Of a stretch of DNA of 64,000 nucleotides, positions 1 to 64,000 are shown in pieces. Every line of letters starts with the position of its first letter. Within the stretch, counting starts at the first letter, position 1. The notes beneath the pieces were generated by a model. It searched no databases. It was not told the origin of the DNA and saw only the letters and a program-made list of their open reading frames with translations. The DNA comes from Mobula hypostoma. Its lineage: Eukaryota. Both the position numbers and the translations under genes were made by a program. The DNA lies in contig NC_086097.1 of the NCBI RefSeq assembly GCF_963921235.1, forward strand, positions 620,001-684,000. The letters run 5' to 3'.

Positions 1-188
1 ATTACGGTAATGCTTTGCACTGTTGTAACTATATGTTATAATTATGTGGTTTTGTCAGTTTTACTCTTGGTTTGTTCTGTGTTTCTGTGATATCTTTCTG
101 GAGGAACATTGTATCATTTCTTAATGCATGCATGCATTTCTAAATGACAATAAACGAGGACTGAGTGTCCTCATAATCTAATCTAATC
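1..188 (+). mobile_element. 3' end of unclassified non-coding retroelement with (AATCT)n tail
   Basis: Near-identical to about 41750-41930 and 52415-52575. It ends AATAAA-GAGGAC-TGAGT-GTCCTC-(AATCT)n. Confidence 0.7.
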
Positions 189-560
189 CTTTCAACATTC
201 ATTAGGTTTCAAAGAGATGCCCCACATTCTTCTAAAGTCCAATGAGTACAGGCCCAAAGCTGCCAAATACTCTTCAAATGTTAACCCCTTTATTCCTGGA
301 ATCACACTTGTGAACCACCTCTGGACTCTCTCCAATGACAACACATTCTTTCTGAGATATGGGGCCTAAAACTGTTGACAATACTCCAAACGCAGCCTGA
401 CTAGTGTCTTATAAGTCATATGATTATCTCCTTGCTTTTATATTCTCTTCCCATTGAAATAAATGCCAACATTGCATTTGCCTTCTTTACCTCAGACTCA
501 ACCTGTAAATTAACCTCTGGGAGTCTTGAACAAGGACTCTTAAATCCCTCTGCACCTCTG
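189..560 (-). mobile_element. Decayed CR1 LINE ORF2 3' fragment
   Basis: Minus-strand translation VNLQVESEVKKANAMLAFIS..EYKSKE matches the CR1 ORF2 C-terminal region. Confidence 0.75.
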
Positions 561-564
561 ATAA

Positions 565-3540
565 TTATGGGACCCAGAGTGATAGAGCAGTGAAAGAAGT
601 GCATGGAGTAAAGCCAGATCTAACATACAGAGAGGCTTTGAGGAAAGAGAAGCAGAATAAGTTGTGTAAAGTCAGTAAGGTAGAAGGGCTGAAATGTGTG
701 TACCTCAATGCAAGAAGCATCAGGAACAAAGGTGATGAACTGAGAGCTTGGATACATACATGGAATTATGATGTAGTGGCCATTACAGAGACTTGGCTGG
801 CACCAGAGCAGGAATGGATTCTCAATATTCCTGGATTTCAGTGCTTTAAAAGGGATAGAGAGGGCAGAAAAAGGGAAGGAGGGGTGGCATTACTGGTCAG
901 GGATACTATTACAGCTACAGAAAGGGTTGGTAATGGAGCAGGATCCTCTTTTGAGTCAATATGGGTGGAAGTCAGGAACAGGAAGGGAGCAGTTACTCTA
1001 CTGGGGGTTTTTTATAGGCCCCCGGGTAGCAGCAGAAATACAGAGGAGCAGATTGGGAACAGATTTTGGAAAGGTGCAAAAATAACAGGGTTGTTATCAT
1101 GAATAACTTTAACTTCCCTAATATTGATTAGCACCTGATTAGTTCCAAGGGTTTAGATGGGGCAGAATTTGTTAAGTGTGTCCAGGATGGATTCCTGTCA
1201 CAGTATGTGGACAGGCCGACCAGGGGGAATGCCATACTAGATCTAGTACTAGGTAATGAACCGGGTCAGGTCACAGATCTCTCAGTGGGTGAGCATCTGG
1301 GGGACAGTGACCAACGCTCCCTGGCCTTTAGCATTATCATGGAAAAGGATAGAGTCAAAGAGGACAGGAAAATTTTAATTGGGGAAAGACAAATTATGAG
1401 GCTATAAGGCTAGAACTTGCGGGTGTGAATTGGGATGATGTTTTTGCAGGGAAATGTACTATGGACATGTGGTCGATGTTTAGAGATCTCTTGCAGGATG
1501 TAAGGGATAAATTTGTCCCGGTGAGGAAGATAAAGAATGGTAGGGTGAAGGAACCATGGGTGACAAGTGAGGTGGAAAATCTAGTCCGGAAGAAGAAGGC
1601 AGTATACATGAGGTTTAGGAAGCAAGGATCAGATGGGTCTATTGAGGAATATAGGGAAGCAAGAAAGGAGCTTAAGAAGGGGCTGAGAAGAGCAAGAAGG
1701 GGGCATGAGAAGGCCTTGGCGAGTAAGGTAAAGGAAAACCCCAAGGCATTCTTCACTTATGTGAAGAAAAAAAGGATAACAGGAGTGAAGGTAGGATCAA
1801 TCAGAGATAAAGGTGGGAAGATGTGCCTAGAGGTTGTGGAAGTGAGCGAGGTTCTCAATGAATACTTCTCTTCGGTATTCACCAATGAGAGGGAACTTGA
1901 TGATGGTGAGGACAATATGAGTGAGGTTGATGTTCTGGAGCATGTTGATATTAGGGGAGAGGAGGAGTTGGAGTTGTTAAAATACATTAGGACAGATAAG
2001 TCCCCGGGGCCTGACGGAATATTCTCCAGGCTGCTCCACAAGGCGAGAGAAGAGATTTCTGAGCCTCTGGCTAGGATCTTTATGTCCTCGTTGTCCACAG
2101 GAATGGTACCGGAGGATTGGAGGAAGGCGAATGTTGTTCCCTTGTTAAAAAACAGTAGGGATAGTCCAGGTAATTATAGACCAGTGAGCCTTACGTCTGT
2201 GGTGGGAAAGCTGTTGGAAAAGATTCTTAGAGATAGGATCTATAGGCATTTAGAGAATCATGGTCTGATCAAGGACAGTCAGCATGGCTTTGTGAAGGGC
2301 AGATCGTGTCTAACAAGCCTGATAGAGTTCTTTGAGGAAGTGACCAGGCATATAGATGAGGGTAGTGCAGTAGATGTGATCTATATGGATTTTAGTAAGG
2401 CATTTTACAAGGTTCCACACGGTAGGCTTATTCAGAAAGTTAGAAGGCATGGGATCCAGGGAAGTTTGGCCAGGTGGATTCAGAATTGGCTTGCCTGCAG
2501 AAGGCAGAGGGTGGTGGTGGAGGGAGTACATTCAGATTGGAGGATTGTGACTAGTAGTGTCCCACAAGGATCTGTTCTGGGACCTGTACTTTTCATGATT
2601 TTTATTAACGACCTGGATGTGGGGGTAGAAGGGTGGGTTGGCAAGTTTGCAGACCACACAAAGGTTGGTGGTGTTGTAGATAGTGTAGAGGATTGTCAAA
2701 GATTGCAGAGAGACATTGATAGGATGCAGAAGTGGGCTGAGAAGTGGCAGATGGAGTTCAACCCGGAGAAGTATAAGGTGGTACACTTTGGAAGGACAAA
2801 CTCCAAGGCAGAGTACAAAGTAAATGGCAGGATACTTGGTAGTGTGGAGGAGCAGAGGGATCTCGGGGTACATGTCCACAGATCCCTGAAAGTTGCCTCA
2901 CAGGTGGATAGGGTAGTTAAGAAAGCTTATGGGGTGTTAGCTTTCATAAGTCGAGGGATAGAGTTTAAGAGTCGCGATGTAGTGATGCAGCTCTATAAAA
3001 CGCTGGTTAGGCCACACTTGGAGTACTGTGTCCAGTTCTGGTCACCTCACTATAGGAAGGATGTGAAAGCATTGGAAAGGGTACAGAGGAGATTTACCAG
3101 GATGCTGCCTGGTTTAGAAAGTATGCATTATGATCAGAGATTAAGGGAGCTAGGGCTTTACTCTTTGGAGAGAAGGAGGATGAGAGGAGACATGATAGAG
3201 GTGTACAAGATAATAAGAGGAATAGATAGAGTGGATAGCCAGTGCCTCTTCCCCAGGGCACCACTGCTCAATACAAGAGGACAGGGCTTTAAGGTAAGGG
3301 GTGGGAAGTTCAAGGGGGATATTAGAGGAAGGTTTTTTACTCAGAAAGTGGTTGGTGCGTGGAATGCACTGCCTGAGTCAGTGGTGGAGGCAGATACACT
3401 GGTGAAGTTTAAGAGACTACTAGACAGGTATATGGAGGAATCTAAGGTGGGGGCTTATATGGGAGGCAGGGTTTGAGGGTCGGCACAACATTGTGGGCCG
3501 AAGGGCCTGTACTGTGCTGTACTATTCTATGTTCTATGTT
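565..3540 (+). mobile_element. CR1-clade LINE (copy A): near-complete ORF2 (APE + RT), 5'-truncated
   Basis: ORFs 590-1102 (APE: VYLNARSIRNK, VVAITETWL), 1207-1407 and 1425-3476 ([33 protein letters not shown]). 3' tail gggccgaagggcct...(ttctatg)n. Confidence 0.95.
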
Positions 3541-4470
3541 CAGGAAGGGGTAATTAAGGGTTCAGCAGTGGAAATTGTGAGCAGCTTCAAGTTCCTGGGC
3601 ATCAACATCTTAGAGGATCTGTCCAAGGCCCACCATATTGATGCAGTCATGAAGAATGCACACCAATAGCTACACTTCATTAGAAATTTCAGGAAATCTG
3701 GTAGGTTACCAAAGTCTCTAAGCAAATTTCTGCAGATATATCATAGATAGTATTCTGACTAGTTGCAACACCACCCAGTATGGAGCTTCCAATGCACAAG
3801 ATCTGATGAGGTTGCAGAGGATTGAAGACTCAGTCAGCTCCGTCACAGGCACTAGGCTCCCCGTCATCAAAGATATCTTCAAGAGGCAGCAACTGAAGAG
3901 GCGGCATCCATCATTAATGATGCCACTATCGAGGATATGCTCTCTTCTTATTATTACAGGAGCCTGAAGTTTTCAGGAACAGTTTCTTCCCCTCCATCAT
4001 TAGATTTCTGAACCTTCTCTGAACTCATGGACACTACCATGGACAGTGTTCTGACTAACTGCATCACCCTCTGGTATGGAAGCTCCAATGCACAGGATCG
4101 CAGATGCTGCAGAGCTTTGTACACACAACCCTCCCCACAATTGAGAATATCTTCAAGACAGAGAAGGTGCTTCAAGAAGGCAGTATCCATCATTAAGGAC
4201 CTTCATAATCTGGGACATGCCCACTTCTGCCCATAAGGGAGGAGGTACAGGAGGCTGCAGACCCACACTCAACGATTTAGGAACAGCTTCCTCCCCTCCA
4301 CCATTAGAGTTCTGAACAGTCAATGAACCCATGAACACTGTCTCATTATTCTTTCTTTTTATTTATTATTCATTTGAAATGTATAGATTTTTGTATGTCT
4401 TTGTGCTATATGGCTACAAATTTTACATCATAAACCTGATTCAGTATTCAATGATAATACACCTGATTTT
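3541..4470 (+). mobile_element. Two tandem decayed Rex1/Babar-type LINE 3' fragments
   Basis: Motifs FKFLGINI, SVLTNCITLWYG and KAVSIIKD..H..H occur twice (about 3545-4035 and 4036-4460). The tail is ctgatt-like. Confidence 0.7.
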
Positions 4471-4723
4471 GATCAGCCAGACATGGGGAAATGTGACTTG
4501 TTCAGGTAGACAAGTTGGCCAACATACACATTTGGGCCAAAGGGCTTGTACCATGTAATATGATTCAAAGTTAACTCAGCTTCTCTCCACATAGACACTG
4601 CCTGATCTGCTAACTATTTCCAACATTTTCTATTCCTTTTTTTAATTTTATGCTCAGACCATTCCCAGAAGGACTAGAAACAATGCCACCCACTTCACTC
4701 CCAACACAGTATCTGGGTAAGAT

Positions 4724-4996
4724 GAGATCTGCCCGCACTGGATATAGTGTGGGGAGAGAGATCTCTCTGCACTGGGGACAGAGTGGTTAGTGAGATCTCT
4801 CTGCACTGGGCGGCAGTGTGGAGAGCGAGGCCCGTCTGCACTGGATACAGTGTGGGGGGCGAGATATCTCTGTACTGGGTACACTGTGGAAAGTGAGATC
4901 TGTCTGCACTGGGTACTGTATGGGGACTGGGATCTTTCTGCACTGGGTACAGTGTGAGGAATGAGATCTCTCTGCACTAGGCACAGTGTGGGGAGT
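4724..4996. repeat. Minisatellite, about 34-bp unit, about 8 diverged copies
   Basis: Unit consensus is approximately GAGATCTCTCTGCACTGGGTACAGTGTGGGGAGT. Confidence 0.85.
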
Positions 4997-5213
4997 GGTA
5001 AATCTCAGCGGGGTCAGTTACTTTGCCCTCTCCCTTGAAACAGATTTGGGAGATTAGCACTATAGCCCAGTGAGGGGGCAATGCCAGCCTGGTGTAAGGC
5101 TTCTGTACAGGGACCAACCATTGACAGGCAGGATGACCTTGCTGTGTGCGTGGATCAGGCCTTGTATAGCTGTAAGGATGTTAGGCATGTCAGGGTTAGT
5201 GGGCAGCACCTAC

Positions 5214-5367
5214 CTTCAGGCTCTCCACAGGATTAGTGACATTGAATTTATCCATAGTGTTGACGATGATAGCAGGTGTAGTGAGGAAGAAGAGGAGTAG
5301 AAAGAGGAGGATGTTCAGAATGGCACAGCGGATCCACCAGACACTGCCCTGCACCGACAGGTTCTCC
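5214..5367 (-). CDS. TMEM63C: TMEM63C internal exon, 154 nt (transmembrane helix)
   Basis: ctcactgtgttag|G GAG AAC...CTG AAG|gtaggt translates to (W)[51 protein letters not shown]. It contains the TMEM63 WENL and FFLTTP motifs. Confidence 0.92.
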
Positions 5368-7052
5368 CTAACACAGTGAGAAAAGACATCACGACCAAAT
5401 GAGGGAATATCAACAGAGGATGAAGCTGAAACCCGATAGGCAGCACTATATTGTATGTAAATTGTTCGTCCCACCCTCAGCTGCTTCTGCTAATGCTGGC
5501 AGTATAGACTGTCACTCTCACGATCTCCCACTAAAGTGGAAAATGAGTCACACATGAAACCATCAAATTTAGAAAACTTTGCTAAGGTTCCCTGTCAAGA
5601 TGAAACCTGTGGAAATTGGATGGACAACAGACTTCACCCTGTATCCAAGGGTCTAAAGAACATTCTAATTGGTCTTAGAAGGGTCAGTTGCAATTTGTTA
5701 CAGTTTTAATGTTGCTGTGATTTTCTACTTTGAGGCTCACAGAGCCTCTTGGACTAGTCTTTAATAACCAGTTAATTGTACTAATCTTGGCAAAAGGTGA
5801 GGGAGTCAGTGATAGAATTTGTGAGTGTCGTCATGATGCAGCAGTTAAAGGAAATGGGGCTGAGGAATGCATTTGTGGGAATGAGATGAAATTGGGAAAA
5901 TAAGTGGCAAGGGAAAGGAAAGACAGTGGAATGAGAAGACAGGAGAGGAAAGGGCCAGAACATGCTGGAGTGGCAAAAAGAGGAAGTAGTGGAAGGATAG
6001 AGAAAGAAGGAGGGAGTGGCAATGAGGCAGAGTGACTCCAGACCCTGACCACCTCCTATTTCAGGGGCAAAGTGTAGGTTTATGGAGACAGGGTAACGTA
6101 GCATGGAAACAGGCCCTTCTACCCAATGTCAATGTGTCCAAGATGCCTAACTGATCTAATTTCATCTTGCTATATATGGCCCATATCCCTCTAAATCTTT
6201 CAATCCATGTACCCCTCCAATGTCTTTTAAGCATTGTAATTGTCTATCCCGCTGTTATAAAGCTAATTTTGGTGACGTATACAAATTTACTGATCATGCC
6301 ACACGTACCCTTATCCAAATCATTTATGTAAATGATGAACCACGGTGAAGCCTAAAACCAGATAACGAGAACATAATTAAATAACATTATACTTCTTCGT
6401 TTATTTATTGAGAAAAATGATCCAATATTACAAGTATTTGTTGGAAAAAATATGCGAGGTTCTGGGGTTACGCCTTCTACAAAAGATATTTGGAGTCAGG
6501 TGTTCCAGTCAATGAGATAAAATTGGAAGTGTGGGTTGCAGAGGTGCTCTGCCCTATGAAAAAAAGACACACAAAGTCAGGTTACTGACAGAGTCTGATC
6601 TTCTCAAGAAAGATCTGTTTTTGTGTACCATGCCTCAATCAAAACAACTTTCAGCAAACCTCAGAAGAATTGCATGATGCTGGGAAAGGCTACAAAAGCA
6701 TTTCTAAAGACCCGAGTGTTCATCACTCCACAGTGAGAGAAATTGTCAACAAATGGAGGAAACTCAGTACTGTTGCTACTCCCCTTAGGAATGGGCATCC
6801 TGCAAAGATCAAAGATCCAAGTGCTATGGAACTATGATGTTGTGGCCATTACAGAGACTTGGATGGCTCTGGTGCAGGAATGGTTACTTCGAGTGCCAGG
6901 CTTTAGATGTTTCAGAAAGGACAGGGAGGGAGGCAAAAGAGGTGGGAGTGTGGCACTGTTGATCAGAGATAGTGTCATGGCCATAGAAAAGGAGAAGGAC
7001 ATGGAGGGATTGTCTACGGAGTCTCCGTGGGTGGAAGTTAGGAACAGGAAGG

Positions 7053-8114
7053 AAGACAGAGAATGGTAGTGGATGATTGCTTATCAGACTGGAGGCCTGT
7101 GACTAGTGGTGTGACTCAAGAATCTGTGCTGGGAGCACTGTTGTTTGTTGTCTATATCAGTGATCTAGATAATAATGTGGTAAATTGGATCAGCAAGTTT
7201 GCTGATGACACTAAGACTAGAGGCATTGTGGACAGCGAGGAAAGCTTTCAAAGTTTGCAAAGGGATCTGGACGAACTGGAAAAATGGGCCAGAAAATGAC
7301 AGATGGAATTTAATGCAGACAAATGTGAGGTGTTGTATTTTGGAAGGACAAATCAAGGTAGGACATACACGGTAAATGGTAGGGCACTGAGGAGTGCGGA
7401 GGAACTAAGAGATCTGGGAGATCAGTTACATAATTCCCTGAAAGTGGCATCACAGGTAGACAGGGTCGCAAAGAAGGTTTTTGACATCCTGGCATTCATA
7501 AATCAAAGTATTGAGTATAGGAGTTGGGATGTTATGGGGAGGTTGTATAAGACATTGGTGAGGCCAAATTTGGAGTATTGTGTACAGTTCTAGTCACCTA
7601 ACTATAGGAAGGATATCAGTAAGATTGAAAGAGTGCAGAGGAGATTTACTAGGATGTTGCTGGGTCTTCAGGAGTTGAGTTACAGGGAAAGATTGAACAG
7701 GTTAGGACTTTATTCCTTGGAGCGTAGAAGAACGAGGGGAGATTTGATAGACGTTTACAAAATTATGAGGGGTTTAGATAGGGTAAATGTGAATAGGCTC
7801 TTTCCACTTAGATTAGGAGAGATAAATACGAGAGGACATGCCTTTAGGGTGAAAGGGGAAAGGTTCAGGGGGATCATTAGGGGGAACTTCTTCACTCAGA
7901 GAGTGGTGGGAGTGTGGAACAAGCTGCCATCTGACGTGGTAAATGCGGGCTCATTCTTAGGTTTTAAGAATAAATTGGATAGGTACATGGATGGGAGAGA
8001 TCTGGGGGGTTAAGGACTGGATGCAGGTCAATGAGACCAGTGGAATAATGTTTCAGCACAGACTAGAAGGGCCAAATGGCCTGTTTTCTGTGCTGTAGTG
8101 ATCTATGCTTCTAT
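7053..8114 (+). mobile_element. 5'-truncated CR1 (RT C-half + tail) nested in CR1
   Basis: ORFs 7063-7299, 7303-7593 and 7633-8013 (FADDTK, LVRPNLEYCVQF). Tail gaagggccaaatggcct...ctatg. Confidence 0.85.
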
Positions 8115-10185
8115 GGGTCAATAACTATACTGGGTGTTTTAAATAGACCACTAAATATTAACAGGGACATCGAGGAACAGATAGGGTGATAGATTTTGGA
8201 AAGGTGTAATAATAACAGGGTTGTCGTGGTGAGAGATTTTAATTTCTCAAATATTGATTGGCATCTCCCTAGAGTGAGGGGTTTGTTAGGGTGGAGTTTG
8301 TTAGGTGTGTTCAAGAAGGTTTTTTGACACAATATGTAGATAGGCCTACAAGAGGAGAGGCTGTACTTGGTCTGGTATTGGGAAATGAACCTGATCAGTT
8401 GTCAGATCTCTCAGTGGGACAGCATTTTGGAGATAGTGATCACAAATCTATCTCCTTTACCATAGTATTGGAGAGGGACAGGAACAGACAAGTTAGGAAA
8501 GTGTTTAATTGGAGTAATGGGAAATATGAGGCTATCAGGCAGGAACTTGGAAGCAAAAATTGGAAACAGATGTTCTCAGGGAAATGTACGGAAGAAATGT
8601 GGCAAATGTTCAGGGGATATTTGCGTGGAGTTCTGCATAGGTACGTTCCAATGAGAAAGGAAAAGGATGGTAGGGTGCAGGAACCATGGTGTACAAAGGC
8701 TGTTGTAAATCTAGTCAAGAAGAAAAGAAGAGCTTACGAAAAGTTGAAAAAGCTAGGTAATGATAGAAAGCTAGAAGGTTATAAGGCTAACAGGAATGAG
8801 CTTAAGAAAGAAATTAGGAGAACCAGAAAAGGCCATGAGAAGACCTTGGTGGACAGGATTAAGCAAAACCCAAGGCATTCTACAAGTATGTGAAGAGCAA
8901 AAGGATAAGATGTGAGAAAATAAGACCAATCAAGTGTGACAATGGAAAAGTGTGTATGGAACCAGAGGAAATAGCAGAGGTACTTAATGAGTACTTTGAT
9001 TCAGTATTCACTACAGAAAAGGATCTTGGTGATTGTAGAGATGACTTACAACGGACTGAAAAGCTTGAGCATGTAGATATTAAGAAAGAGGATGTGCAGG
9101 AGCTTTTGGAAAGCATCAAATTGTTTATGTCACCAGGACAGGACAAGATGTACCCCAGGGACTGGACAAGATGTACCCCAGGCTACTGTGGGAGGCGAAG
9201 GAGGAGATTGCTGAGCCTCTGACGATGACCTTTGCATCATCAATGGGGACAGGAGAGGTTCCGGAGGATTGGAGGGTTGCGGATGTTGTTCCATTAATCA
9301 AGAAAGGGAGTAGAGATAGTCTTACTTCAGTGGTTGGTAAGTTGAGAGGCAGGATTTATGAATATTTGGAGAGATATAATATGATTAGGAATAGTCAGCA
9401 TGGCTTTGTGAAAGGCAGGTCATGTCTCACAAGCCTGATTGAATTTTTTAAGGATGTGACTGAACACATTGATGTTGGTAGAGCAGTAGATGTAGTGTAT
9501 ATGGATTTCAGCAAGGCATTTGACAAGGTACAACATGCAAGGCTTATTGAGAAAGTAAGGAGACATAGGATCGAAGGAGAAATTGCTTTGCGAATCCAGA
9601 ACTAGATTGCCCACAGATGGCAAAGAGTGGTTGTAGACAGGTCATATTCTGCATGGAGGTCGGTCACCAGTGGTGTGCCTCAGGGATCTGTTCTGGGACC
9701 CCTACTCTTTGTGATTTTTATAAATGACCTGGATGAAGAGGTGGAGGGATGGGTTAGTAAGTTTCCTGATGACACAAAGGTTGGGGTTGTTGTGGATAGT
9801 GTGGAGGGCTGTCAGAGGTTATAGCGGGACATTGACAGGATGCAAAACTGGGCCAAGAAATGGCAAATGGAGTTCAACCCATATAAGTGTGAGGTGGTTC
9901 ATTTTGGTAGGTGAAATATGATGGCAGAATATAGTATTAATGGTAAGACTCTTGGCAGTGTGGAGGATCAGAGGGATCTTGGGGTCTGAGTCCATTGGAC
10001 ACTCAAAGCTGCTGCGCAGGTTGACTCTGTGGTTAAGAAGGAATACAGTGCATTGGCCTTCATCAATCGTGGGATTCAGTTTAGGAGCCGAGAGGTAATG
10101 TTGCAGCTATATAGGACCCTGGTCACACCCCACTTCGATTACTGTGCTCAATTCTGGTCGCCTCACTACAGGAAGGATGTGGAAG

Positions 10186-13100
10186 AGAGAGTGCCAGTGC
10201 TACAAGACAATGATGGTAAGAATTGGAGGAGATGGCAGTTGAATGCGTGGCTGAGGAGTTGGTGCAGGGAGCAGGGTTTTAGATTTTTGGATCATTGGGA
10301 TCTCTTCTGGGGAAGGTGGGACCTGTACAGATTGGATGGGTTGCACCTGAACTCGAGGGGGAGCAATATCCTTGAAGGTAGGTTTGCTAGCATGGTTCGG
10401 GAGGGTTTAAACTAATTTGCAAGGGGGATGGGACCCAGAGCAACAGAGCAGTGAAAGAAGTGCATGGAGTAAAACCAGATCTAACATAAAGAGAGGCTTT
10501 GAGGAAAGAGAAGCAGAATAAACGGTGTAAAGACAGTAAGGTAGAAGGGCTGAAATGTGTGTACCTCAATACAAGAAGCATCAGGAAAAAAGGTGATGAA
10601 CTGAGAGCTTGGATACATACATGGAATTATCATGTAGTGGCCATTACAGAGACTTGGCTGGCAGCAGGGCAGGAATGGATTCTCAATATTCCTGGATTTC
10701 AGTGCTTTAAAAGGGATAGAGAGGGTGAAAAAAGGGGAGAAGGGGTGACATTACTGGCCAGGGATACTATTACAGCTACAGAAAGGGTGGGTAATGTAGC
10801 AGAATCCTCTTTTGAGTCAGTATGATGGAAGTCAGGAACAGGAAGGGAGCAGTTACTCTACTGGGGGTATTCTATAGGCCCCCTGGTAGCAGCAGAGATA
10901 CAGAGGAGCAGATTGGGAGGCAGATTTTGGAAAGGTGCAAAAATAACAGTGTCGTTATCATGGGTGACTTTAACATCCCTAATATTGATTGGCACCTGAT
11001 TAGTTCCAAGGGTTTAGATGGGGCAGTTTGTTAAGTGTGTTCAGGACAGATTCCTGTCACAGTATGTGGACAGGCCAACTAGAGACAATGCCAAACTAGA
11101 TCTAGTACTAGGTAATGAACCAGGTCAGGTCACAGATCTCTCAGTGGGTGAGCATCTGGGGCACAGTGACCACCGCTCCCTGGCCTTTAGCATTATCATG
11201 GCAAAGGATAGAATCAGAGAGGACAGGAAAATTTTTAATTGGGGAAGGGCAAATTATGAGGCTGTAAGACTAGAACTTGTGGGTGTGAATTGGGATGATG
11301 TTTTTGCAGGGAAATGTACTATGGACATGTGGTCGATGTTTAGTGATCTCCTGCAGGATACTAGGGACAAATTTGTCCCGGTGAGGAAGATAAAGAATGG
11401 TACGGTGAAGGAACCATGGGTGACAAGTGAGGCGGAAAATCTAGTCAGGTGGAAGAAGGCAGCATACATGAGGTTTAGGAAGCAAGGATCAGATGGGTCT
11501 ATTGAGGAATATAGGGAAGCAAGAAAGGAGCTTAAGAAGGGGCTGAGGAGAGCAAGAAGGGGGCATGAAAAGGCTTTGGCGAGTAGGGTAAAGGAAAACC
11601 CCAAAAGGCATTCTTCAATCATGTGAAGAAAAAAAGGATGACAGGAGTGAAGTAGGACCGATTAGAGATAAAGGTGAGAAGATGTGCCTGGAGGCTGTGG
11701 AAGTGAGCGAGGTCCTCAATGAATACTTCTCTTCAGTGTTCACCAATGAGAGGGAACTTGATGATGGTGAGGACAATATAAGTGAGGTTAATGTTCTGGA
11801 GCATGTTGATATTCAGGGAGAGGAGGTATTGGACTTATCCGTCCTAATCTATTTTAACAAGTCCCCGGGGCCTGATGGAATATTCCCCAGGCTACTCCAC
11901 GAGGCGAGGGAAGAGATTGCTGAGCCTCTGGTCAGGATCTTTATGTCCTTGTTGTCCACGGGAACGGTACTGGAGGATTAGAGGGAGGCGAATGTTGTTC
12001 CCTTGTTCAAAAAAGGTAGCAGGGATAGTCCAGGTAATTATAGACCAGTGAGCCATACGTCTGTGGTGGGAAAGCTGTTGGAAAAGATTCTTAGAGGTAG
12101 GATCTCTGGGCATTTAGAGAATCATGGTCTGATCAGGGACAGTCAGCATGGCTTTGTGAAGGGCAGATCATGTTTAACAAGCCTCAGAGTTCTTTGAGGA
12201 GGTGACCAGGCAAATCATGAGGGTAGTGCAGTGGATGTGATCTATATGGATTTTAGTAAGGCATTTTACAAGGTTCCACACGGTAGGCTTATTCAGAAAG
12301 TCAGAAGGCATAAGATCCAGTGAAGTTTGGCCAGGTGGATTCAGAATTGGCTTGCCTGCAGAAGGCAGAGGGTCGTGGTGGAGGGGGTACATTTGGATTG
12401 GAGGATTGTGACTAGTGGTGTCCCACAAGGATCTGTTCTGGGACCTATACTTTTCGTGATTTTTATTAACGACCTAGATGTGGGGGTAGAAGGGTGGGTT
12501 GGCAAGTTTGCAGACCACACAAAGGTTGGTGGTGTTGTAGATACTGTAGAGGATTGTCAAAGATTGCAGAGAGACATTGATAGGATGCAGAAGTGGGCTG
12601 AGAAGTGGCAGATGGAATTCAACCCGGAGAAGTGTGAGGTGGTACACATTGGAAGGACAAACTCCAAGGCAGAGTACAAAGTAAATGGCAGGATACTTGG
12701 TAGTGTGGAGGAGCAGAGGGATCTGGGGGTACATGTCCACAGATCCCTGAAAGTTGCCTCACACGTGGATAGGGTAGCTAAGAAAGCTTATGGGGTGTTA
12801 GCTTTCATAAGTTGAGAGATAGAGTTTAAGAGTCACGATGTAATGATGCAGCTCTATAAAACTCTGGTTAGGCCACACTTGGAGTACTGTGTCCAGTTCT
12901 GGTCGCCTCACTATAGGAAGGATGTGGAAGCATTTGAAAGGGTACAGAGGAGATTGACCAGGATGCTGCCTGGTTTAGACGGTATGCATTATGATCAGAG
13001 ATTAAGGGAGCTAGGGCTTTACTCTTTGGAGAGAAGGAGGATGACAGGAGACATGATAGAGGTGTACAAGATAATAAGAGGAATAGATAGAGTGGATAGC

Positions 13101-13405
13101 CAGCGCCTCTTCCCCAGGGCAGCACTGCTCAATAGAAGGGGACATGGCTTTAAGGTAAGGGGTGGGAAGTTTAAGGGGGATATTAGAGGTATGTTTTTTT
13201 ACTCAGAGAGTGGTTGGTGCGTGGAATACTCTGTCTGAGTCAGTGGTGGAGGCAGATACACTAGTGAAGTTTAACAGACTATTAGACAGGTATATGGAGG
13301 AATTTAAGGTGGGGTGTTGTATGGGAGGCAGGGTTTGAGGGTCGGCCCAACATTGTGGGCCGAAGGGCCTGTACTGTGCTGTACTATTCTATGTTCTATG
13401 TTCTA
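10186..13405 (+). mobile_element. CR1 LINE (copy B): ORF1 esterase C-terminus plus full decayed ORF2, same subfamily as copy A
   Basis: ORF1 end FLDHWDLFWGRWDLYRLDGLHLN..REGLN* (SGNH D-x-x-H block). ORF2 is colinear with 565-3540. Short duplication GAAG at the flanks. Confidence 0.92.
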
Positions 13406-14391
13406 TGAAGCAATAGAAAGGGTGCAGAGGAGATTTACAAGGATGTTGCCTGGATTGGGGAGTATGCCTTATGAGAATAGGTTGAGTGAACTCGTCCTTT
13501 TCTCCCTGGAGCGACGGAGGATAAGAGGTGACCTGATAGAGGTGTATAAGATGATGAGAGGCATTGATTGGGTGGTTAGTCAGAGGCTTTTTCCCAGGGC
13601 TGAAATGGCTAGCACAAGAGGGCACAGTTTTAAGGTGCTTGGAAGTAGGTACAGAGGAGATAACAGGGGTGAGTTTTTTATGCAGACTGTGCTGAGTGAG
13701 TGGAACGGCGACGGTGATGGCGACGGATATGAAAGGGTCTTTTAAGAGACTCCTGGACAGGTATATGGAGCTCAGAAAAATATTGGGCTATGGGTAACCC
13801 TAGGTAATTTCTCAGATAAGGACATGTTTGGCACAGCTTTGTGGCCAAAGGGGCTGTACTGTGCTGTAGGTTTTCTCTGTTTCTATGATCACACCAAGAG
13901 CACAACATGCAACGCTGAAGGAGGTGAAAAAGAACCCGAGTAACAGCAAAAGACCTGAATAAATCTCTAGAACTTGCTAAAATCTCTGTTCATGTGTCCA
14001 CTATAAAAAAACAATGAACAAGAATGGTGTTCATGGAAGGACACCACGAAGGAAACCACTGTTCTCCAAACATTGCTGCACATCTCAAAATATTACCTAG
14101 ATGTTCTGGAATGCTTTTGGGACAATATTCTGTGGACAGATGAGACAAAAGTTGAACTTTTCGGCAGAAATGCACATTGCTATGTCTGGACGACAAAGGA
14201 CACTGTACACTAACACCGAATCCTCACCCCAACTGTGAAGCATGGTGGAAGCAGCATCATGGTTTGGGGCTGCTGTGCTGCCTCAGAGCCTGGACTGCTT
14301 CCTCATTGTTGAGGGAACAAAGAATAAAAAATTGTATCAAGGCATTTTACAGGAAAATGTCAGGGTAGCAGTCCATCACCTGAAGCAGAAT

Positions 14392-14709
14392 AAAGTAAAG
14401 GCATCCGTTAGTCTCGTGAGACCATGGATCTGTGCCTGGAAAGTCTTCACTCTCCAGGGTGCAGGCCTGGGCAAGGTTGTATGGAAGACCAGCAGTTGCC
14501 CATGCTGCAAGTCTCCCCTCTCCACGACACCAATGTTGTCCAAGGGAAGAGCATTAGGACCCATACAGCTTGGCACCAGTGTCGTCGCAGGGCACTGTGT
14601 GATTAAGTGCCTTGCTCAAGGACACAACACGTTCCATCGGCTGGGGCTCGAACTCAGGACCTTCAGGTCGCTAGTCCAATGCCTTAAACACTTGGCCACG
14701 TGCCCACAC
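14392..14709 (-). mobile_element. tRNA-derived SINE with CORE-like domain and putative RTE-like tail, inserted in Tc1
   Basis: Minus strand begins gtgggcacgTGGCCAAGTGtttaagg (A box), then GAGTTCGAGCC (B box), then gtgtccttgagcaaggcacttaa (CORE-like). GAATA is duplicated at the flanks. Confidence 0.7.
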
Positions 14710-14862
14710 TGAATAGAAGTTATATAATAGAACAAGACAATGATCTGAAAGACAAGAGTAAATCAACAACAAAATGGTTTAAAAAGAAGAAAATTCATAT
14801 TTTGGAATGGACAGTCAATGTCCTGTTCTTAATACCGTAGAAATGTTGTGGAACGACCTCAA

Positions 14863-17800
14863 CAATAAGTACTCCATTTTGAGCACTGTTAGAGGGGACG
14901 ACATACAGTAGCTGAGCCTCTGGCACTGAGTCTGGGCCTGTGGCTCAGGTAAGTAGGGAACTGAGGAGGATGCAAGCAGTAACAGGTGACTCTATAGTCA
15001 GAGGACAGATAGGTGATTCTGTGGATGCAAAATAGGAAACACCCAGGTGCCAGAATTCAAGATGTTTCTGGACACGTGCACAATATCCTGAAAAAGGATG
15101 GTGAGTCGCCAGAAGTTGTGGTACATATTAATATCAATGAGATAGGAAGAAAAAGGGAGGAAGTACTGAAAAAAGAATGCAGTGAATTAGGAAGGAAGCT
15201 GAGAATCAGGACCTCAAAGGTAGTAATCTCAAGACTGCTGCCTATGCCATGCCACAGTGAGGGTAGGAATAGAATGAGATGGCAGATAAATGCGTGGCTG
15301 AAAAATTGGAGCAGGGGACAGGGATTCAGATTTCTGGATAATCGGGAGGTCATCTGGGGCAGGTGGGACCTGTACATAAAGGATGGGTTGTAATTGAAAC
15401 CAAGGTGGACCAATTTTCTTGTGGGCAGACTTAGTAGAGCTGTTGGGAGTGGTTTAATCTAATATGGCAGGGGATAAGAACCCGTATGATAGAGCTGAGG
15501 ATGAGACAGCAGATTTACAAGCAGATGATGGATGTAACATTAATGTAAGGAAGGTTAAACCAATGATTGTGTACAAATGCAGACAGCTAAATTGTACCAC
15601 AGAGGCAAAATTCAAAAGGGCAAAGAATGCAGGGCTGAAGGTGTTGTATTTAAATGTACGTAGGTTTCAGATTAAAGTGGAACTCGTGGCGCAATTAGAG
15701 GTTGGTCGGTATGACTATGTGGGCATCACTGAGTCGTGGCTGAAAGAAGGCCATAGTTTGGAGCTTAACATCACAGGATATACTTCATCGAAAAGAACAG
15801 CAGGAAGGCATAAACTGTGGTGTGGCTGTGTTGATAAGAGATGAAATTACATTTTTAGAAAGAGGTGACATAGGGTCAGAGAATGTTGAATGTTTGTGGA
15901 TGGAGTTAAGAAATTGCAAGGGTAATAAACCCATTATGGGAATCATATATAGGCCTCAAAATAGTAGCCAAGATTGAGATTGCAAAGGGAGCTGGAAAAG
16001 GCATGTAATAAGGGTAATGACACAATTGTAATGGGGGACTTCAACATGCAAGGGGATTGGGAAAATCAGATTGGTGTTGGATTGCAAGAGAGGGAATTTG
16101 TTGAATGCCTACAAGGTGGCTTTTTAGAGTAGCTTGTGCTTGAGCCAACTAGAGGAAAAGCTATCTTAGATTGGGTGTTGTGTAATAACCCAGACCTTAA
16201 CAGGGGGTTTAACATAAAGGAGCCCTTAGGAGACAGTAATCATAATATGATTGAATTGATACTGCAATTTGAGCAGGATCGCAATGGAATACAGGGACTC
16301 ACAAAGGGATGAGATAGGAGCTTGCTCAGGTGGATTGGACGAGGATACTGTCAGGGATGACGGCACAGCAGAGATGGCTGAAGTTTCTGGGAATGTCCCA
16401 CAGAGGAAGAAGTTCTCAAATGGTAGGGGTAGGGAACTGTGGCTGACACAAGATGTTAAGGACTGCATAAAAGTCAAGGAAAGGGCATAAAAGGTAGCAA
16501 AAGTGAGTGGGAAGGTTTTAAAATCCAACAAACAGCAACTAAGGAGGCTATAAGAAGGGAAAAGATGAAATATGAGGGCAGACTAGCCAATAATATAAAG
16601 CAGGATATCAAAAGTTTTTTTCAGTTATCTCAAGAGTGAAAAGGAGGTGAGAGTTGATATTAGACCACTGGAAAATGATGCTGGTGAGGTAGAAATGGAG
16701 GACAAAGAAATGGCATGTAAACTTAATGGGTAACTTGCATCTGTTTCACTGTGGAAGACACTAGCAGTGTGCCAGAGGTCTGTGAGTGTCCGGGAGCAGG
16801 GAAGCCTGCCACTGTTATTACAAAGGAAAAAGTGCTAGGCAAACTCAAAGATCTTAAGGAGGATAAGTCACCTGGACCAGATGGACTACATCCCAGAGTC
16901 CTCAGAGTGGTTCCTGAAGAGGTAACAGATGCATTGGTTGTGATCTCTCAAGAATCACTTGATTCTGACATGGTCCCAGATGACAGGAAGATTGCAAATA
17001 TCACACGACTCTTTAAGGGAGGAAGGCAAAAGAAAGGAAAGTATTAGCCAGTCAGCCTAGCCTCAGTGGGTGAGAAAAGTGTTGGAGTCTATTATCAAGG
17101 ATGAGATTTCAAGGTACTTGGAGACCAATGATAAAATAAGTCAAGGTCAGCATGGATTTTGTAAAGGGAAATTTTGCCTGACAAATCTGTGAAGAATTCT
17201 TTAAGGAAGTAACAAGCAGGATGGACAAAGGAGAGGCAGCGGATGTCATTTACTTGGATTTTCAGAAGGCGTTTGATAAGGTGCCCACATGACGCTGCTT
17301 AACAAGATAAAATCCTATCTTAGATACTGGCATGGATAGAGGATTGGCTGACAGGCAGGAGGCAGTGAGTGGGAATAAAAGAGGCCATTTCTGGTTGGCT
17401 GTTGGTGACTAGTGGTGTTCCTCAGGGGTCAGTATTGGGACCGCTACTTTTCACATTGTCAATGATTTAGATAATGGAATTGATGGCTTTGAGGCAAAGT
17501 TTACAGATAATACTTAGATAGGTGGAGGGGTAGGTAGTGCTAAGGAAGCAATGCAATTGCAGCAGGACTTAGACAAATTGGCAGAATGGGCAAAAAAGTG
17601 GCAGATGGGAAACAGTGTTGGGAAATGTATGATAAAGTATATTGATAAAAGGAAAAATAGTGCAGACTATTATCTAAGTGAGGAGAAGGTGCAAACATCA
17701 GAAGTGCAGAGGTACTTAGGAGTCCTTGTGCGAGTCAAGAAGGTTAATTTACAGGTTAAGTCTGTGGTAAAGAAGGCAAATACATTGTTGGCATTTATTT

Positions 17801-19797
17801 CAAGGGTAATAAATTTAAGAAGGGTGGGAGGCAGCAGAAAGGAAACTATAGACCTGTTAGCCTGGCATCAGTGGTTGGGAAGTTGTTGGAATTGATTGTT
17901 AAGGATGAGATTACAGAGTACCTGGAGGCACATGACAAGATAGGCCAAAGCCAGCATGGTTTCCTGAAAGGAAAATCCTGCCTGACAAACCTACTGTAAT
18001 TCTTTGAGGAAATTACGAGCAGGGTAGACAAAGGAAATGTAGTAGATGTGGTGTACTTGGATTTTCAGAAGGCCTTTTACAAGGTGCCGCACATGAGGCT
18101 GCTCAGCAAGATAAGATCCCATGGAATTACAGGGAAGTTACTAGTGTGGGTGGAGCATTGGCGGATCGACAGAAAACAGGAAGTGGGAATAAAGGGATCC
18201 TATTCTGGCTGGCTGCTGGTTACCAGTGGAGTTCCACTTCAGTTGGTGTTGGGATCACTGGTTTTTACGATGTATGTCAATGATCTGGACTATGGGATTT
18301 GCTGATGATACAAAGATAGGTGGAGGAGTGGGTAGTGTTGAGGAAACAGAGAGCCTGCAGAGAGACTTAGATAGTTTAAGGGAATGGGCAAAGAAGTGAC
18401 AAATGAAATACAATACAATACAGTGGTCATGCACTTTGGTGGAAGAAATAAATGGGCAGACTATTATTTAGATGGGGAGAGAATTCAAAATGCAGAGATG
18501 CAAAGGGACTTGGGAGTCCACGTGCAGGATACCCTAGAGGTTAACCTCCAGGTTGAGTTGGTGATGAAGAAGGTGAATGTAATATTGGCATTCATTTCTA
18601 GAGGTACAGAATATAAGAGCAGGGATGTGATGTCAAGGCACACCTGGAGTATTGTGTGCAGTTTTGGGCTCCTTATTTTAGAAAGGATATACTAACATTG
18701 AAGAGGGTTCAGAGAAGATTCGCAAGAATGATTCCAGGAATGAAAGAGTTACTGTATGAGGAATGTCTGGCAGCTCTTGGGCTGTATTCCTCGGAGTTCA
18801 GGAGAATGAGGGGGGATCTCATAGAAACATTCCAAATGCTAAAAGGCCTGAACAGATTAGATATGGAAAGTTATTTCCCATGGTAGGGGAGCCTAGGACA
18901 AGAGGGCATGACTTCTGGATTGAAGGATGTCCAGTTAGAACAGACATACCGAGAAATTACTTTAGTCAGAGGTGGTAAACCTGTGGAATTTGTTCCCACG
19001 AGAGGCTGTGGAGGCGAAATCATTGGGTGTATTTATGGCAGAGATAGATTAGGTTCTTGATTAGCCAGGGCATCGAAGGGTATGGGGAGAAGTCAGGGAG
19101 TGGGGATGACTGGAAGAATTGGATCAGCCCATGATTGAATGGCGGAGCAGACTCAATGACCGAATGGCCTACTTCTGCTCCTGTATCTTACGGTCTTATG
19201 GAATATAATATAAAAGCAAGAAGATAATGCTGATCCTTTATAAGACACTAGTTAGGCCACACTTGGAGTATTGTCAACTGTTTTGCACCCGTATCTTAGA
19301 AAGGATGTGTTGTCATTGGAGAGAGGTTTATGAGGATGATTCCAGGAACGAAGGGAGTTACCATCTGAGGAGCATTTTGGCATTTTAGGCCTATAATCAC
19401 TGGAATTTAGAAGAATATGGGGAGATCTCATTGAAGCCTACCGAATTTGAAAGGACTAGATAAGGTGGATGTTTCCTATGGTGGGGGTATTTAGAACTAG
19501 AGGGCATAGCCTTAAAATTGAGGGGCAACCCTTCAGACCAGAGGTAAAGATGAATTTATTTAGCCAGGGAGTAATACATCTGTGGAATTCTCTGACATAG
19601 ACTGTAGTGGAGGCCAAGTCCGTGCATACATTTAAGGCGGAAGTTGATAGGTTTCCCGATCGGTCAGGGCATCAAGGGATATGGCAAGAAGGCAGGTGTA
19701 TGGGGTTGAGTGGGATCCAGGATCAGCCATGATGGAATAGTCGAGTAGACTCGGTGGACTGAATGGCCTAATTCTGCTCCTATGTCTTATGGTCTTG
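14863..19797 (+). mobile_element. Old CR1 LINE (ORF1 esterase to 3' end) with a nested 5'-truncated CR1 at about 17811-19200
   Basis: ORF1 PGARIQDVS..VVVHI..N.IG; APE LKVLYLNVR; RT fragments. Two 3' tails (about 19140-19200 and 19740-19797). Confidence 0.85.
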
Positions 19798-20158
19798 GCA
19801 GTTCAACCCACCAATATCCTAGAGTTGAAGCAGTTTTGTAAGGAAACATTTGGTTGAAGTTATTGCTGTACAAGGGGTCCCACCAGTTACTGAAAGCAAA
19901 GGTTCACATACATTTTTCCAACAAATAATAGAACATAGACCTTCTACAGCACAATATAGGTCCTCCACAATACTGTGCCAAATATGTACTTGCCAGTATT
20001 GAATTATTTTTCTCAATAAATAAATGAATAAGTATAAAAGAATAAGTTTTGTGTTACTTATTTAATTGGGTTCTCTTTCTAGTTTTAGGACGCGTGAAGA
20101 TCTGATTACATTTTAGAGAAAATTCTACAGGGTTCACAAACTTTCTAGCACCACAGTA

Positions 20159-21560
20159 ATACGATTAACATGGTCATCCCTTTCTTATTCTTTAGTTCCA
20201 TCCATAACACCTCAGAGGAAGAGCTCTGCACTTTGTCTTGACTTAATGCTGCTGTAACATTTTCCTTGACTCGTAATGCCACCCCTCCTTCGTTATTCCC
20301 TCCCGCTCTACTGCATCTAAAACAATGGAAACCCAGTTCATTAAGCTTCCAGTCCTGCCTCTCCTGCAACCAAGTCTCACCAATGGCTACAATGGCATTA
20401 TTCCATGTAGGCTTAAAAACATATTTCTCCACAAGCACTCCACTATCTGCTTTAGCACTCTGGTTCCCATCTCCTTGCAACTTTGGTCTAACACCCCCCA
20501 CCCCCAAAACAGCATTAGCAAATCTTCCTGCTAAGATATTAGTTCCCTTCCAGTTCAGGTGCAAACCATCTCTTCTATACAGGTCCCAGCTTCCCTGGAT
20601 GGGAGCCGAATGATCCACAAATCTGAAGACCTCCCTTCTGCATCAACTCCTTAGTCACATGTTAAACTGTATGATCTTCCTATTTCTGGCCTCACCAGCA
20701 CATAGCATGGGTAGCAATCCCGAGATCATAACCCTGGTGGTCCTGTCCTTTAACTTAGAACCTAATTCCCTGAACTCACTTGGCAGGACCACATTACCTA
20801 TCCTACCTATGTCATTGGTACCAACATGGACTACGACCTCTGGCTACTCACTCTCCCATGTAAGAATCCTGTGGACTCAATGAAGATGTCCCTGACCCTG
20901 GCATCTGGGATGCAACAAGCTGTCTGGGAATCTCGTTCTTATCCACGTCAACACACACAAAATGCTGCAGGAACTCAGCAGGCCAGGCAGCATCTATGGA
21001 AAAGAGTAAACAGTTGACGTTTCAGGTCGAGACCCTTCTTCAGGATACCTCCTGTTTCCCTTGTGCATAGAACCTCCTTTCTGTTCCTCTAACCAATGAA
21101 TCCCCTATCACTACAGCTCACCTCTTCTCCCCCTCCCCTTCCCTTCTGAGCCACAGAGCCAGACTCAGGGCCAGAGGCCTGCATGCTGTGGCTTCTCCCA
21201 GTTAGGTCCCTCAAAAGTATCCAATGCGGTATATTTATTATTGAGGAGCCTAGCCACAGAGTACTGTGCACTGGCCGCCTATTCCCTTTCCCTCTTCCGT
21301 CAGTCACCCAGGTACCTGCCTCCTGCAACTTAGGGGTGACTACATCCCTGTAGCTCCTATCTATCACCTCCAAATTTTCCTGTAGGAAACAAAGGTCATT
21401 GTGCTACAGCACCAGGTATTTAACACGGTCCCTAAGGAGCTGTAGTACGGTGTACTGGTAGATATAGTTATCAGGGAGACTGGAGGTCTGCCAAAGTTCC
21501 CACATCCCACACGAGGCACATACCACTAACTCTGGATCCATTCTCAGCACATTAGAAATG
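20159..21560 (-). mobile_element. Highly decayed CR1 (ORF1 esterase/APE region)
   Basis: Minus-strand ORF 20145-20618 includes WDLYRRDGLHLNWKGTNILAGRFA and IVAIGETWL...GGVAL. Confidence 0.75.
21011..21045 (-). ncRNA. Minimal hammerhead motif in a short Penelope-derived insertion (about 20949-21045)
   Basis: Minus strand TC CTGAAGA AGGGTCTCGACCT GAAAC GTC AACTG. The 5' arm of helix I is truncated. Confidence 0.6.
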
Positions 21561-21932
21561 AGAGGCAAGCTGTAATATGAGATTTCCTACATTATATTCT
21601 TTACTGATGATGCCTTATTACAGGTCAATAAGCTGATTGAAGACAGCACATACTGCAAAATCTGCTGCTGTTGTCTGAGAGATTCTTCACTCATTAATTA
21701 TCAACATGAAAGTTTACAGTTGAGTAACCAAGGGAAAGGCGTGCTACGTATAAATTTAGCTATAGTGTAAGGATAGAGTGACCTAGTCCTGTTTCTATTG
21801 CTTATGATACTAACAGAACTCACAGGTACAATAATAATGCTGAGGAAGAGTGTGGATATGTTAAACACTTTTCTACTGTCATTTACTTGGTTACTGATAA
21901 CCTAAATTTCAGACCTTCTGAGAATGACTCAC

Positions 21933-22055
21933 CAGATAATATCGCTGAGCCCAGGGGCATAGCGAACATCCCATCTGTAAGACTTAACGATAGTTGTAAC
22001 GCTGGACTGTTGCAACCGATTCCGGCACTTACTATGCTGGTAATCCTTCATGATC
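21933..22055 (-). CDS. TMEM63C: TMEM63C internal exon, 123 nt, symmetric phase 2-2
   Basis: ttttctag|G ATC ATG AAG...ATT ATC TG|gtgagt translates to IMKDYQHSKCRNRLQQSSVTTIVKSYRWDVRYAPGLSDII(W). It completes GTG with the upstream exon and TGG with the downstream exon. It is not in the ORF track. Confidence 0.92.
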
Positions 22056-22103
22056 CTAGAAAAGTAACGATACACAAACAAAAACAAATGTGTGATAGAT
22101 AGG

Positions 22104-22130
22104 TTCCGGTGACGTCATCGTCCAGAATGG
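22104..22130 (+). promoter_or_regulatory. Putative L1 internal promoter motifs (ETS-like TTCCGG, CRE TGACGTCA, YY1-like AATGGC)
   Basis: TTCCGG at 22104-22109 abuts a perfect TGACGTCA at 22110-22117 at the start of the L1 5'UTR. Function is inferred only. Confidence 0.4.
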
Positions 22131-22932
22131 CAGCTTAAATCAACAGCTCCTCCAGAAAAACATATATTTTGCCCCATTAATCCACCAAGTATAAGATCTT
22201 CCGAAAATATCTGAATTGATAAGGGGGACAAGAATGGGGAAAAAGAATGGAGATTAAAAAAGCATCACTGTGGAGCCTATGGAAGAGAGAGGTGCAACGA
22301 GCAGCTCTCCTACACGTGCGCGTGGCGGCGAGGCTGACACGGGGCCTCGTTCAGGCGAAGCGGTAAATATGATAAGGATTTTGGAAGAGATAAGGGAAGT
22401 CCAAAAAGATATAAAACAGCAACTCAATGATATCAAGTCAGAGCTCGCCAACGTCAATCAGAAAATAGTGGTGGCAGAGACTCGAATTGAGAAGGTGGAA
22501 GATCGCGTGCAAAACGTGGAACAGATACGAAGTAAAACGATAAAAATCAACAGGAAAGTACATTGCTTGACCAGGAGGGAAGATCGCGACGGAAAAATAT
22601 CAGGATTTGTAATGTTCCCGAAGGAGCGGAGGGATTGTCGATGATGGAGTGTGTAGAAAAGCTGCTGCGGGAAGCGCTGGAGAATCCCCCGACTATGGAG
22701 ATTGAAATTGAGAGGGCGCATCGTGCACTCATCCCGAGGCCTCCCGGAGACAGAGAAAGTAAGCCGCGCTCAATAGTACTGAGACTCCTTCGATTCAAGC
22801 GCAAGGCGGAGATTCTACGAAGGGCCTGGGGTAAGAAGAGGGTGATTTGGAACGGGAAGTTAATATATTTCGATCATGATTACAGCTCGGCGGTCCTACA
22901 GAAACGGAAGGAATATTCCAAAGTCAAACGAA

Positions 22933-24370
22933 CTTTTTAAAAAAGGAGGGAGAGAGAAACCGGGGAATTATAGACCGGTTAGCCTAACGTCGGTGGTGGG
23001 GAAACTGCTGGAGTCAGTTATCAAGGATGTGATAACAGCACATTTGGAAAGCGGTGAAATGATCGGACAAAGTCAGCATGGATTTGTGAAAGGAAAATCA
23101 TGTCTGACGAATCTCATAGAATTTTTTGAGGATGTAACTAGTAGAGTGGATAGGGGAGAACCAGTGGATGTGGTATATTTGGATTTTCAAAAGGCTTTTG
23201 ACAAGGTCCCACACAGGAGATTAGTGTGCAAACTTAAAGCACACGGTATTGTGGGTAAGGTATTGATGTGGATGGAGAATTGGTTAGCAGACAGGAAGCA
23301 AAGAGTGGGAATAAACGGGACCTTTTCAGAATGGCAGGCGGTGACTAGTGGGGTACCGCAAGGCTCAGTGCTGGGACCCCAGTTGTTTACAATATATATT
23401 AATGACTTGGATGAGGGAATTAAATGCAGCATCTCCAAGTTTGCGGATGACACGAAGCTGGGTGGCAGTGTTAGCAGTGAGGAGGATGCTAAGAGGATGC
23501 AGGGTGACTTGGATAGGTTGGGTGAGTGGGCAAACTCATGGCAGATGCAATTTAATGTGGATAAATGTGAAGTTATCCACTTTGGTGGCAAAAATAGGAA
23601 AACAGATTATTATCTGAATGGTGGCCGATTAGGAAAAGGGGAGGTGCAACGAGACCTGGGTGTCATTATACACCAGTCATTGAAAGTGGGCATGCAGGTA
23701 CAGCAGGCGGTGAAAAAGGCGAATGGTATGCTGGCATTTATAGCGAGAGGATTCGAGTACAGGAGCAGAGAGGTACTACTGCAGTTGTACAAGGCCTTGG
23801 TGAGACCACACCTGGAGTATTGTGTGCAGTTTTGGTCCCCTAATCTGAGGAAAGACATCCTTGCCATAGAGGGAGTACAAAGAAGGTTCACCAGATTGAT
23901 TCCTGGGATGGCAGGACTTTCATATGAAGAAAGACTGGATGAACTGGGCTTGTACTCGTTAGAATTTAGAAGATTGAGGGGGGATCTGATTGAAACGTAT
24001 AAGATCCTAAAGGGATTGGACAGGCTAGATGCAGGAAGATTGTTCCCGATGTTGGGGAAGTCCAGAACGAGGGGTCACAGTTTGAGGATAGAAGGGAAGC
24101 CTTTTAGGACCGAGATTAGGAAAAACTTCTTCACACAGAGAGTGGTGAATCTGTGGAATTCTCTGCCACAGGAAACTGTTGAGGCCAGTTCATTGGCTAT
24201 GTTTAAGAGGGAGTTAGATATGGCCCTTGTGGCTACAGGGGTCAGGGGGTATGGAGGGAAGGCTGGGGCGGGGTTCTGAGTTGGATGATCAGCCATGATC
24301 ATAATAAATGGCGGTGCAGGCTCGAAGGGCCGAATGGCCTACTCCTGCACCTATTTTCTATGTTTCTATG
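22933..24370 (+). mobile_element. Young 5'-truncated CR1 inserted in L1 ORF1
   Basis: Uninterrupted frame from FKKGGREKPGNYRP to the stop at 24279, with intact FADDTK. L1 ORF1 resumes at about 24371. Confidence 0.93.
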
Positions 24371-24826
24371 AAAATTAAAGCCAGGAAAGATTAAATTCCA
24401 AACCTCATACCCTGCTAAACTGAGAGTATTTTACGAAGGAGAGATACAGCTATATCAGACAGTGGAAGAGGCGACTACAGACATGAAAACAGAGGACTGC
24501 CTATTAGCATGGTCAAACCAAGGAAAAGTCTAGCTGAGCAGTTATCCCGATCTGCTGGGGAAATAGTAAGAGAACTGAGAAAGCAGGGGACGGGAGGAGG
24601 ATGAGAGAAGGATATTAGAAAGAGACTGTGAGTTCTCTGAAGACAGCCCTCACCTCCTCCAGAAGAGCCACAAGGTTTGGCTAACTTTAAAAGTGCTGAT
24701 AAACTAAACGGAAACAAAAATAGACAGTGATATACCTATCTCAAGAAATACGTATTATAATGTGGATTTTGTATTACTCATTTTTTTTATTCATTCACTC
24801 ACTCCTTTTTCCCCACCTAAGTGAGA

Positions 24827-24859
<33 letters not shown>

Positions 24860-25914
24860 TATAAATAAATAAAAATCTATTTTTACTTACTTTTATAGGT
24901 ACTGCAGCGGGGGCCCTCAACTCACAGGTAGGAGGGGCTATCCCCCACGGCTAGACGTTTCCTCTAGCTCAACCCAGGGTCATCTGGAGACCCCAGCATG
25001 AATCACACCTTCGTTACCTTTTTTTTAATTTACGTTTCTTGGTTCTTATTTGTTCAGGGAGTAGATCGATTAAGTTGTATTCTGCAAAGTTCATTGATAT
25101 ACTAACAGATAAATACACATGGCTAAGTAAAATTCATTTCTTTTAATGTCAATGGGCTGTTAAATCCAATCAAACGCAGTAGAATTCTATCCAAAATGGA
25201 AAAAAAGAACAAGCCCATGTAGTATATTTACAGGAAACTCACTTAAGTGATAATGAGCATGGAAAATTAAAGAGAATGGGCTTCACTAATTTGTTTTTCT
25301 CCTCATATAAATCAGGACATAGAAGAGGAGTTGCTATTCTCATCTCAAGTAAGCTAAATTTTGAAAAAGTATTCGCAATGGGAGATAAGGAGGGCAGATA
25401 TATTCTGGTAAGGGGGAATATAGATGGAAATCCAGTTACTTTATTGAATATATACGCACCCCCAGGAAGTGATATTTGTTTCTTCAAGAAAATTACTAAT
25501 ATTATGGTAACGGAAACAGAAGGTCTCTTGATATGTGGGGGAGACTTAAATTTACAATTACAACCAAAGTTAGACTCTTCCAATAGAAAAGCTTATGAAA
25601 CAGAGTCCTTACATAAGAAACTCTTTTTGAGGATGTTGGTCTAAATGATATATGGAGGGACCTTCTCCCCGACAGAAGGGATTACACTCATTATTCTGCC
25701 CCCCATTCCGTATATACAAGAATAGACTATTTCATAACAGCTGGAATAAACAAAGACAAAATAAACACCTGTGGAATTGGGACAATAGATGTAAGTGACC
25801 ATGCACCTATATATTTATCTGTTGATTTTGACCTACAACCAAAGAATACTAATTGGAAACTAAATTCAAGTCGACTCAATGATTCCTATTTCAAGGAACA
25901 AATTAAAAAAGAAA

Positions 25915-26046
25915 CACAAAATAATCTGCAGATGCTGTGATCAAAGCAACACTTTCAGTACGCTGGATGAACTCAGCAGGTCGGGCAGCATCAGTTAGAA
26001 ACAATGAGTCGATGTTTCGGGCTGGAACCCTTCATCAGGACTGAAG
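25915..26046 (-). mobile_element. About 130-bp Penelope pLTR-derived insertion with 15-bp TSD
   Basis: AAATTAAAAAAGAAA occurs at 25900-25914 and 26047-26061. The body is homologous to Penelope termini at 31640-31770. Confidence 0.85.
26007..26042 (-). ncRNA. Minimal type-I hammerhead ribozyme motif
   Basis: Minus strand AGTC CTGATGA A GGG TTCCAG CCC GAAAC ATC GACT gives helix I AGTC/GACT, CUGAUGA core, stem II, GAAA, and an NUH cleavage triplet. Confidence 0.75.
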
Positions 26047-27480
26047 AAATTAAAAAAGAAATTGGTCTTTACTTAAAATTCAATGATAATGAAGAGGTTT
26101 CACCTCCCATTCTATAGGATACTCTGACGGCTGTCTTAAGAGGGAAAATTATAGCGATATCTTCATATAAGAAAAAATAAGGAATAAAACATTAGAGGAA
26201 TTACAAAATAAGCTGAACGAACAAGAAACAAAACACAAATTGAATTTGGCACAGGATACGCTCAAGGAAATTTAAAAAATTAGGAATGAAATTAATAGTT
26301 TGGCTCCACAAGAAATTAGAAAAAATTTAATGTTTCTGAAACAGAGACACTATGAAAGTGGATCTAAATCTACGAAAATACTGGCGCGTAAACTAAAAAA
26401 AAAAGCAGAAACACAATTCATAGAATTGGGGATCCAAGAACAAAAGTGATTAAAAAAAAAATAAATTAATTAAGTGAAGTTCAAGAAGCTTTTGAAATGT
26501 TTTACAAAACTCTATATTCCAAAGCTCCAGGGGAAAGCATAGCCCAGATTGACACCTTCCTGTATTCTTTATAGTTACCCACTCTAAGTAAAGAACAAAA
26601 TAGAACGATGACTGCTGACATAACTGAAGCTGAACTAAAAACTGCAATTAGTAGGCTTAAATTAAGCAATTCACCAGGATCAGATGGATATACGGCAGAG
26701 TGGTACAAGGAATTTAGAAATGAGTTAATTCCTGTTTTACTCCCCACACTGAACTGGGCTCTAAGAAAGACGTAAATGCCACCCAGCTGGAAGGAGGCGA
26801 TAATCTCAGCTACACTGAAAGAAGGCAAGGATAAAATGGAATGTGGGTCATTTAGACCAATATGTGTTCTTAATGTGGATTATAGATTATTTACCTCCAT
26901 CATGGCCAAACGATTAGAAGAGTTTCTACCCACACTGATACATAATGATCAGACAGGTTTTATACAACAACGCCAAACACAAGACAATATACGAAGGACA
27001 CTTCACATTATGGGTTATATATATAAAAAAAATTGAAGTAATAGTGATGTGTGGATGCTGAAAAGGCATTTGATTCGGTTAATTAGAATTTACAGTATTT
27101 TACATAGATTTGATCTACATGACACAATTATTAAAACTATACAGGCACTACTAGGATTAAAATCAATGGATATTTATTTAATAGTTTTACCCTAGAAATG
27201 GGCATGAGACAGGGTTGTGCATGGTCATCGCTACTCTTCACATTATATCTGAAACCATTAGCTCAACACATCAGACAAAATGAAGATATCAGGGGAATTA
27301 CTATTAAAGGGACAGAACATAAATTAGCCTGTTACGCGGATGACATTTTGCTCTATCTAGGGCAACAAATATGCACTTTACCTAAATTGATGCAATCCTT
27401 TGAACAATATGGCCAATTATCAGGATATAAGATCAACATAGATAAAACCCAACAACTTTCATATAACTATAGCCCACTAA

Positions 27481-28203
27481 GGAGCTGGTGGTAGACCTGA
27501 GGAGAGCTAAGGTACCGGTGACCCCTGTTTCCATCCAGGGGGTCAGTGTGGACATGGTGGAGGATTACAAATAGCTGGGGATAGTAATTGACAATAAACT
27601 GGACTGGTCAAAGAACACTGAGGCTGTCTACAAGAAGGGTCAGAGCCGTCTCTATTTCCTGAGGAGACTGAGGTCCTTTAACATCTGCCGGACGATGCTG
27701 AGGATGTTCTACGAGTCTGTGGTGGCCAGTGCTATCATGTTTGCTGTTGTGTGCTGGGACAGCAGGCTGAGGGTAGCAGCCACCAACAGAATCAACAAAC
27801 TCATTGATAAGGCCAGTGATGTTGTGGGGATGGAACTGGACTCTCTCACGGTGGTGTCTGAAAAGAGGATGCTGTCCAAGTTGCATGCCATCTTGGACAA
27901 TGTCTCCCATCCACTACATAATGTACTGGGTGGGCACAGGAGTACATTCAGCCAGAGACTCATCCCACCAAGATGCAACATAGAGCATCATAGGAAGTCA
28001 TTCCTGCCTGTGGCCATCAAATTTTACAACTCCTTCCTTGGAGGGTCAGACACCCTGAGCCAATAGGCTGGTCCTGGAGTTATTTCCTGGCATAATTTAC
28101 ATATTCTATTTAACTATTCATGGTTTTATTACTATTTATTATTTATGGTGCAACTGTAATGAAAACCAATTTCCCCTGGGATCAATAAAGTATGACTATG
28201 ACT
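27481..28203 (+). mobile_element. 5'-truncated Rex1/Babar LINE inserted in L1 ORF2
   Basis: RLYFLRRLRSFNICRTMLRMFYESVVASAIMFAVVCW...SFLPVAIKFYN. Tail aatttcccctgggatcaataaagtatgactatgact. ACTAAG at both junctions. Confidence 0.85.
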
Positions 28204-30774
28204 AAGAGAAATTGAAAGTAGTTATCCTTGGGCATGGCAAACAGAGTCTGTCAAATATTTGGGAATCATTATGCCAAAAGATTTGGCAAAATTATCAGAA
28301 TGCAATTATCAGCCTATATATAAAAAAATTAAGGAAGGTAATATAACAAGATGGATCCTAATTCCTTTTCTTGGTCTCAGTTGAAGGATTGAATCTATTA
28401 AAATGAATATACTGCCCAGACTGCTATATCTCTTTCAGACCCTACCAATAGAGATTAACCAAAATCAATTCAATGAATGGAACAAGATGCTATCAAGATA
28501 TATATGGCAAGGTAAAAGGCCCAGAATTCGTCTCAAAACTTTGCAATTAGCAAAGGAAGTGGGGGATGGGGTCTACCTTCTCTTAGAGATTACTATTTTG
28601 CAGCACAGTTGAGAGCCATGATATGCTGGTGCAACCCATCATGTGGCGCTCAATGGAAAAACATTGAGGAGAGAATACTTTCCATCCCCATATAGGTAAT
28701 TTTGGCTGATAACAACCTACAAAGTTACATAAATACTATTGATAACCCATGGGTGAAATGGACTCTTAAAATATGGAAAACTATTATAAAAAGAATATAA
28801 ACTAGAGAGAGACATTGCAATTCTTAAATGGTGTGCACATGACTCAGATTTCACGCCGAACAAACTGGATGCTAGATTTAAGGTCTGAACAACTAAAGGA
28901 ATAACAGCTATTTGCAATATAATGAAAAAAGGAACACTGTTTAGTTTTGAAATGCTCAAAGAGAAACACTTATTAGAAAAACAAGACTTTTATCGATATT
29001 TACAGATGCGACAGTATGTTAATAGGACGGTTAAAAATGTAACCAAGGCAAGTACATGTTTGATAGCGCTATTTAGAAAAGTATATAATTCAGACAACGG
29101 TAGTAGAATCATTTCAAGCGTGTATAAGGGTTTGTCAAATCTTAAAACACATTCGACTTCATACATTAAAACAAAATGGGAGAAGGAAGGAGGGATAATA
29201 ATATCTGAGGAAGAATGGACAATAATATGGAGGTATCAATGAAAGTCCACCAGTTCACAGAAATGGAGGGAGTTCAGGTGGAAAAACTTGATAAGATATT
29301 TTATTACACCCTCTCAGAAATCCCATTATGATAGTAACCTCCCTGTTTGCTGGAGAAATTGTGGAAATCAAAATGCAAACCATTATCATATTTTCTGGGA
29401 ATGTCTCGTTATCAAAGACTATTGGAGTGGGATACATAATGCCCTACAAGACATCTTTAAATGTGAAATACCCTCAGAAAGTAAGACCATACATTTTGGG
29501 TACATATCTCAAGAATGGTTGAAAAGAGATAAATATTTAATGAATATACTGCTGGTGGCTGGTAAAAAGACCCTTACCAGGAAATGGTTATCACAGGAGA
29601 GCCCAACTTTAAATGTATGGATGGAAATTACAATGAACATTTACAAAATGGAGAAGTAATTAATCATAAGTTGGAACAATTTGATTCATACTGGGAAAAA
29701 TGGTTTAACTATATAACACCTCATAGGCCTGATTTTATTCTCACAAGTCAATGAATATGTTGTAAAAAAAAATCACTCCCTACTTTGTACATAGTTTTCT
29801 TCTTTTGATTGTTCTTTCTTTCCTCTCCTTTCTATAAGTGTATACCTCAGATAAATATTATGTGGAGATTTGTGACAAATATAACTATATGATAGATATG
29901 TACAATACATCTTATGGAAAGTCTTGTTTGATGATGAACTTCAATGAAAAATAAATTACAAAAAAAAAACGTGTGAGAAATGTGAGAGTAATACAGAGAG
30001 GGGTGAGTGGACAGCAGTGGTCTGAAACAAAGGAAAGGTTATCTTTACCGCCATTGTGGCTGGAAAGGAGGCTATTCTAAACTTCATAAAACACAGGCCA
30101 AGTTCTAGATATGTACCCAGTTCAGAATACCAATATTTAGGAAGTATATTGATGTTTTATATGATATATCCATGCTTTCTGTTGGATTATCAGTACCTGA
30201 AGGTTATCATTGGGACTGTCATAGAGTTATACAGCACGATAACAGGGCGTTTGTCAAATTGTCCATGCCTACCAAAGTACATTCCTGAACTAGCCCCATT
30301 CATCTGCATTTGGCCTTTATCCCTCTCTTTCCCATCAAACAGTCATAGTCATACAGCACATAACTACACAAATTGGCCCTTCAATCAAATGATACATGCT
30401 GACCAAGATGCTAGACCCATTTGTCTACATTTGAACCATATCCCTCTTGACCTTTTTTATCCATGTACCCATTCAAATGTCTTTAGAATGCTGTAATTGT
30501 ACCTGCCTCTCCCACCTCCTCAGGCAGCTTGTTTCAAACACGCAGCACCATCTTTGTGAAAACATTGCCCTTCAGATCTCCATTAAATCTATCCCCCTCA
30601 TCTTAAATTTACATACTCTAATTTCAGACTTCCCTAGCCTAGGGAAAGGACTGTGAACATTCACGTTATGGATGCCCCTCATGATTTTATGTACCCCAAT
30701 AAGGTTACCCCTCAACCTCTTGTGCCCAGGCTACCTACAGTGATATCCAAATATTAATTAAAGTACAGGTGTCC

Positions 30775-31120
30775 CTGCACAGATCCCTGAGGAACACCAC
30801 TGCACCCAGCACCAATCCTTGAGGAATACTACTGGGCCCAGCACTGATCCCTGAGGAATACCACTAGACCAGTACTGATCCCCAAGGAACACTGCTGGAC
30901 CAGCACTGATCCCTAAGGTACACCACTAATCCCAGCGTTATTCTCTGCAAGACACCACTGCTCCCTGCAGAATTCCACTGGTCTCAGCAGGGACTCCTAA
31001 GGAATACCACCGCTTCCCCCATGGATCCCTGAGAAATACACCTTGACCCAGCACTGATCCCGGCAGAGCACCACTGGACCAGCACAGATACCTGAGGAAC
31101 ACCACTGGCCAAGCACTGCT
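30775..31120. repeat. Minisatellite, 31-32-bp unit, about 11 copies; resumes at about 35556-35640
   Basis: Unit is approximately CCAGCACTGATCCCTGAGGAACACCACTGGA. Confidence 0.85.
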
Positions 31121-31310
31121 GCACCAGGTGACCCTGTGATCCCTGTCTCAGAGGCCGATGTTAGGCTGTCTTTAAAAAGGGTGAACCGTTGCAAGGTGGA
31201 AGGTCCCGATGGAGTACTCGGTAAGGCTCGGTAAACTTGAGCCAATCAACTGCCAGGAGTACTTAAGGACTTTTTCAACCTCTCACTGCTATGGGTGAAA
31301 GTTCCCACAG

Positions 31311-31638
31311 AGGATGAGAGGTGACCTGATAGTGGTGTACAAGATGATGAGAGGCATTGATCATGTGGATAGTCAGAGGCTTTTTCCCAGGGCTGAAATG
31401 GTTGCCACAGGAGGGCACAGGTTTAAGGTGCTTGGGAGTAGGCGCAGAGGAGATGTCAGGGGTAAGTTTTTTTACACAGAGAGTGGTAAGTGTGTGGAAT
31501 GGGCTGCCAGCGGTTTAAGAGACTTTTGGATAGGTACATGGAGCTTAGAAAAATGGAGGGCTAAGGGTAACCCTAGTAATTTCTAAGGTAGGGACATGTT
31601 CAGCTCAACTTTGTGGGCCAAAGGGCCTGTATTGTGCT
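31311..31638 (+). mobile_element. CR1 3' end fragment (tail resumes at 34131-34152)
   Basis: MRGDLIVVYKMMRGID..LFPRAEM. The tail is interrupted by the Penelope element. Confidence 0.8.
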
Positions 31639-34116
31639 ACACGAGGAATTCTGCAGATGCTGGAAATTCAAGCAACACACATCAAAGTTGCTGGTGAATG
31701 CAACAGGCCAGGCAGCATCTCTAGGAAGAGGTACAGTCGACGTTCTGGGCCGAGACCCTTCGTCAGGACTAACTGAAAGAAGAGCTAGTAAGAGATTTGA
31801 AAGTGGGAGAGGGAGGGGGAGATCCAAAATGATAGGAGAAGACAGGTAGGGGAGGGATGGAGCCAAGAGCTGGACAGTTGATTGGCAAAAGGGATATGAG
31901 AGGATCATGGGACAGCAGGCCCAAAGAGAAGGAAAAAGGGGAGGGGGGGAAAACCCAGAGGGTGGGCAAGGGGTATAGTCAGAGGGACAGAGGGAGAAAA
32001 AGGAGAGAGAGAGAAAGAATGTGTGTATATAAATAAATAACGGATGGGGTACGAGGGGGAGGTGGGGCATTAGCAGAAGTTTGAGAAGTCAATGTTCATG
32101 CCATCAGGTTGGAGGCTACCCAGACGGAATATAAGGTGTTGTTCCTCCAACCTGAGTGTGGCTTCATCTTTACAGTAGAGGAGGCCGTGGATAGACATGT
32201 CAGAATGGGAATGGGATGTGGAATTAAAATGTGTGGCCACTGGGAGATCCCGCTTTCTCTGGCGGACAGAGAGTAGGTGTTCAGTGAAACGATCTCCCAG
32301 TCTGCATGGGGTCTCGCCAATTTATAGAGGCCACATCGGGAGCACCGGACGCAGTATATCACCCCAGCCGACTCACTGGTGAAGTGTCGCCTCACCTGGA
32401 AGGACTGTCTGGGGCCCTGAATGGTGGTAAGGGAGGAAGTGTAAGGGCATGTGTAGCACTTGTTCTGCTTACAAGGATAAGTGCCAGGAGGGAGATCGGT
32501 GGGGAGGGACGGGGGGGATGAATGGACAAGGGAGTCGCGTAGGGAGCGATCCCTGTGGAAAGCAGAGGGGGGGGGAAGGAAAGATGTGCTTAGTGGCGGG
32601 ATCCCGTTGGAGGTGGCGGAAGTTACGGAGAATAATATGTTGGACCCGGAGGCTGGTGGGGTGGTAGGTGAGGACCAGGGGAACCCTATTCCTAGTGGGG
32701 TGGTGGGAGGATGGAGTGAGAGCAGATGTGCGTGAAATGGGGGAGATGCATTGGAGAGCAGAGTTGATGGTGGAGGAAGGGAAGCCCCTTTCTTTAAAAA
32801 AGGAGGACATCTCCCTCGTCCTGGAATGAAAAGCCTCATCCTGAGAGCAGATGCAGTGGAGACGGAGGAATTGCGAGAAGGGGATGGCATTTTTGCAAGA
32901 GACAGGGTGAGAAGAGGAATAGTCCAGATAGCTGTGAGAGTCAGTAGGCTTATAGTAGACATCAGTAGATAAGCTGTCTCCAGAGATAGAGACAGAAAGA
33001 TCTAGAAAGGGGAGGGAGGTGTCGGAAATAGACCAGATAAACTTGAGGGCAGGGTGAAAGTTGGAGGCAAAGTTAATGAAATCAATGAGCTCAGCATGCG
33101 GGCAGAAAGCAGAGCCAATGCAATTGTCGATGTAGTGAAGGAAAAGTGGGGGACAGATACCAGAATAAGTTTGGAACATAAGATTATTCCACAAAGCCAA
33201 CAAAAAGGCAGGCATAGCTAGGACCCATACGGGTGCCCATAGCTACATCTTCAGTTTGGAGGAAGTGGGAGGTGCCAAAGGAGAAATTATTAAGAGTAAG
33301 GACTAATTCCGCTAGACGGAGCAGAGTGGTGGTGGAGGGGAACTGATTAGGTCTGGAATCCAAAAAGCGGCGGAGAGCTTTGAGACCTTCCTGATGGGGG
33401 ATGGAAGTATATAGGGACTGGACATCCATGGTGAAAATAAAGCGGTGGGGGCCAGGGAACTTAAAATCATTGAAAAGTTTAAGAGCATGAGGAGTGTCAC
33501 GAACATAGATAGGAAGGGCCTGAACAAGGGGGGGGGGGATAAAAACCGTGTCGAAGTATGCAGAAATTCCACATCCCATTCCCATTCTGATATGTCTATC
33601 CATGGCCTCCTCTACTGTCAAGATGAAGCCACACTCAGGTTGGAGGAACAACATCTTATATTCCGTCTGGGTAGCCTCCAACCTGATGGCATGAACATTG
33701 ACTTCTCAAACTTCCGCTAATGCCCCACCTCCCCCTCATACCCCATCCGTTATTTATTTAAATACACACATTCTTTCTCTCTCTCTCCTTTTTCTCCCTC
33801 TGTCCCTTTGACTATACCCCTTGCCCATCCTCTGGGATTTCCCCCCCTCCCCCATTTCCTTCTCCTTGGGCCTCCTGTCCCATGATCCTCTCATATCCCT
33901 TTTGCCAATCAACTGTCCAGCTCTTAGCTCTATCCCTCCCCCTCCTGTTTTCTCCTATTATTTTGGATCTCCCCCTCCCCCTCCCACTTTCAAATCTCTT
34001 ACTAGCTCTTCCTTCAGTTAGTCCTGACGAAGGGTCTCGGCCTGAAACATCGACTGTACCTCTTCCTAGAGATGCTGCCTGGCCTGCTGCATTTACCAGC
34101 AACTTTTATGTGTGCT
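31639..34116 (-). mobile_element. Penelope-like element (RT + GIY-YIG) with an inverted copy of its 3' end
   Basis: Minus strand: MDVQSLYTSIP, VAMGTRMGPSYA, YIDNC, LPFLDL, VYYKPT, IPFSQFLRL; Cys-rich linker; GVIYCVRCSRCG (GIY-YIG). 33565-34115 (+) is an inverted copy of about 31675-32225. 14-bp TSD GCCTGTATTGTGCT at 31625-31638 and 34117-34130. Confidence 0.92.
34020..34055 (+). ncRNA. Minimal hammerhead ribozyme motif in Penelope pLTR
   Basis: AGTC CTGACGA AGGGTCTCGGCCT GAAAC ATC GACT. The opposite-strand counterpart at 31735-31770 has GAAA mutated to AGAA. Confidence 0.75.
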
Positions 34117-36877
34117 GCCTGTATTGTGCTGTAGGTTTTCTACGTTTCTATGCTTCAAAAAGGCAACAATCATACTAGTGCCTAAGAAGAATAATGTGAG
34201 CTACCTTAATGACTATCGCCTGGTAGCACTCACATCTACAGTGATGAAATGCTTTGAGAGGTTGGTCATGACTAGACTGAACTCCTGTCTCAGTCAGGAC
34301 CTGGACCCACTGCAATTTGCCTATCGCCACAGTAGGTCAACAGCAGCTGCAATCTCAATTGCTCTTCACGTGGCCTGAGACCACCTGGACAACACAAACA
34401 CCTACGCAGGATGCTGTTCATCCACTATAGCTCAGCATTTAACACCATCATTCCCACAATCCTGACTGAGAAATTACAGAACCTGGCCCTCTGTACCTCC
34501 CTCTGCAATTGGATCCTCGACTTTCCAACTAGAAGACCACAGTCTGTGTGGATTGGTGAAAATATCTCCTCCTCACTAACAATCAGCACTGATGCACCTC
34601 AGGAGAGTGTGCTTAGCCACTGCTCTAGTCTCTCTATACCCATGACTGTGTGGCTAGGTATAGTTCAAATGCCATCTATAAATTTGCTGATGATACAACC
34701 ATTGTTCATAGAATCTCAGATGGAGACGAGAGGGTGTACAGGAGTGCGATATGTCAACTAGTGGAGTGGTGTCGCAGCAACAACCTTGCACTCAATGTCA
34801 GTAAGACGATAGAGCTGATTATGGACTTCAGGAAGGGCAAGACGAAGGAACACACACCAATCCTCATAGAATGATCAGAAGTGGAGAGAGTGAGCAGTTT
34901 CAAGTTCCTGGGTGTTAAGATCTCTCAGGATCCTACCTGGTCCCAACATATCGATGCAGTTATAAAGAAAGCAAGACAGCGAGATTTGATATGTCAACAA
35001 ATACACTCAAAAACTTCTATAGATCTAATGTGGAGAGCAATCTGATGGGCTGCATCACTGTCTGGTATGGGGACTCGGGGGGTGGGGGGGGGGAGCTACT
35101 GCACAGGACCGAAAGATGCTGCAGAGCATTGTAAATTTAGTCGGCTCCATCTTGGGTACTAGCCTACAAAGTACACAAGACAGCTTTAAGGAGTGGTGTA
35201 TTATAAAGACAGCGTCCATTATTAAGGACCTCCAGCACCCAGGGCGTGCCCTTTTCTCACTGTTACCATCAGGTAGGAGGTACAGGAGCCTGAAGGATTC
35301 AGGAATAGCTTCTTCCCCTCTGCCATCCGTTTCCTAAATGGACATTGAACCCGTGAACACTACCTCACTTTTTTAATATACAATTATTTCTGTTTTTTTG
35401 CACAATTTTAATCTATTCGATATATATATATTGTAAACTGATTTACTTATTTATTATTTTTACTTTTTCTTCCTTCTTCCTCTACATTATATATTGTATA
35501 GAACTGCTGCTAAGTTAACAAATTTCATGATGATAATAACCCTGATTCTGATTCTGACCCCCGAGAAATACTACTGGTCCCAGCACAGATCCCTGAGAAA
35601 TCTCACTGATCCCAGATGTCAACTCAAAGAAACACTACTCTATCACCACCAGAAGATAAAAATCTTAAAAGCACATAACTCCAGGCTCAAAGACAGCTTC
35701 TACCCTGCTGTTATAAGATTATTAAATTGTTTTCTGGTACGATAAAGTGGACTGTTGACCTCACAGTCTACTTCATTATAATCTTTCACCTTATTGTTTA
35801 TCTGCATTGCCCTTCTTCTGTAGCTGTTGCACTTTATTCTGTATTATTATTGCTTTCTCTTGTTTTACCTCAATGTATTAAGTAATGAATTGATCTGTAT
35901 GAACAGTATGCAAGATACGTTTTTCATTGTAACTCAGTACATGAGACAATAACAAATCAATTCCAAATCTCTCCGACTTCTATGACAAAGCCAGTTTGAG
36001 ATTCCATGTGACTTAACCTCCTGGACCAGCTTAACATACTGCTCCCAGCATGTCTACTCTTGTCAGATCTTCCCAGTAGTTCCCATCTCTCTCATAAGTT
36101 TCCTTTCTTCTCTATATCCAGCCCTCAATACCTAAATGACATCAGGGTCAAATGGGATATCTCTAATGTATGTGTTAATGTGGCGCAACAACAATTAGTT
36201 ATAGTTTATAAGACCATAAGACATAGAAGCATAATTAGGCCATCTGGCCCATTAAGTCTGCTCCGCCATTCAATCATGGCTGTTTCTTTTTATTTCTCCT
36301 CCTCAAACCCAGATCCCGGCCTTCTCCCCATAACCTTTGATTCCATGTTCAATCAAGAACCTATCAATCTCTGCCTTAAATACCCCCAAAGACCTGGCCT
36401 CCACAGCTGCAGGTGGCAACAAATTCAACAAATTTGAGGAGAAGATGGCGGCGCGACAGCAGTGCGCGCGGCCTCTCCAGTGAATGATATCTGTAATCTG
36501 TCAAGTAAGGGACTGTGCACAATTCTGATTTGATGGAGACAGACATGAGAGTACGGAGGAACATCTGGAAAACTTCTGAAATGCCCACTTCGCTGCCGCT
36601 GCTACTGTGTGATAACCGGAATCTCCGGAGCAGAAGGCCCCGAATACTCCGCTTTGCTTGTTTCAGTGGCCGGGGCTAGGTCGAAGGCGCTTGGCAGAAG
36701 ATGGCGCTCGGGAGGCTGTATCGGAGGGGCTGGTCGGAGGCTCGAAGTTTTCGGACGGATGGATTCAGTGTTGGCTGTGGTCGGCTGCTTCCAAGGCATC
36801 GACAAGTTGACGGTGCCTGGAGGTTTATGGCAGTGAGTGTCTCCCTTTTGCCGCCTGCTATTGGGGTCTTGGAAGTC

Positions 36878-39800
36878 ATAGAAACATAGAAACATAGAAA
36901 ATGCAGGAGTAGGCCATTCGGCCCTTCGAGCCTGCAATGCCATTCAGTATGATCATGGCTGATCATCCAACTCAGAACCCTGTACCTGCCTTCTCTCTAT
37001 GCACCCTGATCCCTTTAGCCACAAGGGCCATATCTAACTCCCTCTTAAATATAGCCAATGAACTGGCCTCAACTGTTTCCTGTGGCAGAGAATTCCACAG
37101 ATTCACCACTTTCTGTGTGAAGAAGTTTTTCCTCATCTTCGTCCTAAAAGACTTCCCCTTTATCCTCAAACTGTGACCCCTCGTTCTGGACTTCCCCAAC
37201 ATCGGGAACAATCTTCCTATATCTAGCCTGTCCAATCCCTTTAGAATTCTATACGTTTCAATAAGATCCCCCCTCAATCTTCGAAATTCCAGAGAGTATA
37301 AGCCTAGTCAATCTAGTCTATCATCATATGAAAGTCCTGCCATCCCAGGAATCAATCTGGTGAACCTTCTTTGTACTCCCTGTATGGCAAGGATGTCTTT
37401 CCTCAGATTAGGGGACCAAAACTGCACACAATACTCCAGGTGTGGTTTCACCAAGGCCTTGTACAACTGCAGTAGTACCTCCCTGCTCCTGTATTCGAAT
37501 CCTCTTGCTATAAATGCCAGCATACCATTCGCCTTTTTCACCGCCTGCTGTACCTGCATGCCCATTTTCAATGACTAGTGTATAATGACACCCAGGTCTC
37601 GTTGCACCTCCCCTTTTCCTAATCGGCCACCATTCAGATAATAATCTGTTTTCCTGTTCTTGCCACCAAAGTGGATAACCTCACATTTATCCACATCAAA
37701 TTGCATCTGCCATGAATTTGCCCACTCACCTAACCTATCCAAGTCACCCTGCATCCTCTTAGCATCCTCCTCACAGCTAGCACTGCCGCCCAGCTTCGTG
37801 TCGTCTGCAAACTTGGAGATGCTGCATTTAATTCCCTCGTCTAAGTCATTAATATATATTGTAAACAACTGGGGTCCCAGCACTGAGCCTTGCGGTACCC
37901 CACTAGTCACTGCCTGCCATTCTGAAAAGGTCCCGTTTATTCCCACTCTTTGCTTCCTGTCTGCCAACCAATTCTCTATCCAGATCAATACCATACCCCC
38001 AATACCGTGCGCTTTAAGTTTGCACACTAATCTCCTGTGTGGGACCTTGTCAAAAGCCTTTTAAAAATCCAAGTATACCACATCCACTGGTTCTCCCCTA
38101 TCCACTCTACTAGTTACGTCCTCAAAAAATTCTATGAGATTCGTTAGACATGATTTTCCTTTCCCAAATCCATGCTGATTTTGTCTGATGATTCCCCCTT
38201 TATCACAGCTATTCATGTGCTGTTATCACATCATTGATAACTGACTCTAGCATTTTCCCCACCACCGATGTCAGGCTTACCGGTCAATAATTTCCCGGTT
38301 TCTCTCTCCCTCCTTTTTTAAAAAGCGGGGTTACATTAGCCACCCTCCAATCCTCAGGAACTAATCCAGAATCTAAAGAGTTTTGAAAAATTATCACTAA
38401 TGCATCCACTATTTCCTGGGCTACTTCCTTAAGCACTCTGGGATGCAGACCATCTGGCCCTGGGGATTGATCTGCCTTTAATCCCTTCAATTTACCAAAC
38501 ACCACTTCCCTACTAACATGTATTTCCCTTAGTTCCTCCATCTCACTAGACCCTAGGTCCCCTACTATTTCTGAAAGATTATTTATATCGTCCTTAGTGA
38601 TGACAGAACCAAAGTAGTTATTCAATTGGTCTGCCATGTCCTTGTTCCCATGATCAATTCACCTGTTTCTGACTGTAAGGGACCTACATTTGTCTTAACC
38701 AATCTTTTTCTTTTCACATATCTATAAAAGCTTTTACAGTCAGTTTTTATGTTCCCTGCCAGCTTTCTCTCATAATCTTTTCTCCCTTTCCTAATTAAGC
38801 CCTTTGTCCTCCTCTGCTGGACTCTGAATTTCTCCCAGTCCTCAGGTGTGCCGCTTTTTCTGGCTAATTTGTATGTTTCTTCTTTGGAATTGATACTATC
38901 CCTAATTTCCTTTGTTAGCCACGGGTGCACTATCTTCCCTGGTCTATTCTTTTGCCAAACTGGGATGAACAATTGTTGTAGTTCACCCATGCAATCTTCA
39001 AATGCTTGCCATTGCATATCCACCGTCAACCCTTTAAGTATCATTTGCCAGTCTGTCATAGCTAATTCATGCCTCATACCTTCAAAGTTACCCATCTTTA
39101 AGTTCAGAACCTTTGTTTCTGAATTAACTATATCACCCTCCATCTTGGTCACTCTTACCCAAGGGGCCTTGCACGACAAGATTGGTAACTAACCCTTCCT
39201 CATTGCTCAATACCCAGTCCAGAATGGCCTGCTCTCTCATTGGTTCCTCGACATGTTGGTTCAGAAAACTATCTCACATATATTCCAAGAAATCCTCTTC
39301 CTCAGCACCCTTACCAATTTAGTTCACCCAATCTAGATTTAGGTTGAAGTCACCCATCATAACTGCTGTTCCTTTATTGCACGCATTTCTAATTTCCTGT
39401 TTAATGCCATCCCCAACCTCACTACTACTGTTAGGTGGCCTGTACACAACTCTCACCAGTGTTTTCTGCTCCTTAGTGTTATGCAGCTCTACCCATATCG
39501 ATTCCACATCCTCCCGGCTAACGTCCTTCCTTTCTATTGCGTTAATCTCCTCTCATAGAACATAGAATAGTACAGCACATTACAGGCCCTTCGGCTCACA
39601 ATGTTGTGCCAACCCTCAAATCCTGCCTCCCATATAACCACCCACTTTAAATTCCTCCATATACCCGTCTAATAGTCTTTTAAACTTCACAAGTGTATCT
39701 GCATCCACCACTGACTCAGGCAGTGCATTCCACGCCCCAACCACTCTCTGAGTAAAGAACCTTCCTCTAATATCCCCCTTGAACTTCCCACCCCTTACCT

Positions 39801-41687
39801 TAAGGCCATGTCCTCTTGTATTGAGCAGTGGTGCCCTGGGGAAGAGGCACTGGCTATCCACTCTATCTATTCCTCTTATTATCTTGTACACCTCTATCAT
39901 GTCCCCAAAGAGTAAAGCCCTAGCTCCCTTAATCTCTGATCATAATGCATACTCTCTAAACCAGGCAGCATCCTGGTAAATCTCCTCTGTACCCTTTCCA
40001 ATGCTTCCACATCCTTCCTATAGTGAGGCGACCAGAACTGGACACAGTACTCCAAGTGTGGCCTAACCAGAGTTTTATAGAGCTGCATCAATACATCACG
40101 ACTCTTAAACTCTATCCCTCGACTTATGAAAGCTAACACCCCATAAGCTTTCTTAACTACCCTATCTACCGGTGAGGCAACTTTCAGGGATCTGTGGACA
40201 TGTACCCCCAGATCCCTCTGCTCCTCCACACTACCAATATCCTGCCATTTACTTTGTACTCTGCCTTGGAGTTTGTCCTTCCAAAGTGTACCACCTCACA
40301 TTTCTCCGGGTTGAACTCCATCTGCCACTTCTCAGCCCACTTCAGCATCCTATCAATGTCTCTCTGCAATCTTTGACAATCCTCTACAGTATCTACAACA
40401 CCATCAACCTTTGTGTCATCTGCAAACTTGCCAACCCACCCCTTTACCCCACATCCAGGTGGTTAATAAAAATCACGAAAAGTAGTGGTCCCAGAACAGA
40501 TCCTTGTGGGATACCACTAGGCACAATCCTCCAATCTGAATGTACTCCCTCCACCACGACCTTCTGCCTTCTGCAGGCAAGCCAATTCTGAATCCACCTG
40601 GCCAAACTTCCCTGGATCCCATGCCTTCTGACTTTCTGAATAAGCCTACCGTGTGGAACCTTGTCAAATGCCTTACTAAAATCCATATAGATCACATCCA
40701 CTGCACTACCCTCATGTATACGCATGGTCACCTGCTCAATGAACTCTATCAGGCTTGTTAGACACGATTTGCTCTTTCCCAAAGCCATGCTGACTGTCCC
40801 TGATCAGACCATGATTCTCTAAATGCCTATAGATCCTATCTCTAAGAATCTTTTCCAACAGCTTTCCCAACACAGACGTAAGGCTCACTGGTCTACAATT
40901 ACCCGGACTATCCCTACTACCTTTTTTGAACAAGGGGACAACATTCACCTCCCTCCAATCCTCTGGTACCATGCCCGTGGACAACCAGGACATAAAGATT
41001 CTAGCCAGAGGCTCAGCAATCTCTTCCCTCGTCTCATGGAGCAGCCTGGGGAATATTCCATCAGGCCTCACTGCTCTCTAACCAGCAATGCCACCCCACC
41101 TCCTTTCCTTTCATGTCTATCCCTCCTGAATATTGAATATCCCTGAATGTTGAGCTCCCATCCTTGGTCACCCTGGAGCCATGTCTCTGTGATCCCAACT
41201 ATATCATATTCATTAATAACTATCTGCACATTCAATTCATCCACCTTGTTACGAATGCTCCTTGCATTGACACACAAAGACTTCAGGCTCGCTTTTACAA
41301 CACTCTTAGCCCTTATACAATTATGTTGAAAAGTGGCCCTTTTTGATTTTTACCCTGGATTTGCCGGCCTGCCACTTTTACTTTTCACCTTACTACTGTT
41401 TGCTTCTACCCTCATTTTACACCCCTCTGTCTCTCTGCACTTGTTCCCAACCCCCTGCCACATTAGTTTAGATCCTCCTGAACAACAATAGCAAACGCTC
41501 CCCCTAGGACATTGGTTCCAGTCCAGCCCAGGTGCAGACCATCCTGTTTGTACCAGTCCCACCTCCTCCAGGACTGGTTCCAATGCCCCAGAAATTTGAA
41601 TCCCTCCCCGTTGCATCATTTTTCAAGCCACATATTCATCTGACATATCCTCCTATTTCTACTCTGACTAGCACGTGGCACGTGGCA
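36878..41687 (-). mobile_element. CR1 LINE (ORF1 end to 3' tail; 36878-39553 + 41075-41687), same subfamily as 22933-24370
   Basis: ORFs 41068-41277 (CVNARSIRNK), 39319-39507, 38284-38637, 37575-38027 (FADDTK) and 36972-37277. Confidence 0.9.
39554..41074 (-). mobile_element. 5'-truncated CR1 (copy C, subfamily of copies A/B) nested in CR1
   Basis: Colinear with 2010-3540. The host gttaatctcctct|ctaaccagcaatg resumes across it. Confidence 0.9.
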
Positions 41688-42885
41688 CTCGATCGACCCG
41701 GGGACTTTGAGACTTTTTTTACTGTGCCCGTGGTTTGTTCTTCATCAAATTATGGTTTCGCTTTGCACTGCTGTAACTATATGTTATAATTATGTGGATC
41801 TGTCAGTGTTAGTCTTTGGTTTGTCCTGTTTTCTGTGATATCACTCCGGAGAAACATTGTATCATTTCTTAATGCATGTATGCATTTCCAAATGACAATA
41901 AAAGAGGACTAAATGTTCTCACAATCTAAAAAATTCACCACCCTTTGGCGAAAGAAATTTCTCTGCATCTCTGTTTTGAAAGGGCGCCCCACTGTCCTGA
42001 GGCTGTGCCCTCTTGTCCAAGACTCTCCCACCATGGGAAACATCCTTTCAATATCTACCCTGTCTAGGCCTTTTAACATTAGATAACCCTTTCATTCCTG
42101 GAATCATCCTTGTGAACCTGCTCTGGACCCCCTCCAATGTCAGCATATCTTTTCTAAGATGAGGGGCCGAAAACCTGTTCACAGTTCTCAAGCTGAGGCC
42201 TCACCAGTGCCTTATAAAGCCTCAGCATCACATCCTTGCTCTTGTATTCTAGACCTCTTGAAATGAATGCTAACGTGCCATTTGCCTTCCACACCACCGA
42301 CTCTACCTGCAAGTTAACCTGCAGGGTGTTCTGCACAAGGGCTCCCACGTCCATTTGCATCTCAGATTTTTGGATTTCTCCCCATTTAGAAAATAGTCCG
42401 CACATTTATTTCTACTACCAAAGTGTATGACCATGAATTTTCCAACATTATATTTCATTTGCCAATTTCTTGCCTATTCTCCTGATCTGTCTAAGTCCTT
42501 CTGCAACCTACCTGTTTCCTCAAAACTACCTGCTACTCCACCTATCTTAGTATCATCTGCAAAAGATATCTATTCCATCATCTAAATCATTTATATACAG
42601 CATAAAAAGAAGTGCTCCCAACACTGACTCCTGCAGAACACCACTCGTCACTGGCAGCCAATCAGACAAGGATCGTTTTTATTCCCACTCACTGCCTCCT
42701 ATCAATTGGCCAATGCTCTAACTATGTTAGTAACCTTCCTGTAATACCATAGGCTCTTAACTTGGTAAGCAGCCTCATGTGTGGCACCTTGTCAAAGGCC
42801 TTCTGAAAGTCCAAATATACAACATCCAATGTCTCCCCTTTGTTGATCCTACTTGTAATCTCCTCAAAGAAGATTCCAACATGTT

Positions 42886-45800
42886 CACAGAAACATAGAA
42901 AACCTACAGCACAATACAGGCCCTTCAGCGCACAGCCGAACATGTCCTTACCTTAGAAATTACTAGGCTTACCTATAGCCCTCTATTTTTCTAAGCTCCA
43001 TGTACCTATCCAAAACCCTCTGAAAAGACGTTACCGTATCCGCATCCACCACTGTTGCCGGCAGCCCATTCCACACTCTCACCACTCTCTGAGTAAAAAA
43101 ACTTACCCCTGACATCTCCTCTGTACCTACTCCCAAGCACCTTAAACCTGTGTCCTCTTGTGGCAACCATTTTAGCCCTGGGAAAAAGCCTCTGACTATC
43201 AACACGATCAATGCCTCTCATCACTTTATACACCTCTATCAGGTCACCTCTCATCCTCCGTTGCTCCAAGGAGAGAAGGCCGAGTTCACTCAACCTATTC
43301 TCATAAGGCATGCTCCCCAATCCAGGAAACATCCTTGTAAATCTCCTCTGCACCCTTTCTATGGTTTCCACATCCTTCCTGTAGTGAGGTGACCAGAACT
43401 GAGCACAGTACTCCAAGTGGGGTCTGACAAGGGTCCAAAATAGCTGCAACATTACCTCTCGGCTCCTAAATTCAATTCCACGATTGATCAAGGCCAATAC
43501 ACCGCATGCCTTCTTAACCACAGAGTCAACCTGCGCAGCTGCTTTGAGCGTCCTATGGACTCGGACCCCATGATCCCTCTGTTCCTCCACACTGCCAAGA
43601 GTCTTACCATTAATACTATATTCTGCCATCATATTTGACCTAACAAAATGAACCACCTCACACCTATCTGGGTTGAACTCCATCTGCCACTTCTCAGCCC
43701 AGTTTTGCATCCTATCAATGTCCCGCTGTAACCTCTGACAGCCCTTCACATGATCCACAATAACCCTGACCTTTGTGTCATCAGCAAATTTACTAACCTA
43801 TCCCTCCACTTCCTCATCCAGGTCATTTATAAAAATCACAAAGAGTAGATGTCCCAGAACAGATTCCTGAGGCACTGCACTGGTGACCGACCTCCATGCA
43901 GAATATGACCCGTATACAACCACTCTTTGCCTTCTGTGAGCAAGCCAGTTCTGGATCCACAAAGCAATGTCCCCTTGGATCCTATGCCTCCTTACTTTCT
44001 CAGTAAGCCTTGTTTGGGGTACCTTTTCAATTCCCTTGCTGAAATCCATATATACTACATCTACTGCTCTTCCTTCATCAATGTGTTTAGTCACATCCTC
44101 AAAAAATTCAATTAGGCTCGTAAGGCATGACCTGCCCTTGACAAAGCCATGCTGACTACTCCTAACCATTCCAAATGTTCATAAATCCTGCATCTCAGGA
44201 TCTTCTCCATCAACTTACCAACCACTGAGGTAAGATTCACTGGTCTATAATTTCCTGGGCTATCTCTACTCCCTTTCTTGAATAAAGGAACAGTATTCGC
44301 AAACCTCGAATCCTCCAGAACCTCTCCCGTCCCCATTGATGATGCAAAGATCATCGCCAGAGGCTCAGCAATCTCTTCCCTCACCTCCCACAGTAGCCTA
44401 TGGTGTATCTCATCCAGTCCCGGCGACTTATCCAACTTGATGCTTTCCAAAAGCTCCAGCACATTCTCTTTCTTAACATCTACATGCTCAAGCTTTTCAG
44501 TCTGCTGCAGATCATCACAATCACCAAGATCCTTTTCCATAGTGAATGCAGAAGTAAAGTATTCATTAAGTACCTCTGCTATTTCCTCCGGTTCCATACA
44601 TACTTTCCCACTGTCACACTTGATGGGTCCTATTCTTTCACGTCTTATCCTCTTGCTCTTCACTTACCTGTAGAATGCCTTGGGGTCCTGCCCACCAAGG
44701 CCTTCTCAAGGACCCTTCTGGCTCTCCTAATTTCCTTCTTAAGATCCTTCCTATTAGCCTTATAAACTTCTAGATCTCTAACATTACCTAGCTCCTGAAC
44801 CTTTTGTAAGCTTTTCTTTTCTTCTTGACTAGATTTATTACAGCCTTTGTACACCACGGTTCCTGTACCCTACCATAACTTCCCTGTCTCATTAGAACTC
44901 CACACAAATATCCCCTGAACATTTGCCACATTTCTTCCATACTTTTCCCTGAGAACGTCTGTTTCTAATTGAAGCTTCCAATTTCCTGCCTGATAGCCTC
45001 ATAATTCCCTTTACTCCAATTAAACGCTTTTCTAACTTGTCTGTTCCTATCTCTCTCCAATGCTATTGCAAAGGAGATAGAATTATGATCACTAACTCCA
45101 AAATGCTCTCCCACTGAGAGATCTGACACCTGACCAGGTTCATTTCCCAATACCAAATCAAGTACAGCCTCTCCTCTTGTAGGCTTATCTACATATTGTG
45201 TCAAGAAACCTTCCTGAACACACCTAACAAACTGCGCCCCATCTAAACCCTAGGGAGATGCCAACTGATGTTTGGGAAATTAAAATCTCCCATCACGACA
45301 ACTCTGTTATTATTACATCTTTCCAGGATCTGTTTCCCTATCTGCTCCTCGATATTTCTGTTACTATTGGGCAGCCTATAAAAAACACCCAGAAAAGTTA
45401 TTGATCCCTTCCAGTTCCTAACCTCCACCCACAGAGACTCCATAGACGATCCCTCCATGGTGTCCACCTTTTCTGCAACCGTGACACTATCTCTGATCAA
45501 CAGTGCCATGCCCCCACCTCTTTTGCCTCCCTCCCTGTCCTTTCTGAAACATCTAAAACCCAGCACTTGAAGTAACCATTCCTGTCCCTGAGCCATCCAA
45601 GCCTCTGTAATGGCCACCACATCATATCTCCAAGTACCGATCCGCGCTCTAAGCTCATTCGCTTTGTTCACAACAGTCCTTGTATTAAAATTGATGCATC
45701 TCAAACCTTCCCTTCTCTATCTCCCGCCTATCCTCCCTCTCGCACTGTCTACAAGCTTTCTCTATTTTTGAGCAAACCTCCTCTTCCCCAGTCTCTTCAG

Positions 45801-46520
45801 CTCGGTTCCCACCCCCCAACAATTCTAGTTTAAACTCTCCCCAGTAGCCTTAGCAAACCTCCCCGCCAGGATATTGGTCCCCCTGGGATTCAAGTGCAAC
45901 CAGTCCTTTTAGTACTGGTCACACCTGCCCCAAAAGAGGTCCCAATGATCCAGAAATCTGAATCCCTGCCCCCTGCCCCCTGCCCCCTGCCCCAATCCCT
46001 CAGCCACACATTTATCCTCCACCTCATTCTATTCCTATTCTCACTGTTGTGTGGCACAGGCAGTAATCCCAAGATTACTACCTTTGCAGTCCTGCTTCTC
46101 AACTTCCTTCCTAACTCCCTGTCATCTTTTTTCAGGACCTCTTTCCTTTTTCTGCCTATATCATTGGTACCAATATATATCACGACCTCTGGCTGTTCTC
46201 CCTCCCACCGCAGGATATCTTGGACATAATCTGAAACATCCCGGACCCTGGCACCTGGGAGGCAAACTACCACCCAAGTTTCTTTCCTCTGTCCACAGAA
46301 TTGCCTGTCTGACCCCTAAGTATAGAGTCCCCTATCACTCTTCCTTTCTCTACCCTTCTGAGCCACAGGGCTGGACTCTGTGCCAGAGGCGCAGCCACTG
46401 TTGCTTCCCCCAGGTAGGCAGCTCCCCCCCCAACAGTACTCAAACAGGAGTACTTATTGTCAAGGGGTACAGCCACAGGGGTACTCTATAGTACCTGACT
46501 CTTCTAATTCCCCCTCCTGA
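42886..46520 (-). mobile_element. Near-full CR1 (ORF1 SGNH esterase + ORF2), decayed
   Basis: ORF1 VIGDS, CLPGARVRDVS, VVIYIGTNDIG; APE 45243-45704; RT 43006-44663; tail at about 42890. Confidence 0.9.
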
Positions 46521-48330
46521 CACTGGGGCCTGTGTCAGCACCCTTTTCAGAGATTGGAACGCCTCCTCACATTGAGCATCCCACCTTGATCCAAAAGGCT
46601 CCGCCAGGTTCAAGTATCCGCTTGCCTCCTGGCCTCAGTTTCCCTTCCTTTTCTTCCCCACAGGTGGATAGCCACACAACAGGTGGTTGAATGGGTGACT
46701 CATTTTAGTGTATCCTTTCACGAATCGCTGGTAATACCCACAGAACCCCAAAAACGAGCGCAGGGCGCTCACCTTCTGGGGTCTCGGCCAGGTGGTCACT
46801 GCGGCTATCTTAGGCGGATCAATAGCCACTCCATTTCATGAAATTAAGTGTCCGACATAGCTGACCGACAGCTTACAGAAATGGCATTTATCCAGGGAAA
46901 GTTTCAACTCTTCCTCCTTCAGCCGACTCAGCACCTTCAGCAGCCGCTCCTCATATTCCAAACACTATCAGGTCATCCAGATACACCAACACCTCCAGCA
47001 GGTTCATATCCCCCACTGTCCTCCCCATGAGCTGCTGGAAGGTGGCTGGGGCCCCCGATATGCCTTGGGGCATTCGTTCGAAATGAAAAAATCCCGGGGG
47101 CCAGATAAAGGTCGTCTTCTCTTTATCGGCCTCACTCATCGGAATCTGGTAATACCCACTCCGCAAATCCAATACACTAAACCACTGCGCACCACTTAAA
47201 CAGGCCAATGCATCTTCCACCCTCGGGACTGTATACTAGTTGGGGACAGTGCACCGGTTCAGGGTCCTATAGTTCACGCACATGCGTACCTTCCCATTTT
47301 CTTCCTAGCCACTACTATGGAGCACCGCATAGGGGCTCCAGGACTCTTCGATAATCCCTGCATCCCTCAACTGCCGCAAGTGCAGCCGCACATCTTCCAC
47401 ATCTGCTGGGCCAACCGCTGCGACCTTTCTCTAAACGGGGTGTCATTTGTCACCTGGATAGTGTGATGAGTGCTCTTGGAACAGCCCACATCAAACTCGC
47501 CCTGAGAAAAGACATCCCCTAGCTTCAGCGGCTTCTCCACCAGCCTGCTCTTATAATCCGGCGGTACAGGGGAGTCCTTAAAATTAAAGGCCTCCTCGGT
47601 CAGCCGCCCCCTGTTCTCCAATAGTTTTCCTCCAGTGGGCCTCACGGGGGCGCTAGACATCACCGTCACCAGGAACAAGTGTGCGAGGGGCATCCTGTGC
47701 TTAAAGGTGATCTCCCTTTCCGTTGTGTTCCTTACAATCACCCCCATCCGCCGTGCCTGTACAGCTGAGGGCGTCTGCAATTCAGGTCTCACCAGTACCC
47801 CAGCCGGGAACCGGGACTCCCCCTCAAGGTCTTCCGGGGTGTCTACTAACAGGGCCTCGCCCGCCAGTACTCCAGGAGACCTGGGGGTCCCCATCACTAC
47901 TGCCACCTCCCCTGGCTGTATCACTTTAGGCCTCACCTGAGTACACCACACCGTCCCTCGTTTGAACTCAGGATCCAGCCACGTAGGGTCACCCGCTTCT
48001 TCATACACCGCTTGAAACACTGGGTGTACTGAGAGGGTCTCCAGAAAGTTCTCCCCCGCCTTCTCCTTACAGGCTCCCAGGAGCCGTCGCACAAGAGGGG
48101 AGTTAGTCCCCACCAGCAGGGCAGCGCCACCAGTTTCCACTGGGTCCGGACAAATCAACACCAACGTCTCAAGGGCTTCCGACACTCCCACATCACCCTC
48201 TGAGAATTCCAATCTCACTGACAGGTACCCATTGTACGGGTAATCACCGTCACTTATGCCCCAAATCTCCAGTGCATTAAACGGGGTTACTGGCAAATGC
48301 TTCAGATATTTGTTGTAGAACGACCAGTAC

Positions 48331-48384
48331 ATAGTCATAGTCATAGTCATACTTTATTGATCCCGGGGGAAATTGGTTTTTGTT
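48331..48384 (-). mobile_element. About 55-bp Rex1 3'-tail insertion in Gypsy protease
   Basis: Reverse complement of aaaccaatttcccccgggatcaataaagtatgactatgactatg, matching the Rex1 tail at 28160-28203. Confidence 0.8.
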
Positions 48385-48414
48385 ACAGTAAGGTAACCTG
48401 TGATCCGGTGTCAA

Positions 48415-48541
48415 CGAAGGGTCTCGGCCTGAAACATCGACTGCACCTCTTCCTAGAGATGCTGCCTGGCCTGCTGCGTTCACCAGCAACTTTTATGTGT
48501 GTTGCTTGAATTTCCAGCATCTGCAGAATTCCTGTTGTTAT
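48415..48541 (+). mobile_element. Short Penelope pLTR-derived insertion with 12-bp TSD
   Basis: ATCCGGTGTCAA at 48403-48414 and 48542-48553. The body starts inside the hammerhead core (CGAAGGGTCTCGGCCTGAAACATC). Confidence 0.85.
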
Positions 48542-50446
48542 ATCCGGTGTCAAGGATGGCTCTTGCAAAGATTCCCTATATCCGTAGGGACATGCTGGAA
48601 CGGGGTCCCACCAGTCCATCCAGAATAAGGGCTTGGGCTTTCGGGGGTCCCATGGCTGATTTCCGGGAACGTGTTCCTCCTGAGACTCCAGTCCGTTCCC
48701 TCATTGAGTCTCTCCTAAGTTTCCGGACACCTCTCCCTTCTTAGTGTCCCGGGGGCTTTCCCTCCGCGGGGCACCTTGTCTCTCACAATCCCTCTGAAAG
48801 TGACCCGCTTCTCCACAGCTGTAGCACACCCCCGGCCACTCACATTCCCCCGAGAAATGCCCCTCTTTCCCACAGTTATAGCACACGCTATCCGCCACCC
48901 CTTTCCTCCCAGGACGCTCCCCACTCCCAGCCCACGGTGTGGGCCGTCCCCCAAAGGGGGTACTCTCCCTGTCCATCCCCTCAAGCGGGGGTCCCTTCCC
49001 CCCAGAACCCCTTGGGTTTCTTGGTTCTCAACCCAGCTACCACCTCCTGAACCGCTGAGGATCGTCCCCGGTGGCCCAAGCCCCTTTTCCGGCCCAAAGC
49101 GCTCTTCTCCTCCCGCACCTCTCTAATCAGCTGCCCGAATGATGGAGGGGGGTTCCTTTTATAGGACTGCCGGAGACTCCAAGCCACCTTGTCCTCCTCC
49201 AGGGAACCACTAAATATCTGACTCATCCTCAACCTCGCCACTTCGTCCACCTTCACTACCCCTCAGCACCACAACCCAGTAAGCATTCTCTCCAGCCGAA
49301 AAATGTATTCTGAGAGTTTATCCCCTCTTCCCTGCCCCATGTGGTGAAACTGCGCTAAAAGCTCCCAGGGATCTCCTGACATTCCAAACGTTCCCTCCAA
49401 AGCTTCCAGATACTCCGCCAGGGAAGCCGAGGGCCGTTCCGCCTTCAGCTCCCGGACTACACCAGCCGCCCCACCCCTCAAACTTTCCACCAATCGCTGT
49501 CTCTTTTCCTCATCTGAGCCTGGCCACGCCTCTAACAACTGGGACGTATTTTCAATCCATATCTCATAGTCGTCCTCCCCTTCCGGGGTAGGTTTGGCTC
49601 CTGAGAAAATTCTCAGCTTTGGGCAGGGCCCCTCGGCCCTTCTCACCAGGGAGGTAATAGCGGCTTCTAACTCGGAGGTCTCACCTCTAGCTGGGGGACG
49701 GGGCCTGGCCAAGCCTTCCCACTCTGACCCTCCACCACTGGCTACTGGCACCTCCCCTGGGGTCTCATCTAGCTCCTCCTCTGGTATCTCCTCACTTCCT
49801 TCCTCTGGGAAGGTGTGGAGGCCCCATGGCACCCCCCTCCCCCAGACACCGACCATCACTGGCAGTTCCAACGTCATGATGTCAGCACTCGTACGAACCA
49901 ACACCCAGCTAGATTCCACTTCTTTACCGCATCTTCTAGCTACCAGTTCTACCTGCCCTATACCTTTGATCAAACTCAACCCTTGCACGAGTACATCTCC
50001 CGAAATGTGGAAATCCACCCCACTTAACACGCACGCATGATTCACCGGTACGTCCTCTAACTCATACCAGCTTACAATCTTATCTCGATCCATCTCCACA
50101 CTACTTAACGTGGCGATTTATACAGCTTTACCGAAAATTCAAACCTGGACGTCTGCCCCAACAAATGTAATGCTCAGCTCTATTGGCTCCTATTTATCTA
50201 GGGGAAACCCCATCACCCGCCCACCTTCTCTCCCGGTTACGTCGGTTGCTGTACAACTGCCACCTGATTCGGCTTCAAACATCAATCATCAGCCAGCACT
50301 CAATGTACGTTTTACCAATTACACTTTACAGATATTACTCAGTCGATGAGATTAATGGAGGTACAATACAAAAAGGAATGGAACAGGCGCCAGACTTATC
50401 AAAGTTCAATTTCTTCATGCACACGTTGGAGCTCGGACCTTCTTTC

Positions 50447-51640
50447 TTAGAAACCATAGAAAAACTACAGCACAGAAACAGGTCTTTTGGCCCTTCTTGG
50501 CTGTGCCGAACCATTTTCTGCCTAGTCCCACTGACCTGCACATGGACCATATCCCTCCATACACCTCCCATCCATGTATCTGTCCAATTTACTCTTAAAT
50601 GTTAAAAAAGAACCCGCATTTACCACCTCGTCTGGCAGCTCATTCCATACTCCCACCACTCTCTGTGTGAAGAAGCCCCCCCTAATGTTCCCTTTAAACT
50701 TTTCCCCCCTCACCCTTAACCCATGTCCTCTGGTTTTTTCCTTCCCTTGCCTCAGTGGAAAAAGCCTGCTTGCATTCACTCTATCTATACCCATCATAAT
50801 TTTATATACTTCTATCAAATCTCCCCTCATTCTTCTACGCTCCAGGGAATAAAGTCCTAACCTATTCAACCTTTCTCTGTAACTGAGTTTCTCAAGTCCT
50901 GGCAACATCCTTGTAAACCTTCTCTGCACTCTTTCAACCTTATTTATATCCTTCCTGTAATTTGGTGACCAAAACTGAACACAATACTCCAGATTCAGCC
51001 TCACCAATGCCTTATACAACCTCATCATAACATTCCAGCTCTTATACTCAGTACTTTGATTAATAAAGGCCAATGTACCAAAAGCTCTCCTTATGACCCT
51101 ATCTACCTGTGACGCCACTTTTAGGGAATTTTGTATCTGTATTCCCAGATCCCTCTGTTCTACTGCACTCCTCAGTGCCTTACCATTAACCCGGTATGTT
51201 CTACCTTGGTTTGTCCTTCCAACGTGCAATACCTCACACTTGTCTGTATTAATCTCCATCTGCCATTTTTCAGCCCATTTTTCCAGCTGGTCCAAGTCCC
51301 TCTGCAGGCTCTGAAAACCTTCCTCACTGTCTACTACACCTCCAATCTTTGTATCATCAGCAAATTTGCTGATCCAATTTACCACATTATCATCCAGATC
51401 ATTGATATAGATGACAAATAACAATGGACCCAGCACTGATCCCTGTGGCACACCACTAGTCACAGGCCTCCACTCAGAGAAGCAATTCTCTACCACCACT
51501 CTTTGGCTTCTTCCATTGAGCCAATGTCTAATCCAGTTTACCACCTCTCCATGTATACCTAGCGACTGAATTTTCCTAACTAACCTCCCATGCGGGACCT
51601 TGTCAAAGGCCTTACTGAAGTCCATGTAGACAATATCCAC
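50447..51640 (-). mobile_element. Young 5'-truncated CR1 inserted in the Gypsy LTR
   Basis: Open frame [17 protein letters not shown]...FADDTK...to the stop at 50522. Tail at 50447-50520. Confidence 0.9.
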
Positions 51641-51714
51641 TCCGCGATCCACTCTGACCCCTCGACTGGCAGCCCGGAACCACCCGGAGTAATCGACCAG
51701 AGCACTCCCAGTAC

Positions 51715-52232
51715 GTCCGTCGTCCTCATGGTCTCTCCTCCAACTCGTCGTCCTCACGGTCTCTCCTCCAACTCATCGTCCTCACGGTCTCTCCTCCAAC
51801 TCCCCGCCAGAAACCCCTAGTTTCCCCGTACGTCCGTCGTCCTCACGGTCTCTCCTCCAACTCGTTGTCCTCACGGTCTCTCCTCCAACTCCCCACCAAA
51901 ACCCCCTGGTTCCCAGCCGTATGATCGTCCTCCCGGTCTCTCCTCCAACTTGTCGTCCTCCCGGTCTCTCCTCCAACTCGTCATCCTCATGGTCTCTCCT
52001 CCAACTCGCCGTCCTCCCGGTCTCTCCCCCAACTCGTCATCCTCACGGTCTCTCCTCCAACTCCCCACCAAAACCCCCTGGTTCCCAGCCGTATGATCGT
52101 CCTCCCGGTCTCTCCTCCAACTCGTCGTCCTCCCGGTCTCTCCTCCAACTCGTGGTCCTCCCGGTTTCTTCTCCAACTCGTCGTCCTCCCAGTCTCTCCT
52201 CCAACTCCCCACCAAAACCCCCTGGTCCCCAG
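51715..52232. repeat. C-rich minisatellite, 28-bp unit with higher-order blocks
   Basis: Unit CTCTCCTCCAACTCGTCGTCCTCACGGT. Runs are punctuated by CCCCACCAAAACCCCCTGGTTCCCAGCCGTATGA. Confidence 0.9.
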
Positions 52233-52414
52233 CCATATGAGACAGCATATCACCCCAAGAAACAATAACATGGACACCCATTGGTTCACTTACTCTGTTA
52301 TCTATATTATAACCCAAGCAAACTGCTAGCTAGAGACTTTATCAGCATTTAACATAACAAAAGAAGTCATCTTAATTAACATACGCAGTAACATAAAACA
52401 AGAAACCCCTTGCA

Positions 52415-52575
52415 TAACTATATTATAATTATGTGGTTTTGTCAGTTTTAGTCTTGGTTTGTCCTGTGTTTCTGTGATATCTTTCTGGAGGAACATTGTA
52501 GCATTTCTTAATGCATGCATTTCTAAATGACAATAAACGAGGACTGAGTGTCCTCATAATCTAATCTAATCTAAT
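52415..52575 (+). mobile_element. 3' end of the (AATCT)n-tailed non-coding element
   Basis: Near-identical to about 26-188. Confidence 0.75.
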
Positions 52576-54815
52576 GTATATTGTAAATAGCTGCAGTCCC
52601 AGCACCAAGATTTGCGGTACCCCACTAGTCACTGCCTGCAATTCTGAAAGGGACCCGTTAATCCCTACTCTTTGTTTCCTGTCTGCCAACCAATTTTCTA
52701 TCCATGTCAGTACCCTACCCCCAATACAACGTGCTCTAAGTTTGCCCACTAATCTCCTATGTGGGACCTTATCAAAGACTTTCTGAAAGTCCAGGTACAC
52801 TACATCCACTGGCTCTCCCTTGTCCATTTTCATAGTTACATCCTCAAAAAATTCCAGAATGTCAAGCATGATTTCCCCTTCGTAAATCCATGCTGACTCG
52901 GACCGATCCTGTTACTGCTATCCAAATGTGCCACTATTTCATCCTTTATAATTGACTCCAGCATCTTCCCCACCACTGATGTCAAGCTAACTGGTCTATA
53001 ATTCTCTGTTTTCTCTCCCCCTCCTTTCTTAAAAAGTCGGATAACATTAGCTACCCTCCAGTCCTCAGTAACTTATCCTGAATCTATAGAACATTGGAAA
53101 ATGATTACCAATGCGTTCACAATTCCAAGAGCCACTTCCTTAAGTACCCTGGGGTGCAGACCATCAGGCCCTGGGGATTTATCAGCCTTCAGTCCCATCA
53201 GTCTATCCAACACCATTTTCTGCCTAATGTGAATCCCCTTCAGTTCCTCTGTTACCCTAGGTCATCCGGCCACTATTCCGTCTGGGAGATTGTTTGCGTC
53301 TTCCCTAGTGAAGACAGATCCAAAGTACCTGTTCAGCTCGTCTGCCATTTCCTTGTTCCCCAGAATAAATTCACCCGTTTCTGTCTTCAAGGGCCCAACT
53401 TTGGTCTTAACTAATTTTTTCCTCTTCACATACCTAAAGAAGCTTTTACTATCCTCCTTTATATTCTTGGCTAGCTTGTCTTTGTATCTCATCTTTTCTC
53501 CCCGTATTGCCTTTTTAGTTATCTTCTGTTGCTTTTTAAAAGTTTCTCAATCCTCTGGCTTCCTGCTCATCTTTGCTATGTTATACTTCTCTTTTATTTT
53601 TATACTGTCCTTGACTTCCCTTATCAGCCACAGTCACCCCTTACGCCCCTTAGAATCTTTCTTCCTCTTTGGAATGAACTGATCCTGCACTTTCTGTATT
53701 ATTCCCAGAAATACCTGCCATTGTTGTTCCACTGTCATCCTTTCTAGGGTATCTTTCCAGTCAACTTTGGCCAGCTCCTCCCTCGTGGGTCCATAGTCCC
53801 CTTTGTTCAACTGTAACACTGACACTTCCGATTTTCCCTTCTCCCTCTCCAATTGTAGATCAAAACTTATCATATTATGGTCACTACCTCCTAATGGCTC
53901 CTTTACCTTGAGTTCCCTTATCAAATCTGGTTCATTACACAACACTAAATCCAGAATTGCCTTCTCCTTGGTAGGTTCCAGTACAAGCTGCTCTAAGAAT
54001 CCATATCAGAGGCACTCCACAAACTCCCTTTCTAGGGGTCCAGTACCAACCTGATTTTCCCAGTCTACCTGCTTGTTGAAATCCCCCATAACAACCATAG
54101 CATTACCTTTGTGACATGCCAATTTTAACTCTTGATTCAACTTGCACCCTACATCCAGGCTACTGTTTGGGGGCCTGTAGATAACTCCCATTAGGGTCTT
54201 TTTGCCCTTACAATTTCTCCGTTCTATCCATACTGACTCTACATCTCCTGATTCTATGTCACCCCTCGCAAGGGACTGAATTTAATTCCTCACCAACAGA
54301 GTCACCCCACCCCCTCTGCCCACCTGTCTGTCCTTTCGATAGGACGTATACCCTTGAATATTCACTTTGCAGCCCTGGTCCTCTTGCAGCCATGTCTCTG
54401 TTATTCCCACAACATCATACTTGTCAATTTCCAACTGAGCCTCAAGCTCATCCACTTTATTTCTTATACTTCGTGCATTCATATATAATACTTTTAATCC
54501 ATTACTCCCCTCACCTTTCACATCGATTCCTATTGCACTTGGCCATACTCTCCGATCCCTTCCTGAGCTTTCTGCCCCATTAATTCTGTTGTCTTTCTTA
54601 ACTTACTTTATTCTCTCTTTCCCTTTAACTCCATCCTTATATTTCCTCTCCTCCCCACCACTATTTAGTTTAAACACACCAGTGTAGCAGTGGCAAACCT
54701 GCCTGCCAGAATGCTGGTCCCCCGCCTGTTAAGGTGCAACCCGTCCCTTTTGTATAATTCATCCTTACCCCAAAAAAGATCCCAGTGGTCTCAGAATCTA
54801 AATCCCTGCTTCCCG
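52576..54815 (-). mobile_element. CR1 LINE (ORF1 C-terminus, APE, RT N-half)
   Basis: GTSILAGRFATATLVCLN*; LKVLYMNARSIRNK; GVIYRPPN; SDHNMI; LDFQKVFDKVPH. Confidence 0.88.
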
Positions 54816-54817
54816 CA

Positions 54818-55125
54818 GGGATAAGTTGTCCCGTTTTTATTTGCATATATCTCCGTATTGTGATAAATGTAATAATGGAGAAGCTTCACTCATTCATATG
54901 TTTTGGACATGTCCGAGTCTTGGAAAATATTGGAAAGAAGTATTTCAAACTTTCTCAATAATTTTCAAAGTAAATTTCAAACCTAATCCTTTGACTGCTT
55001 TATTTGGTATTGTTGGAGGAAAGGATATTATTTTGGAGCCATTCAATCTGCACATTTTGGCTTTTATGTCTCTTATGGCCAGAAGGATGCTTTTGCTTAA
55101 ATGGAAAGATGTGGCCCCTCCTATT
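54818..55125 (+). mobile_element. L1-clade ORF2 C-terminal fragment
   Basis: CDKC...LIHMFWTCP..YW zinc-knuckle motif. Confidence 0.7.
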
Positions 55126-55659
55126 CACACTCTACTGCCTGATGTCACGCACCTGCGCAGTCTTGCCTCTCTTTTACCCCGAGTGGTAAAAACTGCCTTG
55201 GCTCCGAAAATCAGCCGTTCACTCGCAGCTCTCTTGCTCTGAATCCTGGAAGAAAACCATGCTGACTTTGTACTATCTTGTCCTGAGTAGCCAAGTACTC
55301 CAACGCCTCAACCTTAACAATTGACTCTAACATCTTCCCAACCATAACATGCTCGTTAGTGTAACAACTTTGTTTTCTTGTTTATATTTGATCAATTGCT
55401 GTTGGTTAGTATGCTGCTAACTAGTAGCACCTGGCTAGTGTTCTAAGTTCATTTTAGCTATCAGCCAAGATTGAATGGCAAAGCAGATCCTATAGGCCAG
55501 ATGGACTAATGCTGCTCCTATATCTTACTATCTTTTTCTGATGCTAGGTGTTGTTGGTTTATGGCTAACACTAGGCCATTCCCGTGTAAATCCACTTATG
55601 CGGGGCCACTGACTGCCAGTGAAATGGCAGGGTTTGAGGTATTTATTCTGGAGCACTGG

Positions 55660-57010
55660 TTAATGTGGGGTTGGTGCTGCTGGTATGGAAATAGTGCTGG
55701 TTAGAGTGGGGTTAGTGGTGGTTTGGTGACGATGCTGGTTAGAACGGGGTTAGTGGTGGTTTGGTGACGATGCTGGTTAGAGTGGGGTTAGTGGTGGTTT
55801 GGTGACGATGCTGGTTAGAGTGGGGTTAGGTGTGGTTTGGTGACAATGCTGATTAGAGTGGGGTTAGTGGTGGTTTGGTGACGATGCTGGTTAGAGTGGG
55901 GCTAGTGGTGGTTTGGTGACGATGCTGGTTAGAGTGGGGTTAGTGGTGGTTTGGTGACGATGCTGGTTAGAGTGGGGCTAGTGGTGGTTTGGTGACGATG
56001 CTGGTTAGAGTGGGGTTAGTGGTGGTTTGGTGACGATGCTGGTTAGAGTGGGGTTAGGTGTGGTTTGGTGACGATGCTGATTAGAGTGGGGTTAGTAGTG
56101 GTTTGGTGACGATGCTGGTTAGAATGGGGTTAGTGGTGGTTTGGTGACGATGCTGGTTAGAGTGGGGTTAGTGGTGGTTTGGTGACGATGCTGGTTAGAG
56201 TGGGGTTAGGTGTGGTTTGGTGACGATGCTGATTAGAGTGGGGTTAGTGGTGGTTTGGTGACGATGCTGGTTAGAGTGGGGCTAGTGGTGGTTTGGTGAC
56301 GATGCTGGTTAGAGTGGGGTTAGTGGTGGTTTGGTGATGATGCTGGTTAGAGTGGTTAGTGGTGGTTTGGTGATGATGCTGATTAGAGTGGGGTTGGAGT
56401 TGTTTTGGAGCTGGTTTGGAAACAGTGCTGGTTACAGTGGGTTTGGTGCTGGTTTGGAGATGGTGCTGGTTAGATTTGGGTTGGAGGCAATTTGGAGACA
56501 GTGCTGGCTAGAGCGGGGTTAGCAGTGGTTTGGTGATGATGCTGGTTAGAGTGGGGTTGGAGCCCGTTTGGGAATGGAGCTAGTTAGAGTGGAGTTGGAG
56601 CCAGTTTGGACATGATACTGGATAGGGTGGTGTTAGTGCTGCTGGTTTCGAGATGGTGCTGGCTAGAGTGGGGTTAGTGGTGTCTTGCGATGATGCTAGT
56701 GAGAGTGGTTGGAGCCGGTTTGGAGATGGTGCTAGTTAAACTGGGGTCGGTGCTGCTAGTTTTGAGATGGAGCCGGTTATAGCAAGGTTGGGGGTGCTGC
56801 TGGTTAGTGGGGTTGATACCGCTGGTAAGAGTGGGGTTGGAGCCGGGTTTGTAGTGGTGCTGGTTACACTTGGGTTGGAGCAGGCTTGAGAATGGTGCTG
56901 GTTAGAGTAGTGTTAGTGCTGGTTAGAGTGGGTTTGGAGCTGGTTTAGTGATGGTGCTGGATGGAGTGGGTTTGGTGCAGGTTTGGGGATTGTGCTGGTG
57001 TTGGAGGCAG
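55660..57010. repeat. G/T-rich minisatellite, 38-bp unit; homogeneous at about 55720-56390, diverged on both flanks
   Basis: Unit GATGCTGGTTAGAGTGGGGTTAGTGGTGGTTTGGTGAC. Confidence 0.93.
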
Positions 57011-57157
57011 TTTGGTGTAAGGTGACCATTGATTAGTTCCAAGTTAGTGATGATTATTCTGAGTTGGTGCTGTTGGTGTGGGCTCAGAATAAAGGGATGG
57101 CATAAAAACAAAAGAGGAGGTGTCAATCCTAATTTCAACCCTTTGCCTGTTACTTAC

Positions 57158-57291
57158 ACAGCTGTCATCCGCTCATCCTGGAAGGTCACAAAAGTCATTC
57201 CCAGCCGTTTCAGAGTGATCCGATGGCGCTCAGCGTTGAACTCATCCGTGAGCTTCTCTTCCAGTTCACTGTAGTATTGCTCCGCATCCAC
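57158..57291 (-). CDS. TMEM63C: TMEM63C internal exon, 134 nt
   Basis: ctgttgcag|GTG GAT...GCT GT|gtaagt translates to [44 protein letters not shown](V). The [20 protein letters not shown] stretch is characteristic of TMEM63C. Phase 0 in, phase 2 out. Confidence 0.92.
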
Positions 57292-57699
57292 CTGCAACAG
57301 AGAAGGCAGCTTCTGGTGAACAAATGGAGTTCAAATGGTTATGCATATTAAACTTCCACACTATTTACAGGGAAGCCAACCACATAGCATAGGAAGTGCG
57401 GAAACAAGCCACATCCCGGACACACATCTCAGGCTGCCATCCAAACCTTCCTCTGGATGGTTCAGTTCTCAGGCAAGGCAGAAGGTAATGTTGAAGCTAT
57501 TGTATCTTAAGTGGACAACTGCATCTTTTGAGCTACATCAACAGTAAACAAGTCTCTCCATGCGTTGCTGCTGGGTGCAAGGAATGTCACAGTGAACAAT
57601 CCTCCAAATCCACCAGTCACGGTGGAAAACTGGGATGTGCTGGGAAGTGAGGAAAATGGTTTCTGCCTTAATCTGGCTGTGGTAGGACAGATAACAGAG

Positions 57700-58500
57700 G
57701 CCATAGTTAGACCATAAGACACAGGAGCAGAATTACAGTATTTGGCCCATTGAATCTGCTCCACTATTAACCCTCTCAACCCCATTCTCCTGCCTTCTCC
57801 CCATAACTTTTGACACCCTGACTAATCGAGAAACTGTCGACCTCCACTTTAAATATGACAAGTGTCTGTGGCAATAAATTCCAGAGATTCACCACTCTCT
57901 GCCTCAAGAAATTCCTCCTCATCTCTGTTGTAATGGATACCCTCTGATCTGAGACTTCCCCATTGTAAGAAACATCCTCTCCACATCCACTCTATCTAGG
58001 CCATTCAGCATTCAATGGGTTTCATTGAGATCCTCAATCATTCTTCTAAAATCCAGCGAGTACAGAACCAGAGCCAGGGAATGGGAACACATGGTTGGAC
58101 AGGGAACGGGAATGTAGTTGGACAGGAAGTGGTCAGAGGGTACAGTTCCAACATTTAAGAAGCATTTGGGAAGGTGCATCCAGGGGATGGGCTTGTAGAG
58201 GGTTATGGCCTGAATGTAGATACGAAGAACTAGGAGGGAAGATGCTGTGATCAGCAGCATCCAGTTGAGCTAAAGGGCCTGTTTCTATGCTGTATGACTC
58301 CGTGACTAAACTTCTTTTGACCTCTCTCCACAGTCTCCACATGCTTCTGATAATGGGGCGACCAGAATTACAACCAATACTCCTTGCAGTCTGGCTAAAT
58401 TTTTATATACCTACAGCATGATTTCCTTTTGTCTATACTCAGCACCCATAATAATGAAGATAAGCATGCCATATACTTGCTTTAGCACATTATCCACTTT
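57700..58500. mobile_element. Decayed CR1 3'-end fragments in both orientations
   Basis: CR1 tail motifs (gaccataagacacaggagcagaatta; aagggcctgtttctatgctgtatgactc). Confidence 0.6.
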
Positions 58501-58838
58501 CAGTGAACTATGGTTTTGAACTATATTCGTTGTAACCTGTATTCACTTTGATATTAATACATTGATTATCTCCTAACATAGTCTTTTGTCCTCCTTATAT
58601 CCTCAACCTCCGTCTCAGATCCCCTTCTCAGTCAATGATCCACTGTTATCTTACCCCATACAATCTGTCACTCTAAATCTCTGCCCATCTCCAACACCTC
58701 TCTTAATCCCATTTCATTTCTGTCTGCCTGTGTCTGTTCCTACTCCTGCTCCAACCTATCAATCCATTCCGTTCTTCTCTGCCTTCAATATTGACCATTG
58801 TAAACAAATTATTTACTCTAGAAGACTGATATTCCCAC

Positions 58839-58959
58839 CTGTTCAAATCCACAGCAGTCACAGCAGCAGATCCGGGCCAATGGGTGGGTCTTAATCATGA
58901 TCTTTCCTTCCTTTTGGGCCTTGGCTGTGAAATACAGACGACCTTTCATTGCTTTTCGT
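58839..58959 (-). CDS. TMEM63C: TMEM63C internal exon (first of four in window), 121 nt
   Basis: Minus strand reads ttcctccttcag|A CGA AAA GCA...GAA CAG|gtggga and translates to [40 protein letters not shown], recognisable as the TMEM63 cytosolic domain. It ends in phase 0, matching the next exon. Confidence 0.9.
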
Positions 58960-59089
58960 CTGAAGGAGGAATACAAAGGTTACAAACCCTGAGAACCATG
59001 GCAGGAACTCCTCACTCATCTTGAGATTTTGTGAGTTAGCCCATCAGTTATGAAGTTATCGAAAAATATATTCCAGATTCAATATTGAT

Positions 59090-60690
59090 AACTGCTTGAG
59101 TGTTATCAACCTTGCCTTCAAGGTCAGTGAGACTAAAGAATTGATTGTGGACTTCAGGAAGGGGAAATCGAGGGAACACACACCAGTCCTCATTGAGAGA
59201 TCAGCAGTGGAAAGGGGAAGCAGTTTCATGTTTTTGGGTGTCAACATCTCTGAGGATCTATCCTGGGCCCAATATATTGAAGCAATTACAAAGACGATAT
59301 ATAATGGCTATATATCATTGGGAGTTTGAGGAGATTTGGTATGTCACCAAAGACTCTCACAAATTTCTACAGATGTACCGTTGAGAACGAAGGTGATGTC
59401 CTCCTTTTTCAAAGAAAGGGGATCCCTTCCTCCACCATCAACACTTCCCTCAACCACATCTCTTCCATTTCACGCACGTCTGCTCTTACCCGACCCTCCT
59501 GCCATCTTACCAGGGATAGAGTTCCTCTCGTCCTCAACTACCACCCCACCAGCCTCCGCATCCAGCACATAATTCTCCAGAACTTCCACCATCTCCAAAG
59601 GGATCCCACCACCAAGCACATCTTTCCCTACCACCCCCCCCCCCGGCCACTTTCTGCTTTCCACAGGGTTTACTCCCTATGTGACTCCCTTGTCCATTCG
59701 TCCCTCCCCACTGATCTCCCTCCTGGCACTTAACCTTGAAAGCAGAACAAGTGCTACACCTGCCCCGACACCTCCTCCCTCACCACCATTCAGAGCCCTA
59801 AACAGACCTTCCAGGTAAGACGACACTTCACCTGTGAGTCTGTTGGGGTCATATACTGTGTCCAGTGCTCCCAGTGTGGCGTCTTATATATCAGCAAGAT
59901 CCGATGTAAGTTGGGAGACCAAATCGCCGAGCACCTACGCTGCATCCACCAGAACCAGGATCTCCCAGTGGCTACCCATTTTACTTTCACTTCCCATTCC
60001 CATTCCAATATGTCAATGCATGGCCTCCTCTACTGTCACGATGGGACCACACTCAGGTTGGAGGAACACCTTATATTCTATCTGGGTAGCCTCCAACCTG
60101 ATGGCACGAACATCAATTTCTTGAACTTCCAATAATGGCTCTGCCCCGTCTCCTTCACCATTCTCCAACCCCTTTTCCCTCTCTCACCTTATCTCTTTGC
60201 CTGCCCATTGCCTCCCTCTGGTGCTCCTCCACCCTTTTCTTTCTTCCATGGCCTTCTGTTCTCTCTTATCGGACTCCCCTTTCTCCAGCACTGTATCTCT
60301 TTCACCAATCAACTTCCCAGCTCTTTACTTCATTCCTTCTGCTCCCGGTTTCACCTGTCATCTTGTGTTTCTCTACCCCCTCTCCCAACTTTTAAACCTA
60401 CTCCTCATCTTTTTTTCTCCAGTCCTGCCAAAGGGTCTTGGCCTGAAACGTCAACTGTACTTTCCATAGATGCTGCCTGGTCTGCTGGGTTCCTCCAGTA
60501 ACGTGCATGTGTTGCTTGGATTTCCAGCATCTGCAGATTTTCTCTTGTTTCTGGAGAGCATTCTAACTGGTTGCATCATCATTTAATATGGGGGGCCCAT
60601 TGTACAGGATCGGAAAAGGCTGCAGAATGCTGCAAACTCAGCCAACTCCATCATTGGTACTAGCCTCCCCAGAATCAAGGACATCTCAAG
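59090..60690 (+). mobile_element. Rex1 fragment (59090-59385, 60553-60690) interrupted by a Penelope 3' fragment (59386-60552)
   Basis: Rex1 TKELIVDFRKGK..FMFLGVNISEDLSW. Penelope DRVPLVLNYHPTSLRIQHII and GIY-YIG remnant. Degenerate hammerhead at about 60421-60456 (CTGCCAA). Confidence 0.8.
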
Positions 60691-63600
60691 GAAAGGTACT
60701 AGTATGGATAGAAGATCAGTTGACTGGCAGGAGGGAAAGCGTGGGAATAAAGGGGCCCTTTCTGGTTGGCTGCCTGTGACCGGTGGTGTGCCACATGGGT
60801 CAGTGTTGCGACCACTTCTGTTCACATTATATGTCAATGATTTGGATGAAGGAATCAATGGCTTTGTGGCCAAATTTGCGGGCGATATGAAGCAAGGTGG
60901 AGGGGCAGATAGTGTTGAGGAAGCAGGGTATCTGCAGAAGGACTTAGACAGATTGTGAGAATGGGCAAAAAAGTGGCAGATGGAATATAATGTAGGGAAG
61001 GGCATTGTCGTGCATTTTGGTAAAAGGAATAAAAATATGAATTTTTTTCTAAACCGGGAGAAATTCAAAAATCAGAGGTGCAAAGAGATTTGGGAGTCCT
61101 TGTGGAGGCTTCCATAAAGTTTAACTTGCAGGTTGAGTTGATGATAAGAAAGACACCAGTCTGTAGAAACAAATTTCACAAATTCACCACCATCTAGCTG
61201 AAGAAATTTTTCCGCATCTCTGTTTTAAATGGATGCCTCTCTATCCTGAGGTTGTGCCTTCTTGTTCTAGACTCCTCCACCATAGGAAACATCCTTTCAA
61301 CATTAGAAAGGTTTCAATGAGATCCCCCCTCATCCTTCTAGATTCCAGCAAGTACAGACCCAGAGCTATCAAACGTTCCTCATATTTGCCTTCCTCGCCA
61401 CTGACTGTACCTGCAAGTTAACTCTTAGGGTGTTCTGCACAAGGACTCCCAAGTCCCTTTGCATCTCAGATTTTTGGATTTTCTCCCCATTTAGAAAATA
61501 GTCCACACATTTGTTTCTACTACCAAAGTGCATGACCATGCATTTTCCAACATTGTATTTCATTTGCCACTTTCTTGCCCATTCTCCTCATCTGTCTAAG
61601 TCCTTCTATAGCCTACCTGTTTCCTCAACACTACTTGCCCCTCCACCAACCTCTGTATCATCTGCAAACTTGGCAACAGTCATCTGTTCCAGCAATTAAA
61701 TCACTGATATACAGCATAAAAAGCTGTCCCAAAACCCACTCCTGCGGAACACCAATAGCCACTGGCAGCCAACAGAAAAGGTTGTCCTATCTTGTCCTGT
61801 GTCACCAAGTTCTCCATAACCTCATCCTTAACAATTGACTTCAACATCTTCCCAACCACTGAGGTCAGGCTAACTGGTCTATAATTTCCTTTCTACTGCC
61901 TTCCTCCTTTCTTAAAAAGTGGAGTGACATTTGCAATTTTCCAGACCTATGGCACCATGCCAGAATCCGATGATTTTTGAAAGATCATTACAAGTGCCTC
62001 CAAAATCTCTTTCAGAAAGCTGGGGTGCAGTTTATCTGGTCCAGATGACTCATGTACCCTTACGTCTTTCAGCTTATTGAGCACCTTCTTCTTTGTAATA
62101 GTAACTGCACTCACCTCTATTCCCTCTCACCCTTCAACATCTGGCACACTGCTCGTGTCTTCCATAGTGAAGACTGTTGCAAAATATTAATTTAGTTCAT
62201 CTACTATCTCTTTGTCCCCCGTTAATATGCTGTACTTCCAGAAGGCACATAACATCTGTCTTCCAGAAGGCACATAAAAACTGTTGGATATATTAGAGAA
62301 ACACGGGGAAAGTGAGACTAGCATACTGAAGGAACTATGAATCTAACCCTAACCCTAACACTAATGCATGGTCTTAATCTCAGAGTTTTGAAATGGTGAC
62401 TTTAGAGATGGCTGATGTTCCAATTGTCCCACTCTGGGGTTCTGAAGATCCTGAAATCATTCCTGAGGACTGGAGGGCAGCAAATATTACTCCACTGTTT
62501 CAGAAAAAAGGGGCAAAGAGAACAGAGGGCTACTGACCTGTCAACCCGATGTTAGTGAAAAATGCTGGAATACGACAAAACATCTTGTAAAGCATTACGG
62601 GAGTGAGCAGTCACCATGGCTTTATTAAAGTAAATCACAACTGACTGAGCTGTTGGAGTTCTTTGAGGATGTGTCAGGGTCATATAGCATAGCAATAGGC
62701 CCATGGCCCATCATGTCCATGGTGCAGGGATCATTCACTGAAACAATGCAGATTTCCAACATCTGCTGATCTTCTCATGACTGTGATTCACTGTGACAAA
62801 ATGGATAGAGTTAAAGATTAAAAGAAGTGCAATCATTCTGATGGGGTTATACTGTAGGCTTCTGAACAGACACTGAGAGATGGAGGAACGGATATGTAGA
62901 TAGATTATGGAAAGATGTAAAAAAAAAGTTGTGGTAGTGGTGACTTTAATACCAAATTTTTACTTCTGTTTTAGTGAAAGAGGCTTAGATGGGGTAGAAG
63001 TTCTTCAGTGCATTTAAGAGGATTTCTTGAAACAGTAGGTGGATAATCTAACTAGAGTATGGACCACACTCAAACTTGTTTTGGGCTTACACAGAGTAGA
63101 TGTGGAAAGGATGTTTCCCATGGTGGGAGAGTCTAGGACAAGAGGGCACAGCCTCAGGATGGAGGGGTGTCCTTTCAAAACAGAGATGCGGAGAAACTTC
63201 TTGAGCAAAAGGGTGGTGAAGTTGTGGAATTTGTTGCCACATGCAGCTCTGGAGGTCAGGTCGTTGAGTGGATTTAAGGTAGAGACTAATTGGTTCTTGA
63301 TTGGAAGTGGCATCAAAGGTTACGGGGAGAAGGCCGGGAACTGGGGTTGAGGAGGAGATTGAAAAAAAGGATCAGTCATGATTGAATGGCAGAGCAGACT
63401 CAATGGGCCAGATGGCCTAATTCTGCTCCTATGTCTTATGTCTTATAGAAACGAACTTGGACAGGTGAGTGGCCTTTCATTGGAAAATCATTCTGCAAAA
63501 AGTTATCATAACTCCTTAAGTTTATATATACAGTAATTATGTATAAGGATATCATGAACCTTTTGGAAAAATAAGAATTTGGGGGAGGGTGAGTTTGACA

Positions 63601-64000
63601 CTATTACACAGGAGCTAATTGTGCACCATTGTTATTGTGGAAGTGCACACCTGATATTGTTTAAATATAGCTGACCAATCCCATGGACAAGCATATTTCA
63701 GTCCTGAGCAGGATAAAGGAAACTCAGATTATGAAAGAGGTTCTGAAGTTTGTCAGCTCCTTGAATAAATAAAATTAAAATAGCAGGAAAGTGCTCAGGC
63801 AGGGCCCAAAGAGGCCATGAAATGTTCTTGGCAAGAAGGATTAAAGAGAATCCTAAACCATTTTTATAAATATATTACATACAAGAGGATAACTAGGGAG
63901 AGGGTAGATCCAGGATAAAGACAGGAATTCATGCTTGGATTCACAGGATGTGGGAAGGGAGCTAAATGAATGCTTTACAAGCAGAGAGATATAAATAGAT
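60690..64000. mobile_element. Mosaic of decayed CR1 fragments (+ 60690-61155; - 61155-62220; + 62360-64000 with a nested 3' end at about 63090-63445)
   Basis: VTGGVPHGSVLRP, VVKLWNLLP, VVVVVTLI and IKENPKPFYKYI remnants. Confidence 0.7.

Follow-up and report, generated by a model that had tools for sequence, protein, structure and literature searches.

A conserved in-frame UUUAAAC heptamer at the ORF1/ORF2 junction of esterase-type CR1 elements in Mobula hypostoma: a candidate -1 frameshift site

Introduction

How does a CR1 retrotransposon translate its second reading frame when that frame has no AUG of its own? The question is raised by a stretch of 64,000 nt of Mobula hypostoma DNA (the window), in which ORF1 of one CR1 copy ends in the codons GGT TTA AAC, directly followed by TAA, and ORF2 continues in the -1 frame. 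The heptamer U_UUA_AAC contained in these codons is the slip site of coronavirus ORF1a-1b, and its counterpart in arteriviruses is G_UUA_AAC. The original prediction for this locus was that such elements make an esterase-endonuclease-reverse transcriptase fusion by gag-pol-like -1 frameshifting. We know of no LINE that makes an ORF1p-ORF2p fusion, nor of one in which a -1 frameshift has been shown experimentally.

The translation of ORF2 from bicistronic LINE RNA is a long-standing open question. Passages of two papers call its mechanism unclear (PMC3708506) and the matter "an interesting and important question" (PMC3894237), and the abstract of a third names CR1 the dominant retrotransposon of most vertebrates (PMC13343379). 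A literature search returned no description of a slippery site at the CR1 junction; an earlier mention is possible in older CR1 work (Haas 1997; Kajikawa 1997; Kapitonov & Jurka 2003; Kojima 2005). By word search, "frameshift" is absent from PMC13343379, PMC4120745, PMC3894237, PMC3708506, PMC4316615, PMC3905857, and PMC2881922, and the 12 passages listed, out of 16 in PMC2734521 that concern the start codon, ORF2, the stop codon or the frame, contain no discussion of the junction.

Anatomy of the Junctions

On the basis of domain layout and named relatives, the elements are assigned to the CR1 clade of LINEs with an esterase ORF1. The 74-aa ORF1 tail of the copy at 10406 matches Pfam Lipase_GDSL_2 (E = 7.4e-8) and shares 81% identity with the end of P0017, an ORF1 of 172 aa whose last residues are likewise ...DGLN; ORF1 relatives at E ≤ 1e-3 number 610. 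ORF2 is of the APE-RT type, with matches of its reverse transcriptase to RVT_1 (E = 2.2e-31 and 3.3e-25) and with the Pfam domains PF03372, PF14529, and PF00078 among its relatives. The predicted layout of a complete element is an ORF1 of coiled coil and GDSL esterase that ends in ...x-Leu-Asn (NNU UUA AAC) with the stop codon immediately after, and an ORF2 of APE endonuclease and reverse transcriptase that lies in the -1 frame and would have no start codon of its own.

A tblastn search with 151 ORF1 tails found exactly six ORF1 ends, and with them six CR1 ORF1/ORF2 junctions, in the window (J1 to J6). Three have NNT TTA AAC plus a stop, another two differ from this by a single letter, and the sixth is decayed; every copy is 5'-truncated and has stops or indels. 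The five sites named in the original prediction were all recovered in place and in phase, and the three exact heptamers (10406, 45828, and 54668), which are of the X_XXY_YYZ form, lie in the ORF1 frame (the 0 frame) as codons NNT TTA AAC. The features are as follows.

10191..10412, plus strand: J1, C-terminal part of ORF1 (GDSL/SGNH esterase tail) of a 5'-truncated CR1 copy, ending ...REGLN
10406..10412, plus strand: J1, heptamer T_TTA_AAC in the ORF1 frame, candidate -1 slip site (GGT TTA AAC TAA = 10404-10415)
10413..10415, plus strand: J1, ORF1 stop TAA abutting the heptamer; TAA or TAG at the matching place in 5/5 readable junctions
10416..10440, plus strand: J1, conserved G-rich stretch after the stop, -1 frame I-(C/W)-(K/Q)-G-D-G-T; end of the block common to diverged subfamilies (alignment A1)
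10406..10657, plus strand: J1, start of ORF2 in the -1 frame, a Met-less linker followed by APE (LKCVYLN from 10550, ITETW from 10643)
15453..15459, plus strand: J2, TTTAATC, one mismatch (GGT TTA ATC TAA = 15451-15462; stop 15460-15462; ATG 15464-15466 in the +1 frame)
45828..45834, minus strand: J3, exact heptamer (AGT TTA AAC TAG = 45825-45836; stop TAG 45825-45827)
54668..54674, minus strand: J4, exact heptamer (TGT TTA AAC TAA = 54665-54676; stop TAA 54665-54667)
41461..41472, minus strand: J5, the 41466 copy, TCTAAAC, not slippery (GAT CTA AAC TAA = 41463-41474; stop TAA 41463-41465 overlaps ATG 41461-41463, giving TAATG)
~20460..20505, minus strand: J6, decayed junction without heptamer or stop; a large deletion has removed the APE N-terminus; the related protein P0004 starts MQGDGN

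As a mere string, TTTAAAC is not enriched in the window: it occurs 11 times where 9.4 would be expected, and shuffling gives at least 11 in 33 cases of 100. Six of the 11 matches come from the palindrome GTTTAAAC, which at three junctions is counted on both strands. What is non-random about the heptamer is its position and phase, rather than its count.

ORF2 keeps the -1 phase in every family examined, as had been predicted. The accompanying claim, that in three copies this frame runs into the APE domain with a single stop, holds for J1, J4, and J5 and fails for J3, in which 48 open codons of the -1 frame are followed by a private out-of-frame deletion, so that the APE domain lies in frame 0; the J3-related proteins P0169 and P0173 have linker and APE in a single frame. 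The APE domain of J2 is in the +1 frame because its G-run lacks one G relative to the other copies, and the changes in this copy look private, since loose-end contigs resembling its subfamily keep the five-G run. A +1-frame ORF2 with its own ATG (at 15464; compare the Pristiophorus models P0014/P0015, starting MAGGWEP) was therefore rejected as a family feature, also because the N-termini of P0014/P0015 do not share the frame of the 41466-type ORF2.

No Met precedes the APE domain in the -1 frame of J1, of J4, where the first lies inside LKVLYMNARS, or of the independent proteins P0179 and P0183. In a sibling of J1 at 567-1102, the first Met is that of ...VVIMGDFN, after the ITETW motif. The proteins P0001, P0003, P0009, and P0182 and the NCBI models P0005-P0008 have a Met at the start of or within the linker, at places that differ between the related families and are not conserved. 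P0168, from the same 10,972-nt contig as the ORF1 P0017, is called from a Val position; in ENA and Logan proteins the start codon may be other than ATG. Two further observations concern individual proteins. P0183 is without the FKL reading and looks decayed, and P0201 (860 aa, barn swallow), considered as an ORF1-ORF2 fusion, was rejected, its ORF1 being joined to mid-APE with the junction missing.

Conservation of the Junction

Mean pairwise identity among J1 to J5 is 0.88 over heptamer and stop, against 0.65 in the ORF1 tail and 0.40 at +35..+120. In the junction codons for x, Leu, and Asn, 3/3 third letters agree across the five copies, compared with 9/34 upstream. These values agree with the diverged flanks named in the original prediction and show a junction that is more conserved in nucleotides than its flanks.

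Family-level data for J1 come from 12,810, 16,533, and 14,908 contigs of three organisms, which were matched at ≥80% likeness and hence are partly selected for similarity; the nucleotide evidence covers families of the cartilaginous-fish type. TTTAAAC TAA TTT is kept in the 10406-type contigs of all three organisms, and in the 40 of 51 rows listed no alternative letter reaches 10% anywhere in 10400-10419. Within 10416-10440, majority alternatives occur at 10420/10421 only. Contig depth peaks at 10404-10431 in all three runs. Loose contig ends "before 10395" and "behind 10433/10440" delimit a common block of some 45 nt around the stop (about 10395-10440), which occurs in subfamilies with differing flanks.

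The sole stop in the -1 frame of J1, TAA at 10487-10489, is private to this copy and was correctly taken for a point mutation: position 10489 is C or T in the contigs of all three organisms, together at about 100% of depth, which gives Tyr (TAC or TAT). Among the rows listed there is no ATG and no indel, and the predicted lack of an in-frame AUG before the APE domain at 10406 is true of the majority letters of the family in all three organisms. Together with the Tyr at the private stop, this means that the 10406-type ORF2 cannot start at an AUG before the endonuclease domain. The -1-frame codon that begins with the stop's last A is ATT, not ATG, in the 10406-type majority.

Frameshifting and Reinitiation

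Judged from the sequences compared here, the chances are about even that ORF2 of CR1 elements of the NNU UUA AAC plus stop type is made by -1 ribosomal frameshifting. A small share of the ribosomes with UUA in the P site and AAC in the A site would slip one base back onto UUU and AAA and go on with CUA in the -1 frame, which would yield an ORF1p-ORF2p fusion (...GLN-LI(W/C)(Q/K)GDG...-APE-RT). The remaining ribosomes would terminate and release ORF1p, in a ratio resembling that of Gag and Gag-Pol. The stimulator might be the conserved G-rich stretch that begins 6-10 nt past the heptamer, which would act in linear form, through a weak G-quadruplex, the ribosome or a bound protein, instead of folding into a hairpin or pseudoknot. 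A sister lineage, at least the 41466 type, would have swapped to a UAAUG stop-start overlap and left the heptamer to decay. The original prediction is thus upheld in part: the frame of the heptamer, the -1 phase, the absence of an AUG and the conservation speak for frameshifting, whereas the missing downstream structure, the UAAUG sister lineage and the linker Mets do not. The retention of Leu-Asn without the heptamer and the AUU, a near-cognate start, at the UAAUG position of the 10406 type also argue against it.

A stimulatory structure 5-9 nt downstream of the heptamer was sought and not found, and a conserved linear G-rich stretch stands there instead. In the 100 nt after the heptamer, the five copies show no stable or conserved structure (z = -0.98, -0.31, +0.52, +0.93, and -1.06); the downstream fold of J4 has 0 kcal/mol, and Rfam has no match for the junction. 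A small hairpin in J1 is not conserved, since it is hit both at 10420/10421, where majority alternatives occur, and at 10442, where the majority letter differs. A G-quadruplex was likewise rejected as stimulator, with a weak two-tier prediction for J5 only.

Because of this lack of structure, the UAAUG sister lineage and the non-conserved linker Mets, reinitiation at a non-AUG codon is a serious rival, which we regard as possible but less likely. After termination at the ORF1 stop, the 40S subunit would stay on the RNA, as in SART1, and restart within a few bases in the -1 frame to make a separate ORF2p. The start would be an AUG where one is present (TAATG, 41466 type) and a near-cognate or other non-AUG codon elsewhere (AUU, 10406 type), and the block around the stop would be the coupling signal. 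The 41466 type, on whose TAATG the original prediction was silent, fits this scheme: at 41461-41465 the ATG overlaps the stop in the SART1 manner, ORF2 starts there with MWQG... in the -1 frame, and the ORF2 protein P0011 starts with MWQGDGNK in agreement. Loss of the heptamer and presence of the ATG at the stop coincide in this lineage, a point in favor of frameshifting. Its existence implies, on the other side, that an unfused ORF2p is viable, so that reinitiation in all lineages is the more economical reading. The ATT of the 10406-type majority at the matching position and the fixed place of the stop in all five readable junctions point the same way. UGGGA-type sequences are the upstream tethering motif of termination-reinitiation (SART1/calicivirus/influenza B type), and each of the five copies has TGGGA (UGGGA) 110 and/or 89 nt upstream of its heptamer. 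There are precedents as well: passages of the literature report translational coupling by UAAUG in SART1 of Bombyx (Kojima et al. 2005; PMC3894237, PMC3708506) and a low-level expression of mammalian L1 ORF2 from bicistronic RNA that is independent of its AUG (PMC5009743).

Reinitiation, however, gives no reason for a U as third letter before Leu, for UUA among the six Leu codons or for AAC over AAU, and it is these letters that the AUG-less copies conserve and that are relaxed where the lineage bears an AUG. Moreover, J3 and J4 have neither AUG nor AUU at the place matching the ATG of J5, and downstream structure of the SART1 kind was not found. The UGGGA motifs may be by-products, because they are located in conserved Trp-Asp codons.

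The Leu-Asn End of ORF1

A second alternative, which appears unlikely, is that the heptamer is a by-product of a conserved Leu-Asn at the C-terminus of the esterase and of the codon habits of an A/G-rich element. ORF2 would then be reached by internal entry, by leaky scanning to sporadic linker AUGs or from a near-cognate start further downstream. Leu-Asn is retained where the heptamer is lost (J5 and P0027), so a role at the protein level is possible; ORF1 has a tail that resembles an amphipathic helix in which positions are constrained; several families have Met codons in their linkers; and TTTAAAC is not enriched window-wide. These linker Mets, however, differ in place between families and are absent in J1, J4, P0179, and P0183. 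The conserved nucleotide block extends beyond the stop by about 25-30 nt, into a part whose protein sequence otherwise varies freely, and the -1 phase is retained in every family examined.

Protein tails extend the comparison beyond the families with nucleotide data. The ending LN is found in 46/151 ORF1 relatives, with ray, eel, frog, turtle, and bird among their sources. In 1/46 cases the residue that precedes LN has a codon unable to end in U (E/K/Q/M/W), and this case belongs to the AUG-bearing lineage: P0027 ends in ...GEELN, so that its codon before Leu cannot end in U. The other 45/46 are compatible with NNU, with helix periodicity as a confounding factor; the test is weak, as positions -6, -7, and -9 are also poor in E/K/Q/M/W in keeping with an amphipathic helix, and many of the ...RRALN tails are related. 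The resemblance to amniote CR1 mentioned with the original prediction holds at the protein level, to which the comparison is confined, with bird, turtle, and frog ORF1s ending in ...ALN. Closer ORF1 alignments against viral and genome contigs found no junction loci, and a metagenome-contig match (L001) with 26% identity was taken as an unrelated lipase.

That the motif has no function and is common by descent only among dead copies is very improbable, for although each of the six copies in the window is 5'-truncated and damaged by stops or indels, the junction is kept despite identities of 65% (ORF1 tail) and 40% (linker) between subfamilies, it is kept in tens of thousands of contigs from three organisms, and the Leu-Asn end is found across vertebrate classes.

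Implications

Since the CR1 junction has a conserved candidate site of the best-studied slippery kind, the question of ORF2 translation is reducible to a simple reporter experiment, with the UAAUG sister lineage as a natural comparison of two strategies. If -1 frameshifting applies, CR1 makes a Gag-Pol-like fusion of esterase, endonuclease, and reverse transcriptase, and the efficiency of slipping sets the ratio of ORF1p to ORF2p. It would also mean that a linear G-rich element can replace a folded stimulator. As a more speculative extension, NNU UUA AAC with the stop and the G-rich stretch could be an ancient recoding signal of esterase-type CR1 across jawed vertebrates. It would direct a -1 fusion without hairpin or pseudoknot, stimulated by the adjacent stop and a linear G-rich element that is perhaps bound by a protein or the ribosome, and lineages would be able to switch to and from UAAUG restart. 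On this reading CR1 would have the first vertebrate LINE polymerase known to be expressed by a frameshift.

Comparison with Known Systems

Among LINEs, SART1 as described in passages of the literature is a close counterpart of the 41466 type: its ORF2 is in the -1 frame and its start overlaps the stop, which is the exact arrangement at 41461-41465 and in P0011. It differs from the copies at 10406, 45828, and 54668, which have no AUG there, and it needs a downstream structure, of which none was seen in CR1. Mammalian L1 shares the AUG-independent expression of ORF2 at a low level from a bicistronic RNA (in a passage of PMC5009743), but has a spacer between its ORFs and neither overlap nor slippery site. 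The Dictyostelium elements TRE5-A and TRE3-A belong to another clade and host, and the passage on them describes no slip site.

Viral frameshift signals provide the other set of counterparts. Slip sites of the luteovirus/dianthovirus type abut the 0-frame stop, so that heptamer and stop follow each other directly as in CR1; unlike the CR1 junction, for which no structure was detected, they depend on local and long-range RNA structure. In coronavirus and arterivirus ORF1a-1b, the signals need a pseudoknot 5-7 nt downstream and the 0-frame stop is not adjacent, whereas in CR1 the stop is immediate. The phase and, in the coronavirus form, the heptamer are nevertheless identical, and in both cases a downstream ORF of the polymerase type lies in the -1 frame without a start of its own. 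Finally, CR1 has no protease to separate the parts of a fusion, unlike retroviral and LTR-retrotransposon gag-pol, with which it would share the logic of a plentiful structural or accessory protein alongside a scarce enzyme-bearing fusion.

ORF1/ORF2 junctions in the window

The DNA is eukaryotic and dense in CR1-like LINE copies on both strands, with a strong G-over-C skew whose sign flips near 34 kb of the window. RT ORFs of the window match RVT_1 (E = 2.2e-31 and 3.3e-25) and the 74-residue stretch preceding the heptamer site at 10406 matches the GDSL-like lipase family (E = 7.4e-8), so that the site is the junction of an esterase-type ORF1 and an APE-RT ORF2 in a 5'-truncated CR1. This copy begins within its own ORF1 and sits nested inside the RT tail of an older CR1, a single reading frame being continuous from the older RT into the younger ORF1 tail (10150-10200). 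Searching the window by tblastn with 151 ORF1 tails (150 listed relatives out of 610, plus the related protein P0018) revealed six ORF1 ends, namely all five sites of the original prediction, in the predicted heptamer phase, and a decayed one:

10406 (+), junction with exact T_TTA_AAC
15453 (+), junction with heptamer-type site
41466 (-), junction with heptamer-type site reading GAT CTA AAC
45828 (-), junction with exact T_TTA_AAC
54668 (-), junction with exact T_TTA_AAC
near 20480 (-), decayed ORF1 end

The proposed entry of the -1 frame into the APE domain had to be amended for two copies: at 45828 APE lies in frame 0 following a private out-of-frame deletion, and at 15453 it lies in the +1 frame because the G-run is one G shorter. 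A third correction concerns the 41466 copy, where TAATG provides a -1-frame ATG overlapping the stop.

TTTAAAC is not enriched across the whole window (11 matches vs 9.4 expected; 33 of 100 shuffles reach 11). Six of these matches are the two strands of the 8-letter palindrome GTTTAAAC, which contains the heptamer at the three exact junctions (10405-10412, 45828-45835 and 54668-54675), each therefore being counted twice. What is peculiar about the junction is the position of the heptamer, not its number. Averaged over pairs of the five readable copies, identity is 0.88 over heptamer plus stop, 0.65 over the ORF1 tail, 0.52 over positions +10 to +34 relative to the heptamer and 0.40 over +35 to +120; third positions of the last three ORF1 codons are identical in all five, those upstream at 9 of 34 places. 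The observation of the heptamer at the junction is confirmed and strengthened. The G preceding it is not general: relatives have, among others, Ala, Tyr or His ahead of Leu-Asn.

Other features lie beside CR1 copies:

6600-6825 (+), translation resembling, by eye, the N-terminal DNA-binding part of a Tc1/mariner-type transposase; directly adjoins a CR1 copy truncated within APE at 6826
about 46300-47300 (-), translation resembling, by eye, gypsy-type pol
49266-50117 (-), 284-aa open frame matching the PNMA (Ty3/gypsy gag-like) family, E = 2.3e-28
55695-56708, tandem array of a 38-nt unit (26.4 copies, 84% matches), with related shorter arrays to 56999; adjoins the 5' side of the 54668 CR1 copy

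The PNMA-like frame and the pol-like stretch probably represent an LTR retrotransposon beside the 45828 copy.

Conservation in contigs and relatives

Contigs of three differently labelled organisms (12,810, 16,533 and 14,908) aligned to 10250-10650 at a likeness of at least 80%, as did 7 raw reads of a fourth sample to the same interval. In all three organisms contig depth is maximal over 10404-10431, and many contigs agree with the window solely between about 10395 and 10433 or 10440 before diverging from it, which marks a block of about 45 nt common to subfamilies with differing flanks. Among the 40 of 51 rows listed for these contigs no alternative letter reaches 10% at 10400-10419, although choosing the contigs by likeness makes this uniformity of the block partly circular. 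The majority sequence thus has the heptamer, TAA and the next TTT, and mutation of an ATG does not account for the ATT after the stop. Where the 10406 copy has its sole -1-frame stop (10487-10489), about 100% of contig depth carries TAC or TAT, and no insertions or deletions are listed over 10250-10650. One majority string of loose contig ends resembles the 15453 copy downstream, yet keeps the five-G run; the changes at 15453 thus seem private to that copy, whose family would likewise have the -1 phase.

Searched in full with HMMER, the 74-residue ORF1 tail has 610 relatives at E <= 1e-3. Leu-Asn forms the C-terminus in 46 of the 151 inspected, the next commonest ending occurring 4 times, and named members at the protein level stem from electric ray, deep-sea eel, poison frog, painted turtle and barn swallow. 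In one of these 46, Leu-Asn is preceded by a residue whose codon never has U in third place (E, K, Q, M or W), against a background of 15% in ORF1 tails and 33-35% at positions -4 and -5, but the count lends weak support, as positions -6, -7 and -9 are just as poor in such residues and many tails are related. The single exception, P0027, belongs to the ATG-bearing 41466 lineage. In the ORF1 relative P0046, ...KTFLN is followed by FKL without a change of frame, as a tandem duplication of the heptamer would give. P0002, a complete CR1 ORF2 filed under Carnobacterium maltaromaticum, is likely host DNA in a bacterial assembly, and the turtle entry P0062 ('protein shisa-4 isoform X1'), which ends in an esterase tail of CR1 ORF1, is likely a chimeric gene model.

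Expression of ORF2

Judged from sequence, ORF2 might be made by -1 frameshifting at the heptamer, a plausible though unproven route to which we give an even chance. A canonical heptamer in the correct phase, conserved at synonymous places, favors it, and so does the fact that the heptamer has decayed in just the lineage that gained an AUG at the stop (GAT CTA AAC in the 41466 copy, ...EELN in P0027, and an ORF2 start MWQGDGNK in P0011). A textbook frameshift signal is argued against by the purine-rich 100 nt downstream, which fold no better than shuffles in the five copies (z = -0.98, -0.31, +0.52, +0.93 and -1.06), by a small hairpin of the 10406 copy that is hit at 10420/10421 by majority alternatives and at 10442 by the majority letter, by a G-quadruplex (two-tier) predicted for only the 41466 copy of the five, and by the lack of an Rfam match at the junction. 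Conservation falls instead on a linear G-rich stretch beginning 6-10 nt past the heptamer (10418-10435 and equivalents), with GGG for most Gly codons. It also encodes (W/Q)-Q-G-x-G-N in the -1 frame, a motif found in nine further sequences, and is read in another frame (MAGGWEP) by the gene models P0014 and P0015; the constraint on it may act at the RNA or the protein level.

In the 10406 family no Met occurs in the -1 frame between the heptamer and the first APE motif (LKCVYLN, 10550). The first Met of a sibling copy (567-1102) lies in ...VVIMGDFN, beyond the ITETW motif, so that an AUG-started product would miss the N-terminal part of the endonuclease. On an independent 10,972-nt contig, ORF1 (P0017) ends ...DGLN and an ORF2 piece (P0168) is called from a Val position. 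P0179 and P0183 read from the junction into APE without a Met, P0183 looking decayed and lacking the FKL reading, and P0182 has two Mets in between. Full-length or modelled ORF2s of related families (P0001, P0003, P0009, P0005-P0008) start at a linker Met whose position varies from family to family, and those from ENA and Logan may have GTG or TTG as start codon. These starts weaken the generality of an AUG-less ORF2 and leave the 10406 family unaffected.

Termination-reinitiation at the ORF1 stop fits the junction anatomy as frameshifting does, and we regard it as possible but less probable. The UAAUG lineage shows that unfused ORF2p works, a near-cognate AUU stands at the equivalent place in the 10406 family, and SART1 is, according to two papers (PMC3894237, PMC3708506), the one LINE in which such a junction has been dissected. 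All five copies carry UGGGA motifs 89-110 nt upstream, but these sit within conserved Trp-Asp codons. Another route to ORF2, with the heptamer as a by-product, appears unlikely, and a junction with no function at all very improbable.

Comparison with known systems

No description of the CR1 junction was found in the literature searched, which was without four older CR1 and SART1 papers. The non-LTR elements named in a large recoding review are HeT-A, TART and L1 only, CR1 being absent there (PMC5009743), and among LINEs Dictyostelium TRE5-A and TRE3-A are said, in another review, to need a -1 frameshift (PMC5911963). The heptamer is identical to that of coronavirus ORF1a/1b, but the CR1 junction has no pseudoknot and has an adjoining stop. 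The logic of the proposed frameshift is that of gag-pol.

Follow-up and report, generated by a model that had tools for sequence, protein, structure and literature searches.

A U_UUA_AAC heptamer abutting the ORF1 stop codon is a candidate -1 recoding signal in CR1-like LINEs with an esterase ORF1

The window analysed here, a 64,000-nt stretch of the Mobula hypostoma genome, contains copies of elements which, judged from their translations and domain matches, are CR1-like LINEs with a putative esterase encoded by ORF1 and an ORF2 predicted to encode an AP endonuclease (APE) followed by a reverse transcriptase. In birds and reptiles CR1 dominates among the LINEs, and it is abundant in fishes. 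In a sibling copy with a complete ORF1, that ORF scores above the curated cut-off for Pfam Lipase_GDSL_2 (E 3e-14), the -1 ORF of the sibling copy L014 matches Exo_endo_phos over residues 62-257 (E 2e-18), homologues carry PF03372, PF14529 and PF00078, and reverse transcriptase motifs are present in the window translations. The name CR1 is based on the bird, turtle and lizard proteins related to ORF1 and on the initial label given to the elements.

The features of one copy, a member of family A that is truncated at its 5' end, are listed together with the other junctions of the window in Table 1. Upstream of approximately position 10185 lies the reverse transcriptase tail of another CR1 copy. 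The ORF1 remnant of the family-A copy ends ...REGLN, and the overlap between ORF1 and ORF2 in this family is bounded on its 5' side by a TAG in the -1 frame. Downstream of the heptamer the -1 frame leads through a linker to the endonuclease domain; the linker is open in this frame in sibling copies and contains several stops in both other frames. In the window copy it is interrupted by a private TAA at 10487-10489. The original prediction had taken this stop for a point mutation, and 29/29 other family-A copies read Tyr at the same codon; RNA or DNA contigs show A>C at 10489.

Table 1. Junctions and associated features of CR1-like copies in the 64,000-nt window
Feature	Position	Strand	Basis
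Family-A junction, GGT TTA AAC TAA	10406-10415	+	window sequence
3' part of ORF1 (GDSL/SGNH esterase C-terminus) of 5'-truncated family-A CR1-like copy	10190..10415	+	translation
-1-frame TAG, five codons 5' of heptamer	10388..10390	+	sequence
U_UUA_AAC heptamer in ORF1 phase (GG-T TTA AAC)	10406..10412	+	sequence and family copies
ORF1 stop TAA, abutting heptamer	10413..10415	+	sequence; adjacent in six families
G-rich box GGGGGATGGGA, beginning 10 nt past heptamer	10423..10433	+	sequence
Putative -1-frame linker, heptamer to endonuclease domain (FKLICKGDGTQSNRAVKEV...)	10406..10588	+	translation, sibling copies
Predicted ORF2 AP-endonuclease domain, -1 frame	10589..11176	+	Pfam Exo_endo_phos match of sibling L014, coordinates transferred by position
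Family-D junction, GGT TTA ATC TAA (TTTAATC TAA)	15453-15462	+	window sequence
Sixth junction, decayed, GTTAGACCAA; APE N-terminus of this copy deleted	20483-20492	-	window sequence
Family-C junction, GAT CTA AAC TAA (TCTAAAC TAA)	41463-41472	-	window sequence
Family-E junction, AGT TTA AAC TAG	45825-45834	-	window sequence
Family-B junction, TGT TTA AAC TAA, then G run of variable length	54665-54674	-	window sequence

Five junctions had been predicted in the window, and all are present at the places and on the strands claimed. TTTAAACTAR, with one mismatch allowed, occurs six times in the window; five of these places are ORF1 ends, and the other lies at 28796. Taken alone, the heptamer shows no enrichment in the window, with 11 matches where 9.4 are expected and 33 of 100 shuffles reaching 11; its signal is its position at ORF1 ends and not its abundance.

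Across genome copies, NNT TTA AAC TAR is the typical ORF1 end of six CR1-like families. The heptamer is present in 28/30 copies of family A, 30/30 of family B, 25/30 of family C, 7/10 of family D, 9/10 of family E and 2/2 of family F, where families D and E were surveyed from 20 stretches of 301 nt and family F from two stretches of 110 nt. The two window copies with one mismatch, both of which had been counted as junctions, carry deviations private to the copy, A>T in the family-D copy at 15453 and T>C in the family-C copy at 41472. The endonuclease is encoded in the -1 frame in 27/28 copies of family A, 16/30 of family B, 22/30 of family C and, among heptamer-bearing copies, 5/7 of family D and 7/9 of family E; in the rest of the family-B copies it is found in the +1 frame (5), in frame 0 (4) or not at all (5). 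A -1 phase of ORF2 is thus the majority state in families A to E. The predicted run of the -1 frame into this domain is seen in the window copies at 10406, 54674 and 41472 and fails in those at 45834 (frame 0) and 15453 (+1). Since genome copies of both families have the domain in the -1 frame, the two exceptions are ascribed to private indels, that at 15453 being a G run one base shorter.

Stop codon and heptamer adjoin each other in each of the six families and in every element identified outside the ray genome. The stretch that both reading frames share is short, extending over 2-18 codons for most lineages and 50 for family C; the -1 frame opens 5 codons 5' of the heptamer in family A (30/30 copies) and 18 codons 5' of it in family B. 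The copies at 10406 and 54668 have no AUG ahead of the endonuclease, as originally claimed: the first Met of family A is typically codon 185, inside the domain, and that of the 54668 copy is codon 64, within the first APE motif, where family B has its first Met. Family E also lacks a Met ahead of the domain. Family C has a UAAUG stop-start overlap with its ATG in the -1 frame, and Met is found at codon 3 in 29/30 copies. The codons at this position in families A to E are AUU, AAU, AUG, AUA and GAA, and no AUG is located at the ORF1 stop in families A, B, D and E or in the outside elements.

The proposal that U_UUA_AAC is under nucleotide-level constraint at the end of ORF1 is supported and strengthened by a comparison of these families, although it was accompanied by an overstatement, that the flanks barely align; the C-terminal 130 residues of ORF1 are 54-62% identical. 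In majority sequences of five or six families, which are related and do not form independent samples, the heptamer plus TA is invariant in 9/9 columns and the flanks in 7/32, so that 25/32 neighbouring columns varied. A check of synonymous-site conservation had been suggested for this junction, and the comparison favours constraint at this level also: Leu is preceded by G, C, D, G or S, and the codon of this preceding residue ends in T in every family. In the rest of ORF1, T occupies 22% of third positions, TTA accounts for 19/221 Leu codons (9%) and AAC for 37/77 Asn codons.

Support from other taxa comes either from proteins or from a DNA pattern into which the heptamer was built. Among the best 150 representatives of ORF1 clusters formed at 50% identity, 95 reach the C-terminus; 46 of these distant relatives end in LN, implying an adjacent stop, and N is the last residue in 59 and another residue in 36. 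Leu is never replaced by Ile, Val or Met in the 59 N-ending relatives, and only 1 of the 46 residues that precede LN is without a U-ending codon. For 37 relatives that have a tail of 21 residues, the last two positions show an entropy of 0.66 and 0.53 bits, and positions -3 to -12 one of 2-3.5 bits. Swallow, painted turtle and tegu are among the sources of LN-ending ORF1 proteins, and the original suggestion of a similar junction in amniote CR1 elements accordingly holds at the protein level. A search of the ray genome with the protein P0068 for an ORF1 of the Gln-Gly-Asn type returned another Leu-Asn family, F.

The DNA pattern search required the heptamer and left the -1 phase free, so it gives presence and phase rather than frequency. 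Most of its 80 loci are chance matches, and one candidate, L179, was rejected because it resembles a bacterial esterase. The same junction is carried by elements on metagenome contigs from four sources (L112, L117, L131 and L171), all four of them intact and with a -1 frame open into the endonuclease (4/4). Their -1 frames open 2, 5, 14 and 7 codons upstream of the heptamer, and the codons corresponding to the family-C AUG are GGU, GAA, GAU and AAU. Protein-guided scans found no relatives in metagenome_contigs or viral_contigs.

A conserved structure 3' of the junction was not found by RNAalifold, which predicted 0 pairs across 10 lineages in a search confined to structures other than pseudoknots. 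The downstream sequence is purine-rich, and the fold of family B amounts to only about -5 kcal/mol per 130 nt. When five outside elements were folded, z scores were -3.3 for L112 and -3.2 for L171, and ranged from -0.8 to +1.25 for the other three. A run of five to seven G residues is situated 7-11 nt 3' of the heptamer in families A to F and in L117, L120, L131, L144 and L171. In its place L112 has a hairpin, the sole strong local one, with a 10-nt spacer. The idea of a G-quadruplex at this G box was set aside, as four G tracts are missing in most families. Upstream, UGGGA is found 89-110 nt from the junction in the ray families (at -110 and/or -89), where it derives from Trp-Asp codons; it is missing in L112, L120 and L171.

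Where contigs from one RNA library and from three presumed RNA runs span the junction, no letter is altered and no indel is seen. These contigs, which may include DNA, report presence and not expression level, and they give no sign of RNA-level repair of the junction. Transcriptional slippage was rejected, since the single-base runs at the heptamer are just three bases long and the contigs have no indel. Predicted ORF2 proteins are uninformative with respect to an FKL sequence ahead of the endonuclease, since the start codons that predictors choose are internal or alternative ones: 35/120 gene models reach at least 40 residues before the domain, and FKx occurs in 1/35, P0162, a model that fuses ORF1 and the endonuclease. 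A sawshark protein, P0171, was set aside as a counter-example; it begins, in the +1 frame, with the ATG of TAATATGG and later matches the family-C -1 reading, from which an indel in its source copy follows. The swallow protein P0151 (860 aa) was likewise discarded as a transframe product, its ORF1 and ORF2 parts having been joined by skipping sequence.

We lean, by a little, toward the view that NNU_UUA_AAC_UAR is a -1 recoding signal of LINEs of this type and would give rise to an ORF1-ORF2 fusion. According to this model, the majority of ribosomes would stop at UAR and release the esterase protein, and a minority would slip back one base on U_UUA_AAC, with tRNA-Leu re-pairing from UUA to UUU and tRNA-Asn from AAC to AAA. 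Resuming at CUA, these ribosomes would translate a Lys/Glu-rich linker of roughly 45-60 codons and go on into the AP endonuclease and the reverse transcriptase, yielding a fusion (...GLN-LICK...) analogous to Gag-Pol. The adjacent stop, if slowly decoded, might replace a structured stimulator, perhaps with help from the G run that follows some 10 nt later. We infer the slippage itself, the stimulation by the stop and the fusion product from the arrangement of the junction. The frameshift of the Gag-Pol kind that was originally proposed is favoured by the heptamer, the -1 phase of ORF2, the constraint and the lack of a conserved ORF2 AUG. It is weakened by the failure to find a conserved 3' structure, by the stop that is adjacent in every lineage and by the UAAUG of family C; an adjacent stop is needed by a termination-dependent event and not by frameshifting as such.

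Several of these observations would be expected if ribosomes instead terminated at the end of ORF1 and restarted in the -1 frame to make a separate ORF2 protein, the chief alternative, which we regard as less likely. A restart could occur by reinitiation nearby, either at an overlap like the UAAUG of SART1 or, as L1 is reported to do, with no AUG; alternatively, a deacylated tRNA-Asn in the P site could re-pair from AAC to AAA and allow elongation to resume at CUA. The invariable contact of stop and heptamer and the lack of a detected stimulatory structure in the RNAalifold comparison are consistent with such an event, as is family C, whose AUG is in the ORF2 frame; the near-cognate codons AUU and AUA occupy the position of this AUG in families A and D. 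UGGGA is the core of calicivirus restart motifs, and its occurrence upstream in the ray families points the same way. Reinitiation is hard to reconcile, however, with a would-be restart codon that varies among families and outside elements, and UGGGA is not shared by three of the latter. Nor would a restart account for the preserved 5' half of the heptamer, with its wobble T and its rare TTA, and for the re-pairing variant A_AAC would suffice.

That the string is kept for the Leu-Asn C-terminus of the esterase, or for another role in RNA or DNA, with ORF2 translated by an unrelated route, appears improbable. At the protein level Leu-Asn is as conserved as the catalytic DGLHL block, and the ending is not universal, as the 36 of 95 relatives with another last residue indicate. 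Selection on the protein cannot, however, explain an invariant wobble T under G, C, D and S; the fixed TTA and the constant -1 phase of ORF2 would likewise go unexplained, and a requirement for the residue itself fits poorly with a Leu that is never exchanged for Ile, Val or Met. Shared ancestry, or chance, with too little time for ten bases to diverge, is very improbable. The families are indeed related, but changes reached most of the neighbouring columns and none of the nine motif columns, and the same ending recurs in relatives less than 50% identical from birds, turtles, lizards and other sources.

More tentatively, and with a probability somewhat below even, the -1 recoding proposed here may extend beyond these families: U_UUA_AAC_UAR followed about 10 nt later by a G run, with no RNA structure, would by itself send a fraction of ribosomes into ORF2 and yield an ORF1-ORF2 fusion across esterase-bearing CR1/L2-type LINEs of vertebrates and invertebrates, those of birds and reptiles included. 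For sister clades with an ORF1 ending in Gln-Gly-Asn or Glu-Asn, the heptamer at this position would be G_GGA_AAC or G_GAA_AAC. A description of this junction signal was not found in the searchable literature, a body that does not take in key older CR1 papers. If the ORF1 stop of a very large LINE group carries a conserved signal of 10 bases, the translation of ORF2 would become directly testable with a short reporter, and the junction accounts for CR1 ORF2 gene models that are mis-started or mis-fused. Should recoding on this wider scale be confirmed, this would be the first widespread and ancient -1 frameshift signal in non-LTR retrotransposons and would define a class of -1 sites, distributed throughout vertebrate genomes, that function in the absence of any recognisable RNA stimulator. 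For one large group of LINEs it would moreover answer, in mechanistic terms, how ORF2 is translated. If a fusion is made, the ratio of the two proteins could be set in the manner of Gag-Pol and the enzyme loaded onto the particle of its own RNA.

Comparison with known systems places the CR1 junction among several types of recoding and restart signals. U_UUA_AAC followed by a pseudoknot is the -1 frameshift signal between ORF1a and ORF1b of coronaviruses and arteriviruses. The CR1 junction has the identical heptamer and phase, a polymerase-type ORF in the -1 frame and nucleotide-level constraint, and it differs in that a conserved hairpin or pseudoknot was not seen downstream, the 0-frame stop abuts the heptamer and the host of the signal is a cellular LINE. 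In luteoviruses and dianthoviruses the heptamer is followed immediately by a 0-frame stop and the polymerase lies in the -1 frame, and RNA structures, both adjacent and long-range, are what these sites depend on; the CR1 junction shares the stop directly after the heptamer but not a detectable structure. Frameshifting by -1 for Gag-Pol synthesis is described for retroviruses, LTR retrotransposons and PEG10 in PMC5009743. The likeness lies in the order of a structural or RNA-handling protein followed by an enzyme ORF in the -1 frame and in the low fusion ratio expected, whereas CR1 is a non-LTR element whose ORF1 is an esterase rather than Gag and which has no protease to process a fusion. For another APE-type LINE, of a different clade and host, ORF2 is described as lying at -1 to ORF1 and frameshifting is invoked, in a passage that contains neither a heptamer nor an analysis of conservation.

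Among the LINEs themselves, the introduction of PMC3708506 describes the translation of ORF2 as unclear and, citing Kojima 2005, attributes that of SART1 to UAAUG plus a downstream structure. SART1 and the CR1-like elements both bring the ORF1 stop and the ORF2 start within a few bases, and family C has a UAAUG; unlike SART1, only one of the six ray families does, and the conserved element is the heptamer rather than an AUG. In L1, according to PMC5009743, ORF2 is initiated independently of AUG by a mechanism of unknown type. L1, as presented there, resembles the CR1-like elements as a LINE with a bicistronic RNA whose ORF2 product is rare and does not need its own AUG, but its ORFs are described as parted by a spacer with no slippery heptamer, whereas those of the CR1-like elements overlap at U_UUA_AAC.

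In these CR1-like LINEs the ORF1 product is an esterase of the GDSL/SGNH type, matching Pfam Lipase_GDSL_2 at E 3e-14, and the AP endonuclease of ORF2 is encoded one base back from the ORF1 frame (Pfam Exo_endo_phos, E 2e-18). The original prediction placed a slippery heptamer, TTTAAAC (U_UUA_AAC), exact or with one mismatch, at the end of ORF1 in five window copies; the coordinates and strands of all five are correct, and a translated self-comparison of the window revealed a sixth, decayed junction together with 5'-truncated CR1 copies that start downstream of the junction. With 11 matches versus 9.4 expected, the bare heptamer is about as common in the window as chance would give; it is notable for its placement, in phase, at the two sense codons that close ORF1. 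A sequence that differs from the junction string at one position, TATAAACTAG, lies at 28796-28805. Many nested CR1 pieces are present within the window, and at 9900-10190 the RT tail of another CR1 copy directly precedes the ORF1 fragment of the 10406 copy, which is a 5'-truncated element either nested in or abutting an older CR1 copy.

CR1 junctions in the window and conservation of the exact heptamer among genome copies of each family
Family	Window copy	Junction	Position	Strand	Source	Genome copies with TTTAAAC
A	10406	GGT TTA AAC TAA	10406-10415	+	window sequence	28/30
B	54674	TGT TTA AAC TAA	54665-54674	-	window sequence	30/30
C	41472	GAT CTA AAC TAA	41463-41472	-	window sequence	25/30
D	15453	GGT TTA ATC TAA	15453-15462	+	window sequence	7/10
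E	45834	AGT TTA AAC TAG	45825-45834	-	window sequence	9/10
F (chance find)	none					2/2
	sixth junction, decayed	GTTAGACCAA	20483-20492	-	translated self-comparison of window	

Copies of each junction were taken from the 3.48-Gb assembly and then oriented. The exact heptamer is typical of families C and D, and the mismatches at 41472 and 15453 are therefore private mutations, with TTTAAAC as the family norm behind both copies. The families are related, sharing 54-62% identity across the last 130 residues of ORF1, and the named proteins nearest to those of the window come from batoid rays and sharks. Genome copies of family A are 97-98% alike, and at least half of the sampled words from its junction (window 10200-10760) were found in sequencing runs from five organisms; this family is young and common to related species.

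When the majority letters of families A-E were compared over 41 ungapped columns, the heptamer and the TA of the stop were invariant in 9/9 columns versus 7/32 flanking columns. The residue preceding Leu is G, C, D, G or S, and its codon always ends in T. Elsewhere in the ORF1 of families A-C, TTA accounts for only 19 of 221 Leu codons and AAC for 37 of 77 Asn codons, and T occupies 22% of third positions. This pattern, drawn from related families that are non-independent samples, is what would be expected of selection on the RNA string rather than on the protein, and the nucleotide-level constraint claimed in the original prediction is upheld by the invariant columns, the retained wobble T and the scarcity of TTA.

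The -1 frame holds the endonuclease in 27/28 copies of family A, 16/30 of family B, 22/30 of family C, 5/7 of family D and 7/9 of family E, a majority in each case, as predicted. Since this phase is typical of families E and D, the window copies at 45834 (frame 0) and 15453 (+1) are indel variants. Changes in the length of a G run just 3' of the stop push the endonuclease into other frames in 9/30 copies of family B; the run ranges from about 4 to 10 G across the copies of this family (L031-L060), a mutation hot spot adjoining the signal. The window copy of family D (15453-15480) has a G run one base shorter, which brings the endonuclease into register with the ATG of TAATATGG, and thus one indel is enough to give an ORF2 that starts at an AUG. 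The stop interrupting the -1 frame at 10487-10489, predicted to be a point mutation, is confined to the window copy, all 29 remaining family-A copies having Tyr at this position.

In 30/30 copies of family A a TAG lying five codons 5' of the heptamer closes the -1 frame, and the first Met of this frame, typically codon 185, lies inside the Pfam endonuclease match (residues 62-257), so that starting at an AUG would sacrifice the greater part of the domain. No Met comes ahead of the endonuclease in family E, and in family D a Met occurs at about codon 30. The claim that no in-frame AUG precedes the endonuclease stands for family A and its window copy at 10406, and for the window copy at 54668; in family B the first Met appears only within the first endonuclease motif. 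Family C is different: in 29/30 copies its junction, AAC TAA TGT, is a UAAUG in which stop and start codons overlap, the ATG being in phase with ORF2 (L062-L090; window 41460-41472, minus strand). At the place of this ATG, family A has ATT and family D has ATA.

Searched against 1.84 billion cluster representatives, a family-A ORF1 gave 2769 matches, the best 150 of which were examined. Endings were tallied in the 95 of these 150 in which the last esterase block is followed by at least 12 residues: ORF1 ends in Leu-Asn in 46, Gly-Asn in 8, Glu-Asn in 2, Ser-Asn in 2, Phe-Asn in 1, and in a residue other than Asn in 36. In the 37 relatives whose tail is 21 residues long, entropy is 0.66 and 0.53 bits at the final two positions, the level of the catalytic DGLHL block, and 2-3.5 bits at the ten preceding positions. 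Leu-Asn is preceded by A, Y, S, G, T, F, H, N or V, all having U-ending codons, in 45/46 cases and by E in 1/46. Leu-Asn endings include ORF1 proteins of barn swallow, painted turtle and tegu, and the ending is therefore common to amniote CR1 at the protein level. A sister ORF1 group ends in Gln-Gly-Asn and a few proteins in Glu-Asn (P0055, P0066, P0068, P0080, P0083, P0089, P0102 and P0138; P0067 and P0101), protein endings that would fit G_GGA_AAC or G_GAA_AAC in the position of the heptamer. Several public gene models (P0162, P0032, P0049, P0151), artefacts of annotation due to the elements, join CR1 ORF1 or ORF2 pieces to each other or to host exons and bear host gene names such as 'hydroxyacid oxidase 2 isoform X1'.

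Metagenome DNA was searched with a pattern requiring the heptamer, TA and DGLHL codons, which reports presence and not frequency. The 80 loci fetched contained the real elements L112, L117, L120, L131, L140, L144 (same as L180), L146, L158 and L171. In all four intact elements (L112, L117, L131 and L171) the -1 frame is open from the heptamer into the endonuclease, beginning 2, 5, 14 and 7 codons 5' of the heptamer, respectively, with no Met ahead of the domain. This agreement is informative because phase was absent from the search pattern.

The sequence 3' of the heptamer is purine-rich and weakly folded. Among five outside elements only L112, with a 9-bp hairpin beginning 10 nt after the heptamer (-17.1 kcal/mol, z -3.3 versus shuffles), and L171 (z -3.2) stand out, folding of L117, L120 and L131 being no better than that of shuffles. 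Across ten lineages RNAalifold predicted 0 nested pairs. Nearly all lineages have a run of 5-7 G that begins 7-11 nt 3' of the heptamer (window 10423-10433, families A-F, L117, L120, L131, L144 and L171) and reads GGGGGATGGGA in A, C, D and F; L112 has its hairpin at this distance instead. The run could be a linear stimulator or, equally well, simply the Gly codons of the ORF2 frame. Of the predicted gag-pol-like arrangement, the in-phase heptamer and the -1 ORF2 are upheld; the folding results, and the stop that adjoins the heptamer in every lineage, speak against a textbook frameshift signal.

The observation is real, non-random and far wider than one window. Sequence comparison makes NNU_UUA_AAC_UAR a well-supported candidate -1 recoding signal, and a frameshift-made ORF1-ORF2 fusion is plausible. 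In the simplest account, tRNA-Leu and tRNA-Asn would slip in tandem at U_UUA_AAC, producing a fusion that reads ...Gly-Leu-Asn-Leu-Ile-Cys-Lys.... LINEs need very little ORF2 protein, as established for L1, and for this reason the heptamer could be enough without a strong stimulator; the adjacent stop, slow to decode, may supply the pause given elsewhere by structure.

The main rival is a termination-linked event yielding a separate ORF2 protein, in which translation could restart close to the stop, in family C after the manner of SART1, or the P-site tRNA-Asn could shift its pairing from AAC to AAA once the peptide has been released. The stop, which abuts the heptamer in every lineage and is not itself required for frameshifting, counts in its favor, as does the UAAUG of family C, although families and outside elements differ in the codon found where a restart would occur. 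UGGGA motifs lying 89-110 nt upstream of the junction in the ray families also speak for it, and their lack in three outside elements against it. Termination-linked synthesis would, in addition, leave the 5' half of the heptamer, including the wobble T and a rare Leu codon, without a role. One RNA library and three presumed RNA runs have contigs that cross the junction; these contigs, which are weak evidence, carried no changed letter or indel and give no hint of RNA-level correction.

Neither a slippery heptamer nor frameshifting at the CR1 ORF1-ORF2 junction was found in full-text literature, a search whose scope did not take in the older CR1 papers likeliest to mention the overlap, and a prior description is possible. 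The available text of a recoding review mentions only HeT-A, TART and L1 among non-LTR elements (PMC5009743). A figure legend states that Dictyostelium TRE5-A and TRE3-A require a -1 frameshift (PMC5911963), and +1 frameshifting or restart has been proposed for Paramecium LINEs (PMC5405496); LINE frameshifting as an idea is therefore already in print. Excerpts of another report call the route of ORF2 translation unclear and describe the UAAUG of SART1 (PMC3708506), an arrangement that family C resembles.
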